Below, piece by piece: positions 1 through 64,000 of a DNA stretch of 64,000 nucleotides. The position numbers and the translations under genes are program-made. Numbering within the stretch: the first letter of the stretch is position 1; each line of letters begins with the position of its first letter. This DNA comes from an uncultured Thermoleophilia bacterium (lineage in GTDB: Bacteria; Actinomycetota; Thermoleophilia; Gaiellales; Gaiellaceae), in contig CAVQXR010000002.1 in the NCBI GenBank assembly GCA_963717955.1, positions 371,256 through 435,255 on the forward strand. The letters run 5' to 3'. The notes under the pieces are model-generated. The model was not told the DNA's origin and searched no databases. It saw only the letters and a list, made by a program, of their open reading frames with translations.

Positions 1-877
1 CGACGATCTCGTGCCCGAGCCGCTCGAGCAGGCCGGCGGTCCCCTCGCAGGCGAGTCGTACCTCCTCGATCGCCGGGCGGGCCGACCACGGCTCCCACGC
101 GAAGGCGATGCGCAGCGGACCGACGGGCGCGCCCACCTCCTCCGACCAGGGCCGAGCGGGAGGAGGTGCCATGCTCGGGTCTCCCGGGAGCGGGCCGGCC
201 AGCGCATCGAGGCAGGCGGCAGTGTCCCGGACGCTGCGCGTGAGCACGAAGTGGACGGCCCAGCCGAGCAGCGGCTCGCCGATCGCGGGACCCCAGGTGA
301 CCCGCCCGCGCGTCGGCTTCAGCCCGACGACGCCGCAGGCCGATGCGGGGATCCGGATCGAGCCGCCTCCGTCGCTTCCCGTCGCGACCGGGACGATCCC
401 GGCGCCCACGACGGCTCCCGCTCCTCCGCTCGACCCCCCGGCCATGTGCTCGCCGCTCCATGGCGTGCACGTACGACCCTGCGCGATGGTCTCCGTCGTC
501 CCCATGATCCCGAACTCCGAGGTCGTCGTCCGGCCGAGCGGCACGAACCCCGCTTCCTCGAGGCGGCGGACGAGCTCGGACTGGGTGCGCTGCACCCAGC
601 CGGCTGCCAGCCGTGAGCCCGCTTCCGTGGGGCGGCCCGCGTCCCCGTGGAACAGATCCTTGAGGAGCGTCGGAACGCCGCGAAACGGCCCGTCCGCCGC
701 CTCGCCCGCCAGCTCGGCGGCATCGTCGTACACGCCTACCACGGCGTTCAGCTCGGGATCGACGCGCTCGACAGCGGCAATGGTCAACGCCGCCAGCTCC
801 TCGGGAGTCACGTCTCCGTCGCGGACGAGCTCCGCGAGCGCGATCGCGTCGAGGACGGCGTACTCGTCCAGGCGCAT
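1..877 (-). CDS. amidase-signature family amidase; C-terminal end lies beyond the window start
   Basis: Own reverse-strand translation from ATG (877-875) gives MRLDEYAVLDAIALAELVRDGDVTPEEL...SGEHMAGGSSGGAGAVVGAGIVPVATGSDGGGSIRIPASACGVVGLKPTRGRV. GGSSGG and GSDxGGSIRxPA motifs are present. The frame stays open to base 1, so it is absent from the ORF track. Confidence 0.85.
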   Translation of the reverse strand, partial: MRLDEYAVLDAIALAELVRDGDVTPEELAALTIAAVERVDPELNAVVGVYDDAAELAGEAADGPFRGVPTLLKDLFHGDAGRPTEAGSRLAAGWVQRTQSELVRRLEEAGFVPLGRTTTSEFGIMGTTETIAQGRTCTPWSGEHMAGGSSGGAGAVVGAGIVPVATGSDGGGSIRIPASACGVVGLKPTRGRVTWGPAIGEPLLGWAVHFVLTRSVRDTAACLDALAGPLPGDPSMAPPPARPWSEEVGAPVGPLRIAFAWEPWSARPAIEEVRLACEGTAGLLERLGHEIV

Positions 878-924
878 CGGGACATCGTAGATGGGCCGGC
901 CGCGGCCCCCTCTACTATGAGCCA

Positions 925-2010
925 ATGGGCCCGGACGCAAGCCGCCGGACGGACGAGACCCGCCGCTCGATCTCGGTCACCTTCCGCTCGGTCGTCGAGG
1001 AACGTCCCGGGCCCCGGTTCCGCGAGCTGTTCGACGGGTCGTGGCCGGCGTACCGGAGCTGGTTCCTCCGCGACGGCGAGCATGCTCGACCGACCTTTTC
1101 CGAGTGCGCTCGGGCGCTGCGGACGTACGTCCCCGAGCTCGTGCCGGCGTACGAGCGCCTCGTCGAGACGTGCGGCGGCGGCGACCTGGAGGCGCGGTTT
1201 CTCAGCCAGTGGCATCCGCCCACGTTCTTCGCGGCCTGCTCGATGGCGACCGTGACGACGAACGAGGGGCCCGCGCTCGTCCGCAACTACGACTACGTCC
1301 CGGCCCTCTGCGAGACGACGCTCCTCACGTCGGCGTTTTCGGGAAGGCGCACGACCGTCATGACCGACTGCCTCTGGGGCGCCCTGGATGGCGTCAACGA
1401 GGATGGCCTCGCGGTCGCCCTCTCCTTCGGCGGGCGCCGGGCCGTCGGGCGCGGCTTCGCGATCACCCTGCTTCTCCGCTACCTGCTCGAGCACTGCCGG
1501 GACGTCTCCGACGCGCTGGAGGCCTCGCCCGCGGTGCCCGTCAACATCTCGTACAACGTCGCCATGGTCGACCGCTCGGGCGCGGCGGCGCTCGTGCAGC
1601 TCGCGCCCGACCGGGAGCCGGTGGTCGTCCACGGTACGGCCTACGCGGCGAACCGCCAGGGGGCCACCGAGTGGCACGAGCATGCGGTCATGTCCGAGAC
1701 CGTGGCCCGGGAGGCCAGGCTCGCGGGCGCTCTCGCCGAGCCGTCGCTGACCCGCGAGGCCCTCGAGCGGGTGTTCCTCGAGGAGCCCGTCTACCGGCCT
1801 CTCGCCCGGCACACCTGGGGGACCGTGTACACCGCGTCGTATGACGCCGCGGCGGCGGCGGTTCGCCTGCTGTGGCCCGACGACGCGTGGGAGATCCACC
1901 TCGGCGACCCTCACGAGGGGACGCGCACCCGTGAGACCGACTACACGCTGCCGCCCCTGCTGGAACGCAGCAACGAGATCCCGCACACCCCGCAGGTGAT
2001 CTTCGCCTGA
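925..2010 (+). CDS. peptidase C45 / acyl-CoA:6-aminopenicillanic-acid acyltransferase-like Ntn hydrolase
   Basis: 361-aa ORF in the track. FFAACSMATV (candidate nucleophile Cys), VRNYDY and WGALDGVNEDGLAVALSFGG resemble the C45/AAT family as I remember it. Start not verified. Confidence 0.55.
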   Translation: MGPDASRRTDETRRSISVTFRSVVEERPGPRFRELFDGSWPAYRSWFLRDGEHARPTFSECARALRTYVPELVPAYERLVETCGGGDLEARFLSQWHPPTFFAACSMATVTTNEGPALVRNYDYVPALCETTLLTSAFSGRRTTVMTDCLWGALDGVNEDGLAVALSFGGRRAVGRGFAITLLLRYLLEHCRDVSDALEASPAVPVNISYNVAMVDRSGAAALVQLAPDREPVVVHGTAYAANRQGATEWHEHAVMSETVAREARLAGALAEPSLTREALERVFLEEPVYRPLARHTWGTVYTASYDAAAAAVRLLWPDDAWEIHLGDPHEGTRTRETDYTLPPLLERSNEIPHTPQVIFA

Positions 2011-2050
2011 ACCGGTTGAAGTGCCGGCGGCGAGCGTGTAGCGTCGTCGT

Positions 2051-3517
2051 GTGGGAACGCAGGGCGAGGTGGCTCACCGCTCGGCGCGTGCGCAGCTGAG
2101 CGGGCTTTCGGACGTGTTCCGCTTCGCGCGGTCGAGCCCGACTCCCTTCTACTTCGTCTCGCCCACGCCGTACAACATCCTCGGCATCGACCAGTGGATC
2201 GGCAGCTTCGAGTACATCGCCTACTTCGACAGCTTCGACGGGCACCACCCTCACGTGTTCGTACCGCGGTACGAGGGGCATCGCGATTTCGCGACGTTCG
2301 AATCCGTCAACACCTGGCTGCTCGGGCACAAGGACGTCGTCGATCGGGTGGGCGCCCGGGGCGGCGGCAAGGTCGTCTTCGTCATGTTCGAGGAGGAGAC
2401 GGAGGAGCTTGCGGCCGAAGTCGGTCTCGAGATCGCGTTGCCGGCCCGGACGCTTCGCGAGCGCATCGACTCGAAGATCGTGACGACGCAGCTCGCGAAC
2501 GAGGCCGGGATCAGCTCGGCCCCGAACGTGCTCGCCCGCGCCGAGAGCTACCAGGAGCTGCTCGAGCTCGCTCGGGCCAGCGGGCTCGGCGGGGACCTCG
2601 TCGTCCAGACGCCGTACGGCGATTCCGGGCGCACGACCTTCTTCATCTCGTCGCAGGAGCTCTGGGACGGATGCGCCGAGAAGCTCGCCGGCGAGGAGCT
2701 CAAGATCATGCGCCGGATCGAGCATCTCCCGGGCACGGTCGAAGGTTGCGCCACCCGTCACGGAACCCTCGTGGGGCCGATCCAGACGGATCTGACGGGC
2801 TTCGAGGAGCTGACACCCTACCGGGGCGGCTGGTGCGGCAACGACCTGTTCCCGGGGGTGTTCGACGAGTCGACGCGCGAGGCGATCCGCTCGATGGTCC
2901 GCCGGCTCGGGGAGACGCTCTACGAGCATTCCTACCGGGGCGTCTTCTGCGTCGACTTCCTCGTCGAGAACGGGACCGGGGAGGTCTACCTGGGAGAGAT
3001 CAATCCGCGGGTCTCGGGCGCCAGCCCTCTGACGAACCTGATCACGTCGAAGTACGGCGGCGTCCCGCTCTTCCTCTTCCACTTCCTCGAGTTCATGGAC
3101 GTGGACTGGGAGGTCGATCTCCAGGCGGTCGAGGAGCGCTGGCGCGACTACGACGAGTGGAGCCAGCTCGTGCTCAAGCAGACCGAGGACGTCACCGAGG
3201 CGATCACCTCCGCTCCTCCGAGCGGGCTGTGGGAGATGCGCGGCGGGCGGCCGCAGTTCGTCAGCCCCGTTACGACCTGGCACACGGTGGGGCACGAGGA
3301 CGAGGCCTTCTACCTCCGCGTGTACGGCGCCGGCGAGTACCGGTACGAGGGTGCGGATCTCGGCGTGATCGTGACCCGCGGGCGCATGCAGACAGACGAC
3401 CGGCAGCTCACAGACCGAGCCCGCGGCTGGGCCGAGGGAATCACATCATGCTTCTCCGGTCGGCCCGTGGACGAGCTGCCGCCGGTGCCGGAGCCGGTCT
3501 ACACGAAGTGGTTCTAG
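2051..3517 (+). CDS. ATP-grasp domain protein (carboxylate-amine ligase-like)
   Basis: 488-aa ORF with GTG start. DLVVQTPYGDSGRTTFFI and YRGVFCVDFLVENGTGEVYLGEINPRVSGAS match the ATP-grasp core pattern. Confidence 0.7.
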   Translation: MGTQGEVAHRSARAQLSGLSDVFRFARSSPTPFYFVSPTPYNILGIDQWIGSFEYIAYFDSFDGHHPHVFVPRYEGHRDFATFESVNTWLLGHKDVVDRVGARGGGKVVFVMFEEETEELAAEVGLEIALPARTLRERIDSKIVTTQLANEAGISSAPNVLARAESYQELLELARASGLGGDLVVQTPYGDSGRTTFFISSQELWDGCAEKLAGEELKIMRRIEHLPGTVEGCATRHGTLVGPIQTDLTGFEELTPYRGGWCGNDLFPGVFDESTREAIRSMVRRLGETLYEHSYRGVFCVDFLVENGTGEVYLGEINPRVSGASPLTNLITSKYGGVPLFLFHFLEFMDVDWEVDLQAVEERWRDYDEWSQLVLKQTEDVTEAITSAPPSGLWEMRGGRPQFVSPVTTWHTVGHEDEAFYLRVYGAGEYRYEGADLGVIVTRGRMQTDDRQLTDRARGWAEGITSCFSGRPVDELPPVPEPVYTKWF

Positions 3518-3599
3518 TGGCTCCGGCGCGACGGGGCGTGGAGAGCCGGCCCAGACTCGTCGTCGAGCGCATGTCGCCGAAGCCCGAAGGAGGGGTTCG

Positions 3600-4679
3600 A
3601 TGAAGTTCAGCTACGCGTCCCTGCCCGACCACCCCGTGACGGAGATCGTCGACACGATCGCGCTCGCCGACGAGCTCGGCTTCCACGGCGCGTACATGGC
3701 AGACGAGACCTACCACAAGGACGGCTGGCTGATCGCGGCCGTCGCCGCGACCCGCACGAAGCGCATCCGGCTCAGCCCGTGCGTCACGCACGTGATCCTC
3801 AAGGAGCCCACGATCCTCGCGCACACGATCGCGACCCTCGACGAGCTGTCGAACGGCAGAGCCGAGTGCGTCTACTCGGTCGGCAACATCGCGATGCTCG
3901 AGCAGTACCACGTCGACTGGAAGACCGGGGGCCAGATCAGGCGGCTGCGCGAGGCCCACCATGTGATGCGCACGATGCTCGACGACGGCAAGATCGATTT
4001 CGAGGGCGAGTTCTACAAGTACACGGGGCTCTTCACGTCCGCCCGCCCCGTGCAGGAGCACGTCCCGCTGAAGATCGGCGCGATGCGCGGCCCGAAGTCG
4101 TTCGAGCTCGCCGGCGAGATCTCCGACGGTATGCACCAGGCGCTCGCCTACTCGAAGGAGGCGATGAGCTACGCGAGCGAGCACGTGCGCCTCGGCGCCG
4201 AGCGTGCTGGCCGCGACGCGTCGAAGCTCGACCTCGGCGCCTGGATGGTGACGTCGATCTCCGAGAACGGCGAGGCGGCGAAGCAGGCGGCCCGCGTCGT
4301 CGTCGCGTTCTATATCCCGGCGATGCCGCGAGAGCAGATCGAGCGCCACGGGATCGATCCCGAGAGCGTGCAGCCGATCATGGACGCCTTCAACGTCGGC
4401 GACGTCGAGAAAGCGGTCGAGCTGACGACGATGGAGCTGACGGAGAAGCTCTCGATGTCGGGCTCGCCCGACGAGTGGGTCGAGCGCGTCGAGGGAGAGG
4501 TGATCCCGAGCGGGTTCGACCACATGATCTGCGCCCCGATCGACCCGTACCTGGTCGAGGCCTGGTCGGGGATCAAGGTCGAGGGCGTCCCGAACCAGCA
4601 GGGCCAGCTGCGGCTCATCCACGACAGGGTGATGCCCGAGGTCGGCTGCGGACTTGCCGCCCTGCGCCAGGGGGCGTAG
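3600..4679 (+). CDS. LLM-class (luciferase-like) flavin/F420-dependent oxidoreductase
   Basis: 359-aa ORF. N-terminal MKFSYASLPDHPVTEIVDTIALADELGFHGAYMADE, then LSNGRAECVYSVGN and LKIGAMRGPKSFELAGEISDG, are typical of luciferase-like monooxygenase family proteins. SD-like GAAGGAGG lies upstream. Confidence 0.7.
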   Translation: MKFSYASLPDHPVTEIVDTIALADELGFHGAYMADETYHKDGWLIAAVAATRTKRIRLSPCVTHVILKEPTILAHTIATLDELSNGRAECVYSVGNIAMLEQYHVDWKTGGQIRRLREAHHVMRTMLDDGKIDFEGEFYKYTGLFTSARPVQEHVPLKIGAMRGPKSFELAGEISDGMHQALAYSKEAMSYASEHVRLGAERAGRDASKLDLGAWMVTSISENGEAAKQAARVVVAFYIPAMPREQIERHGIDPESVQPIMDAFNVGDVEKAVELTTMELTEKLSMSGSPDEWVERVEGEVIPSGFDHMICAPIDPYLVEAWSGIKVEGVPNQQGQLRLIHDRVMPEVGCGLAALRQGA

Positions 4680-4721
4680 TGTGCCGCCCCTGGGGACAAA
4701 GCGGGAAGGAGGTGGCCGGCG

Positions 4722-5567
4722 GTGAAGCCTGCCCCGTTCACGTACGTGGCCGCCGAGACGGTCGACGAGGCCGTCGCGGCGCTCGGCGAGCACGGCGACG
4801 AGGCGAAGATCCTGGCGGGAGGCCAGAGCCTCGTGCCGCTCATGAACCTCCGCCTGGCGGTGCCGGGCGTGTTGATCGACGTCAACCGGGTCGCCGGCCT
4901 GCGGGGAATCTCGGTCAACGGCACGGTCGAGGTGGGCGCGGTGACGCGGCAGGCAGCGCTCGAGCGCTCGGCCGAGGCGCAGGCTGCCGCCCCGCTGACC
5001 GGTGAGGCGCTCCGCCACGTCGCGTTCCCCGGCGTGCGCAGCCGCGGCACCGTGGGGGGCAGCATGGCCCACGGCGATCCGGCGGCCGAGCTGCCCGCGG
5101 TTCTGCTCGCCCTCGGGGGCGAAATCGTCGCCCGCGGGCCGTCGGGCACGAGGACGATCGCGGCCGACGACCTCTTCGTCACCTACTTCACGACCGCGCT
5201 CGCGCCCGACGAGGTGCTGACGCACGTGCGTTTCCCGATGGCCGATCGGACCGGCTTCGCCGAGGTCTCGCGCAAGACCGGCGACTTCGCCCTTGCGGGA
5301 GCGGCGGTGTCGGTGACGATGAGCGGCGACGTCGTCGGATCGGCCCGCATCGCGCTCTTCGGCGTCGCCGACCGGCCGATCCGCGCGAGCGGCGCAGAGC
5401 AGGCGCTCGCCGGACGGACGCCGGCCGAGGCCGCGGCGGACGCCGGCAGGATCGCATCCGAGGAGCTCGAGGCGAAGTCCGACTCGCACGCCTCGGCCGA
5501 CTATCGCCGGCAGGTCGTGGGCGTGCTCGTGCGCCGGGCGGTCCTGCAGGCCGGAGGAGGGGACTGA
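4722..5567 (+). CDS. molybdenum hydroxylase (xanthine dehydrogenase/CO dehydrogenase family) FAD-binding medium subunit, CoxM-like
   Basis: 281-aa ORF. The motif KILAGGQSLVPLMNLRLAVPGVLIDVNRV is characteristic. It ends in ATGA overlap with the next ORF. Confidence 0.85.
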   Translation: MKPAPFTYVAAETVDEAVAALGEHGDEAKILAGGQSLVPLMNLRLAVPGVLIDVNRVAGLRGISVNGTVEVGAVTRQAALERSAEAQAAAPLTGEALRHVAFPGVRSRGTVGGSMAHGDPAAELPAVLLALGGEIVARGPSGTRTIAADDLFVTYFTTALAPDEVLTHVRFPMADRTGFAEVSRKTGDFALAGAAVSVTMSGDVVGSARIALFGVADRPIRASGAEQALAGRTPAEAAADAGRIASEELEAKSDSHASADYRRQVVGVLVRRAVLQAGGGD

Positions 5568-6061
5568 TGCCCATCGTCGTCGAGGGCGAGATCGTCGTTC
5601 GCCTCACCGTCAACGGCGAGGAGCGACGCGGCATCGCCGAGCCGCGCACGCTGCTCTCCGACTTCGTGCGCGGCGAGCTCGGGCTCACCGGGACTCACGT
5701 CGGCTGCGAGCAAGGCGTCTGCGGCTCCTGCACCGTGCGCGTCGACGGGGAGCTCGTCCGCTCCTGCCTCGTCTTCGCGGTTCAGGCGCAGGGCGCGAGC
5801 GTCGAGACCGTCGAGGGCATGGCGAGGGGGGACGACCTCCATCCGATCCAGCAGGCATACCACGAGAAGCACGGGCTCCAGTGCGGGTTCTGCACGCCCG
5901 GGCTGCTCCTCGCGACCGCGGATCTGCTGGAGCGCAACCCGAGCCCGACCGAGGCGGAGATCCGACAGTCGCTGTCGGGCAACGTCTGCCGCTGCACCGG
6001 CTACGTCGGCATCGTCGAGGCCGTCCAGGAAGCGGCCCGCAAGCTCGGAGGGGGGAACTGA
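5567..6061 (+). CDS. (2Fe-2S)-binding small subunit of molybdenum hydroxylase, CoxS-like
   Basis: 164-aa ORF. GCEQGVCGSCTV and CGFCTPG...NVCRCTGY are the two [2Fe-2S] cysteine clusters. Confidence 0.9.
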   Translation: MPIVVEGEIVVRLTVNGEERRGIAEPRTLLSDFVRGELGLTGTHVGCEQGVCGSCTVRVDGELVRSCLVFAVQAQGASVETVEGMARGDDLHPIQQAYHEKHGLQCGFCTPGLLLATADLLERNPSPTEAEIRQSLSGNVCRCTGYVGIVEAVQEAARKLGGGN

Positions 6062-8409
6062 TGGCGACGACCGAGACCGAGCGCACGCCGTACATCGGAC
6101 AGAGCGTCCCGCGGGTCGAGGACGGGAAGTACCTCCGCGGCACGGGGCAGTACGTCGACGACATCTCGCTGCCCGGGATGCTGCACGTGGCGTTCGTCCG
6201 CAGCCCGTTCGCCCACGCGAAGGTGACGAGGGTCGACGCCGAGGCAGCGCGGGCGCTGCCCGGCGTCCTCGACATCATCGTCCCGGCCGACGTCGAGGGC
6301 ATCGTCTTCCACACCTCGCTTCCCCGCGAGGAGGTGAAGGACAACAACCGCCCGATCCTCCCGTCCGAGCGGGTTCGCTTTGTCGGCGAGGCGGTCGCGT
6401 GCGTCGTCGCCACGTCACGCTACATCGCCGAGGACGCGGCCCAGCTCGTCGAGGTGGACTATGAGCCGCTTCCCGCCGTCACGGACGCCGAGGCATCGCT
6501 CGCCCCGGGAGCGACGTTGCTCTACGAGGGCTCGGACACGAACAGCTTCGCGCACATCGAGTTCGAGAACGGCGACGTCGATGCCGCGTTCGCCTCCGCC
6601 GATCGTGTGTTCACGAAGCGATTCCACCACGGGCGCTTCCACGCGCTGCCGCTCGAGGGCCGCGGCCTCGTCGCGGACTGGAACGCCGGCTCGGGCGAGC
6701 TCACGATGTGGACGTCGAGCCAGATCCCGCACCTCGTCCGCACGCTGCTCTCGCTGACGCTCGGGCTCTCGGAGAAGCAGGTCAGGGTCATCGCCCCCGA
6801 CGTCGGCGGCGGCTTCGGGCTCAAGCTCCACCTGTTCCCCGAGGACGCCCTGGTCGTGCTCGCCTCGAAGCGGCTCGGCCGGCCAGTGAAGTGGATCGAG
6901 GATCGCTACGAGGCGCTCGCGGCCAGCCTCCACGCGAAGGAAATCCTCTGCGAGCTGTCGATCGCCACGCAGGCCGACGGCACGTTCGTCGCCATGAAGG
7001 GGCGGTACGTCGGGGACGCCGGCGCCTACGCCGCGTATCCATTCACACCCCTCGTCGACCCGCTATGTGCGGCCGTGATGCTCCCGAGCATCTACGGGAT
7101 CGACGCCGTGCGGTTCGAGGTGGACGCCGCGTACACGAACAAGTGCCCGTCGGGGGCCTACCGCGGCGTCGGCTGGACGAGCGGGCAGACGGCTCGCGAG
7201 GCGCTGATCGACGACATCGCGCGCGAGCTCGACATCGACCCGCTCGAGCTGCGCCTGAAGAACACGATCCCGGATGGTGAGTACGTCTCGGTGACCGGTT
7301 GCCGATACGACGACGGCAGCTTCGCCGCCGCCCAGCGCAAGGCGGCCGAGCTCGTCGACTACGCTGCCTTCCGGACACGGCAGGCCGCAGCCCGCGCAGA
7401 GGGCCGTCACCTCGGGATCGGCTTCTCACCGTTCCTCGAGCCGGGCGGCTGGTCGGGCGAGCTGGCCAAGCGGATGGGCTTCCCGTTCGACTACATGGAC
7501 ACTGCGACGGTCACGGTCGACCCGACGGGCAACGTCGTCGTCAGCGTCGGCCTGCACTCGCACGGGCAGGCGCATGCGACGACCTTCGCCCAGGTGGTCG
7601 CCGACAAGCTCGGCGTGCCGATCGAGAGCGTCAAGATCGTCGAGGGCGACACCGCGGTCGGTGCCTACGGCTCCGGGACGTTCGGAAGCCGCGGCGCCGT
7701 GATCGCGTTCGGATCGATCGCAAGGGCAGCCGAGGAGATCGCCGGCAAGCTGAAGCAGCTCGGTGCGCTCGCGCTCGAGGTGAGCCCCGACGACATCGAG
7801 TTGCGCGACGGCGCAGCCGTGGTCAGGGGCGCACCCGAGAAGTCGTTTCCGATGATCATGCTCGGGCTCACCGCGCACTTCGGCGCGTTCGTGGGTGGGC
7901 GGCGACCCCAGGGCATGGATCCCGTCCTGACCGCGACCCGCTCGTACGATCCGCCCGAGAGCTACGCCAACGGCTGTTGCGTGGCGATCGTCGAGGTCGA
8001 CGTCGAGACCGGCGTCGTCGCGGTCGAGCGGATCGCGTTCGTCGACGACTGCGGGATCATGCTGAACCCGATGGTCGTCGAGGGACAGGTCATCGGGGCC
8101 GCAGCGCAGGGCATCGGCGGCGCTCTGTACGAGGAGTGCCTCTACGACGAGGACGGCAACTTTCTCGCCGGGAGCCTGCTCGATTACCTCTACCCGTCGA
8201 CGATGGAGATCCCGCCGATGGACGTCGATCACATCCAGACGCCCTCGACGGTCACCGAAGGAGGTGTCAAGGGCGCCGGCGAGGGTGGCACGATCGCGGC
8301 CCCAGCCGCCGTCGTCAACGCCGTGGCCGACGCGCTGGGTGTGGCGATCGACCGAACGCCGCTCGACCCGAACCGCGTACTCGGGCTGATCCGCGGCGGG
8401 GACGTCTGA
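6061..8409 (+). CDS. molybdopterin-binding large subunit of molybdenum hydroxylase, CoxL-like (not form I CODH)
   Basis: The track ORF 5881-8409 is trimmed to ATG 6061 (MATTETERTPYIGQSVPRVEDGKYLRGTGQYVDD), which overlaps the stop of the small subunit. The active-site loop reads SGAYRGVGW rather than AYRCSFR. Confidence 0.9.
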   Translation: MATTETERTPYIGQSVPRVEDGKYLRGTGQYVDDISLPGMLHVAFVRSPFAHAKVTRVDAEAARALPGVLDIIVPADVEGIVFHTSLPREEVKDNNRPILPSERVRFVGEAVACVVATSRYIAEDAAQLVEVDYEPLPAVTDAEASLAPGATLLYEGSDTNSFAHIEFENGDVDAAFASADRVFTKRFHHGRFHALPLEGRGLVADWNAGSGELTMWTSSQIPHLVRTLLSLTLGLSEKQVRVIAPDVGGGFGLKLHLFPEDALVVLASKRLGRPVKWIEDRYEALAASLHAKEILCELSIATQADGTFVAMKGRYVGDAGAYAAYPFTPLVDPLCAAVMLPSIYGIDAVRFEVDAAYTNKCPSGAYRGVGWTSGQTAREALIDDIARELDIDPLELRLKNTIPDGEYVSVTGCRYDDGSFAAAQRKAAELVDYAAFRTRQAAARAEGRHLGIGFSPFLEPGGWSGELAKRMGFPFDYMDTATVTVDPTGNVVVSVGLHSHGQAHATTFAQVVADKLGVPIESVKIVEGDTAVGAYGSGTFGSRGAVIAFGSIARAAEEIAGKLKQLGALALEVSPDDIELRDGAAVVRGAPEKSFPMIMLGLTAHFGAFVGGRRPQGMDPVLTATRSYDPPESYANGCCVAIVEVDVETGVVAVERIAFVDDCGIMLNPMVVEGQVIGAAAQGIGGALYEECLYDEDGNFLAGSLLDYLYPSTMEIPPMDVDHIQTPSTVTEGGVKGAGEGGTIAAPAAVVNAVADALGVAIDRTPLDPNRVLGLIRGGDV

Positions 8410-8476
8410 GAGCCGGTCGGTCCGAGCCCGTCAATTCCCACAATGGTGTCACGGAAGTCTCCCGAACTCCCCGCCG

Positions 8477-8509
8477 GTGCCTGGCACGTGCCAGGCACGT
8501 GCCAGGCAC
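8477..8509. repeat. 11-mer gtgcctggcac followed by two tandem copies of its reverse complement gtgccaggcac (hairpin/operator-like)
   Basis: Read directly: 8477-8487, 8488-8498, 8499-8509. It lies between the large-subunit stop (8409) and the cupin start (8569). Confidence 0.8.
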
Positions 8510-8568
8510 CTGGACATGGCTGAATCGGCCCCAGCGGGTCGACCGCAGGCCTCGAGAAGGGAGAACCG

Positions 8569-9105
8569 ATGACGTCCGAGGCACGTCTAGAGCCGTCGGA
8601 GCACGGGCTCGTGCCCGCGGGCGAGGGCTGGTTCGTCGTCGATGCCCGCGAGGCGTTGTGGCAGGAGCACGACACATTCGGACGCTGGTGCCGCTTCGAG
8701 GGAGCCGCGCGCTTCCCCGCGTTCGGGATCAACATCCACGTCCTCGAGCCCGGCCAGCCGAACTGCATGTACCACGGCGAGGACGAGCAGGAGGACTTCC
8801 TCGTACTCGCGGGGGAATGTCTGCTGCTCGTCGAGGGGGAGGAGCGACGTCTGGGAGCCTGGGACTTCGTCCACTGTCCTGCCTGGACCGAGCACGTCTT
8901 CGTGGGCGCCGGCAACGGGCCGTGCGCGATCCTGATGGTCGGCACCCGGACGCCCGACGCGGGAGTCCGCTATCGGGTCAGCGAGCTCGCGCGTCGCCAT
9001 CGGGCGGGCGTCGCGCACGAGACCGAATCGCCGGACGAAGCCTACGCGGGCACGGGCGATCTGCGACCGGTCGAGTACCGGCCGGGCGATCTGCCCAGCG
9101 GCTGA
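8569..9105 (+). CDS. cupin domain protein
   Basis: 178-aa ORF. GINIHVLEPGQPNCMYHGEDEQEDFLVLAGECLLLVEGEERRLGAWDFVHCPAWTEH fits the two cupin motifs. SD GAAGGGAGA lies upstream. Confidence 0.7.
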   Translation: MTSEARLEPSEHGLVPAGEGWFVVDAREALWQEHDTFGRWCRFEGAARFPAFGINIHVLEPGQPNCMYHGEDEQEDFLVLAGECLLLVEGEERRLGAWDFVHCPAWTEHVFVGAGNGPCAILMVGTRTPDAGVRYRVSELARRHRAGVAHETESPDEAYAGTGDLRPVEYRPGDLPSG

Positions 9106-9166
9106 CGGCCCGGCTCGACCGGGCCGGACCCGCCGACCGCGGGCCCGAAGGACCCGCACAGAACGT

Positions 9167-10441
9167 TCAGCCGCGAGGCGCCAGCTCGACCCGGACGGGC
9201 AGCTTTCTCAGCCCGTTCGTGAAGTTCGAGCGCAGGCGGATCGGCGGCCCGGTCAGGTCGAGGCGCTCCACGCGGTCGAGAAGCTCCTCGAGAAGCACGG
9301 TGATCTCGAGACGGGCGAGGTGCGCCCCGAGGCAGAAGTGCGGGCCGACGCGCCCGAAAGTCGCATGCTCATTCGGTTCACGGGCAATGTCGAACCGGTG
9401 CGGATCCGGGAAGACGTCGGGATCGCGGTTCGCGGAGCCGAACCAGACCACCACGCGGTCGCCCTGCTCGATGCGCTGACCGCGCAGCTCCGTATCCCGG
9501 GTCGCGGTGCGCCGGAAGTGCCAGACGGGCCCCGCGATCCGGAGCATCTCCTCGACGGCGTCGGGAACGAGCGAGCGGTCGGCCCGCAGCCGTGCCCATG
9601 AGTCGGGATCGCGTGCCAGGGCGAGCATCCCGAGCGAGATCCCCTGCCGCGTCGTCTCGTTGCCGGCGACGACGAGGATCGCGAAGGTGTTGTCGAGATC
9701 GCGCTCCGAGAGCGGGCAGCCCTCGATCTCGGCGCCCGCGATCAGCGAGAGCACGTCGTCCTGTGGGCTCGCGCGACGGGACGCCCAGTACTGGCGGCCG
9801 AGCTCGCACAGCTCCCGGGCCCAGGGGCTGCCGAACGGCAAGTAGCGGTCCTCCTCACGCTCGCCGGTGAAGGCGAGCTCGCCGACGTACTCGGGCTCGG
9901 TGTCGACCAGCATCCGGTCGCCGAGCCAGATCAGGCGAGGGAGGTGCTCGTCGGAGAGCCCGAGGATCCTTCCCAGCACGCGGATCGGGATTGGTGCCGC
10001 GATCTCGTGGACGAGGTCGAACTCCCGCAACGGCAGCGCCTCGTCGAGCACCTCGGTCACGAGCTCCCGAAGCCACGGGTCGTACCGCTCGACGGCCCTC
10101 GGCGTGAAGTGTGCGGCGAAGATCCTTCGGAAGTGGGTGTGCCGTGGCGGGTCGGTCTCCATGAAGTTGCGCCGGGCCGCGAGCATGTCCTCGGGGAGGG
10201 GATCGATCGTCGCGGCACCGCCCAGCTCGGAGGAGAACGTCTCCCAGTCGCGCAGCACGGCGAGGACGTCGTCGTACCCGGTGATGACCCAGAAGCCCGG
10301 GCCGTCGGGCTCTCGGTGGCGGAAGACGGGCGCCTGGCTCCGGAGCAGCTCGAACACCTCCCACGGCTCGTGGTCGGCGAAGAGGTCGTGGTCGAGCAGG
10401 TCGACGTGGTCGAGCTTCGACGGCGGAGGCGTCGTGACCAT
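9167..10441 (-). CDS. cytochrome P450
   Basis: Heme-binding loop FGRVGPHFCLGAHLAR and AGNETT I-helix motif. Start moved to ATG 10441 (MVTTPPPSKLDHVDLLD), so the start is approximate. Confidence 0.9.
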   Translation of the reverse strand: MVTTPPPSKLDHVDLLDHDLFADHEPWEVFELLRSQAPVFRHREPDGPGFWVITGYDDVLAVLRDWETFSSELGGAATIDPLPEDMLAARRNFMETDPPRHTHFRRIFAAHFTPRAVERYDPWLRELVTEVLDEALPLREFDLVHEIAAPIPIRVLGRILGLSDEHLPRLIWLGDRMLVDTEPEYVGELAFTGEREEDRYLPFGSPWARELCELGRQYWASRRASPQDDVLSLIAGAEIEGCPLSERDLDNTFAILVVAGNETTRQGISLGMLALARDPDSWARLRADRSLVPDAVEEMLRIAGPVWHFRRTATRDTELRGQRIEQGDRVVVWFGSANRDPDVFPDPHRFDIAREPNEHATFGRVGPHFCLGAHLARLEITVLLEELLDRVERLDLTGPPIRLRSNFTNGLRKLPVRVELAPRG

Positions 10442-10496
10442 GACGCCATCGTATGAAGCTCGAGTCTCCCGCGCCACGGACGCGGCGCCCGCTGCT

Positions 10497-11744
10497 TCAG
10501 TCCTCGACGACTTCCTCGTCGAGCGCCTCGGCGATCACCTCGCCCAGCATCCGGATCTCGTCTTCGGTGATCACGAACGGCGGCGAGACGTGGAGCACCC
10601 CGTCCGGAAGCGCGCGCATCAGGACGCCCCTGGCGAGACAGCGGTCGGAGACGCGCAGCGCCGTGAGGTGGTCGACGAGAACGATGCCCGTCAGCAGGCC
10701 GATCCCGGTTCGAACCTCACGCACGAGCGTGTGCCCCTCGAGCGGCCGGAGGCTCGCGGCAAGCGCGGATTCGAGCTCACGAACCCGGGCAACGAGGTCC
10801 TCGCGCTCGATGATGTCGAGATTGGCCATCGCCGCGGCGCAGACGCTCGCGTGGCCGGCATACGTCAACCCGTGGCGGAAGACGAGGCTCGAACCGTCCT
10901 CCCAGAACGGCGACCACACGCGCTCGCCGACGATGACGCCGCCGAGCGGCAGGTAGCCGGACGTCACGCCCTTCGCGAACACGATCAGGTCGGGGGAGAG
11001 GCCGAAGCGCTGCGTTCCGAACCATTGGCCCGTCCGGCCGAAGCCGCAGATCACCTCGTCCGCGACGAAGAGGATCTCGTTGTCGACGCAGATCCGCTGG
11101 ATCTCGTCGAAGTAGCCGGGCAGTGGGTGGATGACGCCCCCGGTGCCGACGATCGGCTCCGCGAAGAACGCGGCGATCCGGTCGGCGCCCAGATCGTCTA
11201 CGACCGTCTGAAGCTCCGAGGCGTCGTTCGTGCCGACCCGCACGGCCTCAGCAACCATCTGTCCCACGCCTTCGCGGTTGATGTCGAGACCGACGATGCT
11301 CGTGCCCAGCGTGTGGAGCCCGTGGTAGCCGCGCTCGCGCGTGACGATCGTCTTCTTGTCCGGCCTGTCCATGGCCGACCAGTACCGGCGGATCAGCTTG
11401 CCCGCGGTGTCGATCGCGTCGGAGCCGCCGCTCGTGAGGAAGACCTTTGCGTTCTCGATCGGCACGAGCTCGGCGAGGCGGGCAGCGAGATCGACGGCAG
11501 GACGGTTCGCGTAGTTCCCGAACGTGTGGTAGGTCTCGATCGCGCCCATCTGGCGGTAGACGGCGTCGGCGATCTCCTTGCGCCCGTGCCCGACGTTGCA
11601 GTACCAGAGCCCCGCCGGTGCGTCGAGCAGCCGTCGCCCGCGCTCGTCCCACAGCCAGACCCCTTCCCCCCGCTCGACGACGGTCTCCGTGCGCTTGACG
11701 ACGGACATCTGGGCCTGCGAGTGCCAGAGCGCAGTCTCGGTCAC
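10497..11744 (-). CDS. class-III (omega) aminotransferase, PLP-dependent
   Basis: AEPIVGTGGVIHPLPGYF...LFVADEVICGFGRTGQWFG...IVFAKGVTSGYLPLGG. The N-terminal 42 codons of the track ORF look out of composition, so GTG 11744 (VTETALWHSQAQM) was chosen. Confidence 0.88.
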   Translation of the reverse strand: MTETALWHSQAQMSVVKRTETVVERGEGVWLWDERGRRLLDAPAGLWYCNVGHGRKEIADAVYRQMGAIETYHTFGNYANRPAVDLAARLAELVPIENAKVFLTSGGSDAIDTAGKLIRRYWSAMDRPDKKTIVTRERGYHGLHTLGTSIVGLDINREGVGQMVAEAVRVGTNDASELQTVVDDLGADRIAAFFAEPIVGTGGVIHPLPGYFDEIQRICVDNEILFVADEVICGFGRTGQWFGTQRFGLSPDLIVFAKGVTSGYLPLGGVIVGERVWSPFWEDGSSLVFRHGLTYAGHASVCAAAMANLDIIEREDLVARVRELESALAASLRPLEGHTLVREVRTGIGLLTGIVLVDHLTALRVSDRCLARGVLMRALPDGVLHVSPPFVITEDEIRMLGEVIAEALDEEVVED

Positions 11745-11760
11745 CGGCGAATCGTATCTC

Positions 11761-12180
11761 TCAGCTCGGCGGATCCGTCCAGCTCGTGACCGAGACGGGC
11801 TCGATCCGCACGATCGTCTGAGGGCCCTGTACCCAGCGGTCGAGCACCGCGTCGACGTCGCCCGTCGCAACGTAGCGCTGCGCGATCCGGCGGCACTCCG
11901 CGAGTAGGTCCGGATCCTCCCCGGTGCGGTAGACGGCCCGCCCGTGGACGAGCGCCGCTCCCCACGGGGGCTTGCTCTCGTAGACGGCGATGCTCACACG
12001 GTCGTCCCGGAGCAGGTTCCGGAACCAGGCGCGGCTCTCGTCCGTCCAGATCAGCATGGCGTCGCCGTCCCACCGATACCAGACGGGAACCTGGTGGGGC
12101 GAGCCGTCCTCCCGGACGGTGGCGATCGCCGCGGTGAACGGGCGCCCGAGGAAGGCGTCGAGGTCGGGGATCGGCGTCAT
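11761..12180 (-). CDS. pyridoxamine 5'-phosphate oxidase family / PPOX-class F420-dependent protein
   Basis: 139-aa ORF. FTAAIATVREDGSPHQVPVWYRWDGDAMLIWTDESRAWFRNLLRDDRVSIAV is typical of the split-barrel PPOX fold. Confidence 0.7.
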   Translation of the reverse strand: MTPIPDLDAFLGRPFTAAIATVREDGSPHQVPVWYRWDGDAMLIWTDESRAWFRNLLRDDRVSIAVYESKPPWGAALVHGRAVYRTGEDPDLLAECRRIAQRYVATGDVDAVLDRWVQGPQTIVRIEPVSVTSWTDPPS

Positions 12181-12252
12181 CCGCTCAGGTCGTCCCGCAG
12201 CGCAAGGGGGCGGCGAGCACGACGTCGTCGACTCCGCGGCCGTCGGCCGGCA

Positions 12253-13650
12253 TCATCTGACCTGCGCGACCGCCCCGCTCTCGAAGCGATGCTTCGCGAG
12301 GGAGCGATCGTCGGGGAGCGCCGTCGGATACCGTCCGGTCAGGCAGGCGCGACAGAACTCGGCCTCCTGCCGGGCGGTCGCCCGCTGCAGGCCATCGAGC
12401 GAGAGGTACGCGAGCGACGTCGCACCGAGGAGCTCCCGGATCTCCTCGATCGAACGGCCGGCCGCGACCAGCTCGCCCTCCGTCGCCATGTCGATGCCGT
12501 AGTAGCACGGCGAGACGATCGGGGGCGACGAGATCCTGACGTGCACCTCCTTCGCGCCGGTCTCGAACAGCATCCGGACGAGCTTGCGGGTGGTCGTCCC
12601 CCGGACGATCGAGTCGTCGACGATCACCACCCGCTGCCCGGCCACTTCGTCGAGCGGGTTGAACTTGGTGCGGATCCCGTGCTCGCGGAGCATCTGGTCG
12701 GGCTGGATGAACGTGCGGCCGACGTAGCGGTTCTTGATCAGGCCCTCGTTGTAGGGGATCCCGCTGCGGCGGGCGAACCCGATCGCGGCCGGTGTCCCCG
12801 AGTCGGGGATCGGCATGACCACGTCGGCGTCGACCGGCGCCTCGCCGGCGAGCTCCTCGCCCATCCGCACCCGGGAGCGGTGCAGCTCGATGTCCTTCAT
12901 GTGGGAGTCGGGGCGGGCGAAGTAGATGAACTCGAAGATGCAGAGCGCCCCGTCGCCCCGGGGCTCGAGCGCCTGGCGGGAACGCAGCCCGTCGGCGTCG
13001 ATCACGATCAGCTCGCCGGGTCCCACGTCCCGCACCGGCTCGGCGCCGAGCAGGTCGAAGGCACACGACTCCGACGCGAGCACCCAGTCGTCATCGAGCC
13101 GGCCGAGCACGAGCGGGCGGATGCCGTCGGCGTCTCGAAACGCGACGAGCTTGCCCTCGGAGAGGAGGACGATCGAGAACGCGCCCTCGAGGCGCTCCAT
13201 CGCCCGCGCTACTGCCTCCTCGAGGGGGCCCTCGTCCCGCGCGATCATTGCCGCGATCGCCTCGGTGTCCGACGTCGAGCTGAGCCGCGCTCCCGCGGCG
13301 CGAAGCTCCTCACGGAGCACCGAGGTGTTCGTGAGGTTGCCGTTGTGGGCGATCGCCACGGTGCGGTGACTCGCGTGCTGGACCGTCGGCTGGGCATTCG
13401 TCCACAACGTCGCGCCGGTCGTCGAGTACCGCGTGTGGCCGATCGCGGCCTGACCGCTCAGCCCTCGCAGCGTCTCCTCGGTGAAGACCTGGGCCACGAG
13501 CCCCATGTCGCGCACCACCGTCAGGTGGCCGTCGTCGATGACCGCGATCCCTGCCGACTCCTGGCCACGGTGCTGCAGCGCGAGCATGCCGAAGTGCGTG
13601 AGCCGCGCGACCTCACGGTCAGGGGCGTAGATGCCGAGGATCCCGCACAT
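12253..13650 (-). CDS. purF: amidophosphoribosyltransferase
   Basis: MCGILGIYAP... N-terminal Cys nucleophile, then RGQESAGIAV and VVIVDDSIVRGTT PRPP-binding motif. 465 aa. Confidence 0.95.
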   Translation of the reverse strand: MCGILGIYAPDREVARLTHFGMLALQHRGQESAGIAVIDDGHLTVVRDMGLVAQVFTEETLRGLSGQAAIGHTRYSTTGATLWTNAQPTVQHASHRTVAIAHNGNLTNTSVLREELRAAGARLSSTSDTEAIAAMIARDEGPLEEAVARAMERLEGAFSIVLLSEGKLVAFRDADGIRPLVLGRLDDDWVLASESCAFDLLGAEPVRDVGPGELIVIDADGLRSRQALEPRGDGALCIFEFIYFARPDSHMKDIELHRSRVRMGEELAGEAPVDADVVMPIPDSGTPAAIGFARRSGIPYNEGLIKNRYVGRTFIQPDQMLREHGIRTKFNPLDEVAGQRVVIVDDSIVRGTTTRKLVRMLFETGAKEVHVRISSPPIVSPCYYGIDMATEGELVAAGRSIEEIRELLGATSLAYLSLDGLQRATARQEAEFCRACLTGRYPTALPDDRSLAKHRFESGAVAQVR

Positions 13651-15798
13651 CAGCCGAGCGCCTCCGGGAGGGCGCCCTCATAGGCTCCGCGGAGGTCGCC
13701 GAGTGGCACGTCGAGCAGGGCGTCCCCGCCGACCCGGCCCACCTCGCGGACGGGCACCGGGCCGCACATGAGCTCCGCGACGAGCCCGGGAGACACGGCG
13801 ACGACCGCCTGCCCGCCGCCCTCGCCGAACAGCGTCAGGGCGTCCTGCTCGAGCTCGAGCTCTGCGCCGAGGCCCGATGCGATCGCAGCCTCGGCGAGGG
13901 CGACCGCCAGGCCTCCCTCGGCGGCATCGTGGACGAGGGTCGCGCGGGGCGCGGTGCTGACGAGGAACGCGATCAGTGCGACCTCGGCCGCGAGCGCAGG
14001 CATCGCCACCCGGCCGACGGGTCCGCCCAGGAAGCGTGCCTGGTACTCGGAGCCGTCGAGCCGGAGCTCGGGTCGCCCGGCGACCAGGACGGCATCGCCC
14101 TCGCGCCAGATGCCGGGAACCCGGCGCACGTCCTCCACCACGCCGACACAGCCGATCGCCGGTGTCGGGTGGATCGCCCGGCCGTCGGTCTCGTTGTACA
14201 GCGAGACGTTTCCCGAGACGACCGGTACGCCCAGCGCCTCGCAGGCGAGCGACATCCCTTCGATCGCCTCGGCGAGCTCCCACGCGATCTCGGGCTTCTC
14301 CGGGTTTCCGAAGTTGAGGCAGTTCGTGAACGCGAGCGGGCGGCCGCCGACACAGGCGACGTTGCGGGCGGCCTCGAGCACTGCGAGCGCGCCCCCGGCC
14401 AGCGGATCGAGCGAGGCGAGCCGGCCCGAGCCGTCGAGCGAGACCGCGAGGCCCCGGTACGACGGCCGGAGCCGCAGGACGGCCGCGTCGAGGCCCGGCC
14501 GGCGCACGGTGCGCGACTGGACGAGCTGGTCGTACTGCCCGTAGACCCATGCCCGGCTCGCGACGTTCTCGCTCGCGAGCAGCCCGAGCAGCTCCTCGGG
14601 AGTCGCCCGTCGCGCAGGCAGCTCCACCGGCCGGTCGAGCTCCCGGGCCCTCACCTCGATCGGATAGCGCGGGCACTCGTCGGTGAGAAGCCGCGCCGGG
14701 ATGTCACCGACGACCTTCCCGTCGAAGAAGACGCGGAGCCGGGCGTTCCCGCTCACCTCGCCGACGACGGTGCACGGCAGCTCCCAGGTCGCGCAGACCG
14801 CCTCGACCTCGGGCAGGCGATCCGGGGCGACGACGCAGATCATCCGCTCCTGGCTCTCGGAGATCATGATCTCCCACGGCTTCATGCCCGCCTCGCGCAG
14901 CGGCACGCGGTCGAGGTGGACGTCGACGCCCGCGCCACCCTTCGCCGCCATCTCGGCGAGGGACGAGGCGAGGCCCGCGGCGCCGCAGTCCTGGAGCGAG
15001 AGCACGAGCCCGCCCTCGACGAGCGCGAGGCTCGTCTCGATCAGCTTCTTCCCGGTGAACGGGTCGCCGACCTGCACGGTCGGGCGCTTGTCCTCGTCCT
15101 CCCCGGACAGCTCCTGGCTCGCGAGCACGCTCGCCCCGCCGATCCCGTCCCGACCGGTGGTGGCGCCGTACAGGACGACGAGGTTTCCGGTCCCGGTCAT
15201 CGTCGAGCGGGTGAGCCGCTCGGCCGGGAGCAGGCCGACGCACATCGCGTTGACGAGGCAGTTCGACGCGTAGCGTTCGTCGAACACGCATTCGCCGCCG
15301 ACGGTCGGGACGCCGACGCAGTTTCCGTAATGGCCGATCCCGGCGACCGCACGGCCGAACATCCAGGCGTTGCGCTCGTCTCCGAGCGGGCCGAACCGAA
15401 GCGAGTCGAGCAGCGCGATCGGGCGGGCGCCCATCGCCGACGACGTCGCGCAGGATCCCGCCGACACCGGTGGCGGCGCCCTGGAACGGCTCGACGGCGG
15501 ACGGGTGGTTGTGGCTCTCGACCTTGAAGGCGACCGCGAGCCCGTCGCCGACGTCGACGACGCCGGCGTTCTCGCCCGGCCCCTGCAGCACGGCCGGGCC
15601 GTCGGTCGGGAAGCGCTTCAGGAGGAGGGCGGAGTGCTTGTAGCCGCAATGCTCCGACCACAGGAGGCTGAAGACGGCGAGCTCGAAGTGGTTCGGCGTC
15701 CGGTCGAGCAATCCTTGGATACGGTCGTACTCCCAGTCCGTCAGGCCGAGCGCGCGATGAAGCGGCTGTTCAGTGACCGGGTCAACGAGAGGGCGCAA
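13650..15798 (-). pseudogene. purL: phosphoribosylformylglycinamidine synthase subunit PurL, interrupted by one apparent +1 frameshift near 15435-15441
   Basis: The N-terminal part ([11 protein letters not shown]...[27 protein letters not shown]) is in the frame of ORF 14704-15933. The remainder ([17 protein letters not shown]...) is in the frame of ORF 13650-15467. The junction reads gtc gtc ggc g atg ggc. Proposed TTG start at 15798. Confidence 0.9.
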
Positions 15799-16210
15799 GT
15801 CTAGATGGTCGATCGGAAATTGTGGTGCTGGCGGGGGTGGGCGAGACCAAGCCTGGCCGCGGTACTCCGTTGCTCGTACCAGAGGTACGGGCAACGAGCG
15901 AGCGTGGTTCCGGGCGCCGGTATCGGCCGCCATCCGGCGGTGTCACGGGTTCCGGTCAATCGCCGATCAATCATCGAGCTTTCGAGGAGGATCGCGGCCG
16001 ACGGCCGCAGCGCGCAGGAGCGCAGAACCTCAGGATAGCCGGAGCAGCGTCGTGCTCCGTCCCGGATCGTCCCGGTGATGCTCCGGCGCGTGAAACGCCC
16101 GACCGTTGGGCGTCTGGTAGCCTTCGCGGCCTGATGCGCTGACCCGCCCCGTTTCACGTTGAGCTTCCGCGACGTCCCGGTTGGGGTGCCGCGGTGACCG
16201 AGGGCGAGAG

Positions 16211-17503
16211 ATGAGCGAGCGCATGCGGACAACCGAGGAGACCGGGCCGGGCGGCTGGCGCCGCGTCGGCGTGCTGCGCCCGTTCGCGATGCGGGACTTC
16301 CGCCTCCTGTGGACGGGCCTCAGCGTCTCGCTGTTCGGCGACGGGCTGTTCCTCGTCGCGCTGGCATGGCAGACCTACGAGCTCTCGAACTCGCCGAGCG
16401 CGCTCGCGACGGTGGGCCTGGCCTGGACGATCCCGATGGTGTCGCTGCTCGTCTTCGGCGGCGTCATCAGCGACCGGTTCGACCGGCGTCGCGTGATGAT
16501 CGCGTCGGACCTGCTGCGGGGGAGCGCCGTCACGGCGATGGGCGTCCTCGCAATCACCGGCCACCTCGAGCTGTGGCACCTGTACCTGCTCTCGGCCGTG
16601 TTCGGAGCGGGCGACGCGCTGTTCCCGCCGGCCTTCGGCGCGTTCGTGCCGCAGATCGTTCCCGCCGGCCTGCTCGTACAGGCGAATTCGGTCGACGCGT
16701 TCATGCGGCCGCTGATGATGCAGCTGATGGGGCCCGCCGCCGGCGGCCTGATCGTCGCGGCGATCGGAGCCGGCGGGGCCTTCCTCGTCGATGCGGCGAC
16801 GTACGCCGTGTCGGTGACGGCCCTCTACTTCGTGCGCGCCCGCCCGGGGCTCAGGGCGGAGGCGGCCGGGGCGAGCGTCCTCGCAGACATCCGCCAGGGC
16901 ATGCGCTTCGTGCGCTCGCAGACCTGGCTCTGGGGGACATTGCTGATGGCGGCGATCTCCCTGCTCTTCTTCCTCGGCCCGTTCGAGGTCCTCATGCCGT
17001 TCGTGATTCGGAACGAGGTCGGCGGCAGCGCGCGTGACCTCGGGTTCGTCTTTGCCGCCGCAGGGGTCGGGGGGATCGCGGCCTCCCTGCTGACGGCGCA
17101 GCGTCGTCTCCCCCGCCGGGTCGTGACGGTGATGTACGTCTGCTTCGCCTTCGCCGTGTCCGGCCCCATCGTCTACGGCATCGCGAACGAGATCTGGCAG
17201 ATGATGCTGGCCGCGTTCATCGCCGGTGCCGGGGCCGCAGCGGGTGGGATCATGTGGGTGACGCTGATGCAGCGGCACGTGCCCGGCGACCTGCTCGGAC
17301 GGGTGACGAGCCTCGACTGGCTCGTCTCGACGTGCCTGCTCCCCGTCTCCTTCGCGCTGACGGCACCGGTCGCGGCAGTGCTCGGCGTGCGCGAGACGTT
17401 GCTCGCCGCCGGGATCCTCGGGGTCTCGACCACCCTCGCCTTCCTCTTCCTGCCCGGAGTCCGCGACCTCGAGCGGGGTCGGGCCGCCGAGGTCACGCCG
17501 TGA
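16211..17503 (+). CDS. MFS transporter
   Basis: About 430 aa with multiple hydrophobic spans. FRLLWTGLSVSLFGDGLFLVALAWQ and GGVISDRFDRRRVM are typical MFS features. ATG 16211 chosen inside the track ORF. Confidence 0.85.
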   Translation: MSERMRTTEETGPGGWRRVGVLRPFAMRDFRLLWTGLSVSLFGDGLFLVALAWQTYELSNSPSALATVGLAWTIPMVSLLVFGGVISDRFDRRRVMIASDLLRGSAVTAMGVLAITGHLELWHLYLLSAVFGAGDALFPPAFGAFVPQIVPAGLLVQANSVDAFMRPLMMQLMGPAAGGLIVAAIGAGGAFLVDAATYAVSVTALYFVRARPGLRAEAAGASVLADIRQGMRFVRSQTWLWGTLLMAAISLLFFLGPFEVLMPFVIRNEVGGSARDLGFVFAAAGVGGIAASLLTAQRRLPRRVVTVMYVCFAFAVSGPIVYGIANEIWQMMLAAFIAGAGAAAGGIMWVTLMQRHVPGDLLGRVTSLDWLVSTCLLPVSFALTAPVAAVLGVRETLLAAGILGVSTTLAFLFLPGVRDLERGRAAEVTP

Positions 17504-18215
17504 TCGCAGCGACCAGACCGCAGACGACGAGCAGCGCGAGCACGGCCCGCCGGAAGAGCCGCGGCGGGAGCCTCGTGCCGGCGACCGTGCCGAGCAGGTT
17601 TCCGAGCAGCGAGACCGGCAGCCAGACGAGGAACGCGGGGTAGAGCGCCTCGCCGGAGATCCTGTCGCCGATCGCCAGCCCGGCGAGCAGAATGGCGCAC
17701 GAGGCGACGAAGTAGGCGGCCATGTCGCCGATGAAGCTCGCCGGGCTCGGTTCCTCCCGCGCCAGGAGGAGCGCCGGTGCGACACCGGACAGCGACGTCG
17801 TCGCGCCCATCAAGCCGCCGACGAGCCCCGCAGCCCCCGCCCCGCCCGGCAGGGGCGGAGGGGCCGGCGCGTCCACCGAGCGCGCGAGCAGGAGCGCGAC
17901 GGCGACCACGATCAGGCCTGCGCCGATCTCGAGCGCCCGCGTGCTCACCGAGTCGAGCACCCAGAGCCCGAGGACAAGGCCGGGAACGACCCCCGCGATC
18001 AGCATCGCCACCCGGCGCGCGCGGACGTGTGAGCGGAACCGGTAGACGACCGAGATCCGCGTGACGAGGCTGAGCGCGAGGTTGCTCGTGACGACGAATT
18101 CGAGCGGATACCCGACGAGCAGGAGCAGCGGCGTGCAGATGAGCGCGTAGCCGAAGCCCGTCGCGCCGCCCACGAAGGACGCGACCGCCACCGCAAGCGC
18201 GCCGAGGAGGAGCAC
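17493..18215 (-). CDS. TauE/SafE family sulfite/anion exporter
   Basis: Hydrophobic, Gly-rich, with a repeated two-half architecture. GTG 18215 (VLLLGALAVAV...) is preferred over 18254, because the latter start sits inside the palindromic repeat at 18229-18257. Confidence 0.75.
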   Translation of the reverse strand: MLLLGALAVAVASFVGGATGFGYALICTPLLLLVGYPLEFVVTSNLALSLVTRISVVYRFRSHVRARRVAMLIAGVVPGLVLGLWVLDSVSTRALEIGAGLIVVAVALLLARSVDAPAPPPLPGGAGAAGLVGGLMGATTSLSGVAPALLLAREEPSPASFIGDMAAYFVASCAILLAGLAIGDRISGEALYPAFLVWLPVSLLGNLLGTVAGTRLPPRLFRRAVLALLVVCGLVAAITA

Positions 18216-18228
18216 GGGTGGGCGAAGC

Positions 18229-18257
18229 CTAGTGGTGTCTCCCGGAGAGACCACTAG
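18229..18257. repeat. minimal member of the CTAG-bounded repeat family: two terminal-repeat-like arms fused into a 29-bp palindrome
   Basis: ctagtggtgtctcccggagagaccactag. Both ends sit on CTAG, and the arms resemble the ends of copy B (ctagtggtcactccggg). A further TIR-like ctagtgctccggg starts at 18254. Confidence 0.5.
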
Positions 18258-18376
18258 TGCTCCGGGTCGTTGCTCCCGGCCAGGGCGCCCTGGAGTATCT
18301 TCTCGGGGGAGCTCGGATCGATCTTCGTGAGGAAGCAGCCCGGGTTTCGACGACCGCGACTTCGGAGGCAGGCGCC

Positions 18377-19564
18377 GTGACGACCTCGACCAGAGTCCCC
18401 GCCCTCGACCCTCTCGACCTCCTTGCGATCGATTCGCTCCTCGACGAGGAGGAGCGCGCGGTTCGCGACACGGTGCGCCGGTTCGTGCGTGAGCAGATCG
18501 TTCCCGAGGTGGGGGACTGGTTCGAGCGGGGCATCCTGCCTCGCGAGGTGCTCGGCGAGCTGGCGAAGCTCGGCCTGTTCGGGATGCATCTCGACGGCTA
18601 CGGGCTGCCGGGGGCGAGCGCGGTCGTCTACGGCCTGACGTGCCTGGAGCTCGAGGCCGGCGACACCGGGATCCGCAGCGCCGTCTCGGTGCAGGGCTCG
18701 CTCGCGATGTTCGCCATCTGGAAGTGGGGCTCCGATGAGCAGAAGGAGCGCTGGCTGCCCGCGATGCACCGGGGCGAGGTGATCGGGTGCTTCGGGCTGA
18801 CGGAGCCCGATGCCGGCTCCGACCCGGGCGCGATGAACACCCATGCCCGCCGCGACGGCTCCGACTGGGTCATCAACGGGACGAAGATGTGGATCACGAA
18901 CGGCACGATCGCGGACATCGCGATCGTATGGGCGCGCACCGGCGACGGTGAGATCCGGGGCTTCGTCGTCGAGCGCGGGTTGCCGGGTTTCACCGCCCCG
19001 GAGATCCACCGCAAGCTGTCCCTGCGAGCGTCCGTGACTTCCGAGCTCGTGCTCCAGGACGTCCGCGTCCCGGGCGACAGCATGCTCCCGGGCGCCTCGA
19101 CGCTCCGCGGCCCGCTCTCGTGCCTCAACGAGGCGCGCTACGGGATCGTGTGGGGCGCCGTCGGCGCCGGACGCGCCTGCTTCGAGGCCGCGCTCGAGTA
19201 CGCGAAGGAGCGGATCGTCTTCGGGAAGCCGATCTCCTCGTACCAGCTCACCCAGCAGAAGCTGGCCGAGATGGCGCTCGAGCTGAACCGCGCGACGCTC
19301 GTCTCGCTCCACATCGGGCGGATGAAGGACGCGGGGACGCTGCGGCCCGAGCACGTCAGCCTCGGCAAGATGGGCAACGTCCGCGGTGCGCTCGAGGTCG
19401 CGCGCTCGGCACGCACGATCCTCGGCGGCAACGGGATCACGCTCGAGTACCCGGTGATCCGGCACATGAACAACCTCGAGTCCGTGCTCACGTACGAGGG
19501 GACGCACGAGGTGCACACCCTCGTCGTCGGGAACGCGCTCACGGGCGTTCAGGCGTTCCGCTAA
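18377..19564 (+). CDS. gcdH: glutaryl-CoA dehydrogenase-type acyl-CoA dehydrogenase
   Basis: GCFGLTEPDAGSDPGAM...WITNG and C-terminal YEGTHEVHTLVVGNALTGVQAF match the GCDH pattern. GTG 18377 is preceded by GGAGGCAGG. The upstream part of the track ORF overlaps the repeat. Confidence 0.8.
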   Translation: MTTSTRVPALDPLDLLAIDSLLDEEERAVRDTVRRFVREQIVPEVGDWFERGILPREVLGELAKLGLFGMHLDGYGLPGASAVVYGLTCLELEAGDTGIRSAVSVQGSLAMFAIWKWGSDEQKERWLPAMHRGEVIGCFGLTEPDAGSDPGAMNTHARRDGSDWVINGTKMWITNGTIADIAIVWARTGDGEIRGFVVERGLPGFTAPEIHRKLSLRASVTSELVLQDVRVPGDSMLPGASTLRGPLSCLNEARYGIVWGAVGAGRACFEAALEYAKERIVFGKPISSYQLTQQKLAEMALELNRATLVSLHIGRMKDAGTLRPEHVSLGKMGNVRGALEVARSARTILGGNGITLEYPVIRHMNNLESVLTYEGTHEVHTLVVGNALTGVQAFR

Positions 19565-19568
19565 GGAT

Positions 19569-19602
19569 GCGTCCCGCAGCGCACGGGCGCTCTGCGGGAC
19601 GC
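19569..19602 (+). terminator. GC-rich hairpin immediately after the gcdH stop
   Basis: gcgtcccgcag-cgcacgggcgct-ctgcgggacgc, an 11-bp perfect stem. No U-tract. Confidence 0.45.
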
Positions 19603-19606
19603 AGGA

Positions 19607-19773
19607 CTAGTGGTCACTCCGGGAAGTTCGGGGCCTGTACGCCGGCGAAAACCGAGCAGGCCTAGGACGCAGGGAGCCCCGATACAGGGAGATATCGGTG
19701 CGACCGAGGACGACGGCATGCGAAGCGTTTGCAGCCGCGCGAAGGGTGGCGAGCTTCCCGGAGCGAGCACTAG
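19607..19773 (+). repeat. CTAG-bounded inverted-repeat element, copy B (167 bp, MITE-like)
   Basis: Left end ctagtggtcactccgggaag matches the reverse complement of the right end, ctagtgctcgctccgggaag (18/20). The interior aligns with copies C and D. Confidence 0.85.
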
Positions 19774-19782
19774 AGTCCCGAC

Positions 19783-20163
19783 GTGCGGCTGATCGTCGCC
19801 AGCACCGTCGCTCTCGCCGCGAACGCGGTCGCGCTGTTGATCGCCGCGGCGGTGCTCGGCGGCTTCGAGGTCGGAAACCTCGCCTTCCCGATCCTCGTCG
19901 TGATCTTCACGGTCGTCTCGATCCTGGTGTCGGCCCTCGTCCGCTCGATCGTCCGGAGCTACGCCGCGCCGGCGGCAGCGCTCACCGGGCTGATCTCGGC
20001 GTTCCTGTCGCTGCTCGTCACCGACCTCGTCACGGACAAGCTCCAGATCGAAGGGGCGGGCGCCTGGATCGTCGGCACGTTCCTCGTCTGGCTCGCGTCG
20101 CTCGTCTTCACGCCGATGCTGCGTGGGCGGGGCGACCGGAAGCTCGGCCGCGACCGGGGGTGA
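19783..20163 (+). CDS. small 4-TM membrane protein (phage-holin-4_2-like family)
   Basis: 126-aa ORF with GTG start and four hydrophobic segments. The family call is by resemblance only. Confidence 0.55.
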   Translation: MRLIVASTVALAANAVALLIAAAVLGGFEVGNLAFPILVVIFTVVSILVSALVRSIVRSYAAPAAALTGLISAFLSLLVTDLVTDKLQIEGAGAWIVGTFLVWLASLVFTPMLRGRGDRKLGRDRG

Positions 20164-20214
20164 CGCGGGCCGTATGGGGGCGGCCGCCCGGCCGCGCCCA
20201 CCTATCATCGGCGG

Positions 20215-21057
20215 GTGACCCGCGTCGTCCTGATCGGAAACCTCGTCCAGGATGTCGTCGCGGGAGCGCTTCCCCGGCCCGGCGGCGCGGTGTTCTACCA
20301 GGCGCGGACCCTGGCCGCGCTCGGTGAGGGCGCCGGAACCCAACTCGTCACGCGCTGTGCCGCAGCCGACCGCGCCGCGCTCCTCGAGCCGCTCGAGCGC
20401 TTCGACCTGTCGACCACCTGGAAGGCCGGCCGCGAGACGCAGACGTTCTCCTTCCGTTACGAGGGCGACACCCGGACCATGGAGATCGTCGCGCTCGGCG
20501 ATGCCTGGACCGTCGACGATGTCGAGGGCTGGGCCGGCGAAGCGATCGGGGAGGCCGGCTGGATTCTGCTCGGTGCGCTGACGAGGGCCGACTTCCCGCC
20601 GGCGACGCTCGATGCGCTTCGCGCGGGCGGTCGCCAGCTTCTCGTCGATGCCCAGGGGCTCGTCCGGCTCGGCCGCCCCGGGCCGCTGCGGATGGACGGC
20701 GCGCTCGAACCCGCGCACCTCCACGGCATTCGCGCGCTGAAGCTCAACGACATGGAGGCCGAGGCGCTCGTCGGGAGCGCCGAGCCCGAGGCGCTTCGCA
20801 CCCTCGGGATCCCCGAGGTCGTGCTCACCCTTGGCTCGCAGGGCGCCGTGGTCGTGACGGCGAGCGTCACGGCGCACGTTCCCGCCGAGCCGGTGGACGG
20901 CCCGGTCGACCCGACCGGTGCGGGCGACGCGTTCTGGATCGCCTACCTGATGGCGCGCCGCGACGGCGCCGAGCCGGTCGAGGCCGCCCGGGCCGCGACG
21001 AGCACGACGTCCCGCATGCTGGCCGGCGAGCTCCGGCCCCCGCATCACCCCGCGTAG
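20215..21057 (+). CDS. PfkB-family carbohydrate/nucleoside kinase
   Basis: C-terminal VDPTGAGDAFWIAYL motif and ribokinase-like layout. 280 aa. Confidence 0.8.
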   Translation: MTRVVLIGNLVQDVVAGALPRPGGAVFYQARTLAALGEGAGTQLVTRCAAADRAALLEPLERFDLSTTWKAGRETQTFSFRYEGDTRTMEIVALGDAWTVDDVEGWAGEAIGEAGWILLGALTRADFPPATLDALRAGGRQLLVDAQGLVRLGRPGPLRMDGALEPAHLHGIRALKLNDMEAEALVGSAEPEALRTLGIPEVVLTLGSQGAVVVTASVTAHVPAEPVDGPVDPTGAGDAFWIAYLMARRDGAEPVEAARAATSTTSRMLAGELRPPHHPA

Positions 21058-21740
21058 TGTCCGGCCCGGGAGTCATCGACGCCGGAGGAACCGGGAGCGG
21101 GAGACACCCGCGGATCGGCCTCCCGCTGCAGAATCGCGTCCGCCCGGACGGGGAGATCGTGGCCGTCCCGCAGAGGGGGACGATGATGGGCAACCGCGGC
21201 GGCCGCATCCACGACCCGGCCACAAGAACCCTGGGCACGCGGCGGTGGACGAGCCGGGCATGGATCTGCTGCCTCCTCGAGTACAAGGGCTTCTCCGAGC
21301 AGCCGTGGACAGACCACTACACGGAGCTGTTCTTCCTCGACGAGGTGACCGCGCTCGCCGCGGGCCACCGGCCCTGCTACCTCTGCAGGCGGGCCGACGC
21401 GATCGCGTTCGCGTCGGCGGTCGCCCGGCACGACGGGCTCACGGCCCTACCACGGGCGCCGGAGCTCGACCGGCGCCTGCACGCCGAGCGGCTCGACGGC
21501 CGGCGCAAGCGCCTGCACGCTGTTCCCTTCGCCGACCTTCCCGACGGTGCCATGGTCGACTGCGGGGATGAGCTCATGGCCGTGCGCGCCGAACGCGTGT
21601 TGCTCTGGTCTCCGGACGGGTACGCGGCGTCGCCCCGTCCAGGACGCGGCGACGCCGCCGTGCTGACCCCGCCTACCGTGCTCGCGGCACTTCGGGCCGG
21701 CTACCGGCCGAGCTGGCACCCGACCGCGGTCGAGGGGTGA
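21057..21740 (+). CDS. conserved hypothetical protein
   Basis: 227-aa ORF whose GTG overlaps the PfkB stop. The LQNRVRPDGEIVAV..RGTMMGNRGGRIHD..ELFFLDEVTALAAGHRPCYLCRR block looks like a widespread uncharacterised family. Confidence 0.5.
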   Translation: MSGPGVIDAGGTGSGRHPRIGLPLQNRVRPDGEIVAVPQRGTMMGNRGGRIHDPATRTLGTRRWTSRAWICCLLEYKGFSEQPWTDHYTELFFLDEVTALAAGHRPCYLCRRADAIAFASAVARHDGLTALPRAPELDRRLHAERLDGRRKRLHAVPFADLPDGAMVDCGDELMAVRAERVLLWSPDGYAASPRPGRGDAAVLTPPTVLAALRAGYRPSWHPTAVEG

Positions 21741-21800
21741 CGGATCTCTCGCGCAGGCTGCCGGATCGGGCAGCCTGCGCGAGGATCGACCTTCCATCGC

Positions 21801-22880
21801 CTAGCCGCGGGCAGGGTCGATGCGGGAGACCGTGTCCTCGGTCATGCTCGTGACCCAGATCGAGTCGCCCACGACCGACATCGCGTGGGCGGCGGCTTGC
21901 TCCACCTCGGACGGGTCGGCGACACGGATCGGGGAGCCGACCTGCTCGCCCGTCGTCGCGTCGATCCGCGTCACGGTGCCGTCCTCCTGGCTTGCCACCC
22001 AGACGGAGCCCGCCGCTGCCACGATCCAGGTCGAGAGACCGCCGGTGACGATCGGGTCGCCGATCTCCTGCATCGTCGTCGGGTCGACGCGGCTGACCGT
22101 TCCGCTCTCGCGATTCGCTACCCAGACGCTCCCGCCCGCGAGGACGACGCCGGCCGGGAACCCGCCCGCGGTGCCGCGAGTCGTCTCTCCGGTCTCGGCG
22201 TCGATCCTCACGAGCTCGCCGTCGACGGACGCGGTCGCCCACAGCATCCCGTCGCCGTAGGCGAGACCCACCGACTGCTGGTTGGAGACCGGGAACGGCT
22301 CGCCGATCGGTTGGAGCGTGAGCGGATCGATCTGCTGGATCGTCGCGGCGACGTCCCGCTGGAAGGTGGCCAGCCACAGGGCACCGTCCCCCTGCACGAG
22401 TTGTCCCGGGCCGTATGGCACCGGCGCCCGGGCGAGGATCTCACCCGTCTTCCAGTCGAGCCTCAGCACTTCGCCCGGGTTGTCGAAACCGTCCGGGAAG
22501 TGGCTCGCGATCAGGGAGTCGCCGACGTGCGCGGTGAAGCTCGGCTCTCCCTCGAGCGCCACGGTCATCTCGACCGTCCCCGTTGCGAGATCGATCCGGG
22601 TGAAGCCCCTCGTTTCGCACGGGCTACCGACGTCGCAGTTCATCGAGAGCCACATGGCGTCCTCGCCCGCTGTGATCCATCCAGGATGGCCCGGAACCCG
22701 CAAGGTCGCGGCGACGCTCTCGCTGGACGTCGTGCTCTCACCGCCGAGGGCGAAGACGAGCACGATCCCGACAGCCGCCAGAACGGCCGTCACGGCTGCC
22801 ACGGCGATGCGGGTACGCCGGGTCCCGAAGCGGGGCGACGAGTGTGACTCGATCTCGGCTGGCTGATGCATGGCTTCCAT
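21801..22880 (-). CDS. membrane-anchored beta-propeller repeat protein
   Basis: Single N-terminal TM (IAVAAVTAVLAAVGIVLVFAL) followed by repeated G.VWVA....GTV.RID units. ATG 22880 chosen. Confidence 0.6.
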   Translation of the reverse strand: MEAMHQPAEIESHSSPRFGTRRTRIAVAAVTAVLAAVGIVLVFALGGESTTSSESVAATLRVPGHPGWITAGEDAMWLSMNCDVGSPCETRGFTRIDLATGTVEMTVALEGEPSFTAHVGDSLIASHFPDGFDNPGEVLRLDWKTGEILARAPVPYGPGQLVQGDGALWLATFQRDVAATIQQIDPLTLQPIGEPFPVSNQQSVGLAYGDGMLWATASVDGELVRIDAETGETTRGTAGGFPAGVVLAGGSVWVANRESGTVSRVDPTTMQEIGDPIVTGGLSTWIVAAAGSVWVASQEDGTVTRIDATTGEQVGSPIRVADPSEVEQAAAHAMSVVGDSIWVTSMTEDTVSRIDPARG

Positions 22881-23019
22881 GATCCACCTTTCGCTCGGTT
22901 GACCGAGCCTCAGGAGATCACGTCGTGACGGACACGTCGTCGGGGATACCCCCGAGAGCTGGGCCGGTTCAGGGTTTCCCCCGACGGCCGGCCGGCGCCG
23001 GCTATGCAACGATTCCGAA

Positions 23020-23370
23020 GTGGCGCAGCGTGTCCTGATCGTGGACGATCACGCGGAATTTCGCGCGCTCGCCCGCGCCGTGCTCGAAGCCGACGGATTC
23101 GTGGTCGCCGGGGAGGCGGCCGACGGCGTCGGGGCGCTCGCCGAGTTCGAGCGGACGCATCCCGACATCGTCCTGCTCGACGTTCAGCTCCCCGACGCGA
23201 ACGGCTTCGATGTCGCCCGCCAGCTCGAAGGACCCGGCGGCCCCCTCGTGGTCATGACGTCGACCCGTGACGCGGCCGATTTCGGGACGAGACTGGCGAC
23301 GAGCGCCGCGCGCGGGTTCATCCCGAAGTCGCGGCTTTCGGGCCCGGCGCTCTCCGCCCTGGTGACCTGA
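23020..23370 (+). CDS. stand-alone response-regulator receiver domain protein
   Basis: VLIVDDH...DIVLLDVQLPDANG...VVMTS pattern. 116 aa with no output domain. Confidence 0.8.
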   Translation: MAQRVLIVDDHAEFRALARAVLEADGFVVAGEAADGVGALAEFERTHPDIVLLDVQLPDANGFDVARQLEGPGGPLVVMTSTRDAADFGTRLATSAARGFIPKSRLSGPALSALVT

Positions 23371-25071
23371 TGGCCACGCCTGTGGCGCTTCCGGCGACGG
23401 CGAGGACGGCCGCCCGGATCGACCCCATCTTCGTCCTGCCGCTGATCGGCGCTGAGAGCATTCTCGCCGCCTGGTTCGGGCTCGATCACGGGCTCGAGCG
23501 CTGGCAGGTCGCCGCCGATCTCGCAGTCGCGCTGTCGTTCGCCGCGGCAGGCGTGACCGCACTCTTCCGACCGGGCCCTCGGATGTCGGGCCGGCTGATG
23601 CTGGGGATCGCCGTGACCTGGTGGGCGAGCTACCTCGAGCTCGCGGAGCACGCCGGGGCGCGGGTGGCAGGCCAGCTTCTCGCGGACGTCCCGCTGATCC
23701 TGATCGTCTGGCTTCTCCTCTCGTATCCGGAGGGCCGGCTGTGGTCGAACGCGGCGCGTGCCACGGTCGTCGCCGGGTGGGTGGCAACTGCAGCCGGAGG
23801 GCTCGCGGCGGTTCTCCTCGATCCCGGCTCCGAGGATCCGGTCGGGCAGGGAACGAGCGCCCTTGGAGTCGCGGTGGCCATCGCCACGGCCGTGCTGATC
23901 GTCGTCCGGCTCGTCGGCCTCCCGAGTGTCCGCAGACGCGTCGCGCTCCCCCTGCTCGTGGCGGGTCTGCTCACCTTTCCGACGAGCTTGGTCTGGCTCG
24001 CTGCGCAGGCGGGCGGGAACTGGACGTTCGCAGACGAGTTCGTCCCGATCGACCGCCTCGTCGCGATTCTGATCCCGGCCGGGTACTTCGCCGGGCTCGC
24101 CTGGACGAGGGTGCGCCGCTCCGGGGTGTCCAGCCTCGTCGTCGAGCTCCAGGAGGGCGGCGCGACGACCCTCCGCGACCGCCTCGCGCGAACGCTCGGA
24201 GATCCGTCGCTCGAGGTCGCCTACTGGATCGGCGACGGCCACGGGTGGGTCGACGGCGCGGGCCAGCCGATCGCTCTCCCCGAGCCGGGCGATCGTGCCG
24301 TGACACAGGTGACGGTCTCCGGATCCCCCATCGCAGCGCTCGTGCACGACCCGGTGCTGCTCGACGATCCGGATCTCGTGCGGTCGGTCGCTGCGACGGC
24401 CGGCCTCGTGCTCGAGAACGAGCGACTGGCCGCCGAGGTGCGCGCGCAGCTTGCCGAGGTACGGGCCTCGCGCGCGCGAATCGTCGAGGCCACCGACGCG
24501 GAACGGCAGCGCCTCGAGCGCGATCTCCACGACGGCGCGCAGCAGCGACTCGTCGGGTCTCTCCTTGAAGCTCAGGCTCGCCCAGACTCGGGCCGAGGAC
24601 CCGAATGCGGCGTCGATGCTCGCCGTCGCGCAGGAGGATCTCGAGGAGGCCCTGGCCGAGCTTCGTGAGTTCGCGCGCGGCATCCACCCGACCGTCCTGC
24701 GCGAGGACGGGCTCGACGCGGCGCTCGAATCGCTTGCCCGCCGGTCCCCGATCCCGGTCGAGATCGTCGGCGCAGCCGGCTCTCGCCTGGCGCCCAGCAT
24801 CGAGCTCCCCGCGTACTTCTTCGTCTCCGAAGCGCTGACGAATGTCGCGAAGCACGCCGAGGCCTCGTATGCGACGGTGACGGTGCGACACGACGCCGCC
24901 GCTCTGCGGATCACGGTCGCCGACAACGGTGTCGGCGGCGCGGACACGTCCCGGGGGAGCGGTCTTCGCGGTCTCGCCGACCGCCTCGCCGCCGTCGACG
25001 CGACGCTTGCCGTGTCGAGCGAACCCGGTAAGGGCACGACGCTCGTCGCGGAGATCCCGTGCGGGTCGTGA
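23370..25071 (+). pseudogene. membrane sensor histidine kinase (HisKA_3/NarX-type) with one frameshift at the GGG run 24555-24557
   Basis: The N-terminal membrane region and ERQRLERDLHDGAQQRLVG are in frame 1. LSLKLRLAQ...REFARGIHPTVL...YFFVSEALTNVAKHA...DNGVGGA...GLRGLADR is in the frame of ORF 24451-25071. Confidence 0.8.
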
Positions 25072-25703
25072 TTGCCGACGACGCCGTTCTCGTGCGGGAG
25101 GGCATAGCGCGTCTCCTCGGCGACGCGGGCTTCGAGATCGTCGGTCAGGCAGGCGAGGCTCGCGAACTGATGATCCTCGTCCGCGACCGCCGCCCGGACG
25201 TCGCGATCGTGGACATCCGGATGCCCCCGACGAACACGGACGAGGGGCTGATCGCCGCGCGGGAGATCCGCGCGCGCCACCCGGAGACGGCTGTCCTCGT
25301 CCTCTCCCAGCACCTCGAGCCCAGCTACGCGATGCGTCTGCTCAAAGATGCGCCCGGCGGTGTCGGCTACCTCCTCAAGGAGCGGGTCGGCCGGACGGAC
25401 GAGCTGGCCGACGCGATCCGGCGTGTCGCCTCGGGCGAGTGCGTCGTCGATCGGGCCGTCGTCGACGAGCTCGTCGCGCGGCAGCGGCGGGAGGATCCAC
25501 TCGGAGCGCTCTCCGGGCGCGAGCGAGAGATCCTCGGATTGATGGCCGAGGGCCGCTCGAACCAGGGGATCTGCGAGGCGCTGTGGCTGAGCCCGAAGAC
25601 GGTGGAGACGCACACCCGCCACGTGTTCATGAAGCTCGGGCTCGAGGACGCGGCGACCGACAACCGGCGCGTCCTCGCGGTCCTCGCGTACCTCCGGGGC
25701 TAG
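25059..25703 (+). CDS. LuxR/NarL-family response regulator
   Basis: Receiver domain (VVIADD...DVAIVDIRMP) plus C-terminal HTH (LSGREREILGLMAEGRSNQGICEALWLSPKTVETH). Confidence 0.9.
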   Translation: MRVVIADDAVLVREGIARLLGDAGFEIVGQAGEARELMILVRDRRPDVAIVDIRMPPTNTDEGLIAAREIRARHPETAVLVLSQHLEPSYAMRLLKDAPGGVGYLLKERVGRTDELADAIRRVASGECVVDRAVVDELVARQRREDPLGALSGREREILGLMAEGRSNQGICEALWLSPKTVETHTRHVFMKLGLEDAATDNRRVLAVLAYLRG

Positions 25704-25732
25704 CTCGAGTCGAGACGGTGGATGGGAGCGTT

Positions 25733-25761
25733 GCCCGCCGCCGATCCCGCCGCCGGCGGGC
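25733..25761. terminator. GC hairpin between convergent genes
   Basis: gcccgccg...cggcgggc, an 8-bp stem with a 13-nt loop. Confidence 0.3.
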
Positions 25762-25852
25762 CGGATCGAACCGGGGTGTAGAGGCTGGCGCGATGGAGCT
25801 TGTCCAGAGAACGTGTACCCCCCGTGTTCAGTGGCTGCTCACCGAGGGGATT

Positions 25853-26506
25853 TCACGAGACCGCAGGGCTCGTCGCCTCAGCGAAGGCGGCTACGAGCGC
25901 AGCCCTCGTCTCGGGCGTGTCGGCCCAGGCGCTGAAAAGCCAGTCTCCGTCTGGCTCGGCCCATGACGCCGCATACCAGGGCGTCCCGTCGAGCGTCGAG
26001 TTCCACACGAGGTACACGAGCGACCCCGCGAGGTCGAGCGCCCGCGCCTCGATCTCCACCGGCGCGCCCTCGAAGCCGTCCTTCTCGAACCCGCGCGCGA
26101 GGAGCTCGAGGTAGCCAGCCGCTGTCATCCCCGGCTCGAAGCCCTCGACGTTCTCCCGGCTCACCGCACCCACGAACGCGTCCGGCTTGCCCGGCGCCGT
26201 GTAGCGAGCGCCGTAGCGCACGCCTGTCACGAACTCCCGGTCGGCGAGAGCGCGCCCAGCGACCTCGGCCGGCAGCGCCGCGGTGAGAGCGCGAAGCGAC
26301 GCCTCGTCGTCCGGGAGGACGACGGTCTCGAGGCCCCACGGCGGAGCCTCCGCCTTGCCTTCCTCGCCGCCGCACGCGGCGACGACTATCACGACGAAGA
26401 GGAAGGCAAGAATGGCAGAGCGCCGACGATGAGCGCCGCCCGCCCGCGACGGGACTGTCTGCCCGAGCGCTTTGGCGAGGTCGATTAGATCTCCCGCCTT
26501 CGCCAA
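25853..26506 (-). CDS. putative lipoprotein
   Basis: Lipobox-like FLFVVIVVAACGG near the N-terminus. The start is uncertain, with TTG candidates at 26506 and 26512. Confidence 0.5.
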   Translation of the reverse strand: MAKAGDLIDLAKALGQTVPSRAGGAHRRRSAILAFLFVVIVVAACGGEEGKAEAPPWGLETVVLPDDEASLRALTAALPAEVAGRALADREFVTGVRYGARYTAPGKPDAFVGAVSRENVEGFEPGMTAAGYLELLARGFEKDGFEGAPVEIEARALDLAGSLVYLVWNSTLDGTPWYAASWAEPDGDWLFSAWADTPETRAALVAAFAEATSPAVS

Positions 26507-26579
26507 GCGCAATACTGCCCTGCCGCGTCGCTCCAAGGTCTCGCGAAGACCATCGCCGATGTCATGGTCGAGTGAGATC

Positions 26580-26747
26580 CTAGTGCTCCGTCTCAGAAAT
26601 CGCCTTGCACTCCAGGCGGCTGCAACGCGTCGCCATGCGGCGTCCTCGGTCGCGCCCGTATTCACGAATACGGGCGCTCCCTGCGTCCTTGCCTGGCTCG
26701 CGTTTCGCGCGCTCTAGCGTCAAGGGAATTCCGAGACGGAGCACTAG
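26580..26747 (-). repeat. CTAG-bounded inverted-repeat element, copy C (168 bp, best-preserved copy)
   Basis: ctagtgctccgtctc ... gagacggagcactag, with perfect 15-bp terminal inverted repeats (19/21 extended). Orientation is assigned relative to copy B by interior alignment. Confidence 0.9.
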
Positions 26748-26895
26748 ACTCGGAAGGGTCTCATCGGTGTGTGCGTTCTCGGGAAGGAGTGGAGCTCCCC
26801 GAAGCGGGGTCATCGGCGGACGAAGCCGTAGACTACCGGCAGGAACCCTGAGCCACCGAAGGCCGGCGGCTCCCCGGCGAGGCGTTGATCCATAC

Positions 26896-27282
26896 GTGCA
26901 ACTCATACACACCTGCTACCGGATCACGAACCCCGAGAGGTCGGTCGCGTTCTACGAGGCGCTCGGGTTCGAGAAGCGTCGCGAGCTGCCGATCCGCGAC
27001 GAGGCGGTCAACATCTTCATGGGCCTGCCCGGCGACGGCGACCGGCTCGAGCTGACCTACAACTTCGGCGTCGAGTCCTACGAGCTCGGCACCGGGTACG
27101 GGCACATCGCCCTGACCGTCGACGACCTCGACGCCACGTTGTCCCGGCTCGCCGAGCAGGGGATCGAGCCGGAGCGGCCGCCGTACACGATCCGGGAGGG
27201 CGGTTCGCGCCTGTGCTTCGTGCGAGACCCCGATTCCTATCGCGTGGAGCTGATCGAGCGCAAGCCAGGCGGCGATGCATGA
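26896..27282 (+). CDS. VOC-family lactoylglutathione lyase (glyoxalase I)-like protein
   Basis: VQLIHTCYRITNPERSVAFYEALGFE...LELTYNFG...GYGHIALTVDDLDA...RDPDSYRVELIE. GTG 26896 chosen. Confidence 0.8.
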   Translation: MQLIHTCYRITNPERSVAFYEALGFEKRRELPIRDEAVNIFMGLPGDGDRLELTYNFGVESYELGTGYGHIALTVDDLDATLSRLAEQGIEPERPPYTIREGGSRLCFVRDPDSYRVELIERKPGGDA

Positions 27283-27390
27283 AACCGCGGCGGCCGGTGA
27301 GGCTCGGCTCCTGAGCGACAGCTGAAGCGTCTGATCCGCGAGCGGAGTGACCGAACCTGCGCAACGACCAAACGCTCGGGTGTCGATCGA

Positions 27391-28917
27391 TCAGGCCCGG
27401 CGCGCGAGAAAGCGGTGGCTACCCGTCACCGTCGTCACCTCGAGCTCGGGCCCTACGGTGGCCGTCGTGATCGGCGCGCCGTCGGGGCTCTCGACCGTCC
27501 ACGCGGAGGGCTCGTCGAGGTTGGCGATCCGGAAGCGGGTGGGCTGCCCGACCGCGCAGTCGTTCACCGTGTCGGTGGCGAGGAGCAGTCGGGCCTCGTC
27601 CGCGCCCCACCAAGCCTGGGTCAGGGTCATGCCGGGGAAGTCGATCCCGCAGACCGTCGGCTGGCCGTACCGCTCGCCCGGTCCGAGGTTGAACAACCGC
27701 CACCACGCGCCCTCACTCATGACCTCGGCCGCAGCCATGGCGGCGTTGAACTGACCGCGTGGGTGCTCCTCGCCGAGACGAAAGCCCCACGTGAACTCCC
27801 CTCGCTCCCGATCCCAGGTCGGTTCGTAGTATTCGTCCGAGGCGTCCTGCACGGCGTCGGCGAGCGCGACGAGACCGCACTCCTTCGCCAGGTGGATGAG
27901 CATCGGCGTACGCTGCGGACCGGGCAGCTCCGCCGGTGACGCCATTCCGGCCACCCCCGTCTCGGTGATCACCGCATCCAGCAGCGCGCGGGCCTCGGTC
28001 GGCTTCTGCGGAGCCAGGAAGTAGGCGGGAAACAGGCCCGCCCGCCCAACGGGGAGGCGGTGGTGGTGGTCGATGGTCGGGTCGTAGTAGAACGTGACGT
28101 CGGCGGCCGGCAGCCCGTTTCTGAAGCCGAGGTAGTCACGGCGGGCGGTCCGCGACCACCACTCCTCGAACGCCTCGTGATGCTCCGTTCCGTACGCGAT
28201 GTCGTGGAGCCTCAGACCGAGGCCCGCGGCCGCCAGTCACAAGGGCCACACCTTCGTGTTCTCGCAATGCGGACCGTTCGGCACCTGCCGCCACTGGTCG
28301 GCGAGGAACTCGGAGATCGCCGAGTGCGTCCACGTGAAGGTGTGCTCCCCGTCCCGGATCATCTCGAACGGGCGGTTCCACTTCCCGTCGCCGGTCGTTC
28401 GCACGTGCAGACCGAGCAGCACGAGGAAGAACCCCCGGAAGAACAGGTTCCCGTCGGCGCGAATCGGATCCCACTGAACGCCCCACGGCTCGATTCCGTT
28501 TGCCGTCCAGCCAGGGACGTCGTACTGGCCCCAGCGATCTGCCGGGATGACCGCTCGATACGCATCCGGATAGGAAGCTCGGCCCGGATCGTGACCGAAC
28601 TGGGTCAGCCAGTCGGCCGCAGCCCACCAGCCGGTGTGTCGGAACACCAACTCCTCGAGGATGCGGTGGTAGACCTCGCGCCAGGCAGGCGTCAGGTCGG
28701 CCATCAGCGCGACGGCGTACGAGGAGTTGACGAGGTCGAAGCGGTGCCACGATAGCTCGGGCGCGTCGCTCCGATCGTCCCAGTGGGGGTGCGGTCGCCC
28801 GTCCCGATCCCATGAATCGGGTGTGGTCGCTTTCCGGTACAGGTAACGAAGCCAGCCCACCGAGCGGCGGGACAGCGCCGGATAGCCCGTCCACGTGCGA
28901 GGCGCGCTCGTCGTCAT
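27391..28917 (-). CDS. linalool dehydratase/isomerase (Ldi)-like protein, one continuous 508-codon frame with a single in-frame TGA at 28239-28237 (candidate selenocysteine or nonsense pseudogene)
   Basis: Track ORFs 28237-28917 and 27391-27972 are in the same frame (coordinates congruent mod 3). My translation of the 264 nt between them has no stop: LAAAGLGLRLHDIAYGTEHHEAFEEWWSRTARRDYLGF... The context is HCENTKVWPL-TGA-LAAAG. Confidence 0.7.
28207..28225 (-). promoter_or_regulatory. SECIS-like hairpin 11 nt downstream of the in-frame TGA
   Basis: The mRNA forms GGGCCUC-GGUCU-GAGGCUC, 7 bp including one G-U pair, with the loop containing GGUC. Confidence 0.25.
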
Positions 28918-29239
28918 CGCCGTCGACGCGGCTCAGGCTGCGCGGCCCGGGCGATCTCGGGGCGAGAGACGAAGGCGGCGCTGTCTCTCTCGCCTGCGGA
29001 CACGTCGACATGCCGCTGGGCACCGATCGCAGGCTGGCTCAGGCCCATGCAGAGGCACGATACTCCTCGAAGCGCTCGAGCCCGTCGCCATGCATCGAGG
29101 GCCGCGAAGCCGGTCGTATTCGGACCTGGGACCCACATCGATCGTGCGGAGAGCGCGGGTACCCGTCTGTCCGATCATAGCTTGGCCTGTTGCGCGAGGC
29201 ATCGGCAGGGATCCCGCGGCCCCCGCGTCCGGGTCCCGG

Positions 29240-29475
29240 TCAGGCGGGCGGCTGGATCAGCTCGACGGTGATCCGGTCGGGATCGCAGGTACAGCGCCCT
29301 CCCGCCCGCGGCCGGGTCGTCGACGTCGGCCGGGACGACGACCGGCGGTGAGCGAGGCGGTAGGTCTAAAGGTCGGCGGCCTGCCCGGCGGAACGTGGTA
29401 CTGGATCAGCTCGCGGGTCGCCCGTCAGCCGATCCTCTGGCGTGTTGTGGAGCACCGCGAGGTCGCGGAACGAGG
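29240..29475 (-). pseudogene. decayed remnant of a VOC/glyoxalase-family gene (C-terminal half, at least 2 frameshifts)
   Basis: Three minus-strand frames give ELIQYHVPPGRP, then VVVPADVDDPAAGGRALYLR, then DPDRITVELIQPPA-stop. Together they match the C-terminal module of VOC proteins. Confidence 0.4.
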
Positions 29476-29478
29476 AGC

Positions 29479-30279
29479 CTAACGGGTCATGGCTCGGCGT
29501 CGGGTCTCGCTCCGCGCTCTGCCCGCAACGCCGCGATCTCGGCACGGAGGCTCTCGAGTGCGGCCGTCAGCTCCCCGACGCCAGCCGTCTTCCGATGGCC
29601 CGGCCTCCTCGTCGGCCCCGGTCCCTTTCCGGGCGGCGGCGAGCTCGTCGAGGAACGAGGCAAGGCTCGCTGCGACCGTTCCGAGCAGCCCGACGCCGAC
29701 GAACATCAGCAGCACGGCCATGACGCGGCCCGTTCCCGAGACGGGCGTGAAGTCGCCGTAGCCGACCGTCGTCACGGTGACGAAGGCCCACCAAACCCCG
29801 TTCTCGAAGCTCTCGAACGTCTCGGGCTCGGCCCGCCACACGATCGCGCCCGCGATGAAGACCGATGCGAGCACCACGATGGCAGGGGCACCCAGGCGCT
29901 GAGCCAGCCGGCGAAGCGGGGCGGTCCTGAGCCCGATCGCGAGAATGCGAGCGATCCGCGCGAGCCGGAGAAGCCCGAGGACAGCCAGCCCACCGAGACC
30001 GGGGATGAGGTACCAGGGGAACGTTCCGACCACGATCACGAGATCGAAGACGCCGACCCGCGTATGGAGGTAGTCCCGTCGGTAGTGCACGTGGACCGCG
30101 AGATCCACGAGGAAGACCGCCCACGCGGCGAGCTCCACGAGCACGGTCACGAGGTCGCGGTCTGCATCCGTGAGGGCCGGGACGAGGGGTGCGATCGCGG
30201 CCGCGATGATGAACGGAGTTGCGCGACGCTCCCAGCGAGCGAGCCGCGGGTCGGGCGCGTCGTTGCGCGGCTCGCTCAT
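29479..30279 (-). CDS. potassium channel (2TM/6TM-type pore protein)
   Basis: Selectivity filter VTVTTVGYGDFTP, with hydrophobic helices before and after. 266 aa. Confidence 0.85.
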   Translation of the reverse strand: MSEPRNDAPDPRLARWERRATPFIIAAAIAPLVPALTDADRDLVTVLVELAAWAVFLVDLAVHVHYRRDYLHTRVGVFDLVIVVGTFPWYLIPGLGGLAVLGLLRLARIARILAIGLRTAPLRRLAQRLGAPAIVVLASVFIAGAIVWRAEPETFESFENGVWWAFVTVTTVGYGDFTPVSGTGRVMAVLLMFVGVGLLGTVAASLASFLDELAAARKGTGADEEAGPSEDGWRRGADGRTREPPCRDRGVAGRARSETRRRAMTR

Positions 30280-30299
30280 CGCCGGACATCATCGCGGCC

Positions 30300-30461
30300 G
30301 TGTCCGACGGAGCGGTCTCCCGTGCTCCAGGCAGCTGCGGCGCGTCGCCATGCGCCGTCCTGGGTCGCGCCCGCCTCCACCGAGACGGGCCTTCGCTCGT
30401 CCCTGCCCGGGCTGCGTTTCGTGCCCTGGAGCGGCAGGGAATCTCCGGGGCGGGGCACTAG
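30300..30461 (-). repeat. CTAG-bounded inverted-repeat element, copy D (left end diverged or truncated)
   Basis: The right end ...ctccggggcggggcactag and the interior (gtcgccatgcgccgtcctgggtcgcgccc...) align with copy C. It fills the 193-bp divergent intergenic region. Confidence 0.7.
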
Positions 30462-30472
30462 GATGACCGGTC

Positions 30473-32897
30473 ATGGACCGGGCGCGCGTCGTGGTCATCG
30501 GCGGAGGCATCACCGGCTGCAGCGTCGCGTACCACCTCGCGAAAGCGGGGTGGCGTGACGTCCTGCTGGTCGACAAGGGGCCGCTGACGAGCGGTTCGAC
30601 GTGTCACGCGGCAGGGCTCGTCACCCAGTTCAATCCCTCGCCGGCGATGATGCGGTTTCGCCGTTACTCGATCGAGCTCTACAAGGAGCTCGGCGTGTTC
30701 GAGGCCGTCGGAAGCCTCCGGATGGCGTCGAGCCGCCGGCAGCTCCAGGAGCTCGAGCGGGGTGTCAGCCGGGCGCGGGGGATCGGGCTCGACGTCGAGC
30801 TGCTCGGGCCGGAAGAGGCGGTTCGCCTGATGCCGGCGGCGACCGGGCAGTCGCTGTTCGGCGCGGTCTGGATGCCCGGGGACGGCTACCTGGACCCCCA
30901 CACGGCGACCTACGGGCTGGCCGACGCGGCTCGGACGCTCGGAGTGACGATCGCGACGGGGAACCGTGTCACCGGGATCGAGCTCTCCCCGCGCCGTGAG
31001 GTCGCGGCCGTGCTCACCGAGCACGGGCGGATCGAGACCGAGGCCGTGGTCGACGCTGCCGGGATCTGGGCGCCCCAGGTCGCGGCGATGGTCGGAGCAT
31101 TCGTGCCCTCGACGCCGGTCGATCATCAGCACGTCCTCCTGCGGCCCGTCGCCGGGCACGAGCTCCCGCGTGAGATGCCGTGCTTCCGCGACCCGGACAA
31201 CCTCGTGTACGGGAAGGCGGAGTCCGGCGGGATGCTCTTCGGCGGCTACGAGCCGAACCCGGTCGCCCGCTGGATCGACGGCGTTCCCTGGGAGCACGGC
31301 GAGCAGGCCCTCCCGTCCGATCTCGGGCGTTTCGAGCAGCTCCTCCACGGGGCTGCCCGCCGCTTCCCGTTCCTCGCCGAGGCGGAGATCGCCGCGCTCG
31401 TCTGCCACCCGGACGCTATGACCTCCGACGCGAACCCGCTGCTCGGACCCGTACCGGACGTTCGCGGCTTCTGGATGGCGGCCGGCCTCTCGCTGAACGG
31501 CTTCGGCGGTGCCGGTGGGCTGGGCAAGGCGCTCGCGGAGTGGATGACGTCCGGCGAGACCGAGGTCGACGTCAGCGCCTATCGGCCTTGGCGGTTCGGG
31601 CAGCCCTACCGCGACCCATCCTATGCGGCCGAGACCGCCCGCGAGACGTACCGGTACTACTATCGGCAGCGGTACCCGTTCGACGCCGACGAATGGGGGC
31701 GACCGCACCGCGTGAGCTCGCTGCACGGGCGAACGCAGGAGCTCGGTGCCGTCTTCGGGACGAAGAACGGCTGGGAGCGTCCCGACCTCTTCGAGCCCGG
31801 CCGTCCGGCGCGCCGTGCGGGGGCCGACCAGCGCGCCTTCGGCTTCACCACGCCGCCGTGGTTCGAACGGCTGCGCGTCGAGCACGAGGCGTTCCGGGAG
31901 CGGGTCGGGATCATCGACATGACGTCCTTCGGGAAGATCGATGTCGCGGGCCCCGGGGCCCTCCCGCTGCTCGAACGGGTCTGCGACAACCTCGTCGATC
32001 GCCCGTCGGGACGGGTCGTCTACACCCAGTTCCTCGACGATCGGGGTGGGATCCTGGCCGACGTCACCGTCACGCGACTCGGTGAGCACCGCTTCATGGT
32101 CGTCACCGGCGCGGGTGCGGTCGCGGCCGACCTCGGGTGGCTCCAGCTGAACGTCCGGGAGGAAGACGGGTCGGTCGAGCTCCGCGAGGCGAGCGAGGAG
32201 CTCTGTGTGATCGGGCTCTGGGGGCCGCGAGCGCGTGACGTCCTCTCCGGGGTCACGCCCGACGACCTGTCGTCCGTGGCGTTCCCGTTTCGCACCGCGC
32301 GCCGTGTCCGCGTCGGCGGGGCGATCGTGCTCGCCCAGCGCATCACCTACGTGGGCGAGCTCGGCTACGAGCTGTACGTCGAGCCTCGCTGGGCCGTCCA
32401 GGTCTGGGACCGTGCTCATGGCCGCCGGCCGGGACCACGAGATCGAGCCGGCCGGGTACCGGGCGCTCGAGGGCCTGCGGATGGAGAAGGGTTACCGGTA
32501 CTTCGGCACCGACCTGACACCCGGGGACAGCCCCGACGAGGCCGGGCTCGGCTTCTGCGTCGCGCTCGAGCGTAAGGCGGAGTTCAACGGCCGCCATGCC
32601 GTCGAGGCGGCGCGCGAGGCACCGCTCGGTCGCCGCATCCGAACCCTGCTCGTCGGCTACGACGAGTACCTCCCGCTGTACGGGGGTGAGGCCGTTCATG
32701 CCGCCGGCCGTGTCGTCGGGCGGCTTCGCAGCTGCGCCTACGGGTTTACCGTGCGGCGCAACATCGCGTACGCCTACCTTCCCGTCGAGCTCTGTCCCGG
32801 CTCGACGGTCGAGGTCGAGCTCTTCGGCAGGCGGGTGGGCGCCGCGGTCGTCGACGACGCCGTCGTCGACCCGTCGCACGAGCGCCCGGCGGTTTGA
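30473..32897 (+). pseudogene. dimethylglycine oxidase / sarcosine dehydrogenase-like FAD oxidoreductase with C-terminal GcvT aminomethyltransferase domain; one frameshift near 32410
   Basis: N-terminal VVVIGGGITGCSVAYHLA dinucleotide fold. Frame 1 runs to ...GELGYELYVEPRWAVQVWD. The continuation VLMAAGRDHEIEPAGYRALEGLRMEKGYRYFG... is in the frame of ORF 32235-32897. Confidence 0.85.
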
Positions 32898-33236
32898 GGG
32901 TGGATCAGCCGGCTGCGGGCACATGCGCGCGGGCGCCGGACGATCCTCAGCACGAGCATCGAGGCGGCGAGCGCGAGCACGCCCGCCGCGATGAAGGCGG
33001 GCCGGTCCAGCGTGTGCTCGAGCTCACGGGAGCGGGACGCGCCCGGCCGAGCCCCGCGATGCCGCTGTGGGAGGATGCGCAGCGAACGATGCGAGGACGA
33101 CTCGGCGGGGTGGACATCGACGATCTCCTGCACCGCCTGCGGGTGGTCGTTGAGCGAACCCTGGGAACCGCCGCCTCGCGCGGCGGATCGGCTCGGTCGC
33201 CGGCGCGGCGGCCAGTTCCGGCGGTAGATCGGGCAC

Positions 33237-33848
33237 TCAGTCCGTGATGAGCACCGAGCGGATCGCGGCTTTCGGGTCGTCAGCCAGCGGGCGACCGTGG
33301 TCGAGGCACAGCACGGCGAAATCGAGCTCGAGCAGGCGTTCGACGCTCCGACGGGTCGCGTCCGGGCTCTCGTGGTACTCGAACGGCACGAAGGCCAGCC
33401 CTCCATCTCGCTCCATGAGCAGATCGGAGCAGAACAGGACGCCCGGCTCCTGCTCGAGCAGGAACGAGTAGTGCGCGTCCTCCGGACCCGGCGTGTGGAT
33501 CACCCGAAGCCCACCAGGGAGGACGTCGCCGGCACGGTACCGGGCGTCGGGCTCCTGCTCCATCGCCCGCGTCTTCGGAGCGTGAACCGGGGCACCGAGC
33601 TCGCGTCTGTACCGCCATGCGGATCGCTGGTGGCACTGTGCGGTGAGGCAGATCGCGCGCACCGGCTCCAGGCGCCGGAGCGCCGCGTCGGCGAGCGGCA
33701 GAGGGTCGATCAGCACCGACCCCTCGGGCGTGGCGACCGCGTGCGCCGCGCTCATGCTGCCCCCGATGCGCTCGTCGCGCAGACGCCAGTGCCAGACGCC
33801 CGGCGCGACGTCGACCAGCTCGGAGGCGGTTGCGGTCGGTTCAGTCAT
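33237..33848 (-). CDS. MBL-fold metallo-hydrolase
   Basis: About 203 aa from ATG 33848 (MTEPTATASELVDVAPGVWHW). The overall beta-lactamase-fold pattern was recognised by eye, and the metal-binding motif is atypical. Confidence 0.6.
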   Translation of the reverse strand: MTEPTATASELVDVAPGVWHWRLRDERIGGSMSAAHAVATPEGSVLIDPLPLADAALRRLEPVRAICLTAQCHQRSAWRYRRELGAPVHAPKTRAMEQEPDARYRAGDVLPGGLRVIHTPGPEDAHYSFLLEQEPGVLFCSDLLMERDGGLAFVPFEYHESPDATRRSVERLLELDFAVLCLDHGRPLADDPKAAIRSVLITD

Positions 33849-33986
33849 CGGCTCGATCCTACCGCGAGATCCGCTTCCCGAACCGCTCCCGGTCCGGCCT
33901 TCGTTGGCGTGATCGGACACGCAGTCGACACGAAGACGGCACAAACCGCGCACCATCCGTCACGTCGATCCAACTAGCCTCGAGGC

Positions 33987-34265
33987 ATGGGAGCAGTGGC
34001 CACGACACCCTGGGGACCTGCGCGAGTCGTCGAGGAGGTCACGATCGGCCAGGAGGGGGGCGGCAGGGAGTTCGCATCCCTCGTGCAGCTTCTGGCCGGT
34101 CCCGGCGGCGAGACTCTCGTCCGGTTTGCCTACACGACCGACGGCACGGCCAGGCGGGGCCCGGTGACGCTCCGGGCGGAAGACCTCGCCGCCCTGCACG
34201 AGGCATTGCGCGAGCATCGTGGGCTCGCGCGTGCGCTCGGGCTGCGCCCGAGGCGTGGCCCATGA
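33987..34265 (+). CDS. hypothetical protein
   Basis: 92-aa ORF with host-like GC3-rich codons. No recognisable motif. Confidence 0.4.
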   Translation: MGAVATTPWGPARVVEEVTIGQEGGGREFASLVQLLAGPGGETLVRFAYTTDGTARRGPVTLRAEDLAALHEALREHRGLARALGLRPRRGP

Positions 34266-34462
34266 CAGAACGGCACCTCCGTCCAGGGCGTGGTCGGCCG
34301 TCGCGAGGCCCGGGTGATCAGGGGAGCACCGGCTGGCCCGAGCCGCGGCCGGTGGCCCGACCGGTAGGCGATGGTCGCGGGGCGCGACGGTGACCCGATC
34401 GGGCGTGCAAGCGCCTCGACGTTCGCGAGCAGGTTGGGCAGGACGAGGCCCTCATGTTCCTC

Positions 34463-34609
34463 CTAGAAGGCCATTGCCAGGACGAAGATCACGACGAACA
34501 CCGCGAGGAAGATCAGCACGAACTGGATGACCCACCAGCCGAGGATGCCGAAGAAGAAGAACGGCCACAGCAGCCACTTCCATGTCTTGTAGTTCAGATC
34601 CTGCCTCAC
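34463..34609 (-). CDS. 48-aa hydrophobic (about 2-TM) Trp/Phe-rich mini-protein
   Basis: The GTG start (34609-34607) overlaps the TGA stop (34608-34606) of the upstream ORF as GTGA. The peptide is MRQDLNYKTWKWLLWPFFFFGILGWWVIQFVLIFLAVFVVIFVLAMAF. Codons are almost all G/C-ending despite low overall GC. Confidence 0.5.
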   Translation of the reverse strand: MRQDLNYKTWKWLLWPFFFFGILGWWVIQFVLIFLAVFVVIFVLAMAF

Positions 34610-34794
34610 GATTCCAAGTCCTTGCGAAGAATGAGAAGCTGGCCCACCCCGGCTCCCAGCCTCTTGTAGGAGAGCTTCTGGAAGGGGTACTTGCAGAGGA
34701 AGCACCACGAACCATAGATCGTCTTTGCGTCGTGGTATGCCGTCCGCTTCTTCCCGTTATCCATGCGGATTTCGCAGTCCGGCAGTTCCACCAT
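34606..34794 (-). CDS. 62-aa Lys/Tyr/Cys-containing small protein
   Basis: Track ORF MVELPDCEIRMDNGKKRTAYHDAKTIYGSWCFLCKYPFQKLSYKRLGAGVGQLLILRKDLES. GC3 is 50/62 by hand count while the segment GC is only mid-50s%, which supports this reading frame. Confidence 0.5.
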   Translation of the reverse strand: MVELPDCEIRMDNGKKRTAYHDAKTIYGSWCFLCKYPFQKLSYKRLGAGVGQLLILRKDLES

Positions 34795-34920
34795 CTCTTC
34801 GGTTCCAGCGAGACTCGATTCCCGGGGGACTCGGCTCCTGGGCTTCGGCTCCCGTGGGGCTCGACCGCAACGACGCGTCCGCGGGCGAGGGCGGCGAGGC
34901 GGCGAGAAGACGGCACGGGC

Positions 34921-35008
34921 GAGGAGGCCGAGCCGACACGTCGAGGAGGGCGAGCCGGCCCGGCGAGGAGGGCGAGCCGGCCCGGCGAGGAGGGCGAGAT
35001 GTGAACTG
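34921..35008. repeat. 22-bp tandem repeat: two perfect units (34943-34964, 34965-34986) flanked by degenerate units
   Basis: gaggagggcgagccggcccggc twice. The preceding unit gaggaggccgagccgacacgtc matches about 17/22. The following partial unit is gaggagggcgagat. Confidence 0.8.
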
Positions 35009-35032
35009 ACGACGTGAAGCGCAGCGCTGTGC

Positions 35033-35302
35033 TCAGAGCCGGATGAGCCGCACGACCTGGGCGAGGTTGAGGCTCCAGCCGACCCCGAAGACGTGCTCGG
35101 TGAAGAGGCGAGCGTCGTCGGGATTCCACCAGCGGTCCTGCACGCGCTCGATCGTTGGCGGCCGGAGCTCGTACGGGATAGCGCCCGCGATGCGGCCGTG
35201 CCACTGGCGCTCCTCGGGCGGCTTGCGTAGCTCCGTGGCCACCGCAGCGCCGACGAGCGCGAGGCCGACGAGCGTCAGGGCCTGGTTGAGACGGCCGGCC
35301 AC
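35033..35302 (-). CDS. small membrane protein (DUF5808-like)
   Basis: 89-aa ORF with one N-terminal TM. PYELRPPTIERVQDRWWNPDDARLFTEHVFGVGWSLN resembles the DUF5808 motif as I recall it. Confidence 0.5.
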   Translation of the reverse strand: MAGRLNQALTLVGLALVGAAVATELRKPPEERQWHGRIAGAIPYELRPPTIERVQDRWWNPDDARLFTEHVFGVGWSLNLAQVVRLIRL

Positions 35303-35304
35303 GC

Positions 35305-36024
35305 TCAGGCGGCCGGCGCGCCGGCGCGGGTGCGAGCAGCGTCCACGAGCGAGCCGAGAATCAGCGCCCCGTCCGTCGAGCCGATGAGTGGATCGACGGC
35401 GTGCTCGGGGTGCGGCATCAGGCCCATGACGTTGCCCTCGGCGTTCCGGACACCGCCGATGTCGGCGAGTGAGCCGTTGGGGTTCTCACCGGGCGCGTAG
35501 CGCAGGACGACCTGTCCCCCGCGCTCGAGGGCCGCCACGAGCTCGGGCGGTGCGAAGTAGCATCCCTCGCCGTGCTTGGCCGGGATCCGGAGCTCTTGTC
35601 CGTGCGCGCAGCGCGACGTGAACGGGGAGGCCGCGGTCTCGACGCGGAGCGCCACGTCGCGGCAGAGGAACCGGAGCGAGCGGTTGCGGAGCAGAACGCC
35701 CGGGAGCAGGCCCGCCTCGCACAAGATCTGAAACCCGTTGCAGATGCCGAGCACAGGGCCTCCCCCGGCGGCAAAGCGTGAGACTGCGCCCATCACGGGC
35801 GAGAACCGGGCAATGGCGCCGCAGCGGAGGTAGTCCCCGTAGGAGAAGCCGCCGGGAAGCACGACCGCGTCGACGTCGGGGAGCGTCCCACTGGCGTGCC
35901 AGACGGGCACTGCTTCGGCCCCGACGGCGTCGAGGGCCAGGGCCGCGTCACCGTCGTCGAGCGAGCCGGGAAAGCTGACGACGGCGATTCGCGGGCGAGC
36001 TGCCTCGCTCGTCAGATCGATCAC
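35305..36024 (-). CDS. purQ: phosphoribosylformylglycinamidine synthase glutaminase subunit PurQ
   Basis: GICNGFQILCEAGLLPG (Cys nucleophile) and MGLMPHPEH. The GTG 36024 start overlaps the purS stop. Confidence 0.9.
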   Translation of the reverse strand: MIDLTSEAARPRIAVVSFPGSLDDGDAALALDAVGAEAVPVWHASGTLPDVDAVVLPGGFSYGDYLRCGAIARFSPVMGAVSRFAAGGGPVLGICNGFQILCEAGLLPGVLLRNRSLRFLCRDVALRVETAASPFTSRCAHGQELRIPAKHGEGCYFAPPELVAALERGGQVVLRYAPGENPNGSLADIGGVRNAEGNVMGLMPHPEHAVDPLIGSTDGALILGSLVDAARTRAGAPAA

Positions 36025-36269
36025 GCGCGCTCGTTTGCGATCCGGATCTCGTAGCTCTCGATCAGGGTATTGGCCAAGAGGCTCTCGCACATCCGCTCGA
36101 CGGCCGCGCGCGCCTCGCCGTCGGAGGCGGCGTCGAGCTCGAGCTCGATGAGCCGGCCGACGCGCGCCGAGCGAACCGAGAAGCCCAGGTGGTCGAGCCC
36201 GCCCCGTACCGCCTCGCCCTGCGGGTCGAGGATCCCGGCCTTCGGGCGGACGAGGACGGTTGCCCTCAC
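36021..36269 (-). CDS. purS: phosphoribosylformylglycinamidine synthase subunit PurS
   Basis: 82-aa [20 protein letters not shown]...[12 protein letters not shown]. Position between purC and purQ. Confidence 0.9.
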
Positions 36270-37135
36270 GCGAGCACCACGGCCGGGTCGGCCAGGTAGT
36301 CGTCGAACGGGATGCCGGTGATCCGCTCGAACGCCTCGATGTAACGGGCGCGCGTGCCGGCGATCACGTCGTCCGGGAGCTCGGGGCCCGGCGGCGTCTT
36401 GTCCCAGCCGAGCCCCTCCGCGTAGTCGCGGACGAACTGCTTGTCGAACGACGGCTGCGAGCGCCCCGGCTCGTACTCGTCCGCAGGCCAGAACCGCGAG
36501 CTGTCCGGCGTCATCACCTCGTCCGCGAGGACGAGTCGGCCCAGCTCGTCCTGTCCGAGCTCGAATTTGGTGTCGGCGAGGATGATCCCGCGGGACGCCG
36601 CGTGATCCGCGCCGAAGGAGTAGAGGGCGATCGAGACGCGCTCGACCTCGGCGAGGAGGTCGGCGCCGACCAGAGCGGCAGCCTGCGCCTTCGAGATGTT
36701 CTCGTCATGGCCGGTCTGCGCCTTCGTCGCGGGCGTGAAGATCGGCTCGGGGAGCCGGTCCGACTCCCGCAATCCGGCGGGCAGCTCGTGCCCGGAAGTC
36801 GAGCCGGTGCGCCCATAGTCCTTCCAGCCGGATCCGGCGAGGTAGCCGCGAACGACACATTCGATCGGGAGCATCCGCAGCCGGCGGCACTCCGTCGAGC
36901 GTCCGTCCGGGCGCAACCCCAGCAGGTGATTCGGGCCGATCTCCCGGGTGCGGGCGAACCAGAAGCCCGATAGGCCGGTCAGTACGCGCCCCTTGTCCGG
37001 GATCTCGGTCGAAAGGATCACGTCGAAGACGGAGATGCGGTCGCTCGCCACGAGGAGCAGGCGCTCAGGGTCGAGCTCGAAGATCTCACGCACCTTGCCG
37101 CTCGCGACGTGGACAGCCGCCTCAGACATGTGCAA
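36266..37135 (-). CDS. purC: phosphoribosylaminoimidazole-succinocarboxamide synthase
   Basis: GKVREIF...[13 protein letters not shown]...[10 protein letters not shown] motifs. 289 aa. Confidence 0.95.
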
Positions 37136-38447
37136 CCTCGCTTCTCGGTGAAAGCGCCGCCAGGCGCTCGAAGATGACGTCGACGTGGCTGAGGAGGGTG
37201 TCGAGGTCGAAGATTGCCTCGATTTGCTCGCGGCCGAGCCGGTCCGTGATCGCCGGATCCGACTCGATCAGCGACCGGAAGTCGATCTCCTCCTCCCAGG
37301 CGCGCAGCGCGTGCCCCTGCACGAGGCGGTACGCCTCGTCGCGCTCGAGCCCCGACTCGACGAGCGCCGTCAGCACGCGAGGGCTGAAGACGAGGCCGTG
37401 GGAGGCGTCGAGGTTGCGCCGCATGCGTTCCGGGTCGACGACCAGCCCGTCGACGAGCCACGTGAACCGATCCAGCATGTAGTCCAGCGCGAGGAAGGCG
37501 TCCGGGACGACCACCCGCTCGGCGCTGCTGTGGGCGATGTCACGCTCGTGCCACAGGGCCACGTTCTCGAGCGAGACGAGCGCGGCGGCGCGCACGACGC
37601 GGGCGAGCCCGCAGATCCGCTCGGCGACGACCGGGTTCCTCTTGTGCGGCATTGCGGACGAGCCTTTCTGACCGCGACCGAATGGCTCGCCGACCTCCCG
37701 CACCTCGGTTCTCGCCATGTGGCGGATCTCGGTCGAGAAGCGCTCGAGGGACGCCGCAAGCACGGCCAGCGTCGTGATCAGCTCCGCGAGCCGATCGCGC
37801 GGCACCACCTGCGTCGCGACCGGCTCCGGCTCCAGCCCGAGCCGGTCGCAGACGAGCCGCTCGACCTCGGGCTCGCCTCCCGCGTAGATACCGACGGTGC
37901 CCGAGAGCTTGCCGATCCGAACGTTCTCGAGCGCCCGGCCGAGCCGGGCGCGATCGCGGTCGAGCTCGAACGCCCAGCCGGCGAGCTTCGCTCCGAACGT
38001 GATCGGCTCGGCGTGCACGCCGTGCGTCCGGCCCACCATCGGCGTCGCCCGGTGCTCCTCGGCACGCCGGACGACGGCCGCGAGCGCGCCGTCGAGCCCG
38101 GCGAGGATCAGCGCTCCGGCCTGGCGCAGCTGCAGCGCGAGCGCCGTGTCGAGCACGTCCGACGAGGTCAGGCCGTAGTGGAGCCATCGCCCAGGGGGGC
38201 CGACCTGCTCCGCGACCGCGTCGACGAATGCCGCGAGATCGTGCTGCGTGCGCTCCTCGATCTCGGCGACCCGCGCGGGGGAGGGCGTCGTCGCGCGGGC
38301 TCTCAGCTCGTCGGCCTCCTCGCGGGGGACGACGCCGAGTGCCGCCCAGGCGTCCGTCGCCGCCAGCTCGACCTCGAGCCAGCCGGCGAGCTTCGACTCG
38401 TCCGACCAGACAGCGCGCATGGCCGGACGGGAGTAGCGAGCGATCAC
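37122..38447 (-). CDS. purB: adenylosuccinate lyase
   Basis: [10 protein letters not shown]..., [10 protein letters not shown] signature. 441 aa. Confidence 0.95.
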
Positions 38448-38495
38448 AAGGTCATTCTATTGGCGGCGCCTGTCGCCGAAGCATCGCCGGCCGGC

Positions 38496-39221
38496 TCAGC
38501 AGCCGCGATCGCGCCACCGTGGTGGCGAGAGGTCCAGCCCGTGGCGGCGGGCTCGCGGCTCGAGCCGGGCACGGTAGGTGTTCATGCTCTCACGGCGGAA
38601 ATCGCCGTGCGTCCGGCACTTCCAGGCCGCGTACCGCTCGCGGAAGAAGCGACTGTCCACGCTCTCGTTGTGGCCGATGACGTCGCCGAGGGAGATGCCG
38701 AACCGATCCATCAACCAGGCCGTGAGACGGAGCGAGGCGGCCATCTGCCTCGCGTTTCCGAGCACGCTCGCGTCACTCGTGCCCACGTGCTCGATCCCGA
38801 TCGCGCTGTGGTTGAGCCCGACGGTGTGCCGGCAGCGGATCCTCAGCGACACCAGCTGGTAGATCGTCCCGTCGCGGTCGATGATGTAGTGGGCGCACAC
38901 CCCGGGAAGCTCGTGCAGCTCGGCGTCGGGCGTGTTGCCGTGGAACGTCCAGTAGGCCGAGGAGAAGCTGTTGGACGCGGTGTAGTGCTCGACGATCAGC
39001 CGCGGGGCGCGCAGTCGCCACTGGGCGGTGCCGTAATGCCGGTTCGAGTATGCGGCCATCTGGCTCTTGCGCTCGGCCCCGAACGGGATCGGCTTCCAGA
39101 CGATGTCGGGCTGGCGAGGGGCGGCGGCTGCGGAGCTCGCGGCCACGGCGGCCACCGCCGCCGCGGCGAGGATCGTGTGCAGACGTGCCACGGCCACAGC
39201 GTAGCCAGGGCGCCGTACCAC
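38496..39221 (-). CDS. secreted N-acetylmuramoyl-L-alanine amidase (Amidase_2/PGRP domain)
   Basis: Signal-peptide-like N-terminus, then IVEHYTAS...HYIIDRDGTIYQLV...HTVGLNHSAIGIEHVG...VIGHNE. Confidence 0.8.
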   Translation of the reverse strand: MVRRPGYAVAVARLHTILAAAAVAAVAASSAAAAPRQPDIVWKPIPFGAERKSQMAAYSNRHYGTAQWRLRAPRLIVEHYTASNSFSSAYWTFHGNTPDAELHELPGVCAHYIIDRDGTIYQLVSLRIRCRHTVGLNHSAIGIEHVGTSDASVLGNARQMAASLRLTAWLMDRFGISLGDVIGHNESVDSRFFRERYAAWKCRTHGDFRRESMNTYRARLEPRARRHGLDLSPPRWRDRGC

Positions 39222-39265
39222 CCTGCTCGATCCGGTCCACCCCCGGCGCGAGCCGCCGGAGCGTG

Positions 39266-39694
39266 TCAGCCCCGCGCGGCGAGGATCTTCGCTGCGAGGA
39301 TGGCCGCGTTCTTCGCGCCGTTCACCGACACGCAGGCGACCGGGACGCCGGGGGGCATCTGGACGATCGAGAGGAGCGCGTCGAGCCCGCCCATGACGCT
39401 CTTCGACGACGTGAGCGGGACGCCGATGACCGGGAGGTCGGTGTAAGCGGCAACGACGCCGGGGAGGGCGGCCGCCATCCCCGCGCCGGCGATCAGCACC
39501 CGGAGCCCCCGGGCCTCCGCGCCGGCCGCGTACTCCGCGACCGCGGCAGGTTCACGGTGCGCCGACAGGACGAGCAGCTCGTTTCGGATCCCGCGTGCGT
39601 CGAGCTCGTCGCATGCCGCCTGGATCGTCTCGCGGTCAGACTCCGACCCGATCAGGATGCCGACGAGCGGAGCGTTCGAGGTGTCCTCAGGCAT
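39266..39694 (-). CDS. purE: 5-(carboxyamino)imidazole ribonucleotide mutase
   Basis: VGILIGSESD...SAHREP...IAGAGMAAALPGVVAA...PVIGVP motifs. Confidence 0.95.
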   Translation of the reverse strand: MPEDTSNAPLVGILIGSESDRETIQAACDELDARGIRNELLVLSAHREPAAVAEYAAGAEARGLRVLIAGAGMAAALPGVVAAYTDLPVIGVPLTSSKSVMGGLDALLSIVQMPPGVPVACVSVNGAKNAAILAAKILAARG

Positions 39695-40901
39695 TGACGG
39701 CTCTCAGGGCGATGTCGCGCCGGTACCGGCAGCCGGGGAAGTCTATGCGGTCGATCGCCCGGTACGCACGCTCGCGCGCCTCGGCTACGGTGCCGCCGAG
39801 CGCGGTCACGTCGATGACCCGCCCGCCTGCCGACAGCAGCCGTCCGTCGCGCAGCGCTGTCCCGGCATGGAAGACCATCGCACCGCCGCTCTCGGCGTCC
39901 TCGAGCCCGCGGATCTCGACGCCTGGCTCGGTCGTCTCCGGATAACCCCTCGACGCGAGGACGACGGTGACGGCGCAGTCGTCGGATACGCGCAGCGCGA
40001 TGTCGCCGAGGTCGCCCCGGGCCGCAGCTGTCGCGAGCTCGAGGAAGTTGCTCTCGAGGCGGGGGAGGACGACCTGGGTCTCGGGGTCGCCCATGCGCGC
40101 GTTGAACTCGAGCACCCTCGGGCCGGCGTCGGTCAGCATGAGGCCGGCATAGAGGACGCCGACGAACGGCGTGCCGCGGCCGGCGAGCTCGGCGAGGACC
40201 GGCCGGTGCACCGAGTCCACGATCCGTTCGATGTCCTCTGGCGCGAGCGCGGGCACGGGAGAGTACGCGCCCATGCCGCCCGTGTTCGGACCCGTGTCGC
40301 CGTCGCCGACGCGCTTGTAGTCCTGCGCCGCCGGCAGCGCCACGCAGCGCTCGCCGTCCGTGACCACGAACACCGAGGCCTCCTCGCCGACGAGGAGCTC
40401 CTCGATCACCAGCTGGTCGCCGAACGCGTGCGCCTTCGGGAGCGCGTCTGCGACCTCCGCCTGCGTGGTGCAGACGAAGACGCCCTTGCCCGCGGCCAGG
40501 CCGTCCGCCTTGATGACGCACGGCGCGACGGGCTCGGGGAGGGCCGCCGCGGTCGGTACGCCGGCGGATGCCATCACCTCCTTGGCGAACGCCTTCGAGC
40601 CCTCGATCCGGGCGGCCTGGGCTCCCGGGCCGAAGACGAGGATCCCGTTGCGGCGAAGCGCATCGCCCGCGCCGGCCACGAGCGGGGCCTCGGGGCCGAC
40701 GATCACCAGATCGATCCTGGACGCGACCGCCAGGTCGAGGATCCCGTCGACGTCGTCCGCCTTCACCGGGTGGCAGCGACCGAGCTGCGCGATGCCGGGA
40801 TTCCCCGGGGCGGCATGGAGCTCGGTGAGCGTCGCGCTGCCCACCAGCGCGCGCGCGATCGCGTGCTCGCGACCACCCGACCCGACGAGGAGAACGCGCA
40901 T
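39687..40901 (-). CDS. purD: phosphoribosylamine-glycine ligase
   Basis: MRVLLVGSGGREHAIA..., VIKADGLAAGKGV, EFNARMGDPETQ. Confidence 0.95.
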   Translation of the reverse strand: MRVLLVGSGGREHAIARALVGSATLTELHAAPGNPGIAQLGRCHPVKADDVDGILDLAVASRIDLVIVGPEAPLVAGAGDALRRNGILVFGPGAQAARIEGSKAFAKEVMASAGVPTAAALPEPVAPCVIKADGLAAGKGVFVCTTQAEVADALPKAHAFGDQLVIEELLVGEEASVFVVTDGERCVALPAAQDYKRVGDGDTGPNTGGMGAYSPVPALAPEDIERIVDSVHRPVLAELAGRGTPFVGVLYAGLMLTDAGPRVLEFNARMGDPETQVVLPRLESNFLELATAAARGDLGDIALRVSDDCAVTVVLASRGYPETTEPGVEIRGLEDAESGGAMVFHAGTALRDGRLLSAGGRVIDVTALGGTVAEARERAYRAIDRIDFPGCRYRRDIALRAVNA

Positions 40902-41061
40902 GCTCGGGCGAGTCTAATCGCGGGTCGTGCCGTGCACCCGCATCGTGCAGGCGGTCAGCCCTTGACCGCCCTCCTCGTACGCGCGGGCGACGTCTGGACG
41001 ATCGGTCGCAGACTGCCCAGGCCTCTCCGGACGGCTCGCCGCGCGGATCGGACGCAGACCT

Positions 41062-42165
41062 CTAGGCCAGTGCCTCGAGCACGAGCATCTGGAAGTGCGC
41101 GATCAGAGGCTCGCTCGCCCGCATCAGCCGCCCGCGGGCCAGCATCCCGGAGGCGAGGCCTCGGTGCACCGACTCGCAGAGCGCGTTGTCCTCGAGCCCT
41201 ACCTGAGCGGCGAACGCGGTCATCTCGTCCCGGAGCGAGCGCGCCGCGCCGGCCGCGAACCAGCGCTCCGAGAACCCGATCGTCCGGTTCGGGCCGTCAG
41301 GCCGCCACACGTCGATGCCGACGTTCGGCACGCCTGCCTCGATGTTGATGGTGAAGTTCGGCCAGACGAGGTGGTACTGGGCCTCGGTCGAGCCGCCGCG
41401 CGGGTCGTAGGCCGCGACGCGCTCGCCCGACAGGACAGAGGCGCGCACGGGCGCGCGCTGCGACGACGTCCAGCGACCCGTCGAGAACCTGTACTCGTCC
41501 GGGTCGACGTCGAGCAGCTCCGAGAACCCGGGATGCGCGACCGGGCAGTGGTAGCACTCGAGGTAGTTCTCGATCGCGACCTTCCAGTTCGCCTCGATCG
41601 TCCAGTCCCGGCGCCCGTCGTACTCGAGCGTATCGAGGTCGAAGCCGGTCTCGGCCACGGTCCCCGGGAGGGTGCCGAGGACCTCCGCGAGCGGCGCCGC
41701 CGAGAGATCCGGATTGACGAACACGAAGGGCCCCCACGTGTCGACCTGCACGCGGTGCAGCGAGAGCTCGGCGACCGGCAGGTCCGGCTCTCGCTCGAGT
41801 CGCGGCGCGGAGCGCAGGCACCCGTCGAGGCCGTAGGTCCAGGCGTGATAGGGGCACTGCAGGCTCCGGCGATTGCCTCGACCCGCGACGACCTCGTGCC
41901 CGCGGTGACGGCACACGTTGACGAACCCGTTGAGCGAGCCGTCCTCGTCACGGGCGACTGCGACCGGGACGTGGCCGGCGTACGAGGCGAAGAAGTCACC
42001 GGGCTCGGCGACCTCGGCCGTGCGGCCGGCGTACTGCCACGAGCGCCCGAAGATGCGCTCCTGCTCGCGGGCGAGCACCGCCGGGTCCGAATACCAGCTG
42101 GCCGGCAGCGTCCAGCCGGCGGCGAGGTCGTCGGCGAGCCCGGCGAGTGTCGTGTCCACTGCCAT
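41062..42165 (-). CDS. Rieske [2Fe-2S] aromatic-ring-hydroxylating-type oxygenase alpha subunit (GbcA/CntA-like)
   Basis: CRHRGHEV...CPYHAWTY Rieske motif, and a C-terminal catalytic domain with ENYLECYHCPVAHP. ATG 42165 chosen. Confidence 0.85.
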   Translation of the reverse strand: MAVDTTLAGLADDLAAGWTLPASWYSDPAVLAREQERIFGRSWQYAGRTAEVAEPGDFFASYAGHVPVAVARDEDGSLNGFVNVCRHRGHEVVAGRGNRRSLQCPYHAWTYGLDGCLRSAPRLEREPDLPVAELSLHRVQVDTWGPFVFVNPDLSAAPLAEVLGTLPGTVAETGFDLDTLEYDGRRDWTIEANWKVAIENYLECYHCPVAHPGFSELLDVDPDEYRFSTGRWTSSQRAPVRASVLSGERVAAYDPRGGSTEAQYHLVWPNFTINIEAGVPNVGIDVWRPDGPNRTIGFSERWFAAGAARSLRDEMTAFAAQVGLEDNALCESVHRGLASGMLARGRLMRASEPLIAHFQMLVLEALA

Positions 42166-42287
42166 GGGCGTGATTCTACCGCTCGTCCGGCACCAGGCCC
42201 GAGCGGGCAATACTATTGCCCTCTCGGCAAGAAGTCTTGCCGAAGAGGCTGCGACCAACCCGAGCAGAGGAAAAAGGAGGGAAGTCC

Positions 42288-43686
42288 GTGGCGACCGACC
42301 TTGAGCGCTTCGTCCGCGCCGAGGGCCGTGACGAGCTCGTGAAGGACGTCCGCCGGCGCATCGACGCCGAGGGGATCCAGTACATCTACTACCAGTTCGT
42401 CTCGGTCACCGGCCGCATCATGGGCAAGGGCGCCCCGGCCAGGCACTGGGAGTCGATGGCCGAGAAGGGCTTCCAGCTCGTCTACGGCGCGACGGCGAAC
42501 CTCTTCACCGACCGCCACGGCAACTACATCGGGTACGGGCCGGAGGCGCTGGAGCTCGTCGGCATCCCCGAGCCCGAGACGTTCATGCCGCTCCCGTGGG
42601 ACGCGAAGACCGCTCGCGTCTGGTGCACCTGTTTCCGCAACCGCGAGGAGCGGGACGATCCCGGCGCGTTCCTGACCTCGGACTGCCGCGCGAACCTGAA
42701 GAAGACGCAGGCGGACTTCGAGGCCTCGACGGGCCTGCACCTCCGGGCCGGTACCGAGCCGGAGATGATGTGGCTGAAGATGGGCGCCGACGGCAAGCCG
42801 TCCGTCGAGGGGATGACGAAGCCGTTCTGCTACCACATCGACCAGTTCGCCGAGCTGCAGCCGCTGATCCACAAGGTCGTCGACTACGCCGGCGCGATGG
42901 GCATGGACATGATCCATGGCGACCACGAGGACGCCCCGGGTCAGCTCGAGCTGAACTTCCAGTTCGACCGGGCGGAGAAGACCGCCGACAACCTCACCAC
43001 GTATCGCCAGATCTGCAAGCAGGTCGGGCGCGAGCTGAACGTCTTCCCGTGCTTCATGCCGAAGCCGTTCATGGGCGTCTCGGGCAACGGCTGCCATCAC
43101 AACATCTCGCTCTGGCGCGACGACGAGAACGTCTTCATGCCCGAGGGCGACGACCTGCAGAAGCCGAGCCAGCTCGGCCTGTGGGCGATCGGCGGGATCA
43201 TCGAGCACGTCGGCGCGCTCACCGTGTCTCGGCGCGCCGACCGTGAACTCCTACCGGCGGCTCTGGGACACGGGCTTCTGGGCGCCGGTGTTCGCCGACT
43301 GGGGCTACCAGAACCGCACCACGGCACTGCGGGTGTCGGCGCCCGGCCGGTTCGAGTACCGCTCGGTCGACTCCGCGGTCAACCCGTACCTGTCGCTTGC
43401 CGGCCTGATCATGGCGATGTGGGACGGGATCGAACGCAAGCTCGACCCGGGCGAGCCCGAGGAGCGCAACATCTACGACGCGATGGAGTCCGGCAAGGCG
43501 GTCACCAAGATCCCGATGACCTTCGGCGAAGCCCTGGCTGCGCTCGAGCGCGACGAGGTGATCCAGAGAGCGCTTCCGGGCGATATGTACCGTGTCTTCA
43601 TGCACTACAAGCAGGACGAGTGGGAGCGCTACTGCGCCGAGGTCACCGACTGGGACGTGAAGGAGTACCTCGACGTGCTCCCGTAA
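42288..43686 (+). pseudogene. glutamine-synthetase-family enzyme, gamma-glutamylmethylamide synthetase (GmaS)-like; one frameshift near 43230
   Basis: GTG 42288 follows AAAAAGGAGGGA. Frame 1 runs to ...GGIIEHVGALTVS. The continuation GAPTVNSYRRLWDTGFWAPVFADWGYQNRTTALRV... is in the frame of ORF 43243-43686. The 811-aa track ORF is a read-through artefact. Confidence 0.8.
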
Positions 43687-43718
43687 GGTGGGACGGGAGA
43701 AGGGGAAGGACGACGCCG

Positions 43719-44651
43719 ATGTGCGGGATCGCTGGGATCATCTATCGCGACGGGTTGGAGCACGACATCGGGACCGAGATGACCCGGATGCTCCAGTCGA
43801 TGAAGCACCGCGGGCCGGACTCGACCGGCTACGCGCTCTACGGTCTTCCTTCGGCCGGCTACGTGATGCGCTACAAGCTCGCCGACTCGAACGACGTCCG
43901 CGACTTCGAGTTCGAGGAGCGGCTCGAGCGAAACCGGCGCGAGGCCGAGGCGCGCATGGTGCGACTCGGCGCGCGGATCGAGGCCGTCGAGTCCGACACC
44001 GAGTACGCGTTCCGTGTCGAGTTCGCCTACGACGGCGACCTGAAGCGGCTGGCCGACTACATCGAGGACGTCCCGGGTGCCGAGGTGCTCTCGCTCGGCC
44101 GCTCGCTCGAGATCGTCAAGGATCTCGGCGACGCGGAGACCGTGTCCGGCCAGTACAAGCTCGACAACGTGAACGGCACGCACGCGATCGGCCATGTCCG
44201 CATGGCGACCGAGTCCGACGTCGACATCTCGGGCGCGCACCCGTACTGGGCATACCCGTTCTCGGACATCGCCGTCGTCCACAACGGGCAGCTGACGAAC
44301 TACTTCTACTGGCGCCGCCGCCTCGAGCGCTCGGGGCACCGCTTCCAGTCGGAGTGCGACTCGGAGATCATCGCCGTCTATCTCGCCGAGAAGATGCAGG
44401 GCGATGCGACGCTCCAGGAGGCGATGCACGACAGCCTCGACGAGCTCGACGGCGTCTTCACCTACATCGCCGTGACCGGCGACGAGCTCGGGGTCGCGAA
44501 GGACGAGATGGCCGCCAAGCCGCTCGTGCTCTACGAATCGGACGACCTCGTCGCGCTCGCGTCCGAGGAGATCGCGATCCGTCAGATCGTCGACCACGAG
44601 ATCGACACCTACGACCCCTACGAGCGCGAGGTGCTGACATGGAAGCGGTAG
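43719..44651 (+). CDS. class-II (Ntn) glutamine amidotransferase domain protein, MgsA/GlxB-like
   Basis: MCGIAGIIYRDG... N-terminal Cys. Strong SD GGGAGAAGGGGAAGGA upstream. About 310 aa. Confidence 0.8.
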   Translation: MCGIAGIIYRDGLEHDIGTEMTRMLQSMKHRGPDSTGYALYGLPSAGYVMRYKLADSNDVRDFEFEERLERNRREAEARMVRLGARIEAVESDTEYAFRVEFAYDGDLKRLADYIEDVPGAEVLSLGRSLEIVKDLGDAETVSGQYKLDNVNGTHAIGHVRMATESDVDISGAHPYWAYPFSDIAVVHNGQLTNYFYWRRRLERSGHRFQSECDSEIIAVYLAEKMQGDATLQEAMHDSLDELDGVFTYIAVTGDELGVAKDEMAAKPLVLYESDDLVALASEEIAIRQIVDHEIDTYDPYEREVLTWKR

Positions 44652-45427
44652 GCGAGCGCCGTATCAGCTACGACGCGCGCGGCCTGGCCGAGCCGCACGC
44701 GGAGGCGCCGATGGTCGCCGAGATCGACGGCGACTCGGCTTACTTCGACGCGAAGGACCTCTCCACCCGGCAGATCAACCTCGAGCTGCGCCGCCTCGTC
44801 TACGAGGCGGGGATCCACGACGTCACGATCGACAACCCTGGGGCGAAGCACTCGCTCGGCGTCGGGATCCTGACCCGGTGCAAGATCAATTTCAAGGGCA
44901 GCCTCGGCTACTTCGGCTGCGGCCTCATCGACGGGCCCGAGATCCAGATCGACGGGCGCGTCGGCTGGTCGGCCTGCGAGAACATGATGAGCGGGGTCGT
45001 GGTCGTCGAGGGCAACGCGGGCTCGCTCACCGGCGCCGCGTTGCGCGGCGGCGACCTGATCGTCAAGGGCCGTGTCGGCGCCCGTACGGGGATCGACCAG
45101 AAGGGCGGGACGATCATCGTCATGGGCTCGGCCGGCTCGATGACCGGGTTCATGATGCAGCGCGGCCGCATGATCATCTGCGGCGACGTCGGCCCCGGCC
45201 TCGGCGACTCGATGTACGACGGCGACATCTACGTCGCGGGCAAGATCAAGGCGCTCGGCATCGACTGCGTCCCGGGTGAGTGGACGGACGCGGACACCGA
45301 GCTGATCGAGCGCAAGTTCCGAAACCACGGCCTTGGCTCTCCGCCCGAGCTCCAGAAGCTCGTGTGCGGGAAGCAGCTGTACAACTACGACTCGCTCGAG
45401 CCCGCCGAGCGGAAGCTCGTACTGTAG
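44639..45427 (+). CDS. GXGXG-motif glutamate-synthase-domain protein, MgsB/GlxC-like
   Basis: Repeated G.G.G beta-helix units (GSLGYFGCGLIDG, GNAGSLTGAALRGG, GRVGARTG, GSAGSMTGFMM). The start overlaps the upstream stop. Confidence 0.8.
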   Translation: MEAVGERRISYDARGLAEPHAEAPMVAEIDGDSAYFDAKDLSTRQINLELRRLVYEAGIHDVTIDNPGAKHSLGVGILTRCKINFKGSLGYFGCGLIDGPEIQIDGRVGWSACENMMSGVVVVEGNAGSLTGAALRGGDLIVKGRVGARTGIDQKGGTIIVMGSAGSMTGFMMQRGRMIICGDVGPGLGDSMYDGDIYVAGKIKALGIDCVPGEWTDADTELIERKFRNHGLGSPPELQKLVCGKQLYNYDSLEPAERKLVL

Positions 45428-45435
45428 GAGGCGTG

Positions 45436-46887
45436 ATGGCCGACGAGACCGCACCGACCGACAAGACCGTTCTCGGGCACAGCCGGATCTTCACGCCCGA
45501 GGTCATCAACGACATCCACATGAAGGCCGAGCTCGGCCGCTACCGGATGCGTGGCTTCTCGATCTTCAAGAAGATCCCGCACTGGGACGAGCTCGTGTTT
45601 CTCCCCGGCACCCTGACGCGCTTCGTGATCGAGGGCTACCGCGAGAAGTGCGATACGAAGACCGTCCTCGGCGCGCGGTTCGCGAAGAAGCCGATGGATC
45701 TCGACATCCCGATCTACATCACCGGGATGAGCTTCGGCGCGCTGTCGCTCGAGGCGAAGATGGCGCTCGCCAGGGGAGCCTCGATGGCGGGCACCGCCAC
45801 CTGCTCCGGCGAGGGCGGGATGATCCCGCCGGAGCGCGACTACTCCACGAAGTGGTACTACCAGTGCATCCAGAGCCGCTACGGGTTCAACCCCCACCAC
45901 CTGATGCTCGCCGACGGCGTCGAGTTCTTCATCGGCCAGGGTTGCAAGGTCGGGCTCGGTGGCCACCTGATGGGCCAGAAGGTGACCGAGCAGGTCGCAG
46001 AGATGCGCTCGCTCCCGGCAGGGATCGACCAACGGTCGCCCGCCCGGCATCCGGACTGGCTCGGCCCGGACGACCTCTCGCTGAAGATCCAGGAGATCCG
46101 CGAGGCGACGGACTATCAGATCCCGATCCAGCTGAAACTCGGCGCCTCCCGCGTGTACGACGACGTGCGGATGGCGGCGAAGTGCGGCCCGGACATCATC
46201 TACCTCGACGGCGCCGAGGGCGGCACGGGTGCCGGCCCGCACGTGGCGACCGAGGAGACGGGCATCCCGCTGATGGCGGCCATCCCGGAGGCGCGGCGCG
46301 CGCTCGAGGACGTCGGGCTGGCCGACGAGATCGACCTCGTCGTCGCCGGCGGGATCCGCAACGGCGCCGACGTCGCGAAGGCGCTCGCGCTGGGTGCGAA
46401 GGCGGTCGCGATCGGCCACTCCGCGATGATGGCGCTCAACTGCAACAAGGAGATCCCGGGAGTCACGGACTACGAGGGCACCGTGGGCGTCCCGGCCGGT
46501 TACTGCTACCACTGCCACACCGGTCGGTGCCCAGTCGGGGTCGCGACTCAGGATCCGGAGCTGCGCAAGCGGCTCGTCGTCGAGGAGGCCTCGCTGCGCG
46601 TCTACAACTTCCTGACGACGATGACCATGGAGCTGCAGATGATGGCTCGCGCCTGCGGCAAGACGAACGTGCACTCGCTCGAGCCGGAGGATCTCGCCGC
46701 ACTGACGATGGAGGCTGCGGCGTGCGCGAAGGTGCCGCTGGCAGGGACGAACTACATCCCCGGCGTGACCGAGCACGAGATCCTTTCCGAGGTGCGCCAG
46801 CTCCTCGCCAAGAAGCAGCAGGAGGAGATCCCGATGCACCGCCACCCGGAGACGACGGTGGAGCGGGTCTCGGCGGTCGGGGACTGA
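45436..46887 (+). CDS. FMN-binding glutamate-synthase-family protein, MgsC/GlxD-like
   Basis: MSFGALS, QGCKVGLGGHL, IYLDGAEGGTGAGP and VAGGIRNGADVAKALALGA are motifs of the GltB FMN domain. Confidence 0.85.
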   Translation: MADETAPTDKTVLGHSRIFTPEVINDIHMKAELGRYRMRGFSIFKKIPHWDELVFLPGTLTRFVIEGYREKCDTKTVLGARFAKKPMDLDIPIYITGMSFGALSLEAKMALARGASMAGTATCSGEGGMIPPERDYSTKWYYQCIQSRYGFNPHHLMLADGVEFFIGQGCKVGLGGHLMGQKVTEQVAEMRSLPAGIDQRSPARHPDWLGPDDLSLKIQEIREATDYQIPIQLKLGASRVYDDVRMAAKCGPDIIYLDGAEGGTGAGPHVATEETGIPLMAAIPEARRALEDVGLADEIDLVVAGGIRNGADVAKALALGAKAVAIGHSAMMALNCNKEIPGVTDYEGTVGVPAGYCYHCHTGRCPVGVATQDPELRKRLVVEEASLRVYNFLTTMTMELQMMARACGKTNVHSLEPEDLAALTMEAAACAKVPLAGTNYIPGVTEHEILSEVRQLLAKKQQEEIPMHRHPETTVERVSAVGD

Positions 46888-46897
46888 GGGGCAGAGC

Positions 46898-47350
46898 ATG
46901 TCGAGCGAACACCACCTCGCCTACAAGGAGCCCGAGAAGATCAAGTCGATCGACGCCGAGTTCCTCTCGGGGAAGCGGTTCCCCTACCAGGAGAACCCGT
47001 CGCTCGTCGAGGACGTCGACCTGATGGCGTTGACGCCGGGCAAGGACCTCAACTGGCTCGAGGACGTCCATCTCCTCGAGGAAGACGGCGTCCCCGCGGT
47101 CTTCGATCGCTACTCGAACAGCTTCATCAAGATCTACTTCCCGATCCCCGAGGGGCGCGAGGACGAGATGGCCCGCAAGGTGCTGATGACCCACCTGACC
47201 TCGGGCAACTCCTACGGCATCCAGCTGAAAGAAGTCCACTGCAAGTTTCCGCAGCCGGAGCTGGGGTCGTGGGTCGAGGAGTCGGCGACGGTCGGGACAG
47301 CCTGGAAGCGCCAGGTTCTCGAGGGCTTCGAGAAGCCGACCGGGCACTAG
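46898..47350 (+). CDS. hypothetical protein, last gene of the GmaS/Mgs-like operon
   Basis: 150-aa ORF starting 10 nt after the upstream stop. Host-like codon usage and no motif recognised. Confidence 0.5.
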   Translation: MSSEHHLAYKEPEKIKSIDAEFLSGKRFPYQENPSLVEDVDLMALTPGKDLNWLEDVHLLEEDGVPAVFDRYSNSFIKIYFPIPEGREDEMARKVLMTHLTSGNSYGIQLKEVHCKFPQPELGSWVEESATVGTAWKRQVLEGFEKPTGH

Positions 47351-47458
47351 CGGCCGGCTTGGCCGGCCGCGACCCGCGATCGCGGGCGCGGAAGCGCCTA
47401 GGCGGCTGAGCGGCCGGCTCGGCCGGCCGCGACCCGCGATCGCGGGCGCGGAAGCGCC
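47349..47458. repeat. two 50-bp direct repeats (49/50 identical) separated by 10 bp, each able to form two GC hairpins
   Basis: 47349-47398 and 47409-47458 both read agcggccggct[t/c]ggccggccgcgacccgcgatcgcgggcgcggaagcgcc. They lie immediately after the stop at 47348-47350. Confidence 0.85.
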
Positions 47459-47643
47459 CGCACCGCTCCGTCCTCTCGGGCGCGCTCCGCGTCAGGATGG
47501 CCGACGGGAAGGATTTCGACCTCGAGGCCGGCGACGTGAACGTACGCCCGCCCGGCCAGGATGCCTGGATGGTCGGCGACGAACCGGCGGTCGCCATCGA
47601 CCGGGTTCCCCCCCCCCCGTGCAGGGACGGCGGGCCGCGCTTC

Positions 47644-48831
47644 TCAGGAGGCGCGCGCCGCAACCGGCGCGGGCGCACCGAGCGGGATCCACCGCACGGC
47701 CACGAGGAACGCCAGGCAGACGGCGGTGAGGAGTGCGTACGCGGCGTTGACGCCGAAGGCCTCCGCAACCGCACCGCCGACGATCGAGCCGACGATCGTG
47801 CCGGGCGCCCAGGCCGCGTTCGCGAGCGCGAAGCCGTACGCGTGCTCGAGCCCCGTCGCATCGGAGCCGCGCGCGATGAGCGTCGAGCCGAGGAGGTAGA
47901 ACGACACGAAGGCGATCGCGGCCGCGCCGACGAGCACCGCGAGCGTCCAGTGACCGTCGAGGAAGGGGAGCGCGAGCAGCGACGCGAGAGCCGCGGAGAT
48001 CGAAAGCGAGAGGACGATCGGCGTCCGGGGATCCACCCGATCGAGCCAGCGGCCGTAGAGGGGGTTCCAGCAGGCCTGGATCGCGGCCGCGACGATGAAG
48101 ATCGCCCCGATCGCGGAGACGCTCCAGCCGGCGTCGCTCAGCCGCAGCGGCGCGACCGTGTTCTGGGCGCCCATGAGCAGCGACGGGAGGAGGTACAGGC
48201 AGACCCCGACGGCCAGGGCGGGGTTGCGAAGCGCCCCGAAGGCCTTTCGGTACGACTGCCGCGTGGCGGGGACCGTCGGCAGCGCGAGCGCGATCACGGC
48301 GAGAAGCGCGATCCCGATCCCGATCCCCACGAACGTCGCCCGCGTGCCGACGTTGGCGCCGAGCACCCCGAACGCCGGCCCGGCGAGTGCGCCGCTCACC
48401 GTGGCCGTGGCCTGCCACCCGAGGTAGCGCCCGCGCCGATCCGGCGGGGCCGCCCCGGTCAGCCACGAGATCCCCGCAGTCCACGCGACCGAGCTGGCCG
48501 CTCCCTGCCCGAACCGCGCCGCCTCGAGCGCGGCCGTCGAGTCGGCGAGACCGAACGCGGCGCTCGTCACGGCCATCAGCGTGAGGCCGAGGATGGCCGT
48601 CGCCTTCACGCCGACTCGGCCCACGAGCGCCCCCGCGGGGAAGGCGAGGACGAACGCCCCCAGCGCGAACGACGCGACCAGGCGTCCCGACTCCGACGGC
48701 CCGAAGCCGAGCTCTTCGCGGAAGTGGGGAAGGAGGGGCGAGAGCGCCGAGATCATCGCGACGTCGATGAACTGGATCGCGCACGCGATGAGGACGATGA
48801 AGCGGAGCTGCCGGCGCCCGGGGACGGCCAT
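47644..48831 (-). CDS. MFS transporter
   Basis: This is the C-terminal 395 codons of the 905-aa track ORF, from ATG 48831 (MAVPGRRQLRFIVLIACAIQF...). There are 12 hydrophobic spans. The upstream part of that ORF is antisense shadow. Confidence 0.85.
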   Translation of the reverse strand: MAVPGRRQLRFIVLIACAIQFIDVAMISALSPLLPHFREELGFGPSESGRLVASFALGAFVLAFPAGALVGRVGVKATAILGLTLMAVTSAAFGLADSTAALEAARFGQGAASSVAWTAGISWLTGAAPPDRRGRYLGWQATATVSGALAGPAFGVLGANVGTRATFVGIGIGIALLAVIALALPTVPATRQSYRKAFGALRNPALAVGVCLYLLPSLLMGAQNTVAPLRLSDAGWSVSAIGAIFIVAAAIQACWNPLYGRWLDRVDPRTPIVLSLSISAALASLLALPFLDGHWTLAVLVGAAAIAFVSFYLLGSTLIARGSDATGLEHAYGFALANAAWAPGTIVGSIVGGAVAEAFGVNAAYALLTAVCLAFLVAVRWIPLGAPAPVAARAS

Positions 48832-49060
48832 CGACCTGACGCTACACGCCGGCGTGACCAGCGCCGGCTCCTGCCGAGAGGCCTCGCTCGGGGAGCACTT
48901 GCGGGAGCGAGAGCAGGCTGGCGAGGTCACCCGGCGACGATCGCGCATGCGGGCGAGCCCCCGGCAACCGCGGCGACCCCGCCACGACCAGCGAGCCCAC
49001 GACCTGAACGAATCGGGCACCGGCGAGCGCGAGCGGCGGCCGGCATGCCATCGCGGGAGC

Positions 49061-49149
49061 CTAGTGCTCCGTCTCGGAAGTGGCTTGACGATTCCGGCGC
49101 CGCTTTGCAGCCGCCCGGGATCCAAGGGATTTCCGGGACGGAGCATTAG
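49061..49149 (+). repeat. CTAG-bounded inverted-repeat element, copy E (89-bp internal-deletion derivative)
   Basis: ctagtgctccgtctcggaa...ttccgggacggagcattag. Both flanks align to the outer 30-45 nt of copy C, and the central part is absent. Confidence 0.8.
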
Positions 49150-49242
49150 CCTGCCGCTCCTGGTTGACGCCGCTCCACCGGTCACGTATGAACCCCTGCG
49201 ACACGCTCGGACGGCCTGCCCGACGAGAGGAGCGACAGCCGG

Positions 49243-50247
49243 ATGGTTCGCATCGCCGAGTACTTCGACCCGTACTACACGCCGTTCTGGACGATCCTGC
49301 GACAGATCGGGGTCGAGGGCGCGATCTCGAAGCTCGACCGCCGGTTCGACGGCGAGTGGAACGACTCCGGCGACAGGCCGTGGGACTACCCGCCGCTGCA
49401 CGCGATGAAGCGGCGGTACGAGGAGGCGGGGCTCGAGCTGCTCGGGATAGAGGACTACCCGCCGATGGACAGGATCCGGCTCGGGCTGCCGGGGCGGGAC
49501 GAGGAGATCGAGGCGGTCTGCACGCTGATCCGGAACATGGGCAGCCTCGGGATCCCGTTGCTCTGTTACAACTGGATGGGCTGCATCAACTGGGTTCGCA
49601 CGGACATCGCCCGGCCGGGGCGGGCCGGGGCGAAGGTGACGGCCTTCCGTGCTGCGGACATGGGTGAGCCCGGGCCGACATGGGCGGGCGAGGTGCCCGC
49701 GGAGCAGCTGTGGCGCGCGTGGGAGCACTTCATGGACATCGCCGCGCCCGTCGCGGAGAAGGCCGGCGTCAGGCTCGCGCTGCATCCGGACGACCCTCCG
49801 GTCGGCGAGGTCCGCGGGATCGCGCGGATCATGAACACCGTCGAGTCGTACGACCGCGCGATGGCGTACGTCGAGAGCGAGGCGAACGCGATCTGCCTCT
49901 GTCAGGGGAACTTCGCGCTCTTCTGCGACGATCTCCCCGCCGTGATCCGGCACTTCGGCGGGAAGGGCCATCTCGCCTTCGGCCACTTCCGGGACGTGCA
50001 GGGAACGGCGCTCGACTTCGTCGAGACGTTCCACGACGAGGGCATGACGGACAAGGTCGCGTGCATGGAGGCGTGGCACGAGGTCGGAGGCGACATCGTG
50101 CTGCGCCCCGACCATGTGCCGACGCTCGAGGGCGAGTCGAACGACGACCCCGCCTACGCCTGGCTCGGCCGTCTGCACGCCGTCGGCTACCTCCAGGGCC
50201 TGCGCGCGGCGGCCGTGCATCGCACGGCGACGTCGGGCTCGCGGTGA
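49243..50247 (+). CDS. mannonate dehydratase (UxuA)-like TIM-barrel protein
   Basis: 334-aa ORF. LCYNWMG, LALHPDDPP and RPDHVP are blocks typical of the UxuA family. Confidence 0.7.
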   Translation: MVRIAEYFDPYYTPFWTILRQIGVEGAISKLDRRFDGEWNDSGDRPWDYPPLHAMKRRYEEAGLELLGIEDYPPMDRIRLGLPGRDEEIEAVCTLIRNMGSLGIPLLCYNWMGCINWVRTDIARPGRAGAKVTAFRAADMGEPGPTWAGEVPAEQLWRAWEHFMDIAAPVAEKAGVRLALHPDDPPVGEVRGIARIMNTVESYDRAMAYVESEANAICLCQGNFALFCDDLPAVIRHFGGKGHLAFGHFRDVQGTALDFVETFHDEGMTDKVACMEAWHEVGGDIVLRPDHVPTLEGESNDDPAYAWLGRLHAVGYLQGLRAAAVHRTATSGSR

Positions 50248-50900
50248 CCGGCGCCGATCGGATCCGGACGGCGTTCGCGACGGCCTCGGCCGCCCTCGTC
50301 TCCGACGCGCTCGACCGGTTGGGAGTCCGCGACCACACGCTCGATCCGGCGATCCGGCCACTCGACCCCGGCAAGACGCTGGTCGGGCTGGCCGTGCCCG
50401 TGATCGTGAGCGCCACGGATGTGATCCCGAACGAGCCGTATCAGGGCGAGATGGCCGCGCTCGACTCGTTGCGGCCCGGCGAGGTGCCGGTCTACGCGGT
50501 CGAGCCCGGTGTCCAGGCGGCGCTGTGGGGCGAGCTCTTCTCCTGCGCCGCGGTCGGGCGCGGGGCCGTCGGGGCGGTCGTCGACGGGCCGGTCCGCGAT
50601 GCGGTGCTCATCCGCGAGCTGGGCTTCCCGGTGTTCGGTCGAGGGTTCTCGCCCCTCGACACGCAGGGCCGGGCCGAGGTCGTCGGGTGGCGCGAGCCGG
50701 CGCTCTGCGGCGGGGTGCTCGTCCACCCGGGAGACGTCGTCGTCGCGGACGAGGACGGTGTCGTCGTCTGCCCGGCGGCCGTCGCGGTAGAGGCCGCCGC
50801 CACGTGTCAGGGCAGGGCGCGCGACGAGGACGGCGCCCGCGCGGACCTGAAGGCGGGTGCGAGCATCTTCGAGGTCTGGGAGCGCTGGCGGGCGCTCTGA
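50244..50900 (+). CDS. RraA-family protein (4-hydroxy-4-methyl-2-oxoglutarate aldolase / oxaloacetate decarboxylase-like)
   Basis: The GTG 50244 start overlaps the upstream TGA as GTGA. SDALDRLG...GGVAVVDGPVRD-like pattern (AVGAVVDGPVRD) and GDVVVADEDGVVV. Confidence 0.8.
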   Translation: MTGADRIRTAFATASAALVSDALDRLGVRDHTLDPAIRPLDPGKTLVGLAVPVIVSATDVIPNEPYQGEMAALDSLRPGEVPVYAVEPGVQAALWGELFSCAAVGRGAVGAVVDGPVRDAVLIRELGFPVFGRGFSPLDTQGRAEVVGWREPALCGGVLVHPGDVVVADEDGVVVCPAAVAVEAAATCQGRARDEDGARADLKAGASIFEVWERWRAL

Positions 50901-50960
50901 CGCTCGCGGCGATACGATGTCGCTCCGACGCGATTGACGGACGGGAAGGAAAGGAAGCCT

Positions 50961-51101
50961 GTGGGCAACAGCGGGACGCTCGGCGGGACGTTCTGGTTCG
51001 CTGGATGGCTGTTCACGATCGGCTACGCGAGGCCGGCCTGGTGGGAGGACATCGTGGCGATCGTCATCTGGCCGTACTACCTCGGCTCGTCGCTGATGTA
51101 A
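50961..51101 (+). CDS. 46-aa small membrane protein (not in the ORF track)
   Basis: GTG is preceded by GGAAGGAAAGGAAG. The peptide is VGNSGTLGGTFWFAGWLFTIGYARPAWWEDIVAIVIWPYYLGSSLM-stop. 44 of 46 codons end in G/C. Confidence 0.45.
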   Translation: MGNSGTLGGTFWFAGWLFTIGYARPAWWEDIVAIVIWPYYLGSSLM

Positions 51102-51121
51102 TTCTCCCCGGGGAGCGTCAC

Positions 51122-51775
51122 CTACTCCTCGACTTCGTAATCGACGCTTGCTCTTGCGCGGGTGACCGCGCCAGCATCGACACAGCACGCGGAGGCATCG
51201 AACGCGACGCTCTGCCCGGGAGGTAGCGCGGCGCCGCTCCCGCCCGAGGCGAGGGAATTGAGGGGCGTCGAGCCTCCGCCGATGACCGAGCCGCTGGCGT
51301 CGAAGAGCACGAAGGAAACGGGGGCGCCGTCGGAGAGCGTCACGTCGAGGGTGTTCTCGACCACGCCGCGGACATGGAGCCCGTCCTCGCCGATCGGGGT
51401 CCGGACGTGCCTGACCTCGGGGAGCCGATAAGCGGCCGGGGCGGTCTCGGTCACTTCGATGAACGTCTCCACGCCCGTGGCTTCGTCGCCTGACTCCAAG
51501 CCGAGCACGTCACCGAGGTAGTAGGTCGTGTCGGATCACCTGGATCGTCATGAGGGGTTGGGCGAGCAGGCGCCCGTCCTTCGCGAGGATGTTCGCCCAG
51601 ACGGTCACGTCGAGGGCGTCCTCGTTCGGGGAGACGTTGCGCAGCACGACTCCGTAGCTGACGAGCCGGCCGTCCTGGCTGACACCCATCTTCGCGGGCC
51701 GTCCTCGCAGCCAGCCGCAAGGCCTCCAGCGAGAACCGTCAGAAGCCCTGTCAGGACCAGGTTCGTCCGCCTCAC
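51122..51775 (-). pseudogene. lipoprotein gene broken by two frameshifts
   Basis: GAAGGAGG-N6-GTG (51775) opens MRRTNLVLTGLLTVLAGGLAAGC (lipobox). The frame then changes to ...AKMGVSQDGRLVSYGVVLRNVSPNEDALDVTVWANILAKDGRLLAQPLMTIQV (ORF 51510-51869). It changes again to DTTYYLGDVLGLESGDEATGVETF... (ORF 51122-51508). Confidence 0.6.
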
Positions 51776-51888
51776 GTCCGCCTCCTTCGGTCGAAGGGCT
51801 CGCTGGTCGCAGAATCGTCACAGACGAGGCAGGCGGTCGGCGCGATCGCGACTCGGCGGTCGCCCTCATCCACCCGGCGGGCCCGGCG

Positions 51889-52629
51889 CTAAGGGCGCGC
51901 GACCCGGGAGCCGCCCACGATCGCGCGGCGGCCGTCCCCGTACTCGACCAGCGCCTTGTGCGTCCCGTCGTAGTCCGGGCCCCAGAGCAACAGCGTCGCC
52001 GGGGTTCCCGCGACCGTGCAGGGCTCGGCGGTCTCCGGGTCGAGCCCGCGCCAGACGCGGATGAACGGGTTGCGCTCCCACTCCTCGCCGATCGTCGAGG
52101 GCTCCCGATGCCCGGGGTGGATCCCTGTCTCGGGGGGGAGTGCCATGAGCCGCTCCATGATCGAGTGGAGCTGATCCTCGTAGCCCGTGGGGCCTCCGTC
52201 GGCCGTTCCTCCCACCGTCCCGCGGAACAGGCAGTCGGCGGTGAGACAGGCCGATCCGTTCACCAGCAGCGCAAGATGATCTCGGCAGTGCCCGGGCGTT
52301 GCAATCACGCGGATCTCGAGCTCGCCGGTGCCGATCACATCGTTATCGCCGATCGCCTCGTCCACGTGGACGCCTGCCGCTGAGGCGAGCGGGTGCGCGA
52401 GGACGGGAACGCCGAAGCGCTCCGCGTCGTCCTCGCAGGTGACGACGTGGTCCGCATGGTGGTGCGTGACGACGACGTGCGTGATGGTGACCCCGAGCGC
52501 GTCCGCGGCGTCGAGGAGCGGCAGGTTGATGCCGTTCGAGTCGACGAGCACGCCGTGGCCGCCCTCGCGGTCCGCGACGAGATAGGCGTTCGAGAGCCAG
52601 GTCGGATGCTCGGTCCTCTCGATGATCAC
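51889..52629 (-). CDS. MBL-fold metallo-hydrolase (hydroxyacylglutathione-hydrolase-like)
   Basis: VVVTHHHADHV motif. 246 aa. Confidence 0.8.
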   Translation of the reverse strand: MIIERTEHPTWLSNAYLVADREGGHGVLVDSNGINLPLLDAADALGVTITHVVVTHHHADHVVTCEDDAERFGVPVLAHPLASAAGVHVDEAIGDNDVIGTGELEIRVIATPGHCRDHLALLVNGSACLTADCLFRGTVGGTADGGPTGYEDQLHSIMERLMALPPETGIHPGHREPSTIGEEWERNPFIRVWRGLDPETAEPCTVAGTPATLLLWGPDYDGTHKALVEYGDGRRAIVGGSRVARP

Positions 52630-52654
52630 GTTTCCTCCCGGGGAGTGTGCGGCC

Positions 52655-53761
52655 TCAGTCGAGCTCGATCACGCTGCGGATGCCGTCCTGCGCCTCCATC
52701 AGCTCGAACCCGCGGTTCACCTCGTCGAGCGTGATCCGGTGCGAGATCAGCGACTCGACGTCGATCTCGCCGGCGAGCCAGCGATCGACCAGTTGCGGCA
52801 CCTGCGTCCGTCCCTTGACGCCGCCGAACGAGGACCCGGCGACCCGGCGCCCCGTGATCAGAAGACGCGGCACGATGTCGAGGGTCTCGCCCTTGCCCGC
52901 CACCCCGCACATCGTCGCGAGCCCCCAGGCCTCCCTGGCGGCCTCGACCGCCTGGCGCATGACCGAGACGTTGCCCGTCGCCTCGAACGTGTAGTCGGCG
53001 CCGTACCCGCCGGTCTCCTGCCGGATCCACTCCACGGTGTCCGCGCCGGCGAGCCTCGTGTCCGTGGCACCGTGGTGGCCGGCCTGCGCGAGGCGCGATC
53101 CGGCCAGGTCGATCGCGAAGATCCGCCCGGCCCCGGCGAGGCGGCAGCCGATCACGGCTCCCAGCCCGACGAGCCCGCAGCCGAAGACCGCGCAGGTCGA
53201 CCCGGGCTCGACCCCGGCCGTCCACAGGGCGGCGCCGATACCGGTCGAGAGCCCGCAGGCAAACGGGGCACAACCCGCGAGCGGGGCCTCGGGGTCGACC
53301 TTCGCGAGCGCGATCTCGGGCAGCACCGCGTACTCGGCGAAGGTCGAGGTGCCCATGAAGTGTCGCAGCGGCTCGCCGCCGCGCGAGAGCCGTGTCGTCC
53401 CGTCCGGCAGGTAGCCGAGCCCCTGCTGGTCACGGATCGCGATGCAGCGGTTCGTCCGGGAGCTGAGGCAGTGCACGCACGTTCCGCATTCCGGGGCGAA
53501 CAACGTCACGACGTGATCCCCGGGCCGGACGAGCGACACTCCCTCCCCGACGCGCTCGACCACTCCGGAGCCCTCGTGGCCGAGGACGCACGGCGCGTAG
53601 CCCGTCGGGTCCGTACCCGACGCCGTGTACAGATCCGTGTGGCAGACGCCGCAGGCGTGCAGCCGGACGAGGGCCTCACCCGCCTTCGGCTCGGCGAGGT
53701 CGACCTCCTCGACGACGAGCGGCGCCCCGAACTCCTCGAGCACCGCGGCCCGGATCTTCAT
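52655..53761 (-). CDS. zinc-dependent class-III alcohol dehydrogenase / S-(hydroxymethyl)thiol (formaldehyde) dehydrogenase-like
   Basis: From ATG 53761, MKIRAAVLEEFGAPLVVEEVDL. GVCHTD, GHEGSGVV, CGTCVHC, VFGCGLVGLG and C-terminal DGIRSVIEL. The upstream part of the 662-aa track ORF is shadow. Confidence 0.85.
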   Translation of the reverse strand: MKIRAAVLEEFGAPLVVEEVDLAEPKAGEALVRLHACGVCHTDLYTASGTDPTGYAPCVLGHEGSGVVERVGEGVSLVRPGDHVVTLFAPECGTCVHCLSSRTNRCIAIRDQQGLGYLPDGTTRLSRGGEPLRHFMGTSTFAEYAVLPEIALAKVDPEAPLAGCAPFACGLSTGIGAALWTAGVEPGSTCAVFGCGLVGLGAVIGCRLAGAGRIFAIDLAGSRLAQAGHHGATDTRLAGADTVEWIRQETGGYGADYTFEATGNVSVMRQAVEAAREAWGLATMCGVAGKGETLDIVPRLLITGRRVAGSSFGGVKGRTQVPQLVDRWLAGEIDVESLISHRITLDEVNRGFELMEAQDGIRSVIELD

Positions 53762-53871
53762 GCCGGCGATCCTATCGAGGCGTGGCGCGGGCCGGCAGCC
53801 GTGTCCGTCGCTCGCAGGGAGCAGGCGACCTGCGGCGAACAGGGCATCCGGAGAGCACTCGGGTGGACGCG

Positions 53872-55272
53872 ATGAATCCAACCGTGGCCGAGCGGCTTCC
53901 ACGCCGCATCGGCGGCTACGACCCTCGCGACGTCGACGAGCTGGTCGGCGTGCTGCAGCGCGAGCTCGGCGAGAAGGAGCTCGCACTGCACGACCTGCGG
54001 GCGAGGCTCGTCGAGCTCGACCAGGCGCTCGCGCGGCGGCACGGGCTCGAGCGCCGCCTGCAGGAGACGCAGGTCGAGGCACAGAGCGAGGCGAAGCAGC
54101 TGAGGGAGGCCGCCCGGCGATGGGTTGAGGAGCGACGGGCGTCGACCCGCGAGGCGATCGCCTCGCGGCGGGCCGAGCTCGAGCAGGAGCTCGCCGCGCT
54201 CGGTCGCTGGGATGCGGAGCTCGACGCCGTGGAGAGCAGCATGCGTGCCGGCTGCCGGGCCGTGCTCGCCGCCGGGCTCGCCGCGCTCGGCGACGGCACG
54301 GGACGGCGAGCAGAGGACCTGGCGCCGGTGCAATTCGACGAGCCCGTGCAGGAGCAGCTCGAGCAGGTCGACGAGCACTGGCCCGGTCAGGCCGGCGAGC
54401 AGCCGCCGGTCGCGTTCCCCGACGACATGTCCGACGAGGAAGGATCGATGCTGGTACCGCTCGCGTGGGGGCCGGTCGGGGAGTTGCCCGGCGACGCCGA
54501 GGACGTCGTCGTCGAGGACTGGACGACCGACGAGCTGGCGGTGGTGATTCCGGCCGGGCCCAAGCTCCCGGCCTGGTCCGAGCCCGGCGTTGCCTGGCCG
54601 GCCGTCGAGCTGCTCTCGGATGAGCCCGACCCGTTCGCACCACCGTCGTTCGGACCTGCAGGGATCCGGATCCTCGCCCGCTCCGGCGGCAGCGAGCCGA
54701 CCCCTCCGGCCGTTCACCGCACCGGACGGAGGATGGGCCTGCTCGCAGTGGCGATCTGCGCCGTCCTGATCGGAGGCGTCGGTCTCGCCGTGGCGGCGCT
54801 CCTGACGCGCGGGGACTCGCCCTCCACGCCCGACGCCGCCGCGGCGAAGCAGGCGACCGTCTCGACGGCGCCGGACGCTGGCGTCACAGAGCCACCGCCC
54901 GCGGTGGCGATCGACGACGACCCGCCCGCGGAGGCGGCGCCGGCGACCGGCGCGGAGCCGTCGGCGACCGACGCGGAGGCCGCGGCGGAGAACGCAGCGC
55001 CGCTCCGGCCGGTCACGCTCGCGCTGACGGGCAGGGGAGGCGAGACCTGGGTCCTCGTCCGGCGCGGCTCCGGAACCGGGGCGGAGCTGTTCGACGGCTT
55101 CCTGCTTCCGGGCGAGTCACGTACCTTCCAGGGGCGCCGGCTGTGGGTGCGCATGGGCCAGCCCACGACGCTGAGCGTCGAGCTCGACGGCAGGGAACCG
55201 AAGGGGCTGCCCAGCGGGACGGCGAGCGTGGTGTTCACGGAGGACGGCGTCGAGATCCTCGAGGGGAGATGA
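53872..55272 (+). CDS. DivIVA-domain / RodZ-C (DUF4115)-like membrane protein
   Basis: N-terminal GGYDPRDVDELV plus coiled coil, a central TM (LLAVAICAVLIGGVGLAVAALL), and C-terminal LTGRGGETWVLVRRG...LWVRMGQPTTLSVELDG. Confidence 0.6.
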   Translation: MNPTVAERLPRRIGGYDPRDVDELVGVLQRELGEKELALHDLRARLVELDQALARRHGLERRLQETQVEAQSEAKQLREAARRWVEERRASTREAIASRRAELEQELAALGRWDAELDAVESSMRAGCRAVLAAGLAALGDGTGRRAEDLAPVQFDEPVQEQLEQVDEHWPGQAGEQPPVAFPDDMSDEEGSMLVPLAWGPVGELPGDAEDVVVEDWTTDELAVVIPAGPKLPAWSEPGVAWPAVELLSDEPDPFAPPSFGPAGIRILARSGGSEPTPPAVHRTGRRMGLLAVAICAVLIGGVGLAVAALLTRGDSPSTPDAAAAKQATVSTAPDAGVTEPPPAVAIDDDPPAEAAPATGAEPSATDAEAAAENAAPLRPVTLALTGRGGETWVLVRRGSGTGAELFDGFLLPGESRTFQGRRLWVRMGQPTTLSVELDGREPKGLPSGTASVVFTEDGVEILEGR

Positions 55273-55282
55273 CGGAGCGGGC

Positions 55283-55795
55283 ATGAGAGCGAACGACCGG
55301 CACGAGGCGTCGGGCTACGGCGCCGACGAGTTGCGGACGAGCGTGATCGGCTGTGAGCGAGCCGCCGTGCGCACGATGCTCGAGAGCATCGGCGCGCGTC
55401 TCGACGCCGCCGACATCGAGCTGGCCGAGCTGCGTAGCAGCGTCGCCGACGGGGAACAGGGGCTCGCCCTTGCCGGCGACGAGGGGGCGCTCGAGAAGGC
55501 GATCGAGCTCTCGCGGGAGGTCGCGGTCGCGGTCGCGGCCGGGGCGCGTGACCAGGCCGAGGCGGAGACCGCGGAGGCCGAGCGGGAGTCGGCCGAGCTC
55601 GAACAGCGGGAATCCGCAGCGCTCGAGGAGCTCGCGGCCGAGGTCGAGCGATCCGCTGCGCGGCTCGCCGAGCGGCGGCGCCGCATCGAGGAGGCGGTCG
55701 ACGCGGCGCTGTCCGGGCTGGACGGCGGGTCGGTCGGCGCCGGGTCGCTCGACGGGGTGGCCGAGGCGTTGCGACGGCCCGATCAGCCCTGCTGA
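55283..55795 (+). CDS. coiled-coil protein (DivIVA-like)
   Basis: 170-aa Ala/Glu-rich ORF directly downstream of the previous gene. Confidence 0.45.
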   Translation: MRANDRHEASGYGADELRTSVIGCERAAVRTMLESIGARLDAADIELAELRSSVADGEQGLALAGDEGALEKAIELSREVAVAVAAGARDQAEAETAEAERESAELEQRESAALEELAAEVERSAARLAERRRRIEEAVDAALSGLDGGSVGAGSLDGVAEALRRPDQPC

Positions 55796-55802
55796 GACGC
55801 CG

Positions 55803-57220
55803 TCAGGCGACGACCTCGAGTCTGTCGAGCGTCGGATCCGCGCAGTAGGCGATCCGCGTGCCGTGCCCGTGCGCCTCACGGAGGGCCCGGAGCAGCTCGC
55901 CGGTGATCCGCTCACCGGGTGCGATCGCGGGGATCCCGGGAGGGTAGGGCGCGATGGTCTCGGCCGAGATCCGCCCGATCGCCGCCTCGGCGCGAACCGT
56001 CTCCCGCCGGGCGAAGTACGCTTCGCGGGGCGTCAGCGCGGTCTCCGGCTCGATGCTCCACACGGCGCTGGCTGCGGCGGGGGCGCGCGGCACACCGCGC
56101 CGCCGGCCGAGGGAGCGTTCGAGGGCTGAGACCAGACGCTCGACGGTCTCGTCCGTATCGGCGATCGTGACGAGCGGGACGATGGTGTCGCGGTTCGCAA
56201 GCTCGACGCGGATGCCCTCGGCGACGAGGTCCGCCTCGACGGCGAGCCCGTCCGCGCCCGTCGCGGCGAGCGCGATCACGAGCTTCAGCGGATCGTGGCT
56301 CACGGCGCCCGACGCGCCCGGGACGATCAGCCCATCGAGCGCGAGGAGCCGCTCCCTCGCTCCCGCCACCAGCTCGAGCGCCCTCCCGAGCAGGGGCTCG
56401 CCCTGGGAGGCGAGCAGGGCACGGGCCCGGTCGAGGCTCGCGAGCATCGCGGCCGACGGGCTCGTCGTGTGCAGGGCGTCGAACCCCTCCCGGACACGCC
56501 GCAGGTCGAGCGACCGGTCCCGGGCGAGCAGGTACGCAGTCTGCGTGAAGCCCGTCAGCGTCTTGTGGGCCGAGGTCACGAGCGCATCGGCCCCGGCGCG
56601 AGCGCGTGCGGCGGCAGCGCGGGGTGGAAGCCGAGGTAGGCGCCCCACGCCTGGTCGACGAGCAGCGGGATCCCCGCCGCGGTGCATGCGGCGGCGATCG
56701 CCGGCAGGTCGCTCAGCGCGCCGACGTAGTTCGGCTCGACGAGAAAGACGCCGCATGCGTCCGGTGCCGCGGCGATTGCCGCCTCGACCCGCGCCGTCGG
56801 GATCGAGAGCGCGAGCCCGGTCGCCGGATCGACGTCGGGCCGCACCCAGACCGGCTCGAGGCCCGCGAGCACGATCCCGGCGAGCAGCGACTTGTGGAGG
56901 TTCCTCGAGACGATCAGCCTGGCCCCGGGCTCTCCGAGCGCGAGCGCGAGCGCCTGGTTGCCCTGGGTCGAGCCGTTCAGGCAGAACAGGCACAGGTCGG
57001 CGCCCCAGAGTTCCGCCGCGAGGCGCTCGGCCTGCCCGAGGACGTCGAGCCCGAGATGGAGGTCGTCGGCGCCGGCGGAGAGGGGCAGGTCGAGGCGGAG
57101 CAGCGGGTCGGCGAGCTCGGGCGAGCGCTTGTGCCCCGGCGTCGAGAACGGGGTGATCGAGGGATCCGCGAGGAACGCGTCGACGGCATCCGCTAGGGGC
57201 GTCCGACGCTGATCCGCCGG
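55803..57220 (-). pseudogene. Orn/Lys/Arg decarboxylase-family PLP enzyme with a frameshift near 56590-56603 and no clean in-frame start
   Basis: The N-terminal part ...FSTPGHKRSPEL...CLNGSTQGNQAL...LLVDQAWGAYLGFHPALPPHALA is in the ORF 56576-57550 frame. The C-terminal part GADALVTSAHKTLTGFTQTAYLL... is in the ORF 55803-56993 frame. The nearest ATG (57189) is out of frame by one. Confidence 0.75.
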
Positions 57221-57248
57221 GGTAGGAGGGCCAGGCAGGTCCCGACCC

Positions 57249-58493
57249 CTACAGGGAGCTGCGGATGATTTCCGCGAGGTCGTCGACGCCCGCCTCGCGC
57301 GGCGACACGACGAGCAGGCGCTGCTGCTTGGAGGCGCCCTCGGCGATGGCGGGCACGTCCTCCTCCGTGTACCCGAGCTCGCGCGAGCGTCGTCGGCGCG
57401 CCGACGTCGCGCATCAGCTGCGCGAACGTGTCCGCGAGGTCGTGCGCCGCCGAGCAGCCGGGCCGCCTCGCGGTGCCGGTCGGGGGCGGCAGGCTCCGTG
57501 AAGCGGAACGCGGCCGGCGCGGTCACGGTGACCGAGAACCCGTGCGGCACGAAGGGATGGCGCGTCCGGATAGCCGGCCGGCGTCCACGCGTGCTTCAGC
57601 GACGCGATGGGGTAGGCGCAGGCGTGCGGGATGTGGACGCCCGCGCTGCCGAAGCCGACGCCGGCCGATCGTCGCGGCGAGCATCATCGCGCTTCGCGCC
57701 TCGACGTCGGAACCGTCGGCGACGGCCCGGCGCAGGTAGCGGCCGCCGGACTCGAGCGCCTGGGCGCTCCAGAGGTCGGCGATCGGGTTCGAGCCCTGGT
57801 AGGGCGGGCGCTCGTCGGGGGCCGACTTCTCGCGCGAGTCGAAGGGGCGTGCGGTGATAGGACTCGGCCGCGTGGCAGACGACGTCGAGCCCGCACGACG
57901 CGGTGACGGCCGCCGGGAGGGCTCTCGCGTGAGCAGCGGGTCGACGATCGCCGATCCGCGGGCGCAGGTAGCGGTGCGAGATCCCGGTCTTCACGCCGAG
58001 GCGGGGAAAGTCGACGATCGCGACCGACGTCGCCTCGCTGCCGGTGCCGGCGGTCGTCGGGACGGCGACGACGGGGCAGCAGCGGCCCGGGCACGCCGGC
58101 GTGCCCTCCCGATCGGCCTGTTGACGTAGTCGCAGCAGCTCGCCGCCGTGCGTCGCGAAGAGCGCCGCGATCTTCGCGGTGTCGAGCGACGAGCCGCCGC
58201 CGACGCCGACGAAGCCGTCGAACCCGCCGTCACGGGCGACGGCGATCGCGTCGAGCGACCGATTCCTCGTTCGGCTCCACGCGTGCCTTCGCATACACCT
58301 CGGTCTCGATCCCGAGCTCGCGCGATCGCGGCCCGCACGCGCTCCGTGATCCCGAGGTCGTGCGACGTGGGGGTCGCAGACGAGCATCGCCCGCGTGACA
58401 CCGAGCCGGCGCAGGTGAAAGCCCGTCTCGGTCGAGCCGCGCCGGCGCCGAACACGATCGGGGTCGCCTCGACGTGAAGACGGTCTCGTTCAC
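57249..58493 (-). pseudogene. iron-containing alcohol dehydrogenase (hydroxyacid-oxoacid transhydrogenase-like), at least 8 frame changes
   Basis: Family blocks are scattered over all three frames: VNETVF / [10 protein letters not shown] / MLVCDPHVA / [21 protein letters not shown] / GFDGFVGVGGGSSLDTAKIAA / VVAVPTTAGTGSEAT / DVVCHAAESY / PHGFSVTVTAPAAFRF / LAEIIRSSL-stop. Confidence 0.7.
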
Positions 58494-59372
58494 AGCGCCT
58501 CCTGCTCCTCCGCTCTGCCAGCGCGGACGAGGCCGAGCGAGCTCGTTCAGCTCGCCGAACTCCATCAGGTTCGGTCGAGCACCTCGCGCTCGTCCGATCG
58601 CGTCAGCAGCGTCGGTCGCGATCTCGCGGGCCGACTGCGCGGCCGCGAACAGCGTCGTCGTCGGGTAGAGCGCGATCGCGATAGCCGAGCGCCTGCCGAT
58701 CTCCTCGCGGTGAGAGCAGCGGCGTCTTGCCGTGCTCGGAGATAGTTCGCGACGAGCGGCCGGTCGACGGCTGCGGCGATCGCGCTGCATCTCGTCGACG
58801 GAGCGCGGCGCGTCGGGAAAGATGACGTCGGCGCCGGCCTCGGCGTAGGCCTGCATCCGGTCGATCGCGTCGTCGAGCCCGGTGACGGCGATCGCGTCGG
58901 TGCGGGCGATGATGACGGTGTCCGGGTTTGCGCGCGCGGCGAGCGCGGCCCGCACCTTCGTGCACCATCTCGTCGCGCGGGATGACCTGCTTGCCCTCCA
59001 TGTGGCCGCAGCGCTTGGGGAACGTCTGATCCTCGATCTGGATCGCCGCGGCGCCCGCGCGCTCGTACTCGCGCACGGTGCGGGCGACGTTCGTCGAGCT
59101 CGCCGTAGCCGGTGTCGGCGTCGGCGATCGACCGGTAGCGACACGGCGCTCGTGATCCGCGCGACGTGATCGGCTCATCTCGGTGCCGCGTCATGATCCC
59201 GATGTCCGGCAGCCCGAAGTTAGCGGCGGCGGCTCCGTAGCCGCCCGTGTAGACGCGCTCGAAGCCCGGCCTGCTCGAGGACGCGGGCGACGAGCGCGTT
59301 GTAGGCGCCGGGAACGAGGATCGTCTCGCCCCGGTCGACCAGGAGCTCGCGGAGTCGGCCGGCGGGAGTCAC
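58490..59372 (-). pseudogene. isocitrate lyase/PEP mutase family (methylisocitrate-lyase-like), multiple frameshifts
   Basis: Blocks sit in different frames: LRELLVDRGETILVPGAYNALVARVLEQAG / [10 protein letters not shown] / [33 protein letters not shown] / [36 protein letters not shown] / [12 protein letters not shown] / EEQEAL-stop. The stop overlaps the GTG of the next gene. Confidence 0.7.
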
Positions 59373-59394
59373 GATCGCACGATACGACGCGGCC

Positions 59395-60710
59395 GTGATA
59401 CAGCCAGCCGAGGCGACCGTCGTCTTCTTCCCCGAGGGGGCGTTCGGGCCGACGAACAACTGCGTCGGCATCGGCGACGTTCTGCGCCACCGCGGCCACC
59501 GCGTCGTCTTCGTCGTCGAGGAGTCGTTCGCCGGGAACCTCGAGGCGAAGGGCTTCGAGGAGCGTGTCATGCGACTCGGCCCGCCGCCGGAGGTCGAGGA
59601 GATCGCCCGGCCAGTTCTGGAAGGACTTCATCCGCGACACGGCGCCTCATTTCCGCCGCCCGACGATCGAGCAGCTCGGGCTCTTCCTGCAGCCCGACCT
59701 GGCAGGCGCTGATCGACGGTTCGAAGTACGTCAACGACCGGCTCGTCGAGATCTTCGACGAGCTCCGGCCGGACGTGATCGTCGAGGACAACGTCGTCGC
59801 GTTCCCGGCGATCTCTGCGTCCGGCAGGCCGTGGGTGCGCGATCGTGTCGTGCAACCCGCTCGAGCTGCGCGATCCGGACATGCCGCCGGTCTTCTCCGG
59901 ATACCCGATCGCGACCGCACGGGCTGGGACGACTTCCGCGAGGAGCACCGGCGGACGCACGGGGAGATGTGGGCCGACTTCGACGCGTTCGTGCGGGACC
60001 ACGGCGCGCCGGGCTCTCCCGGACCTCGAGTTCATCCACGAGTCGCCCTTCCTGAACCTCTACGTCTATCCGGACGAGGTCGACTACGAGCGGACGCGGC
60101 CGCTCGCGCCGACCTGGCATCGTCTCGAGTGCTCGGTGCGCCGCACGGACGTCCGCGTGGACGCTGCCGGAGCCGCTCGCGCAGCGGCCGGGAAGGCTCG
60201 TCTACCTCAGCCTCGGCAGCCTCGGCTCCGCCGACCTCGAGCTGATGCAGCGGCTCGTCGACTTCCTCGCGGCCCTGCCGTACCGGGTCGATCGTCAGCA
60301 AGGGCCCCCAGCACGAGCTCCTCGACCTCGCCGACAACATGGTCGGCGCGGAGTTCCTGCCGCAGACGCGCGTGCTGCCGCTGGTCGACCTCGTGATCAC
60401 CCACGGCGGCAACAACACGGCGACGGAGTGTCTCTACTTCGGCAAGCCGACGGTCGTGTCTGCCGCTGTTCTGGGATCAGTACGACAACGCGCAGCGGGT
60501 CGACGAGCTCGGGCTCGGGCGGCGGCTTTCGCACGTACGGCTGCACGGCCGACGAGCTGACCGGCGCGATCGAGCGCGCTGCTCGCCGACGGCGCGCTGC
60601 ACGACAGGCTCGGGGCAATCTCAGCCAGGGTGCAGGCGGCCCCTGGAACGGAGAGGGCCGCCGACCTGATCGAGCGCCTCGCCCGCACGGGCCGCCCCCT
60701 CGTGCGGTGA
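59395..60710 (+). pseudogene. GT1-family (MGT/UDP-glycosyltransferase-like) glycosyltransferase, multiple frameshifts
   Basis: Blocks: VVFFPEGAFGPTNNCVGIGDVLRHRGHRVVFVVEE / FWKDFIRDTAPHF / DVIVEDNVVAFPA / SCNPLELRDPDMPPVFSGYP / LEFIHESPFLNLYVYP / FLPQTRVLPLVDLVITHGGNNTATECLYFGKP. They sit in three frames. Confidence 0.7.
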
Positions 60711-61974
60711 GCGGCGGACACGCGGTCTCGCGTCGCGCGGCGGCGCTCGACCCTGCCTGGATCGGCGGGCAGCGCTGGTTCGCCGGCAAGGGGCGGCCGA
60801 TCGAGCGGATCGAGCAGGTCGCCGGGATCGAGGCTGGGGGCGGCGCACTGCTGCTGGTCGACGTGCACGCGGGCAGGGCGCCCGAGCGCTATGCGGTGCC
60901 GGTGGGGGAGGGTCTCTGGCAGGGGCTCCTCGCGATGCTCGCCGCGGGCCCGCACGACGGTTTCGAGCTCGATCGGCGGGCGGGACGCTGCCCGCGGGCC
61001 CGGAGCGGGAGCTCGGCCTCGACCAGTCGAACACGACCTACGTCCTCGACGAGCGGCTCGTGCTGAAGTGCTACCGGCGCCTGTGGCCGGGGCCTCATCC
61101 GGAGGTCGAGCTCGTCACGCACCTGACCGGGCGCTCGCGGTCGTGCCCGCGGCCCGCGGCGCCGTGCGCTACCGGGAGGCGGGCGGGCGCGAGTGGCCCG
61201 TCGCGCTGCTCCAGGACTACGTCGGGGGCGCCGAGGATGGCTGGGCGTTCGCGCAACGGTTGCTCGCCGACGCGCTCGACGGGCAGGCCGTCGCCGAAGT
61301 GCCGGCCTCGTGGGCCGTCAACCTCGGCCGCGAGACGGCGCTGCTGCACCGGGCGCTGCTCGAGCTCGGCGGACGGGCCGCCTCGCGGGCGGACGTGGAG
61401 CGCGTGGCAGGCGGCCGCGATCGCGCAGCTCGACCACGCGCTCGCGGTGGTCGATCCGCAGACGGCGACCTCGCTCCTCGAGCTGGCACCGCTCGTGCGG
61501 GACGAGCTTGCGGGCTTCGCGGGCTGCGAGGGGTCAGTCGTCTCCCGCGTGCACGGCGACCTGCACCTCGGGCAGGTGCTGCGCTCGCCGGCAGGGTTCC
61601 AGGTCGTCGACTTCGAGGGTGAGCCGACACGCCCGCCCGACGAGCGGCGGCGCTCCAGTCGCCGGTGCGCGACGTCGCCTCGATGCTCCGGTCGTTCGAC
61701 CACGCCGCCCGCTGGCTGCTGCGCGGAGCGGCCGGCGGGCGCCGCCTCGAGCTCGCGCTCGCATGGGCCGGCCGGGCCCGCTCGGGGTTTCTCGACGGCC
61801 TACGAGACGGGGCTCGGCGGTAGCTCGCTGCGGCTCGATCCCGTGCTCCTCCGCGCGTTCGAGGTGGAGAAGGAGACGTACGAGTTCGTCTACGCGGCGA
61901 GCTTCCTGCCCGAGTGGACGCCGATCGCGCTGGCGTCGATGCGCTCGCTCCTGGCATCCTCCGGGACGCCATGA
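60707..61974 (+). pseudogene. maltokinase (Mak/Pep2)-like phosphotransferase, at least 5 frameshifts
   Basis: GQRWFAGKGRPI (N-cap), LVLKCYRRLWPGPHPEVELVTHL, WPVALLQDYVGGAEDGW, SRVHGDLHLGQVL, VVDFEGEP and EVEKETYEFVYAASFLPEW occur in alternating frames. The GTGA start overlaps the GT stop. Confidence 0.7.
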
Positions 61975-62932
61975 GCACTCCCGACGCCTTCCTCACGGAC
62001 ATCCTCGCCGAGCCGGAGACGCTGGCCGGCGTGCTCGACGCCTACGGCGGGACCGGGAGCCCGCTCGACGCGCTCGGTGCGATCGGCGAGCGGCGCTTCG
62101 TCTTCGTCGGGATGGGCAGCTCGCGGTTCGCAGCGCTCGCAGCGGGCGCGCGCCTGCGGGCAGCCGGCGTCGACGCGTACGTCGAGTACGCCTCGGTAGC
62201 GCGCGTCCGCACCGGCGGCCGCCGGCACGCTGACCGTCGCGATCTCGTCGTCGGGGGAGACGCCCGAGACGGTGGAGGCCGCCGAGCGGCTACCGCGGCG
62301 CGGGCCGGCTCGTGGTGGTCACGAACCGGCCCGAGAGCCCGCTGGGTGCGGCCGCAGACGCCGTGCTCCCGCTGCTCGCCGGCAGCGAGGCCGGCGGGAT
62401 CGCCTGCCGGACCTACCAGGCGACGGTAGCGGTGCTGCTGATGCTCTGCGGCAGGTCGCCGGGGAGCCCGGGCTGCGGTGCTGCGCCCTGCCGTCGGCGC
62501 TGTCGGTGCGCCTGGTCGACTCGCGCGACGAGTGGGTGGGCCCGCGCTCGAGATGCTCGGCGGCGGCCCGGTCGACGTCGTGGCGCCCGCCGAGCGCCTG
62601 TCCTCTGCCGAGCAGTCTGCGCTGATGCTTCGCGAGGCGCCACGGATCCGCGCCGCGGCCTGCGAGACGGGCGACTGGCTGCACGTCGATCTCTACCTGA
62701 CGCGGCCGCCGGGCTACCGGGCGATCCTCTTCCCGGGCTCGCGGTTCGACGCCGGGTTCGTCGAGTGGATCGAGCGGCGCGGCTGCGCGTTCGTCTCGAT
62801 CGGACAGCCGGTGCCCGGCGCCGCGCTTCACGTGGCGTACCCGGGCGCACGGGACCGCTCGTCTCCCTGCTCGTCGAGACGACCGCGGTCGAGCTTCTCG
62901 CCGCCGAGCTCTGGCGTCGCCAGCAGGCATAG
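61971..62932 (+). pseudogene. SIS (sugar isomerase/phosphosugar-binding) domain protein, at least 3 frameshifts
   Basis: MSTPDAFLTDILAEPETL...RFVFVGMGSSRFAA is in one frame, VAISSSGETPETVEAAE in another, and VVVTNRPESPLGAAADAVLPL and SLLVETTAVELLAAELWRR in others. ATGA start overlap. Confidence 0.65.
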
Positions 62933-62999
62933 CGGCTTTTCCCCGGTCGCGGACGCGCAGGTCCCTGAGCGTCTCGCCGACGTCGATGCCCGGCAGCCG

Positions 63000-64000
63000 T
63001 TAGCCGAGTGCGGGACGCCGCTCGCCGACCCGGGTCGCCTGCTCGAACGCGTGGGCAAGCTGGAGAACGCCGAGGTCGTCCCGGTGGCGCCCGACGAGCT
63101 GGAGGCCGACGGGCAGCCCGTCCGGGGTGAATCCGGCAGGGACGGAGATCGCGGGGCAGGCCGTGACCGTGATGTCGGAGCAGCTGCGCATCCAGTCGAC
63201 GTAGGTCTCCATCTCGACGCCGCGGATCTCCCGGACCCATTCGATCTCGACGTCGAACGGCGGCACCTGAACGGTCGGGAGTGCGAGGAAGTCGACGTCC
63301 TCCATGAACCGCCGGACGCGCTCCCGCAGCGCGGCGTGCTCGCGAAGCGCCCTTGCGACGTCAGGCGCGGTGAGACGCCGTGCGAGCTCCAGGTTCCAGC
63401 GGATCGTGTCCTTGAGCGACTCAGGGTTGGCGTCGTACTCGGGGCCGAGCCCCACCTCGAACTCGACGGCCCGCAGCACCTGGAAGATCTCGCCCGCGTC
63501 CTCGAGTCTCGGGAAGCCGTCGACGACCTCGCACCGAAGCTCCTCGAGCGCCCGCCGCGCGGGGGCGAGGGCCGCGGTCACGGCGGGATCGACGGGCAGC
63601 CCGCCGGCGTCGTCGCTCCACGCGACTCTCACGCCGCGGACGGCGCGATCGAGAGGCTCGGCGAAGACGGACCCCGGCCCGGCGAGGGCGATCGGCGAGC
63701 GGGGATCCGGGCCGGCGATCGCCGAGAGCAGGAGGGCGACATCGGCGACGGTCCGCGCCATGGGCCCCTCCACGGAGAGCTCAGACCACGGCGCCTCGGT
63801 CGGCCAGACGGGCACCCGGCCGGGTGAGGGCCTGAAGCCGACCACGTTGCAGAAGGACGCGGGGTTCCGGAGCGAGCCTCCCATGTCGCTCCCGTCGGCG
63901 ATCGGGACCATCCCGCTGGCAAGCGCGGTGGCCGCACCGCCGCTCGACCCGCCGCAGGTCTTCGAGAGGTCGTAGGGGTTGCGCGTCGCGCCGAAGACCG
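63000..64000 (-). CDS. amidase-signature family amidase; N-terminal end lies beyond the window end
   Basis: The track ORF 63000-63911 continues open to base 64000: ...VFGATRNPYDLSKTCGGSSGGAATALASGMVPIADGSDMGGSLRNPASFCNVVGFRPS. Confidence 0.85.
   Translation of the reverse strand, partial: VFGATRNPYDLSKTCGGSSGGAATALASGMVPIADGSDMGGSLRNPASFCNVVGFRPSPGRVPVWPTEAPWSELSVEGPMARTVADVALLLSAIAGPDPRSPIALAGPGSVFAEPLDRAVRGVRVAWSDDAGGLPVDPAVTAALAPARRALEELRCEVVDGFPRLEDAGEIFQVLRAVEFEVGLGPEYDANPESLKDTIRWNLELARRLTAPDVARALREHAALRERVRRFMEDVDFLALPTVQVPPFDVEIEWVREIRGVEMETYVDWMRSCSDITVTACPAISVPAGFTPDGLPVGLQLVGRHRDDLGVLQLAHAFEQATRVGERRPALG

Follow-up and report, generated by a model that had tools for sequence, protein, structure and literature searches.

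The repeat described here is best explained as an IS630-spread MITE carrying an older hairpin module that would act as a single strand and be recognised by a protein, a reading to which we assign a probability of roughly 0.55. We have high confidence that copies B, C and D, found in the 64-kb stretch of DNA analysed here (hereafter the window, which belongs to a Gaiellales genome and has a G+C content of ~70%), belong to a 168-bp IS630-family MITE. Its ~100-nt interior module is separate from the transposon, and is both older and more widespread than the 168-bp subfamily. On the mode of action of the module, our best guess, made with moderate to low confidence, is a protein-recognised RNA hairpin. 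In the mechanism we propose, the module would act as a single-stranded hairpin, most probably as RNA, in which a fixed non-Watson-Crick segment would be recognised by a putative conserved protein of the host or of the element, with the helices perhaps serving only to present that segment. The MITE would spread the module, some copies would be retained after their ends decay, and copies in which the purine-rich, Shine-Dalgarno-like strand is the sense strand of an operon would tend to vanish.

Copies in the window and their IS630 partners

The window holds four to five copies of the repeat. A search with an nhmmer profile built from B, C and D recovers all three, together with a shorter copy, E, and a weak remnant, while the covariance model R1, built from 25 short copies, finds B, C and D only. 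The features are as follows.

19607..19773, + strand: copy B, a complete 167-bp MITE with C-TA-G on both sides (nhmmer E 1.5e-40; R1 27.7 bits)
19607..19626, + strand: left terminal inverted repeat of B, CTAGTGGTCACTCCGGGAAG, which pairs with 19754-19773 and aligns to the family terminal repeat
19663..19676, + strand: 5' core block of B, TAGGACGCAGGGAG (family consensus AAGGACGCAGGGAG)
19677..19700, + strand: apical hairpin of B with a ccgata/tatcgg stem, whose pairing is kept although its sequence varies
19701..19712, + strand: 3' core block of B, CGACCGAGGACG (majority fraction 0.93 in copies chosen by terminal repeat)
19754..19773, + strand: right terminal inverted repeat of B, CTTCCCGGAGCGAGCACTAG, placed by sequence, fold and alignment
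26580..26747, - strand: copy C, a complete 168-bp MITE and the copy nearest to the family consensus (nhmmer E 5e-49; R1 69.2 bits)
26690-26677 and 26652-26641, - strand: 5' core and 3' core, respectively, within copy C
30294..30461, - strand: copy D, with a decayed right end and 5' core (nhmmer E 7e-37)
49061..49149, + strand: copy E, an 89-bp internal-deletion derivative that has both terminal repeats and has lost the core and apical hairpin
16050..16110, + strand: possible decayed remnant of a left arm (weak; nhmmer E 0.017)

Copies B, C and D lie where an earlier note on this DNA had placed them, far beyond chance by both pattern and nhmmer E-values; the 28-nt core pattern of that note has exact matches at C and D, with 0.00 expected by chance. 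The note had also described a 35-nt core as nearly identical in all three copies, which is not what we observe in B: this copy is missed by the 28-nt pattern at ≤3 mismatches and shares only GCGACCGAGGACG of the core with C and D before diverging by indels. Copy B folds into a single rod (-89 kcal/mol, z -6.1), as does copy C (-106.7 kcal/mol, z -9.95), which retains both terminal repeats at 0-1 mismatch. In contrast, copy D, with its decayed right end and an intact left terminal repeat and 3' core (30367-30356), forms no rod (z -0.05), and it is matched by R1 only locally (9.9 bits).

The 168-bp MITE is probably mobilised in trans by IS630-family transposases, inserting at TA within CTAG. At less than ~300 bp, it contains no transposase gene and merely incidental short ORFs, as is typical of a MITE, and its terminal repeats are common to elements that encode a DDE_3 transposase. 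A metagenome scan with the terminal repeat CTAGTGCTYCGTCYCGGAA yields at least 120 loci, and among the matches listed, the repeat-to-repeat length peaks sharply at 168 bp, alongside a few deletion derivatives of 57-126 bp and variants of 174-249 bp. At least nine metagenome elements of 1137-1224 bp share CTAGTGCTCCGTCYCGGAA ends and CTAG flanks with the MITE, each with one ORF of ~320-380 residues. These ORFs match Pfam DDE_3 and HTH_32/29/23, and they score 279 and 193.5 bits against NCBIfam NF033545 ('IS630 family transposase'), for which the cut-off is 100. IS630 elements duplicate TA at a CTAG target. The C-TA-G flanks of B, C and E (with one base changed in the right flank of E) and of all nine long elements fit a TA duplication of this type. 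In the majority of MITE copies, the base after the TA varies. The IS630-type nature of the repeat, with its identifiable autonomous partners, had been overlooked in the earlier note. For B and C, comparison with relatives gave no empty site, as synteny breaks: in a Gaiellales MAG, the nearest relative with a name (92% amino-acid identity), the position of B is taken by a GntR gene, and upstream of gloA the gene order is no longer shared.

The core is absent from all of the autonomous IS630 elements among the matches listed (9/9), and copy E keeps its ends without it, from which we conclude that the MITE interior is a passenger rather than transposon sequence. The idea that the core belongs to the transposon, or is bound by its transposase, was rejected given its absence from the nine autonomous elements, and transposase binding, one of the roles suggested previously, is an unlikely function for a sequence that both these elements and copy E do without. 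We also observe that the ends change from lineage to lineage and the core stays constant. Variants with extra hairpins at loops retain the core, which supports the idea of a modular scaffold: a 213-bp variant has an additional hairpin inserted inside the 3' core, and a 'nested' variant has a GGGGAGC[hairpin]GUGACCCGAGGA module repeated in its apical domain.

The conserved core and the rod in which it lies

A scan of GTDB with the exact 23 nt of the 3' core, using one genome per species, yields 55 loci in ~50 species, nearly all of them in different species. The carriers are MAGs of Solirubrobacterales, Gaiellaceae/Gaiellales and Thermoleophilaceae, along with unclassified Actinomycetota, and the three named groups belong to orders of the class Thermoleophilia (Solirubrobacterales, Gaiellales and Thermoleophilales). 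Intact copies are found at 51/55 loci; the remaining four are a chance coding match (L054), a partial copy (L024), a copy cut by a contig end (L047) and a copy with an internal deletion (L029). Selection by the 23-mer inflates the apparent invariance of the core in this genomic sample, and a second block that lies outside the search pattern, GCCAGGCAAGGACGCAGGGAG, is equally conserved in the intact copies. This block sits 5' of the variable hairpin, and a locus-specific helix closes the whole structure. Many of the genomic copies have no CTAGTG ends, and others have ends of the type TA|GTGG.../TA|GTGC... and a total length of ~160-170 bp. Viral contigs scanned with both core patterns gave no match, and thus we see no phage link. 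Rfam gave no match at gathering score over the window and none of relevance at E <=1 over three carrier loci, and literature searches with the literal core sequences and for Thermoleophilia RNA motifs or MITEs returned no description of the family in the library searched.

A measure of conservation that is independent of the core comes from 30 copies chosen by the left terminal repeat alone, which have a mean pairwise identity of 78%. The majority fraction is highest in the 5' core AAGGACGCAGGGAG (0.94) and the 3' core CGACCGAGGACG (0.93), followed by the right terminal repeat (0.90), the arms (0.85-0.89), helix P2 with the linker (0.75-0.85) and the apical hairpin (0.69). The remainder of the core as previously drawn (CGCATGGCGACGCG..GCAGC) falls in a variable helix and arm with values of 0.75-0.85. 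Conservation of the core across ~50 species is not due to recent ancestry, an explanation that the earlier note had named as one that would count against its reading. An AGGACGC direct repeat is present on both core strands.

The rod consists, from the outside in, of a variable outer helix, helix P2, the fixed purine-rich segment and a variable apical hairpin, with the 5' AAGGACGCAGGGAG of the fixed segment placed opposite the 3' CGACCGAGGACG and the two flanking the apical hairpin. Because minimum-free-energy folding of flanked copies over-extends into the GC-rich flanks, we used an alignment of the outward extension instead. Over the genomic loci, R1 finds 55 forward-strand copies at E <1e-7, including additional diverged ones, and in their alignment 95.1% of cells are paired, compared to 77.8% in shuffles and 26-45% in slid controls. 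Among the 55 core-bearing copies, double-sided changes occur in 24/37 pairs, and the observed values are reached by 0/500 shuffles, the cells counted not being independent events. The covarying pairs include 12/14 in the outer helix and 10/11 in the apical hairpin, the latter in agreement with the previous observation that the central hairpin changes in sequence and keeps its pairing. For the full-length element, RNAalifold resolves 33 copies (those fetched by terminal repeat together with B, C and D) as one rod of 54 pairs, 29 of which are compensatory. P2 and the arms are 93.9% paired in this arrangement versus 86.7% in shuffles, with compensatory changes in 12/21 pairs and 0/500 shuffles as good. 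Compensatory helices, as expected of a structured non-coding RNA, are thus found in the family.

The helices inside the core never vary, and their pairing is without covariation support. The drawing of the fixed segment is an inference for this reason: the GG(A)CGC/G(A)CGCC sequences can pair as a helix from which a single A bulges on each side, and a 1x3 internal loop with tandem G-A pairs may lie by the apical stem. As drawn, the bulged-A, loop and tandem G-A features exist on the forward strand only.

The central claim of the earlier note, that conservation here is structure-like rather than plain decay of terminal repeats, is borne out by the many compensatory double changes. Its general description of a conserved core with covarying helices also stands, with the exception of the anatomy, which is a single rod and not three helices. 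The outer helix given as ccttg/caagg with a CGAAA-loop hairpin is no better paired than chance (79.5% versus 78.9% in shuffles, with 2 compensatory cells), and the two local helices of the note were rejected as mis-assigned cross-arm pairings in which the same nucleotides pair across the rod. Overall, with its long hairpin and strongly conserved, strand-specific core, the module looks like an undescribed structured nucleic acid and not like mere transposon debris.

Selection, orientation and competing readings

When grouped by similarity of their flanks, the genomic copies resolve into 34 independent loci, nine of which are common to 2-6 species. At orthologous sites the element is 87-99% identical, versus 70-92% for flanking coding DNA, a comparison in which selection by the 23-mer inflates the identity of orthologues. 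Once the 23-mer is excluded, most identities of the element fall at 0.79-0.96 (full range of the pairs, 0.70-0.96) versus 0.68-0.81 for third codon positions, where some of the low element values are due to misaligned insert columns and orthologues with a mutated core fell outside the sample. These comparisons are good evidence that end-less copies of the module at fixed intergenic sites are under purifying selection.

Polymorphism between filled and empty sites is seen only for the end-less form, at the junction between tpiA and gpmI. This junction is filled in seven species and empty in four relatives, which have TpiA sequences 84-88% identical and the operon gap-pgk-tpiA-gpmI. Where it is empty, the two genes either overlap by their stop and start codons (ATGA or TGATG) or are 4-5 nt apart. 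In six of the filled species the element occupies the spacer exactly, while in the seventh (L029) it is inverted and has lost sequence between GAC repeats. At the filled sites, the tpiA stop and the gpmI start lie in the two feet of the rod (CATGACG...CGTCATG). The short form is flanked here by CATG(A) and not by TA, and thus it carries no IS630 footprint. More generally, copies fit tightly in intergenic spacers, the stop codons of neighbouring genes often fall in the terminal TGACG/CGTCA, and the distance from stop codon to element is -3 in 17/54 copies.

The evolution of the paired positions is strongly asymmetric with respect to strand. G-U/U-G cells outnumber A-C/C-A cells by 101 to 19 in the genomic set. 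Among copies chosen by terminal repeat the ratio is 140 to 13, and the asymmetry is spread over ~19 pair columns versus ~2 as counted from the RNAalifold table. In 53/55 copies the reverse complement folds less stably than the forward RNA (means of -54.3 and -63.4 kcal/mol, a difference of 9.1; Wilcoxon p 1.5e-10). This is the strand asymmetry expected of a structured RNA, and single-stranded DNA would give the same signal.

In older copies, the forward strand is largely antisense to its neighbours. In the genomic, core-perfect set, it is antisense to the immediate neighbours in 80 cases versus 23 (78%), compared to 150 versus 107 (58%) for distant genes in the same loci, and among independent loci in co-directional spacers, 18 copies are antisense and 5 sense (p 0.011). 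Young copies with perfect terminal repeats have no clear orientation bias (18 vs 13). Replication direction was considered as the cause of the bias and rejected, as the local GC skew, read along the element, is close to zero (0.004 +/- 0.003) and the bias relative to distant genes is much weaker. We infer that sense-oriented copies have been lost over time; in the operon mRNA, such copies would introduce three purine runs that resemble Shine-Dalgarno sequences, together with an AUG in the case of some subfamilies. The loss of sense copies does not explain the conservation of the forward strand in antisense copies, and the fact that the better-folding strand is antisense to genes is awkward for action inside mRNA. 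Copies B and C contain no sigma-70-like promoter and no U-tract terminator. Conservation of forward-strand features in antisense copies suggests either an antisense transcript that is not annotated or a role as single-stranded DNA. A more specific proposal, which we advance tentatively and consider somewhat more apt to be wrong than right, is that the ~100-nt rod with AAGGACGCAGGGAG/CGACCGAGGACG represents an undescribed class of structured RNA (possibly single-stranded DNA) in Thermoleophilia that has been spread by IS630 MITEs and repeatedly domesticated at gene junctions, where it would act from the strand opposite to that of the operon, perhaps as an antisense RNA to which a protein binds.

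Several other readings account for part of these observations. The one that survives best, which we consider unlikely but worth serious attention, is a purely selfish MITE subject to DNA-level constraints only and without a function for the host or as RNA, with the palindrome kept by the need for both ends to fit one transposase and by within-strand templated repair, and the core being a duplex site for the transposase or for a host architectural protein that aids transposition. If a duplex palindrome were being maintained, G-T and A-C mismatches should be equally common, which is not what the ratios of 101:19 and 140:13 or the greater stability of the forward strand in 53/55 copies show. Templated correction would likewise erase an asymmetric core, yet the core is the best conserved part of the element. 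It is true that the element is clearly an IS630 MITE, that young copies in either orientation (18 vs 13) are as expected of neutral insertions, that no promoter or terminator was found in B and C, and that the AGGACGC direct repeat on the core strands could be two protein sites, a role that the IHF site plays in Correia elements (PMC2229807). However, the autonomous elements are without the core, terminal sequences differ between lineages when the core does not, and the core persists in end-less orthologous copies, where it evolves more slowly than third codon positions. A transposition aid has no reason to persist in copies that are immobile, which counts against this reading.

It is rather improbable that the repeat works as a hairpin in mRNA, in the manner of ERIC, REP or Correia elements, acting in cis on flanking genes (for instance by 3'-end protection, as an RNase site or by attenuation), with no special role for the core. 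The exact filling of spacers, with flanking stops in the base of the rod (TGACG...CGTCA; -3 in 17/54), and the stable folding of both strands (-63 and -54 kcal/mol) would suit such a hairpin, and orientation-dependent roles of this kind are documented for ERIC and Correia elements (PMC3049150, PMC2229807). This reading nonetheless leaves a core of fixed sequence across orders unexplained, and it is at odds with the better-folding strand, which bears the G-A and bulged-A features, being mostly not the mRNA strand, as well as with the lack of a U-tract in B and C.

Slightly less probable again is a single-stranded DNA hairpin formed in replication or repair and read by a strand-specific DNA enzyme, such as the HUH/Y1 transposases of REP/REPIN-RAYT and IS200/IS605 systems. 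We find no link to replication direction (GC skew 0.004 +/- 0.003; bias of 58% versus 78%), the 100-170 nt rod is far longer than REP units and has no conserved tetranucleotide at its foot, and the IS630 partners already account for how the long form moves. These points weigh against a fit in which folding is strand-specific with G-T tolerated, a fixed recognition segment is combined with variable stems, copies lie at the ends of genes (some of them between convergent genes), CATG(A) borders the short form at tpiA-gpmI in place of an IS630-type footprint, and the better-folding strand is usually not that of the mRNA.

Finally, the alternative raised in the earlier note, in which the core is a ribosome-binding site and start codon for a mini-ORF coupled to the downstream gene, is very improbable and was rejected, despite GAGGA-N7-ATG in C, D and the 51 intact genomic copies (chosen by an ATG-containing pattern), a B stop that overlaps the GTG start of the next gene (coordinates that we confirm as ATG 19718-19720, TGA 19790-19792 and GTG 19783) and an ATG in L029 that is in frame with gpmI: an AGGA followed by ATG is not a feature of the family, the ATG occurring in 7/30 copies not chosen by the core; its position lies in helix P2 and covaries there (pairs 56/119 and 57/118; GCCAGGC/GCATGGC, GCCGGGC/GCCCGGC, GCAGCGC/GCGATGC); and the Shine-Dalgarno-like strand is antisense to its neighbours in most older copies. 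The ORFs opened by this ATG in genomic copies range from 7 to 468 codons without a conserved peptide, sharing their first few residues alone because the conserved DNA itself encodes them, and a peptide function is as improbable as the note had suspected. The SETEH* ending common to the mini-ORF and the transposase was set aside as trivial, being the terminal repeat read in one frame.

Comparison with known repeat families

The Thermoleophilia are an abundant, almost uncultured class of soil actinobacteria, for which we know of no described repeat or RNA family. Bacterial MITEs are usually treated as decaying transposon shells, and to our knowledge few of them (ERIC, Correia and BOX) have documented RNA-level roles. 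In the present case, IS630 partners of the MITE are identified, and its passenger module, which does not derive from the transposon, is conserved in no fewer than three orders, shows compensatory change on one strand and persists, with good evidence of purifying selection, after loss of its ends. If the module is functional, a transposon would have spread a structured nucleic-acid element that was then domesticated at many loci, and there would be a new RNA motif with a protein partner. The antisense polarity provides a concrete, testable hypothesis.

The module resembles REP/REPIN-RAYT systems in that its hairpins combine fixed recognition bases with stems that vary, its single-strand structure is specific to one strand, and it is located at the 3' ends of genes. 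REP units, however, are 20-40 nt with a tetranucleotide at the foot, and REPINs are symmetric doublets, whereas here the fixed segment is asymmetric and central to a 100-170 nt rod, the long form of which has IS630 ends and TA flanks. As here, the Correia elements have TA-flanked terminal repeats beginning TAGTG..., and we know of no transposase for them. Like the present family, Correia/NEMIS elements of Neisseria form a rod-like RNA hairpin, include internal-deletion variants and contain a protein-binding module independent of the ends, in their case an IHF site (PMC2229807), and RNase III cleaves the RNA of Correia elements (PMC3049150). In Correia elements this internal module is a site on duplex DNA, whereas that described here shows single-strand, strand-specific constraints.

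For ERIC, we likewise know of no transposase partner. ERIC (IRU) is an enterobacterial imperfect palindrome of 127 bp that, like the present element, forms one hairpin, is conserved beyond the expectation for a neutral repeat and occurs by stop codons in transcribed intergenic regions, where its effects depend on orientation (PMC2229807, PMC3049150). The two have no sequence similarity and are found in different host phyla, and ERIC acts within mRNA, with one orientation forming an RNase E site, while the better-folding strand here is mostly antisense.

At the level of individual family members, the closest match is an IS630-mobilised MITE such as the pneumococcal RUP, a 107-bp element of Streptococcus pneumoniae thought to be mobilised by IS630-Spn1 (PMC2229807, PMC3049150). 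Both are small, non-coding, intergenic, multicopy elements with a stem-loop, insertion at TA and terminal repeats matching those of an IS630 element (PMC2229807, PMC3049150). For the present family, the matching autonomous IS630 elements are found directly. RUP is reported to be recent and without further signature of structure or function (PMC2229807), while the present family has a fixed asymmetric core across a class, compensatory helices, strand-specific folding and end-less orthologous copies. Four features set it apart from all of the known systems: the class-wide asymmetric core, the compensatory and strand-specific evolution, the occurrence of one core with several kinds of ends, and the end-less copies retained under selection.

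Reduced copies and the two units of the element

Besides full-length copies of the MITE, the 168-bp non-autonomous IS630-family element, the window holds one internally deleted copy and one possible remnant, together with tandem repeats that have no relation to it:

49061-49149: internal-deletion derivative of the MITE (copy E, 89 bp), with both terminal repeats present and the core and apical hairpin gone
16050-16110: candidate decayed left arm of the MITE, GTGCTCCGTCCCGGA... and then sequence resembling GTGAAACGCC
34918-34998: 22-bp unit (GGCGAGGAGGGCGAGCCGGCCC-like) repeated in tandem, with three copies that overlap
47349-47458: 60-bp tandem duplication, 98% identical

Because copy E retains its terminal repeats without the core, it shows that the ends of the MITE and its core are separable units. 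The stretch at 16050-16110 is possibly a decayed left arm, as suggested by a weak nhmmer match (E 0.017).

Elements bounded by the CTAGTGCTCCGTCYCGGAA terminal repeat encode IS630-family transposases from three or more clearly distinct lineages: those of 1194 bp (metagenome loci L074/L138/L150), those of 1140 bp (L075/L077/L175) together with 1137 bp (L123/L152), and that of 1224 bp (L153). The transposase reading frame of the 1137-1140 bp elements (...SETEH*) uses the repeat's terminal TAG as its stop codon.

Variants and distribution of the core

We observe two structural variants. A 213-bp form of the MITE (metagenome loci L073, L078, L079 and L093) carries an additional hairpin of ~45 nt within the 3' core, separating CGAC from TGAGGACG, and is otherwise intact outside this insertion. 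In the 'nested' variant (L004, L005, L006, L018, L026, L033, L034, L043 and L049, from the one-genome-per-species scan), the apical domain contains a second GGGGAGC[hairpin]GUGACCCGAGGA module, the core motif being duplicated internally.

At the tpiA-gpmI junction, the element of one species (L029, 6013-6080) lies in reverse orientation when compared to those of L004, L005, L018, L033, L043 and L049. Its apical half has been lost through deletion between two GAC repeats, and this deletion brings the core ATG into frame with gpmI.

Only two matches in the scan with 23 nt of the 3' core fall outside Actinomycetota. The Chloroflexia match (L054, 2061-2083) was rejected as a chance 23-mer match within coding sequence, where the 5' core is absent. 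The other (L047, 4-26), on a 3.4-kb contig of a 'Chloroflexota' MAG, is a genuine MITE right half truncated by the contig end, and thus, the contig may be mis-binned.

Surroundings of copy B

Immediately left of MITE copy B, and directly 3' of the TAA codon (19562-19564) that ends the acyl-CoA dehydrogenase gene, lies a further repeat:

19569-19602: perfect 11-bp inverted repeat with a 12-nt loop, GCGTCCCGCAG / CTGCGGGACGC

This repeat has no U-tract, and it is for this reason that the terminator scan makes no terminator call there. In the closest named relative, the Gaiellales MAG GCA_046330455.1 (L176/L178), a GntR/FCD regulator gene lies between the acyl-CoA dehydrogenase gene and the 126-aa gene, whereas in the window (19565-19782) this gene is absent and the hairpin and MITE B occupy its position.

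Follow-up and report, generated by a model that had tools for sequence, protein, structure and literature searches.

Five consecutive genes in a 64,000-nucleotide stretch of DNA from an uncultured Thermoleophilia bacterium (hereafter the window) are each interrupted by several frameshifts. This raises the question of whether the genes are decaying, are recoded, or were misrendered when the genome was assembled. The source assembly, which comprises 3 contigs and 3.53 Mb and is 90% 'complete', was most likely reconstructed from a metagenome with long reads. We find that the extra bases are specific to this assembly, differ from the base beside them and fall mainly at synonymous positions, and that the read-through protein is fully conserved. 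The frame breaks are thus almost certainly an artefact of genome assembly rather than a property of the organism, and the genes almost certainly not pseudogenes.

The five-gene block and its conservation

Frame breaks were identified with our own frameshift-aware protein-to-DNA dynamic programme, by which the orthologues from a genome of the same genus (G001), all of them intact, were aligned to the window; in the order of Table 1 these measure 409, 286, 434, 424 and 320 aa. Plain tblastn with the same proteins blurred the shifts, because off-frames in DNA of 71% GC stay open and align weakly. A preliminary description of this DNA had reported a shattered five-gene block requiring at least 24 frame changes; the alignment confirms the block and its position and raises the count to 45 breaks in 5.7 kb (36 of +1 nt, two of +2 nt and seven of -1 nt; Table 1). 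It also bears out the earlier statement that no substitution creates a stop, as no in-frame stop occurs in the read-through of any of the five genes. Amino acid identity of the read-throughs to the same-genus orthologues is, in the order of the table, 90, 81, 81, 62 and 81%. A frame-HMM detector placed 26 frameshift-like switches in the 57-63 kb interval of the window versus 10 in the 1-57 kb interval, or ~4.3 versus 0.18 per kb, a difference far beyond chance.

Table 1. Genes of the block, their neighbours and the extent of the error patch, in window coordinates.
Feature	Coordinates	Strand	Frame breaks	Matches and remarks
Orn/Lys/Arg decarboxylase-family gene (left flank)	55806..57223	-	one -1 nt, at ~56599	rest clean
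Iron-containing alcohol dehydrogenase (Fe-ADH) / hydroxyacid-oxoacid transhydrogenase-like	57252..58493	-	15 (12 of +1 nt, 2 of +2 nt, 1 of -1 nt)	PF00465 match on fragment; 89.7% aa identity to G001
PEP-mutase / isocitrate-lyase superfamily	58491..59372	-	9 (all +1 nt)	PF13714 match on fragment; 81.1% identity to G001
GT1-family (MGT-like) glycosyltransferase	59395..60710	+	10 (9 of +1 nt, 1 of -1 nt)	TIGR01426 MGT partial, sub-cut-off match; 81.1% identity to G001
Maltokinase / glucosamine-kinase-like kinase	60707..61974	+	5 (2 of +1 nt, 3 of -1 nt)	61.8% identity to G001
SIS-domain sugar-phosphate isomerase-like gene	61971..62932	+	6 (4 of +1 nt, 2 of -1 nt)	80.8% identity to G001; weak glmS / NagB-II isomerase domain matches
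Amidase (right flank)	63000..64000	-	0	83% identity to G001
Error patch, first to last frame break	57384..62856	.		C2:428639-434111; one of ~40 patches

In a correction to the preliminary description, the Fe-ADH and PEP-mutase-like genes lie on the minus strand. The intact operon punctuation described there stands for GTGA at 60707 and ATGA at 61971; the GTGA at 58490-58493, through which the PEP-mutase-like gene overlaps the Fe-ADH start, exists on the minus strand only (TCAC on the plus strand). Similarly, the description of clean flanks was accurate for the amidase, in which one frame runs on to window coordinate 64416, but not for the upstream neighbour, which belongs to the Orn/Lys/Arg decarboxylase family rather than being an alcohol dehydrogenase and carries a single break. 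The PEP-mutase-like gene is closest to methylisocitrate lyase PrpB, although the TIGR02317 (prpB) profile gives its orthologue in G001 318 bits, under the cut-off of 354. The kinase matches the TreS_Cterm and GlcN_kinase profiles with 195 and 174 bits, both under cut-off, and among PDB structures the maltokinases 4o7o, 5jy7 and 4u94 as well as the glucosamine kinase 6hwj.

A comparison with the syntenic region of relatives, as the preliminary description had suggested, showed that G001 carries all five orthologues uninterrupted and in synteny. In DNA alignments, the Fe-ADH insertions are missing from that genome over the whole gene and from a second genome, G012, over the first half of the gene, the part that the G012 stretch covers. 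The protein homologues listed are not truncated, measuring about 370-464 aa and mostly 405-436. Moreover, the read-through Fe-ADH retains 119 of the 120 columns that are invariant among 45 homologues; the sole deviation is a conservative I/L exchange, and the homologues themselves deviate in 0.8 of these columns on average, so that the read-through fares no worse than they do. Signs of relaxed selection were not found, either as stops in the five genes or as radical substitutions or loss of conserved residues in Fe-ADH. A sequence of the same species that would show single alleles was not found among metagenome contigs, where the best match has 77% amino acid identity, nor was a same-species protein found in a search of 5.8 billion proteins (best match 90%). 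We also considered a second, paralogous copy elsewhere in this genome, and rejected it in that no other match to the region exceeds ~100 nt.

Identity and position of the added bases

Among the 36 single-base insertions, 27 are wobble doublets, in which an unlike base stands beside the third base of a codon and dropping either base gives the same peptide. One doublet, at 58360, reads ...GCACGAC.... Random insertion yields 16.9±2.8 wobble doublets and never more than 26 across 1000 simulations. Conversely, only 7 of the 36 are compatible with homopolymer extension, against 20.1±2.8 expected from random insertion (minimum 12). When the block is pooled with a second patch, covering the hyuA/hyuB genes on contig C1 (n=71), the homopolymer-compatible events number 18, against 33.6±4.2 expected. 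The doublet pairs are mostly C/G. A stricter null, in which the complementary base is placed next to a C or G drawn at random, was applied to the same two patches; 50 of the 71 events observed there are wobble doublets, against 29.9±4.1 (maximum 42) under this null. Taken as pairs of alleles, the 71 events comprise 49 synonymous pairs, 19 conservative pairs (T/S, A/T, I/V, F/Y and similar) and 3 others, where the nulls produce ~30 synonymous pairs (maximum 45) and 12-14 others. Natural variation shaped by purifying selection would be expected to show just such a skew toward synonymous and conservative pairs.

The two +2 events have a comparable form. One consists of three unlike consecutive bases at a wobble position with 4-fold degeneracy, GC[T,C,G], and the other falls on a Glu/Asp wobble position and reads GA[G,C,C]. 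The seven -1 events had no wobble preference when tested, and several lie in short G or C runs; these may be ordinary errors.

We identified no common slippery heptamer or recurrent motif at the shift sites in the 36 event cores, the contexts of which are heterogeneous. GATC lies near 9 of the 36 events (3.7 expected, p≈0.01 uncorrected) and ATCG occurs in 11 of the event cores (4.3 expected), these being the best 4-mers at ~2.5-fold enrichment. A methylation motif was rejected as the main cause, as GATC and other 4-mers are weakly enriched and most events are left unexplained.

Recurrence across the assembly

The same signature occurs on all three contigs, in this block (C2) and in one examined patch each on C1 and C3. 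The hyuA/hyuB patch, at C1:1522.5-1526.3 kb, contains 35 +1 events, 34 of which are CG or GC, and its adjoining genes are clean. The hpaB-dioxygenase-FAH patch, at C3:16.0-19.3 kb, contains 22 +1 events, comprising 14 synonymous, 7 conservative and 1 other. Genome-wide, 822 frameshift-like switches were detected, 617 of them +1, and ~40 patches amounting to 2.0% of the genome carry 45% of the switches, at a density of 5.2 per kb versus 0.13 per kb outside. Isolated frameshifts of a like kind are also present in the window outside the block, in purL (GG[C,G]ATG) and in a GmaS-like gene (TC[T,C]GGC).

In the two patches where this was looked at, the edges lie near operon ends, which a plain two-strain model does not demand. 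Such edges may be a hint that reads were cross-recruited from a homologous cassette at another place.

Origin of the frame breaks and its consequences

The frame breaks very probably arose through the collapse of two closely related haplotypes, which we infer from the assembled sequence, into one long-read consensus that carries both alleles of many SNPs in tandem. Specifically, we hypothesize that the 5.5-kb stretch was assembled from reads of two such haplotypes, contributed by co-occurring strains or by a near-identical cassette copy of other origin. At single-base differences the consensus caller would then write both alleles consecutively rather than picking one, and each double-written site would add one base and break the reading frame. 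Likelihood- or LCS-based long-read callers may rate one substitution as less likely than two indels, such that 'CG' would fit the data better than either 'C' or 'G' where C-reads and G-reads are about equally frequent. The dominance of C/G pairs would follow from this disfavouring of substitutions. Among the candidate explanations in the preliminary description, the sequence supports the collapsed haplotype mixture, in that the extra bases act like alternative alleles at mostly synonymous sites.

Previous studies have described comparable errors in eukaryotes. In PacBio/FALCON assemblies, merging of haplotypes produced indels at heterozygous sites (Korlach et al. 2017, GigaScience, PMC5632298); as proposed here, a consensus of two haplotypes acquired spurious indels exactly at the differing nucleotides and its genes looked frameshifted, and phasing cleared the errors in that study. 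The genome concerned was that of a diploid bird, whereas the present case is a likely prokaryotic strain mixture in a probable metagenome assembly that is known through its assembled sequence. In a collapsed assembly of Trypanosoma brucei Lister 427, allelic variants likewise led to misaligned reads, INDEL errors in the long-read consensus and apparent frameshifts, and the truncated ORFs were recovered once the haplotypes were separated (Cosentino, Brink & Siegel 2021, PMC8445201). The trypanosome, a eukaryotic diploid, is heterozygous throughout its genome at 4.2 variants per kb, whereas the breaks described here are concentrated in ~40 short patches making up 2% of the genome. A further study discusses strain heterogeneity but not indels (PMC8012365).

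Ordinary long-read indel errors in a single haplotype, within a locally low-coverage or unpolished stretch (e.g. one beyond short-read polishing), would account for the isolated frameshifts throughout the assembly, for a completeness of only 90% with three contigs and for the -1 events that lie partly in short homopolymers, and uneven polishing would fit the patchiness. We nevertheless consider this explanation unlikely, as such errors should neither favour synonymous sites (27/36 vs 16.9) nor shun homopolymers (7/36 vs 20), the stricter complementary-base null is rejected as well, and the conserved residues show no excess of substitution. In long-read metagenome-assembled genomes, split genes usually stem from homopolymer indels of Nanopore assemblies (e.g. 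Sereika et al. 2022, PMC9262707), which are likewise single-base indels that fragment ORFs and lower marker-gene completeness. Those errors lie in homopolymers and genome-wide, whereas those of the block are clustered and rarely homopolymer-compatible, and insertions outnumber deletions ~3 to 1 in the present genome. The local low-quality consensus put forward in the preliminary description, with a strain-variable region as its example, was right in spirit, but plain low coverage leaves the wobble preference and the avoidance of homopolymers unexplained.

Genuine and very recent pseudogenisation, in which an insertion-prone mutation or repair process placed ~45 indels into five genes, was also among the earlier candidates. 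The deposited sequence does carry indels, and those of the patch are limited to five functionally linked genes. We regard this reading as very unlikely, as no known mutational process inserts codon-preserving bases at wobble positions, there are zero stops and no substitution load at conserved residues, and the orthologues are intact. Furthermore, the ~40 equivalent patches strike unrelated operons, isolated frameshifts strike the normally essential purL, and a viable organism with so many broken genes is implausible. Slimmer still is the chance that the tandem alleles truly lie on single molecules. In that scenario a merodiploid cell, transiently holding two diverged copies of these segments after DNA uptake, would have copied both parental bases at many mismatched sites through densely spaced template switches or aberrant mismatch repair; the genome would then hold ~40 tracts of +1 insertions too recent for any other change. 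The least probable reading is recoding, whereby the genes would be expressed by programmed frameshifting, translational bypass or RNA editing of the extra bases. Conservation of the read-through protein, as seen in Fe-ADH, is compatible with it, but no common slippery or stimulatory motif surrounds the events beyond the modest enrichment of ATCG and GATC, recoding would have to act at 45 sites in these five genes and at several hundred across the genome, and G001 encodes the same proteins in unshifted genes. Such recoding has no known bacterial precedent.

Most of the extra bases resemble the allele of a second strain and the frame breaks are almost certainly artefactual, and for this reason the Fe-ADH/PrpB-like pair and the GT1/kinase/SIS trio should be treated and annotated as intact genes rather than pseudogenes, as should the genes in the ~40 similar patches. 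The artefact skews the completeness and pseudogene statistics of the genome. More generally, the signature offers a diagnostic that needs no reads: +1 shifts that consist of unlike-base wobble pairs, either member of which can be removed, point to a collapsed mixture rather than to gene decay or homopolymer error. If the collapsed-strain reading is true, the positions of the patches would show where the two co-assembled haplotypes diverge, perhaps as recombination tracts.

Frame breaks in the five-gene block

The five adjoining genes at 57249-62932 lie in synteny with the same-genus genome G001, where each is an intact open reading frame. Ordinary tblastn hid the shifts, as off-frames remain open in GC-rich DNA, and we therefore used a custom-written, frameshift-tolerant protein-to-DNA alignment with G001 proteins as queries and the window as target. 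This alignment yielded 45 frame breaks in 5.7 kb (36 of +1 base, two of +2 and seven of -1), and no in-frame stop was met in any of the five genes when read through against the G001 proteins. The preliminary description had recognised that these genes are broken by many frameshifts, but its counts (at least 8, 4, 4, 5 and 3) were too low. Identities of the read-through genes to G001 lie within the same range as those of the clean flanks (80% and 83%). An HMM of codon position, trained on this genome and counting frameshift-like same-strand frame switches, placed 26 switches in 57-63 kb vs 10, all +1, in the first 57 kb of the window.

The flanking amidase reads clean, as described earlier, with zero frame breaks in the frameshift-tolerant alignment. 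Directly upstream of the block, the gene previously called an ADH belongs instead to the Orn/Lys/Arg decarboxylase family, and its one break (-1, ~56599) falls on the wobble base of an Ala codon or in a CC run. As both genes that meet at 58490-58493 run minus, the GTGA noted there is an overlap on the minus strand.

Genes in and beside the block (window coordinates), with frame breaks and read-through identity from alignment to G001 proteins, and larger dense patches elsewhere (C1 and C3, contigs of the assembly)
Feature	Coordinates	Strand	Frame breaks	Identity to G001
Orn/Lys/Arg decarboxylase family gene	55806-57223	minus	1	
Iron-containing alcohol dehydrogenase (Fe-ADH)	58493..57252	minus	15	90%
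PEP-mutase/methylisocitrate-lyase-like gene	59372..58491	minus	9	81%
GT1 glycosyltransferase	59395-60710	plus	10	81%
Maltokinase/glucosamine-kinase-like gene	60707-61974	plus	5	62%
SIS gene	61971-62932	plus	6	81%
Larger patch	C1:1764682-1774398			
Larger patch	C3:13845-18811			
Larger patch	C1:1522736-1525839			
Larger patch	C1:651061-656746			

The GT1, kinase and SIS genes (59395-62932) form a trio translationally coupled via GTGA and ATGA overlaps, which is kept in G001 and in another genome, G009. The kinase is akin to maltokinases (PDB 4o7o, E=5e-52) and also to actinobacterial glucosamine kinase (PDB 6hwj; NF041273 at 174 bits, under the cut-off). The PEP-mutase-like and GT1 genes are divergent (59372-59395), with predicted GTG starts 22 nt apart and uncertain placement of starts and promoters; in G001 the counterpart gap is ~157 nt between aligned blocks.

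Nature of the extra bases

By DNA alignment with G001 over the full gene and with a further genome, G012, over its first half, the Fe-ADH insertions occur in the window alone and do not lengthen homopolymers. In typical events, such as GC[A,C]GAC, GT[C,G]CTC, TA[T,C]ACC or CT[C,G]CGC, two unlike bases occupy one codon-third slot and either gives the same amino acid. When +1 events were scored by trying each possible single-base removal nearby, 27 of the 36 were synonymous wobble doublets vs 16.9±2.8 when bases were inserted at random into these genes (maximum 26 in 1000 simulations), while just 7 were homopolymer-compatible vs 20.1±2.8 expected (minimum 12). A stricter null, with the complementary base inserted beside a random C or G, gave 29.9±4.1 wobble doublets across two patches (maximum 42), vs 50 of 71 observed. 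As allele pairs, these 71 events comprise 49 synonymous, 19 conservative (T/S, A/T, I/V, F/Y, Q/H and the like) and 3 other differences; under the nulls ~30 would be synonymous and 12-14 would fall in the last class. Of the two +2 events, one places three different consecutive bases at a 4-fold degenerate wobble site, and the second, GA[G,C,C], falls where the wobble base separates Glu from Asp. The seven -1 events have no wobble preference, some lie within short runs, and they may be ordinary errors.

Judged from sequence, the extra bases follow the pattern expected from natural polymorphism under purifying selection, which is not what the mutational process of a dead gene or random sequencing error would yield. 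Moreover, the read-through Fe-ADH retains 119 of the 120 columns invariant across 45 homologues, its sole deviation being I for L (the homologues themselves average 0.8 deviations), and both single-read-quality sequence and accumulated decay are therefore excluded.

Recurrence across the assembly

The window corresponds to C2:371256-435255 of the assembly (3.53 Mb in 3 contigs, 71% GC), and the names of homologues suggest an uncultured actinobacterium of Thermoleophilia/Rubrobacter type. By the HMM the assembly contains 822 frameshift-like same-strand switches, of which 617 are +1 nt. Of all switches, 45% fall in forty dense patches that together span 2.0% of the genome (5.2 per kb vs 0.13 per kb elsewhere), and this probably explains a completeness score of 90% despite assembly into three contigs. 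Against G001 orthologues, a hyuB/hyuA patch on C1 has 35 +1 events and clean neighbours, and stops are absent; CG or GC doublets make up 34 of these events. An hpaB-dioxygenase-FAH patch on C3 has 22 +1 events (14 synonymous, 7 conservative, 1 other). Among the isolated frameshifts noted previously in the window, those in purL (15433, GG[C,G]ATG) and a GmaS-like gene (43227, TC[T,C]GGC) are of the same kind, unlike-base +1 pairs at wobble sites, while the +1 in a DMG-oxidase-like gene (32410, GAC-C-GTG) is homopolymer-compatible and ambiguous. G001, itself a 40-contig assembly, has none of these frameshifts in the three loci compared, including G001:C1:428000-442000, which ties the artefact to this assembly rather than to the lineage.

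Origin of the doublets

Reads of two closely related haplotypes were very probably collapsed into one consensus, with both alleles written in tandem at many SNPs. Few read errors are rarer than C↔G substitutions. The writing of both alleles would follow from the workings of long-read consensus callers: aligners and consensus models tuned for such reads give substitutions lower odds than indels, and reads split about evenly between C and G would then fit a 'CG' template with one deletion per read better than 'C' or 'G'. With third positions 51% C and 42% G, C↔G is also the commonest synonymous difference in this genome, and together these two properties would explain why CG and GC pairs prevail. 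Searches of metagenome contigs and the protein collection found no same-species sequence showing each allele singly. Patch edges lie near operon ends in the two patches inspected, so the second haplotype could come not from a sister strain but from a different genome in the sample that carries a homologous cassette; in both cases the result is a mixture artefact.

Plain low-coverage or unpolished sequencing error is an improbable source of the breaks, failing the tests on wobble sites and on homopolymers. Genuine pseudogenisation appears more doubtful still, as stops and substitution load are absent, the events resemble polymorphism, and implausibly many unrelated genes, purL included, would have to be broken. 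Recoding is scarcely credible: GATC is weakly enriched near events, but motif enrichment around them revealed no motif accounting for the set, and the sister genome makes do without recoding.

The frameshifts of the block are thus not a real feature but a known kind of assembly artefact. For a collapsed assembly, Cosentino et al. (PMC8445201) report INDEL errors and apparent frameshifts that arose from allelic variants. While already documented, the artefact can in this case be told from the consensus alone, and its practical worth is as a diagnostic for mixture; the five genes should not be annotated as pseudogenes.
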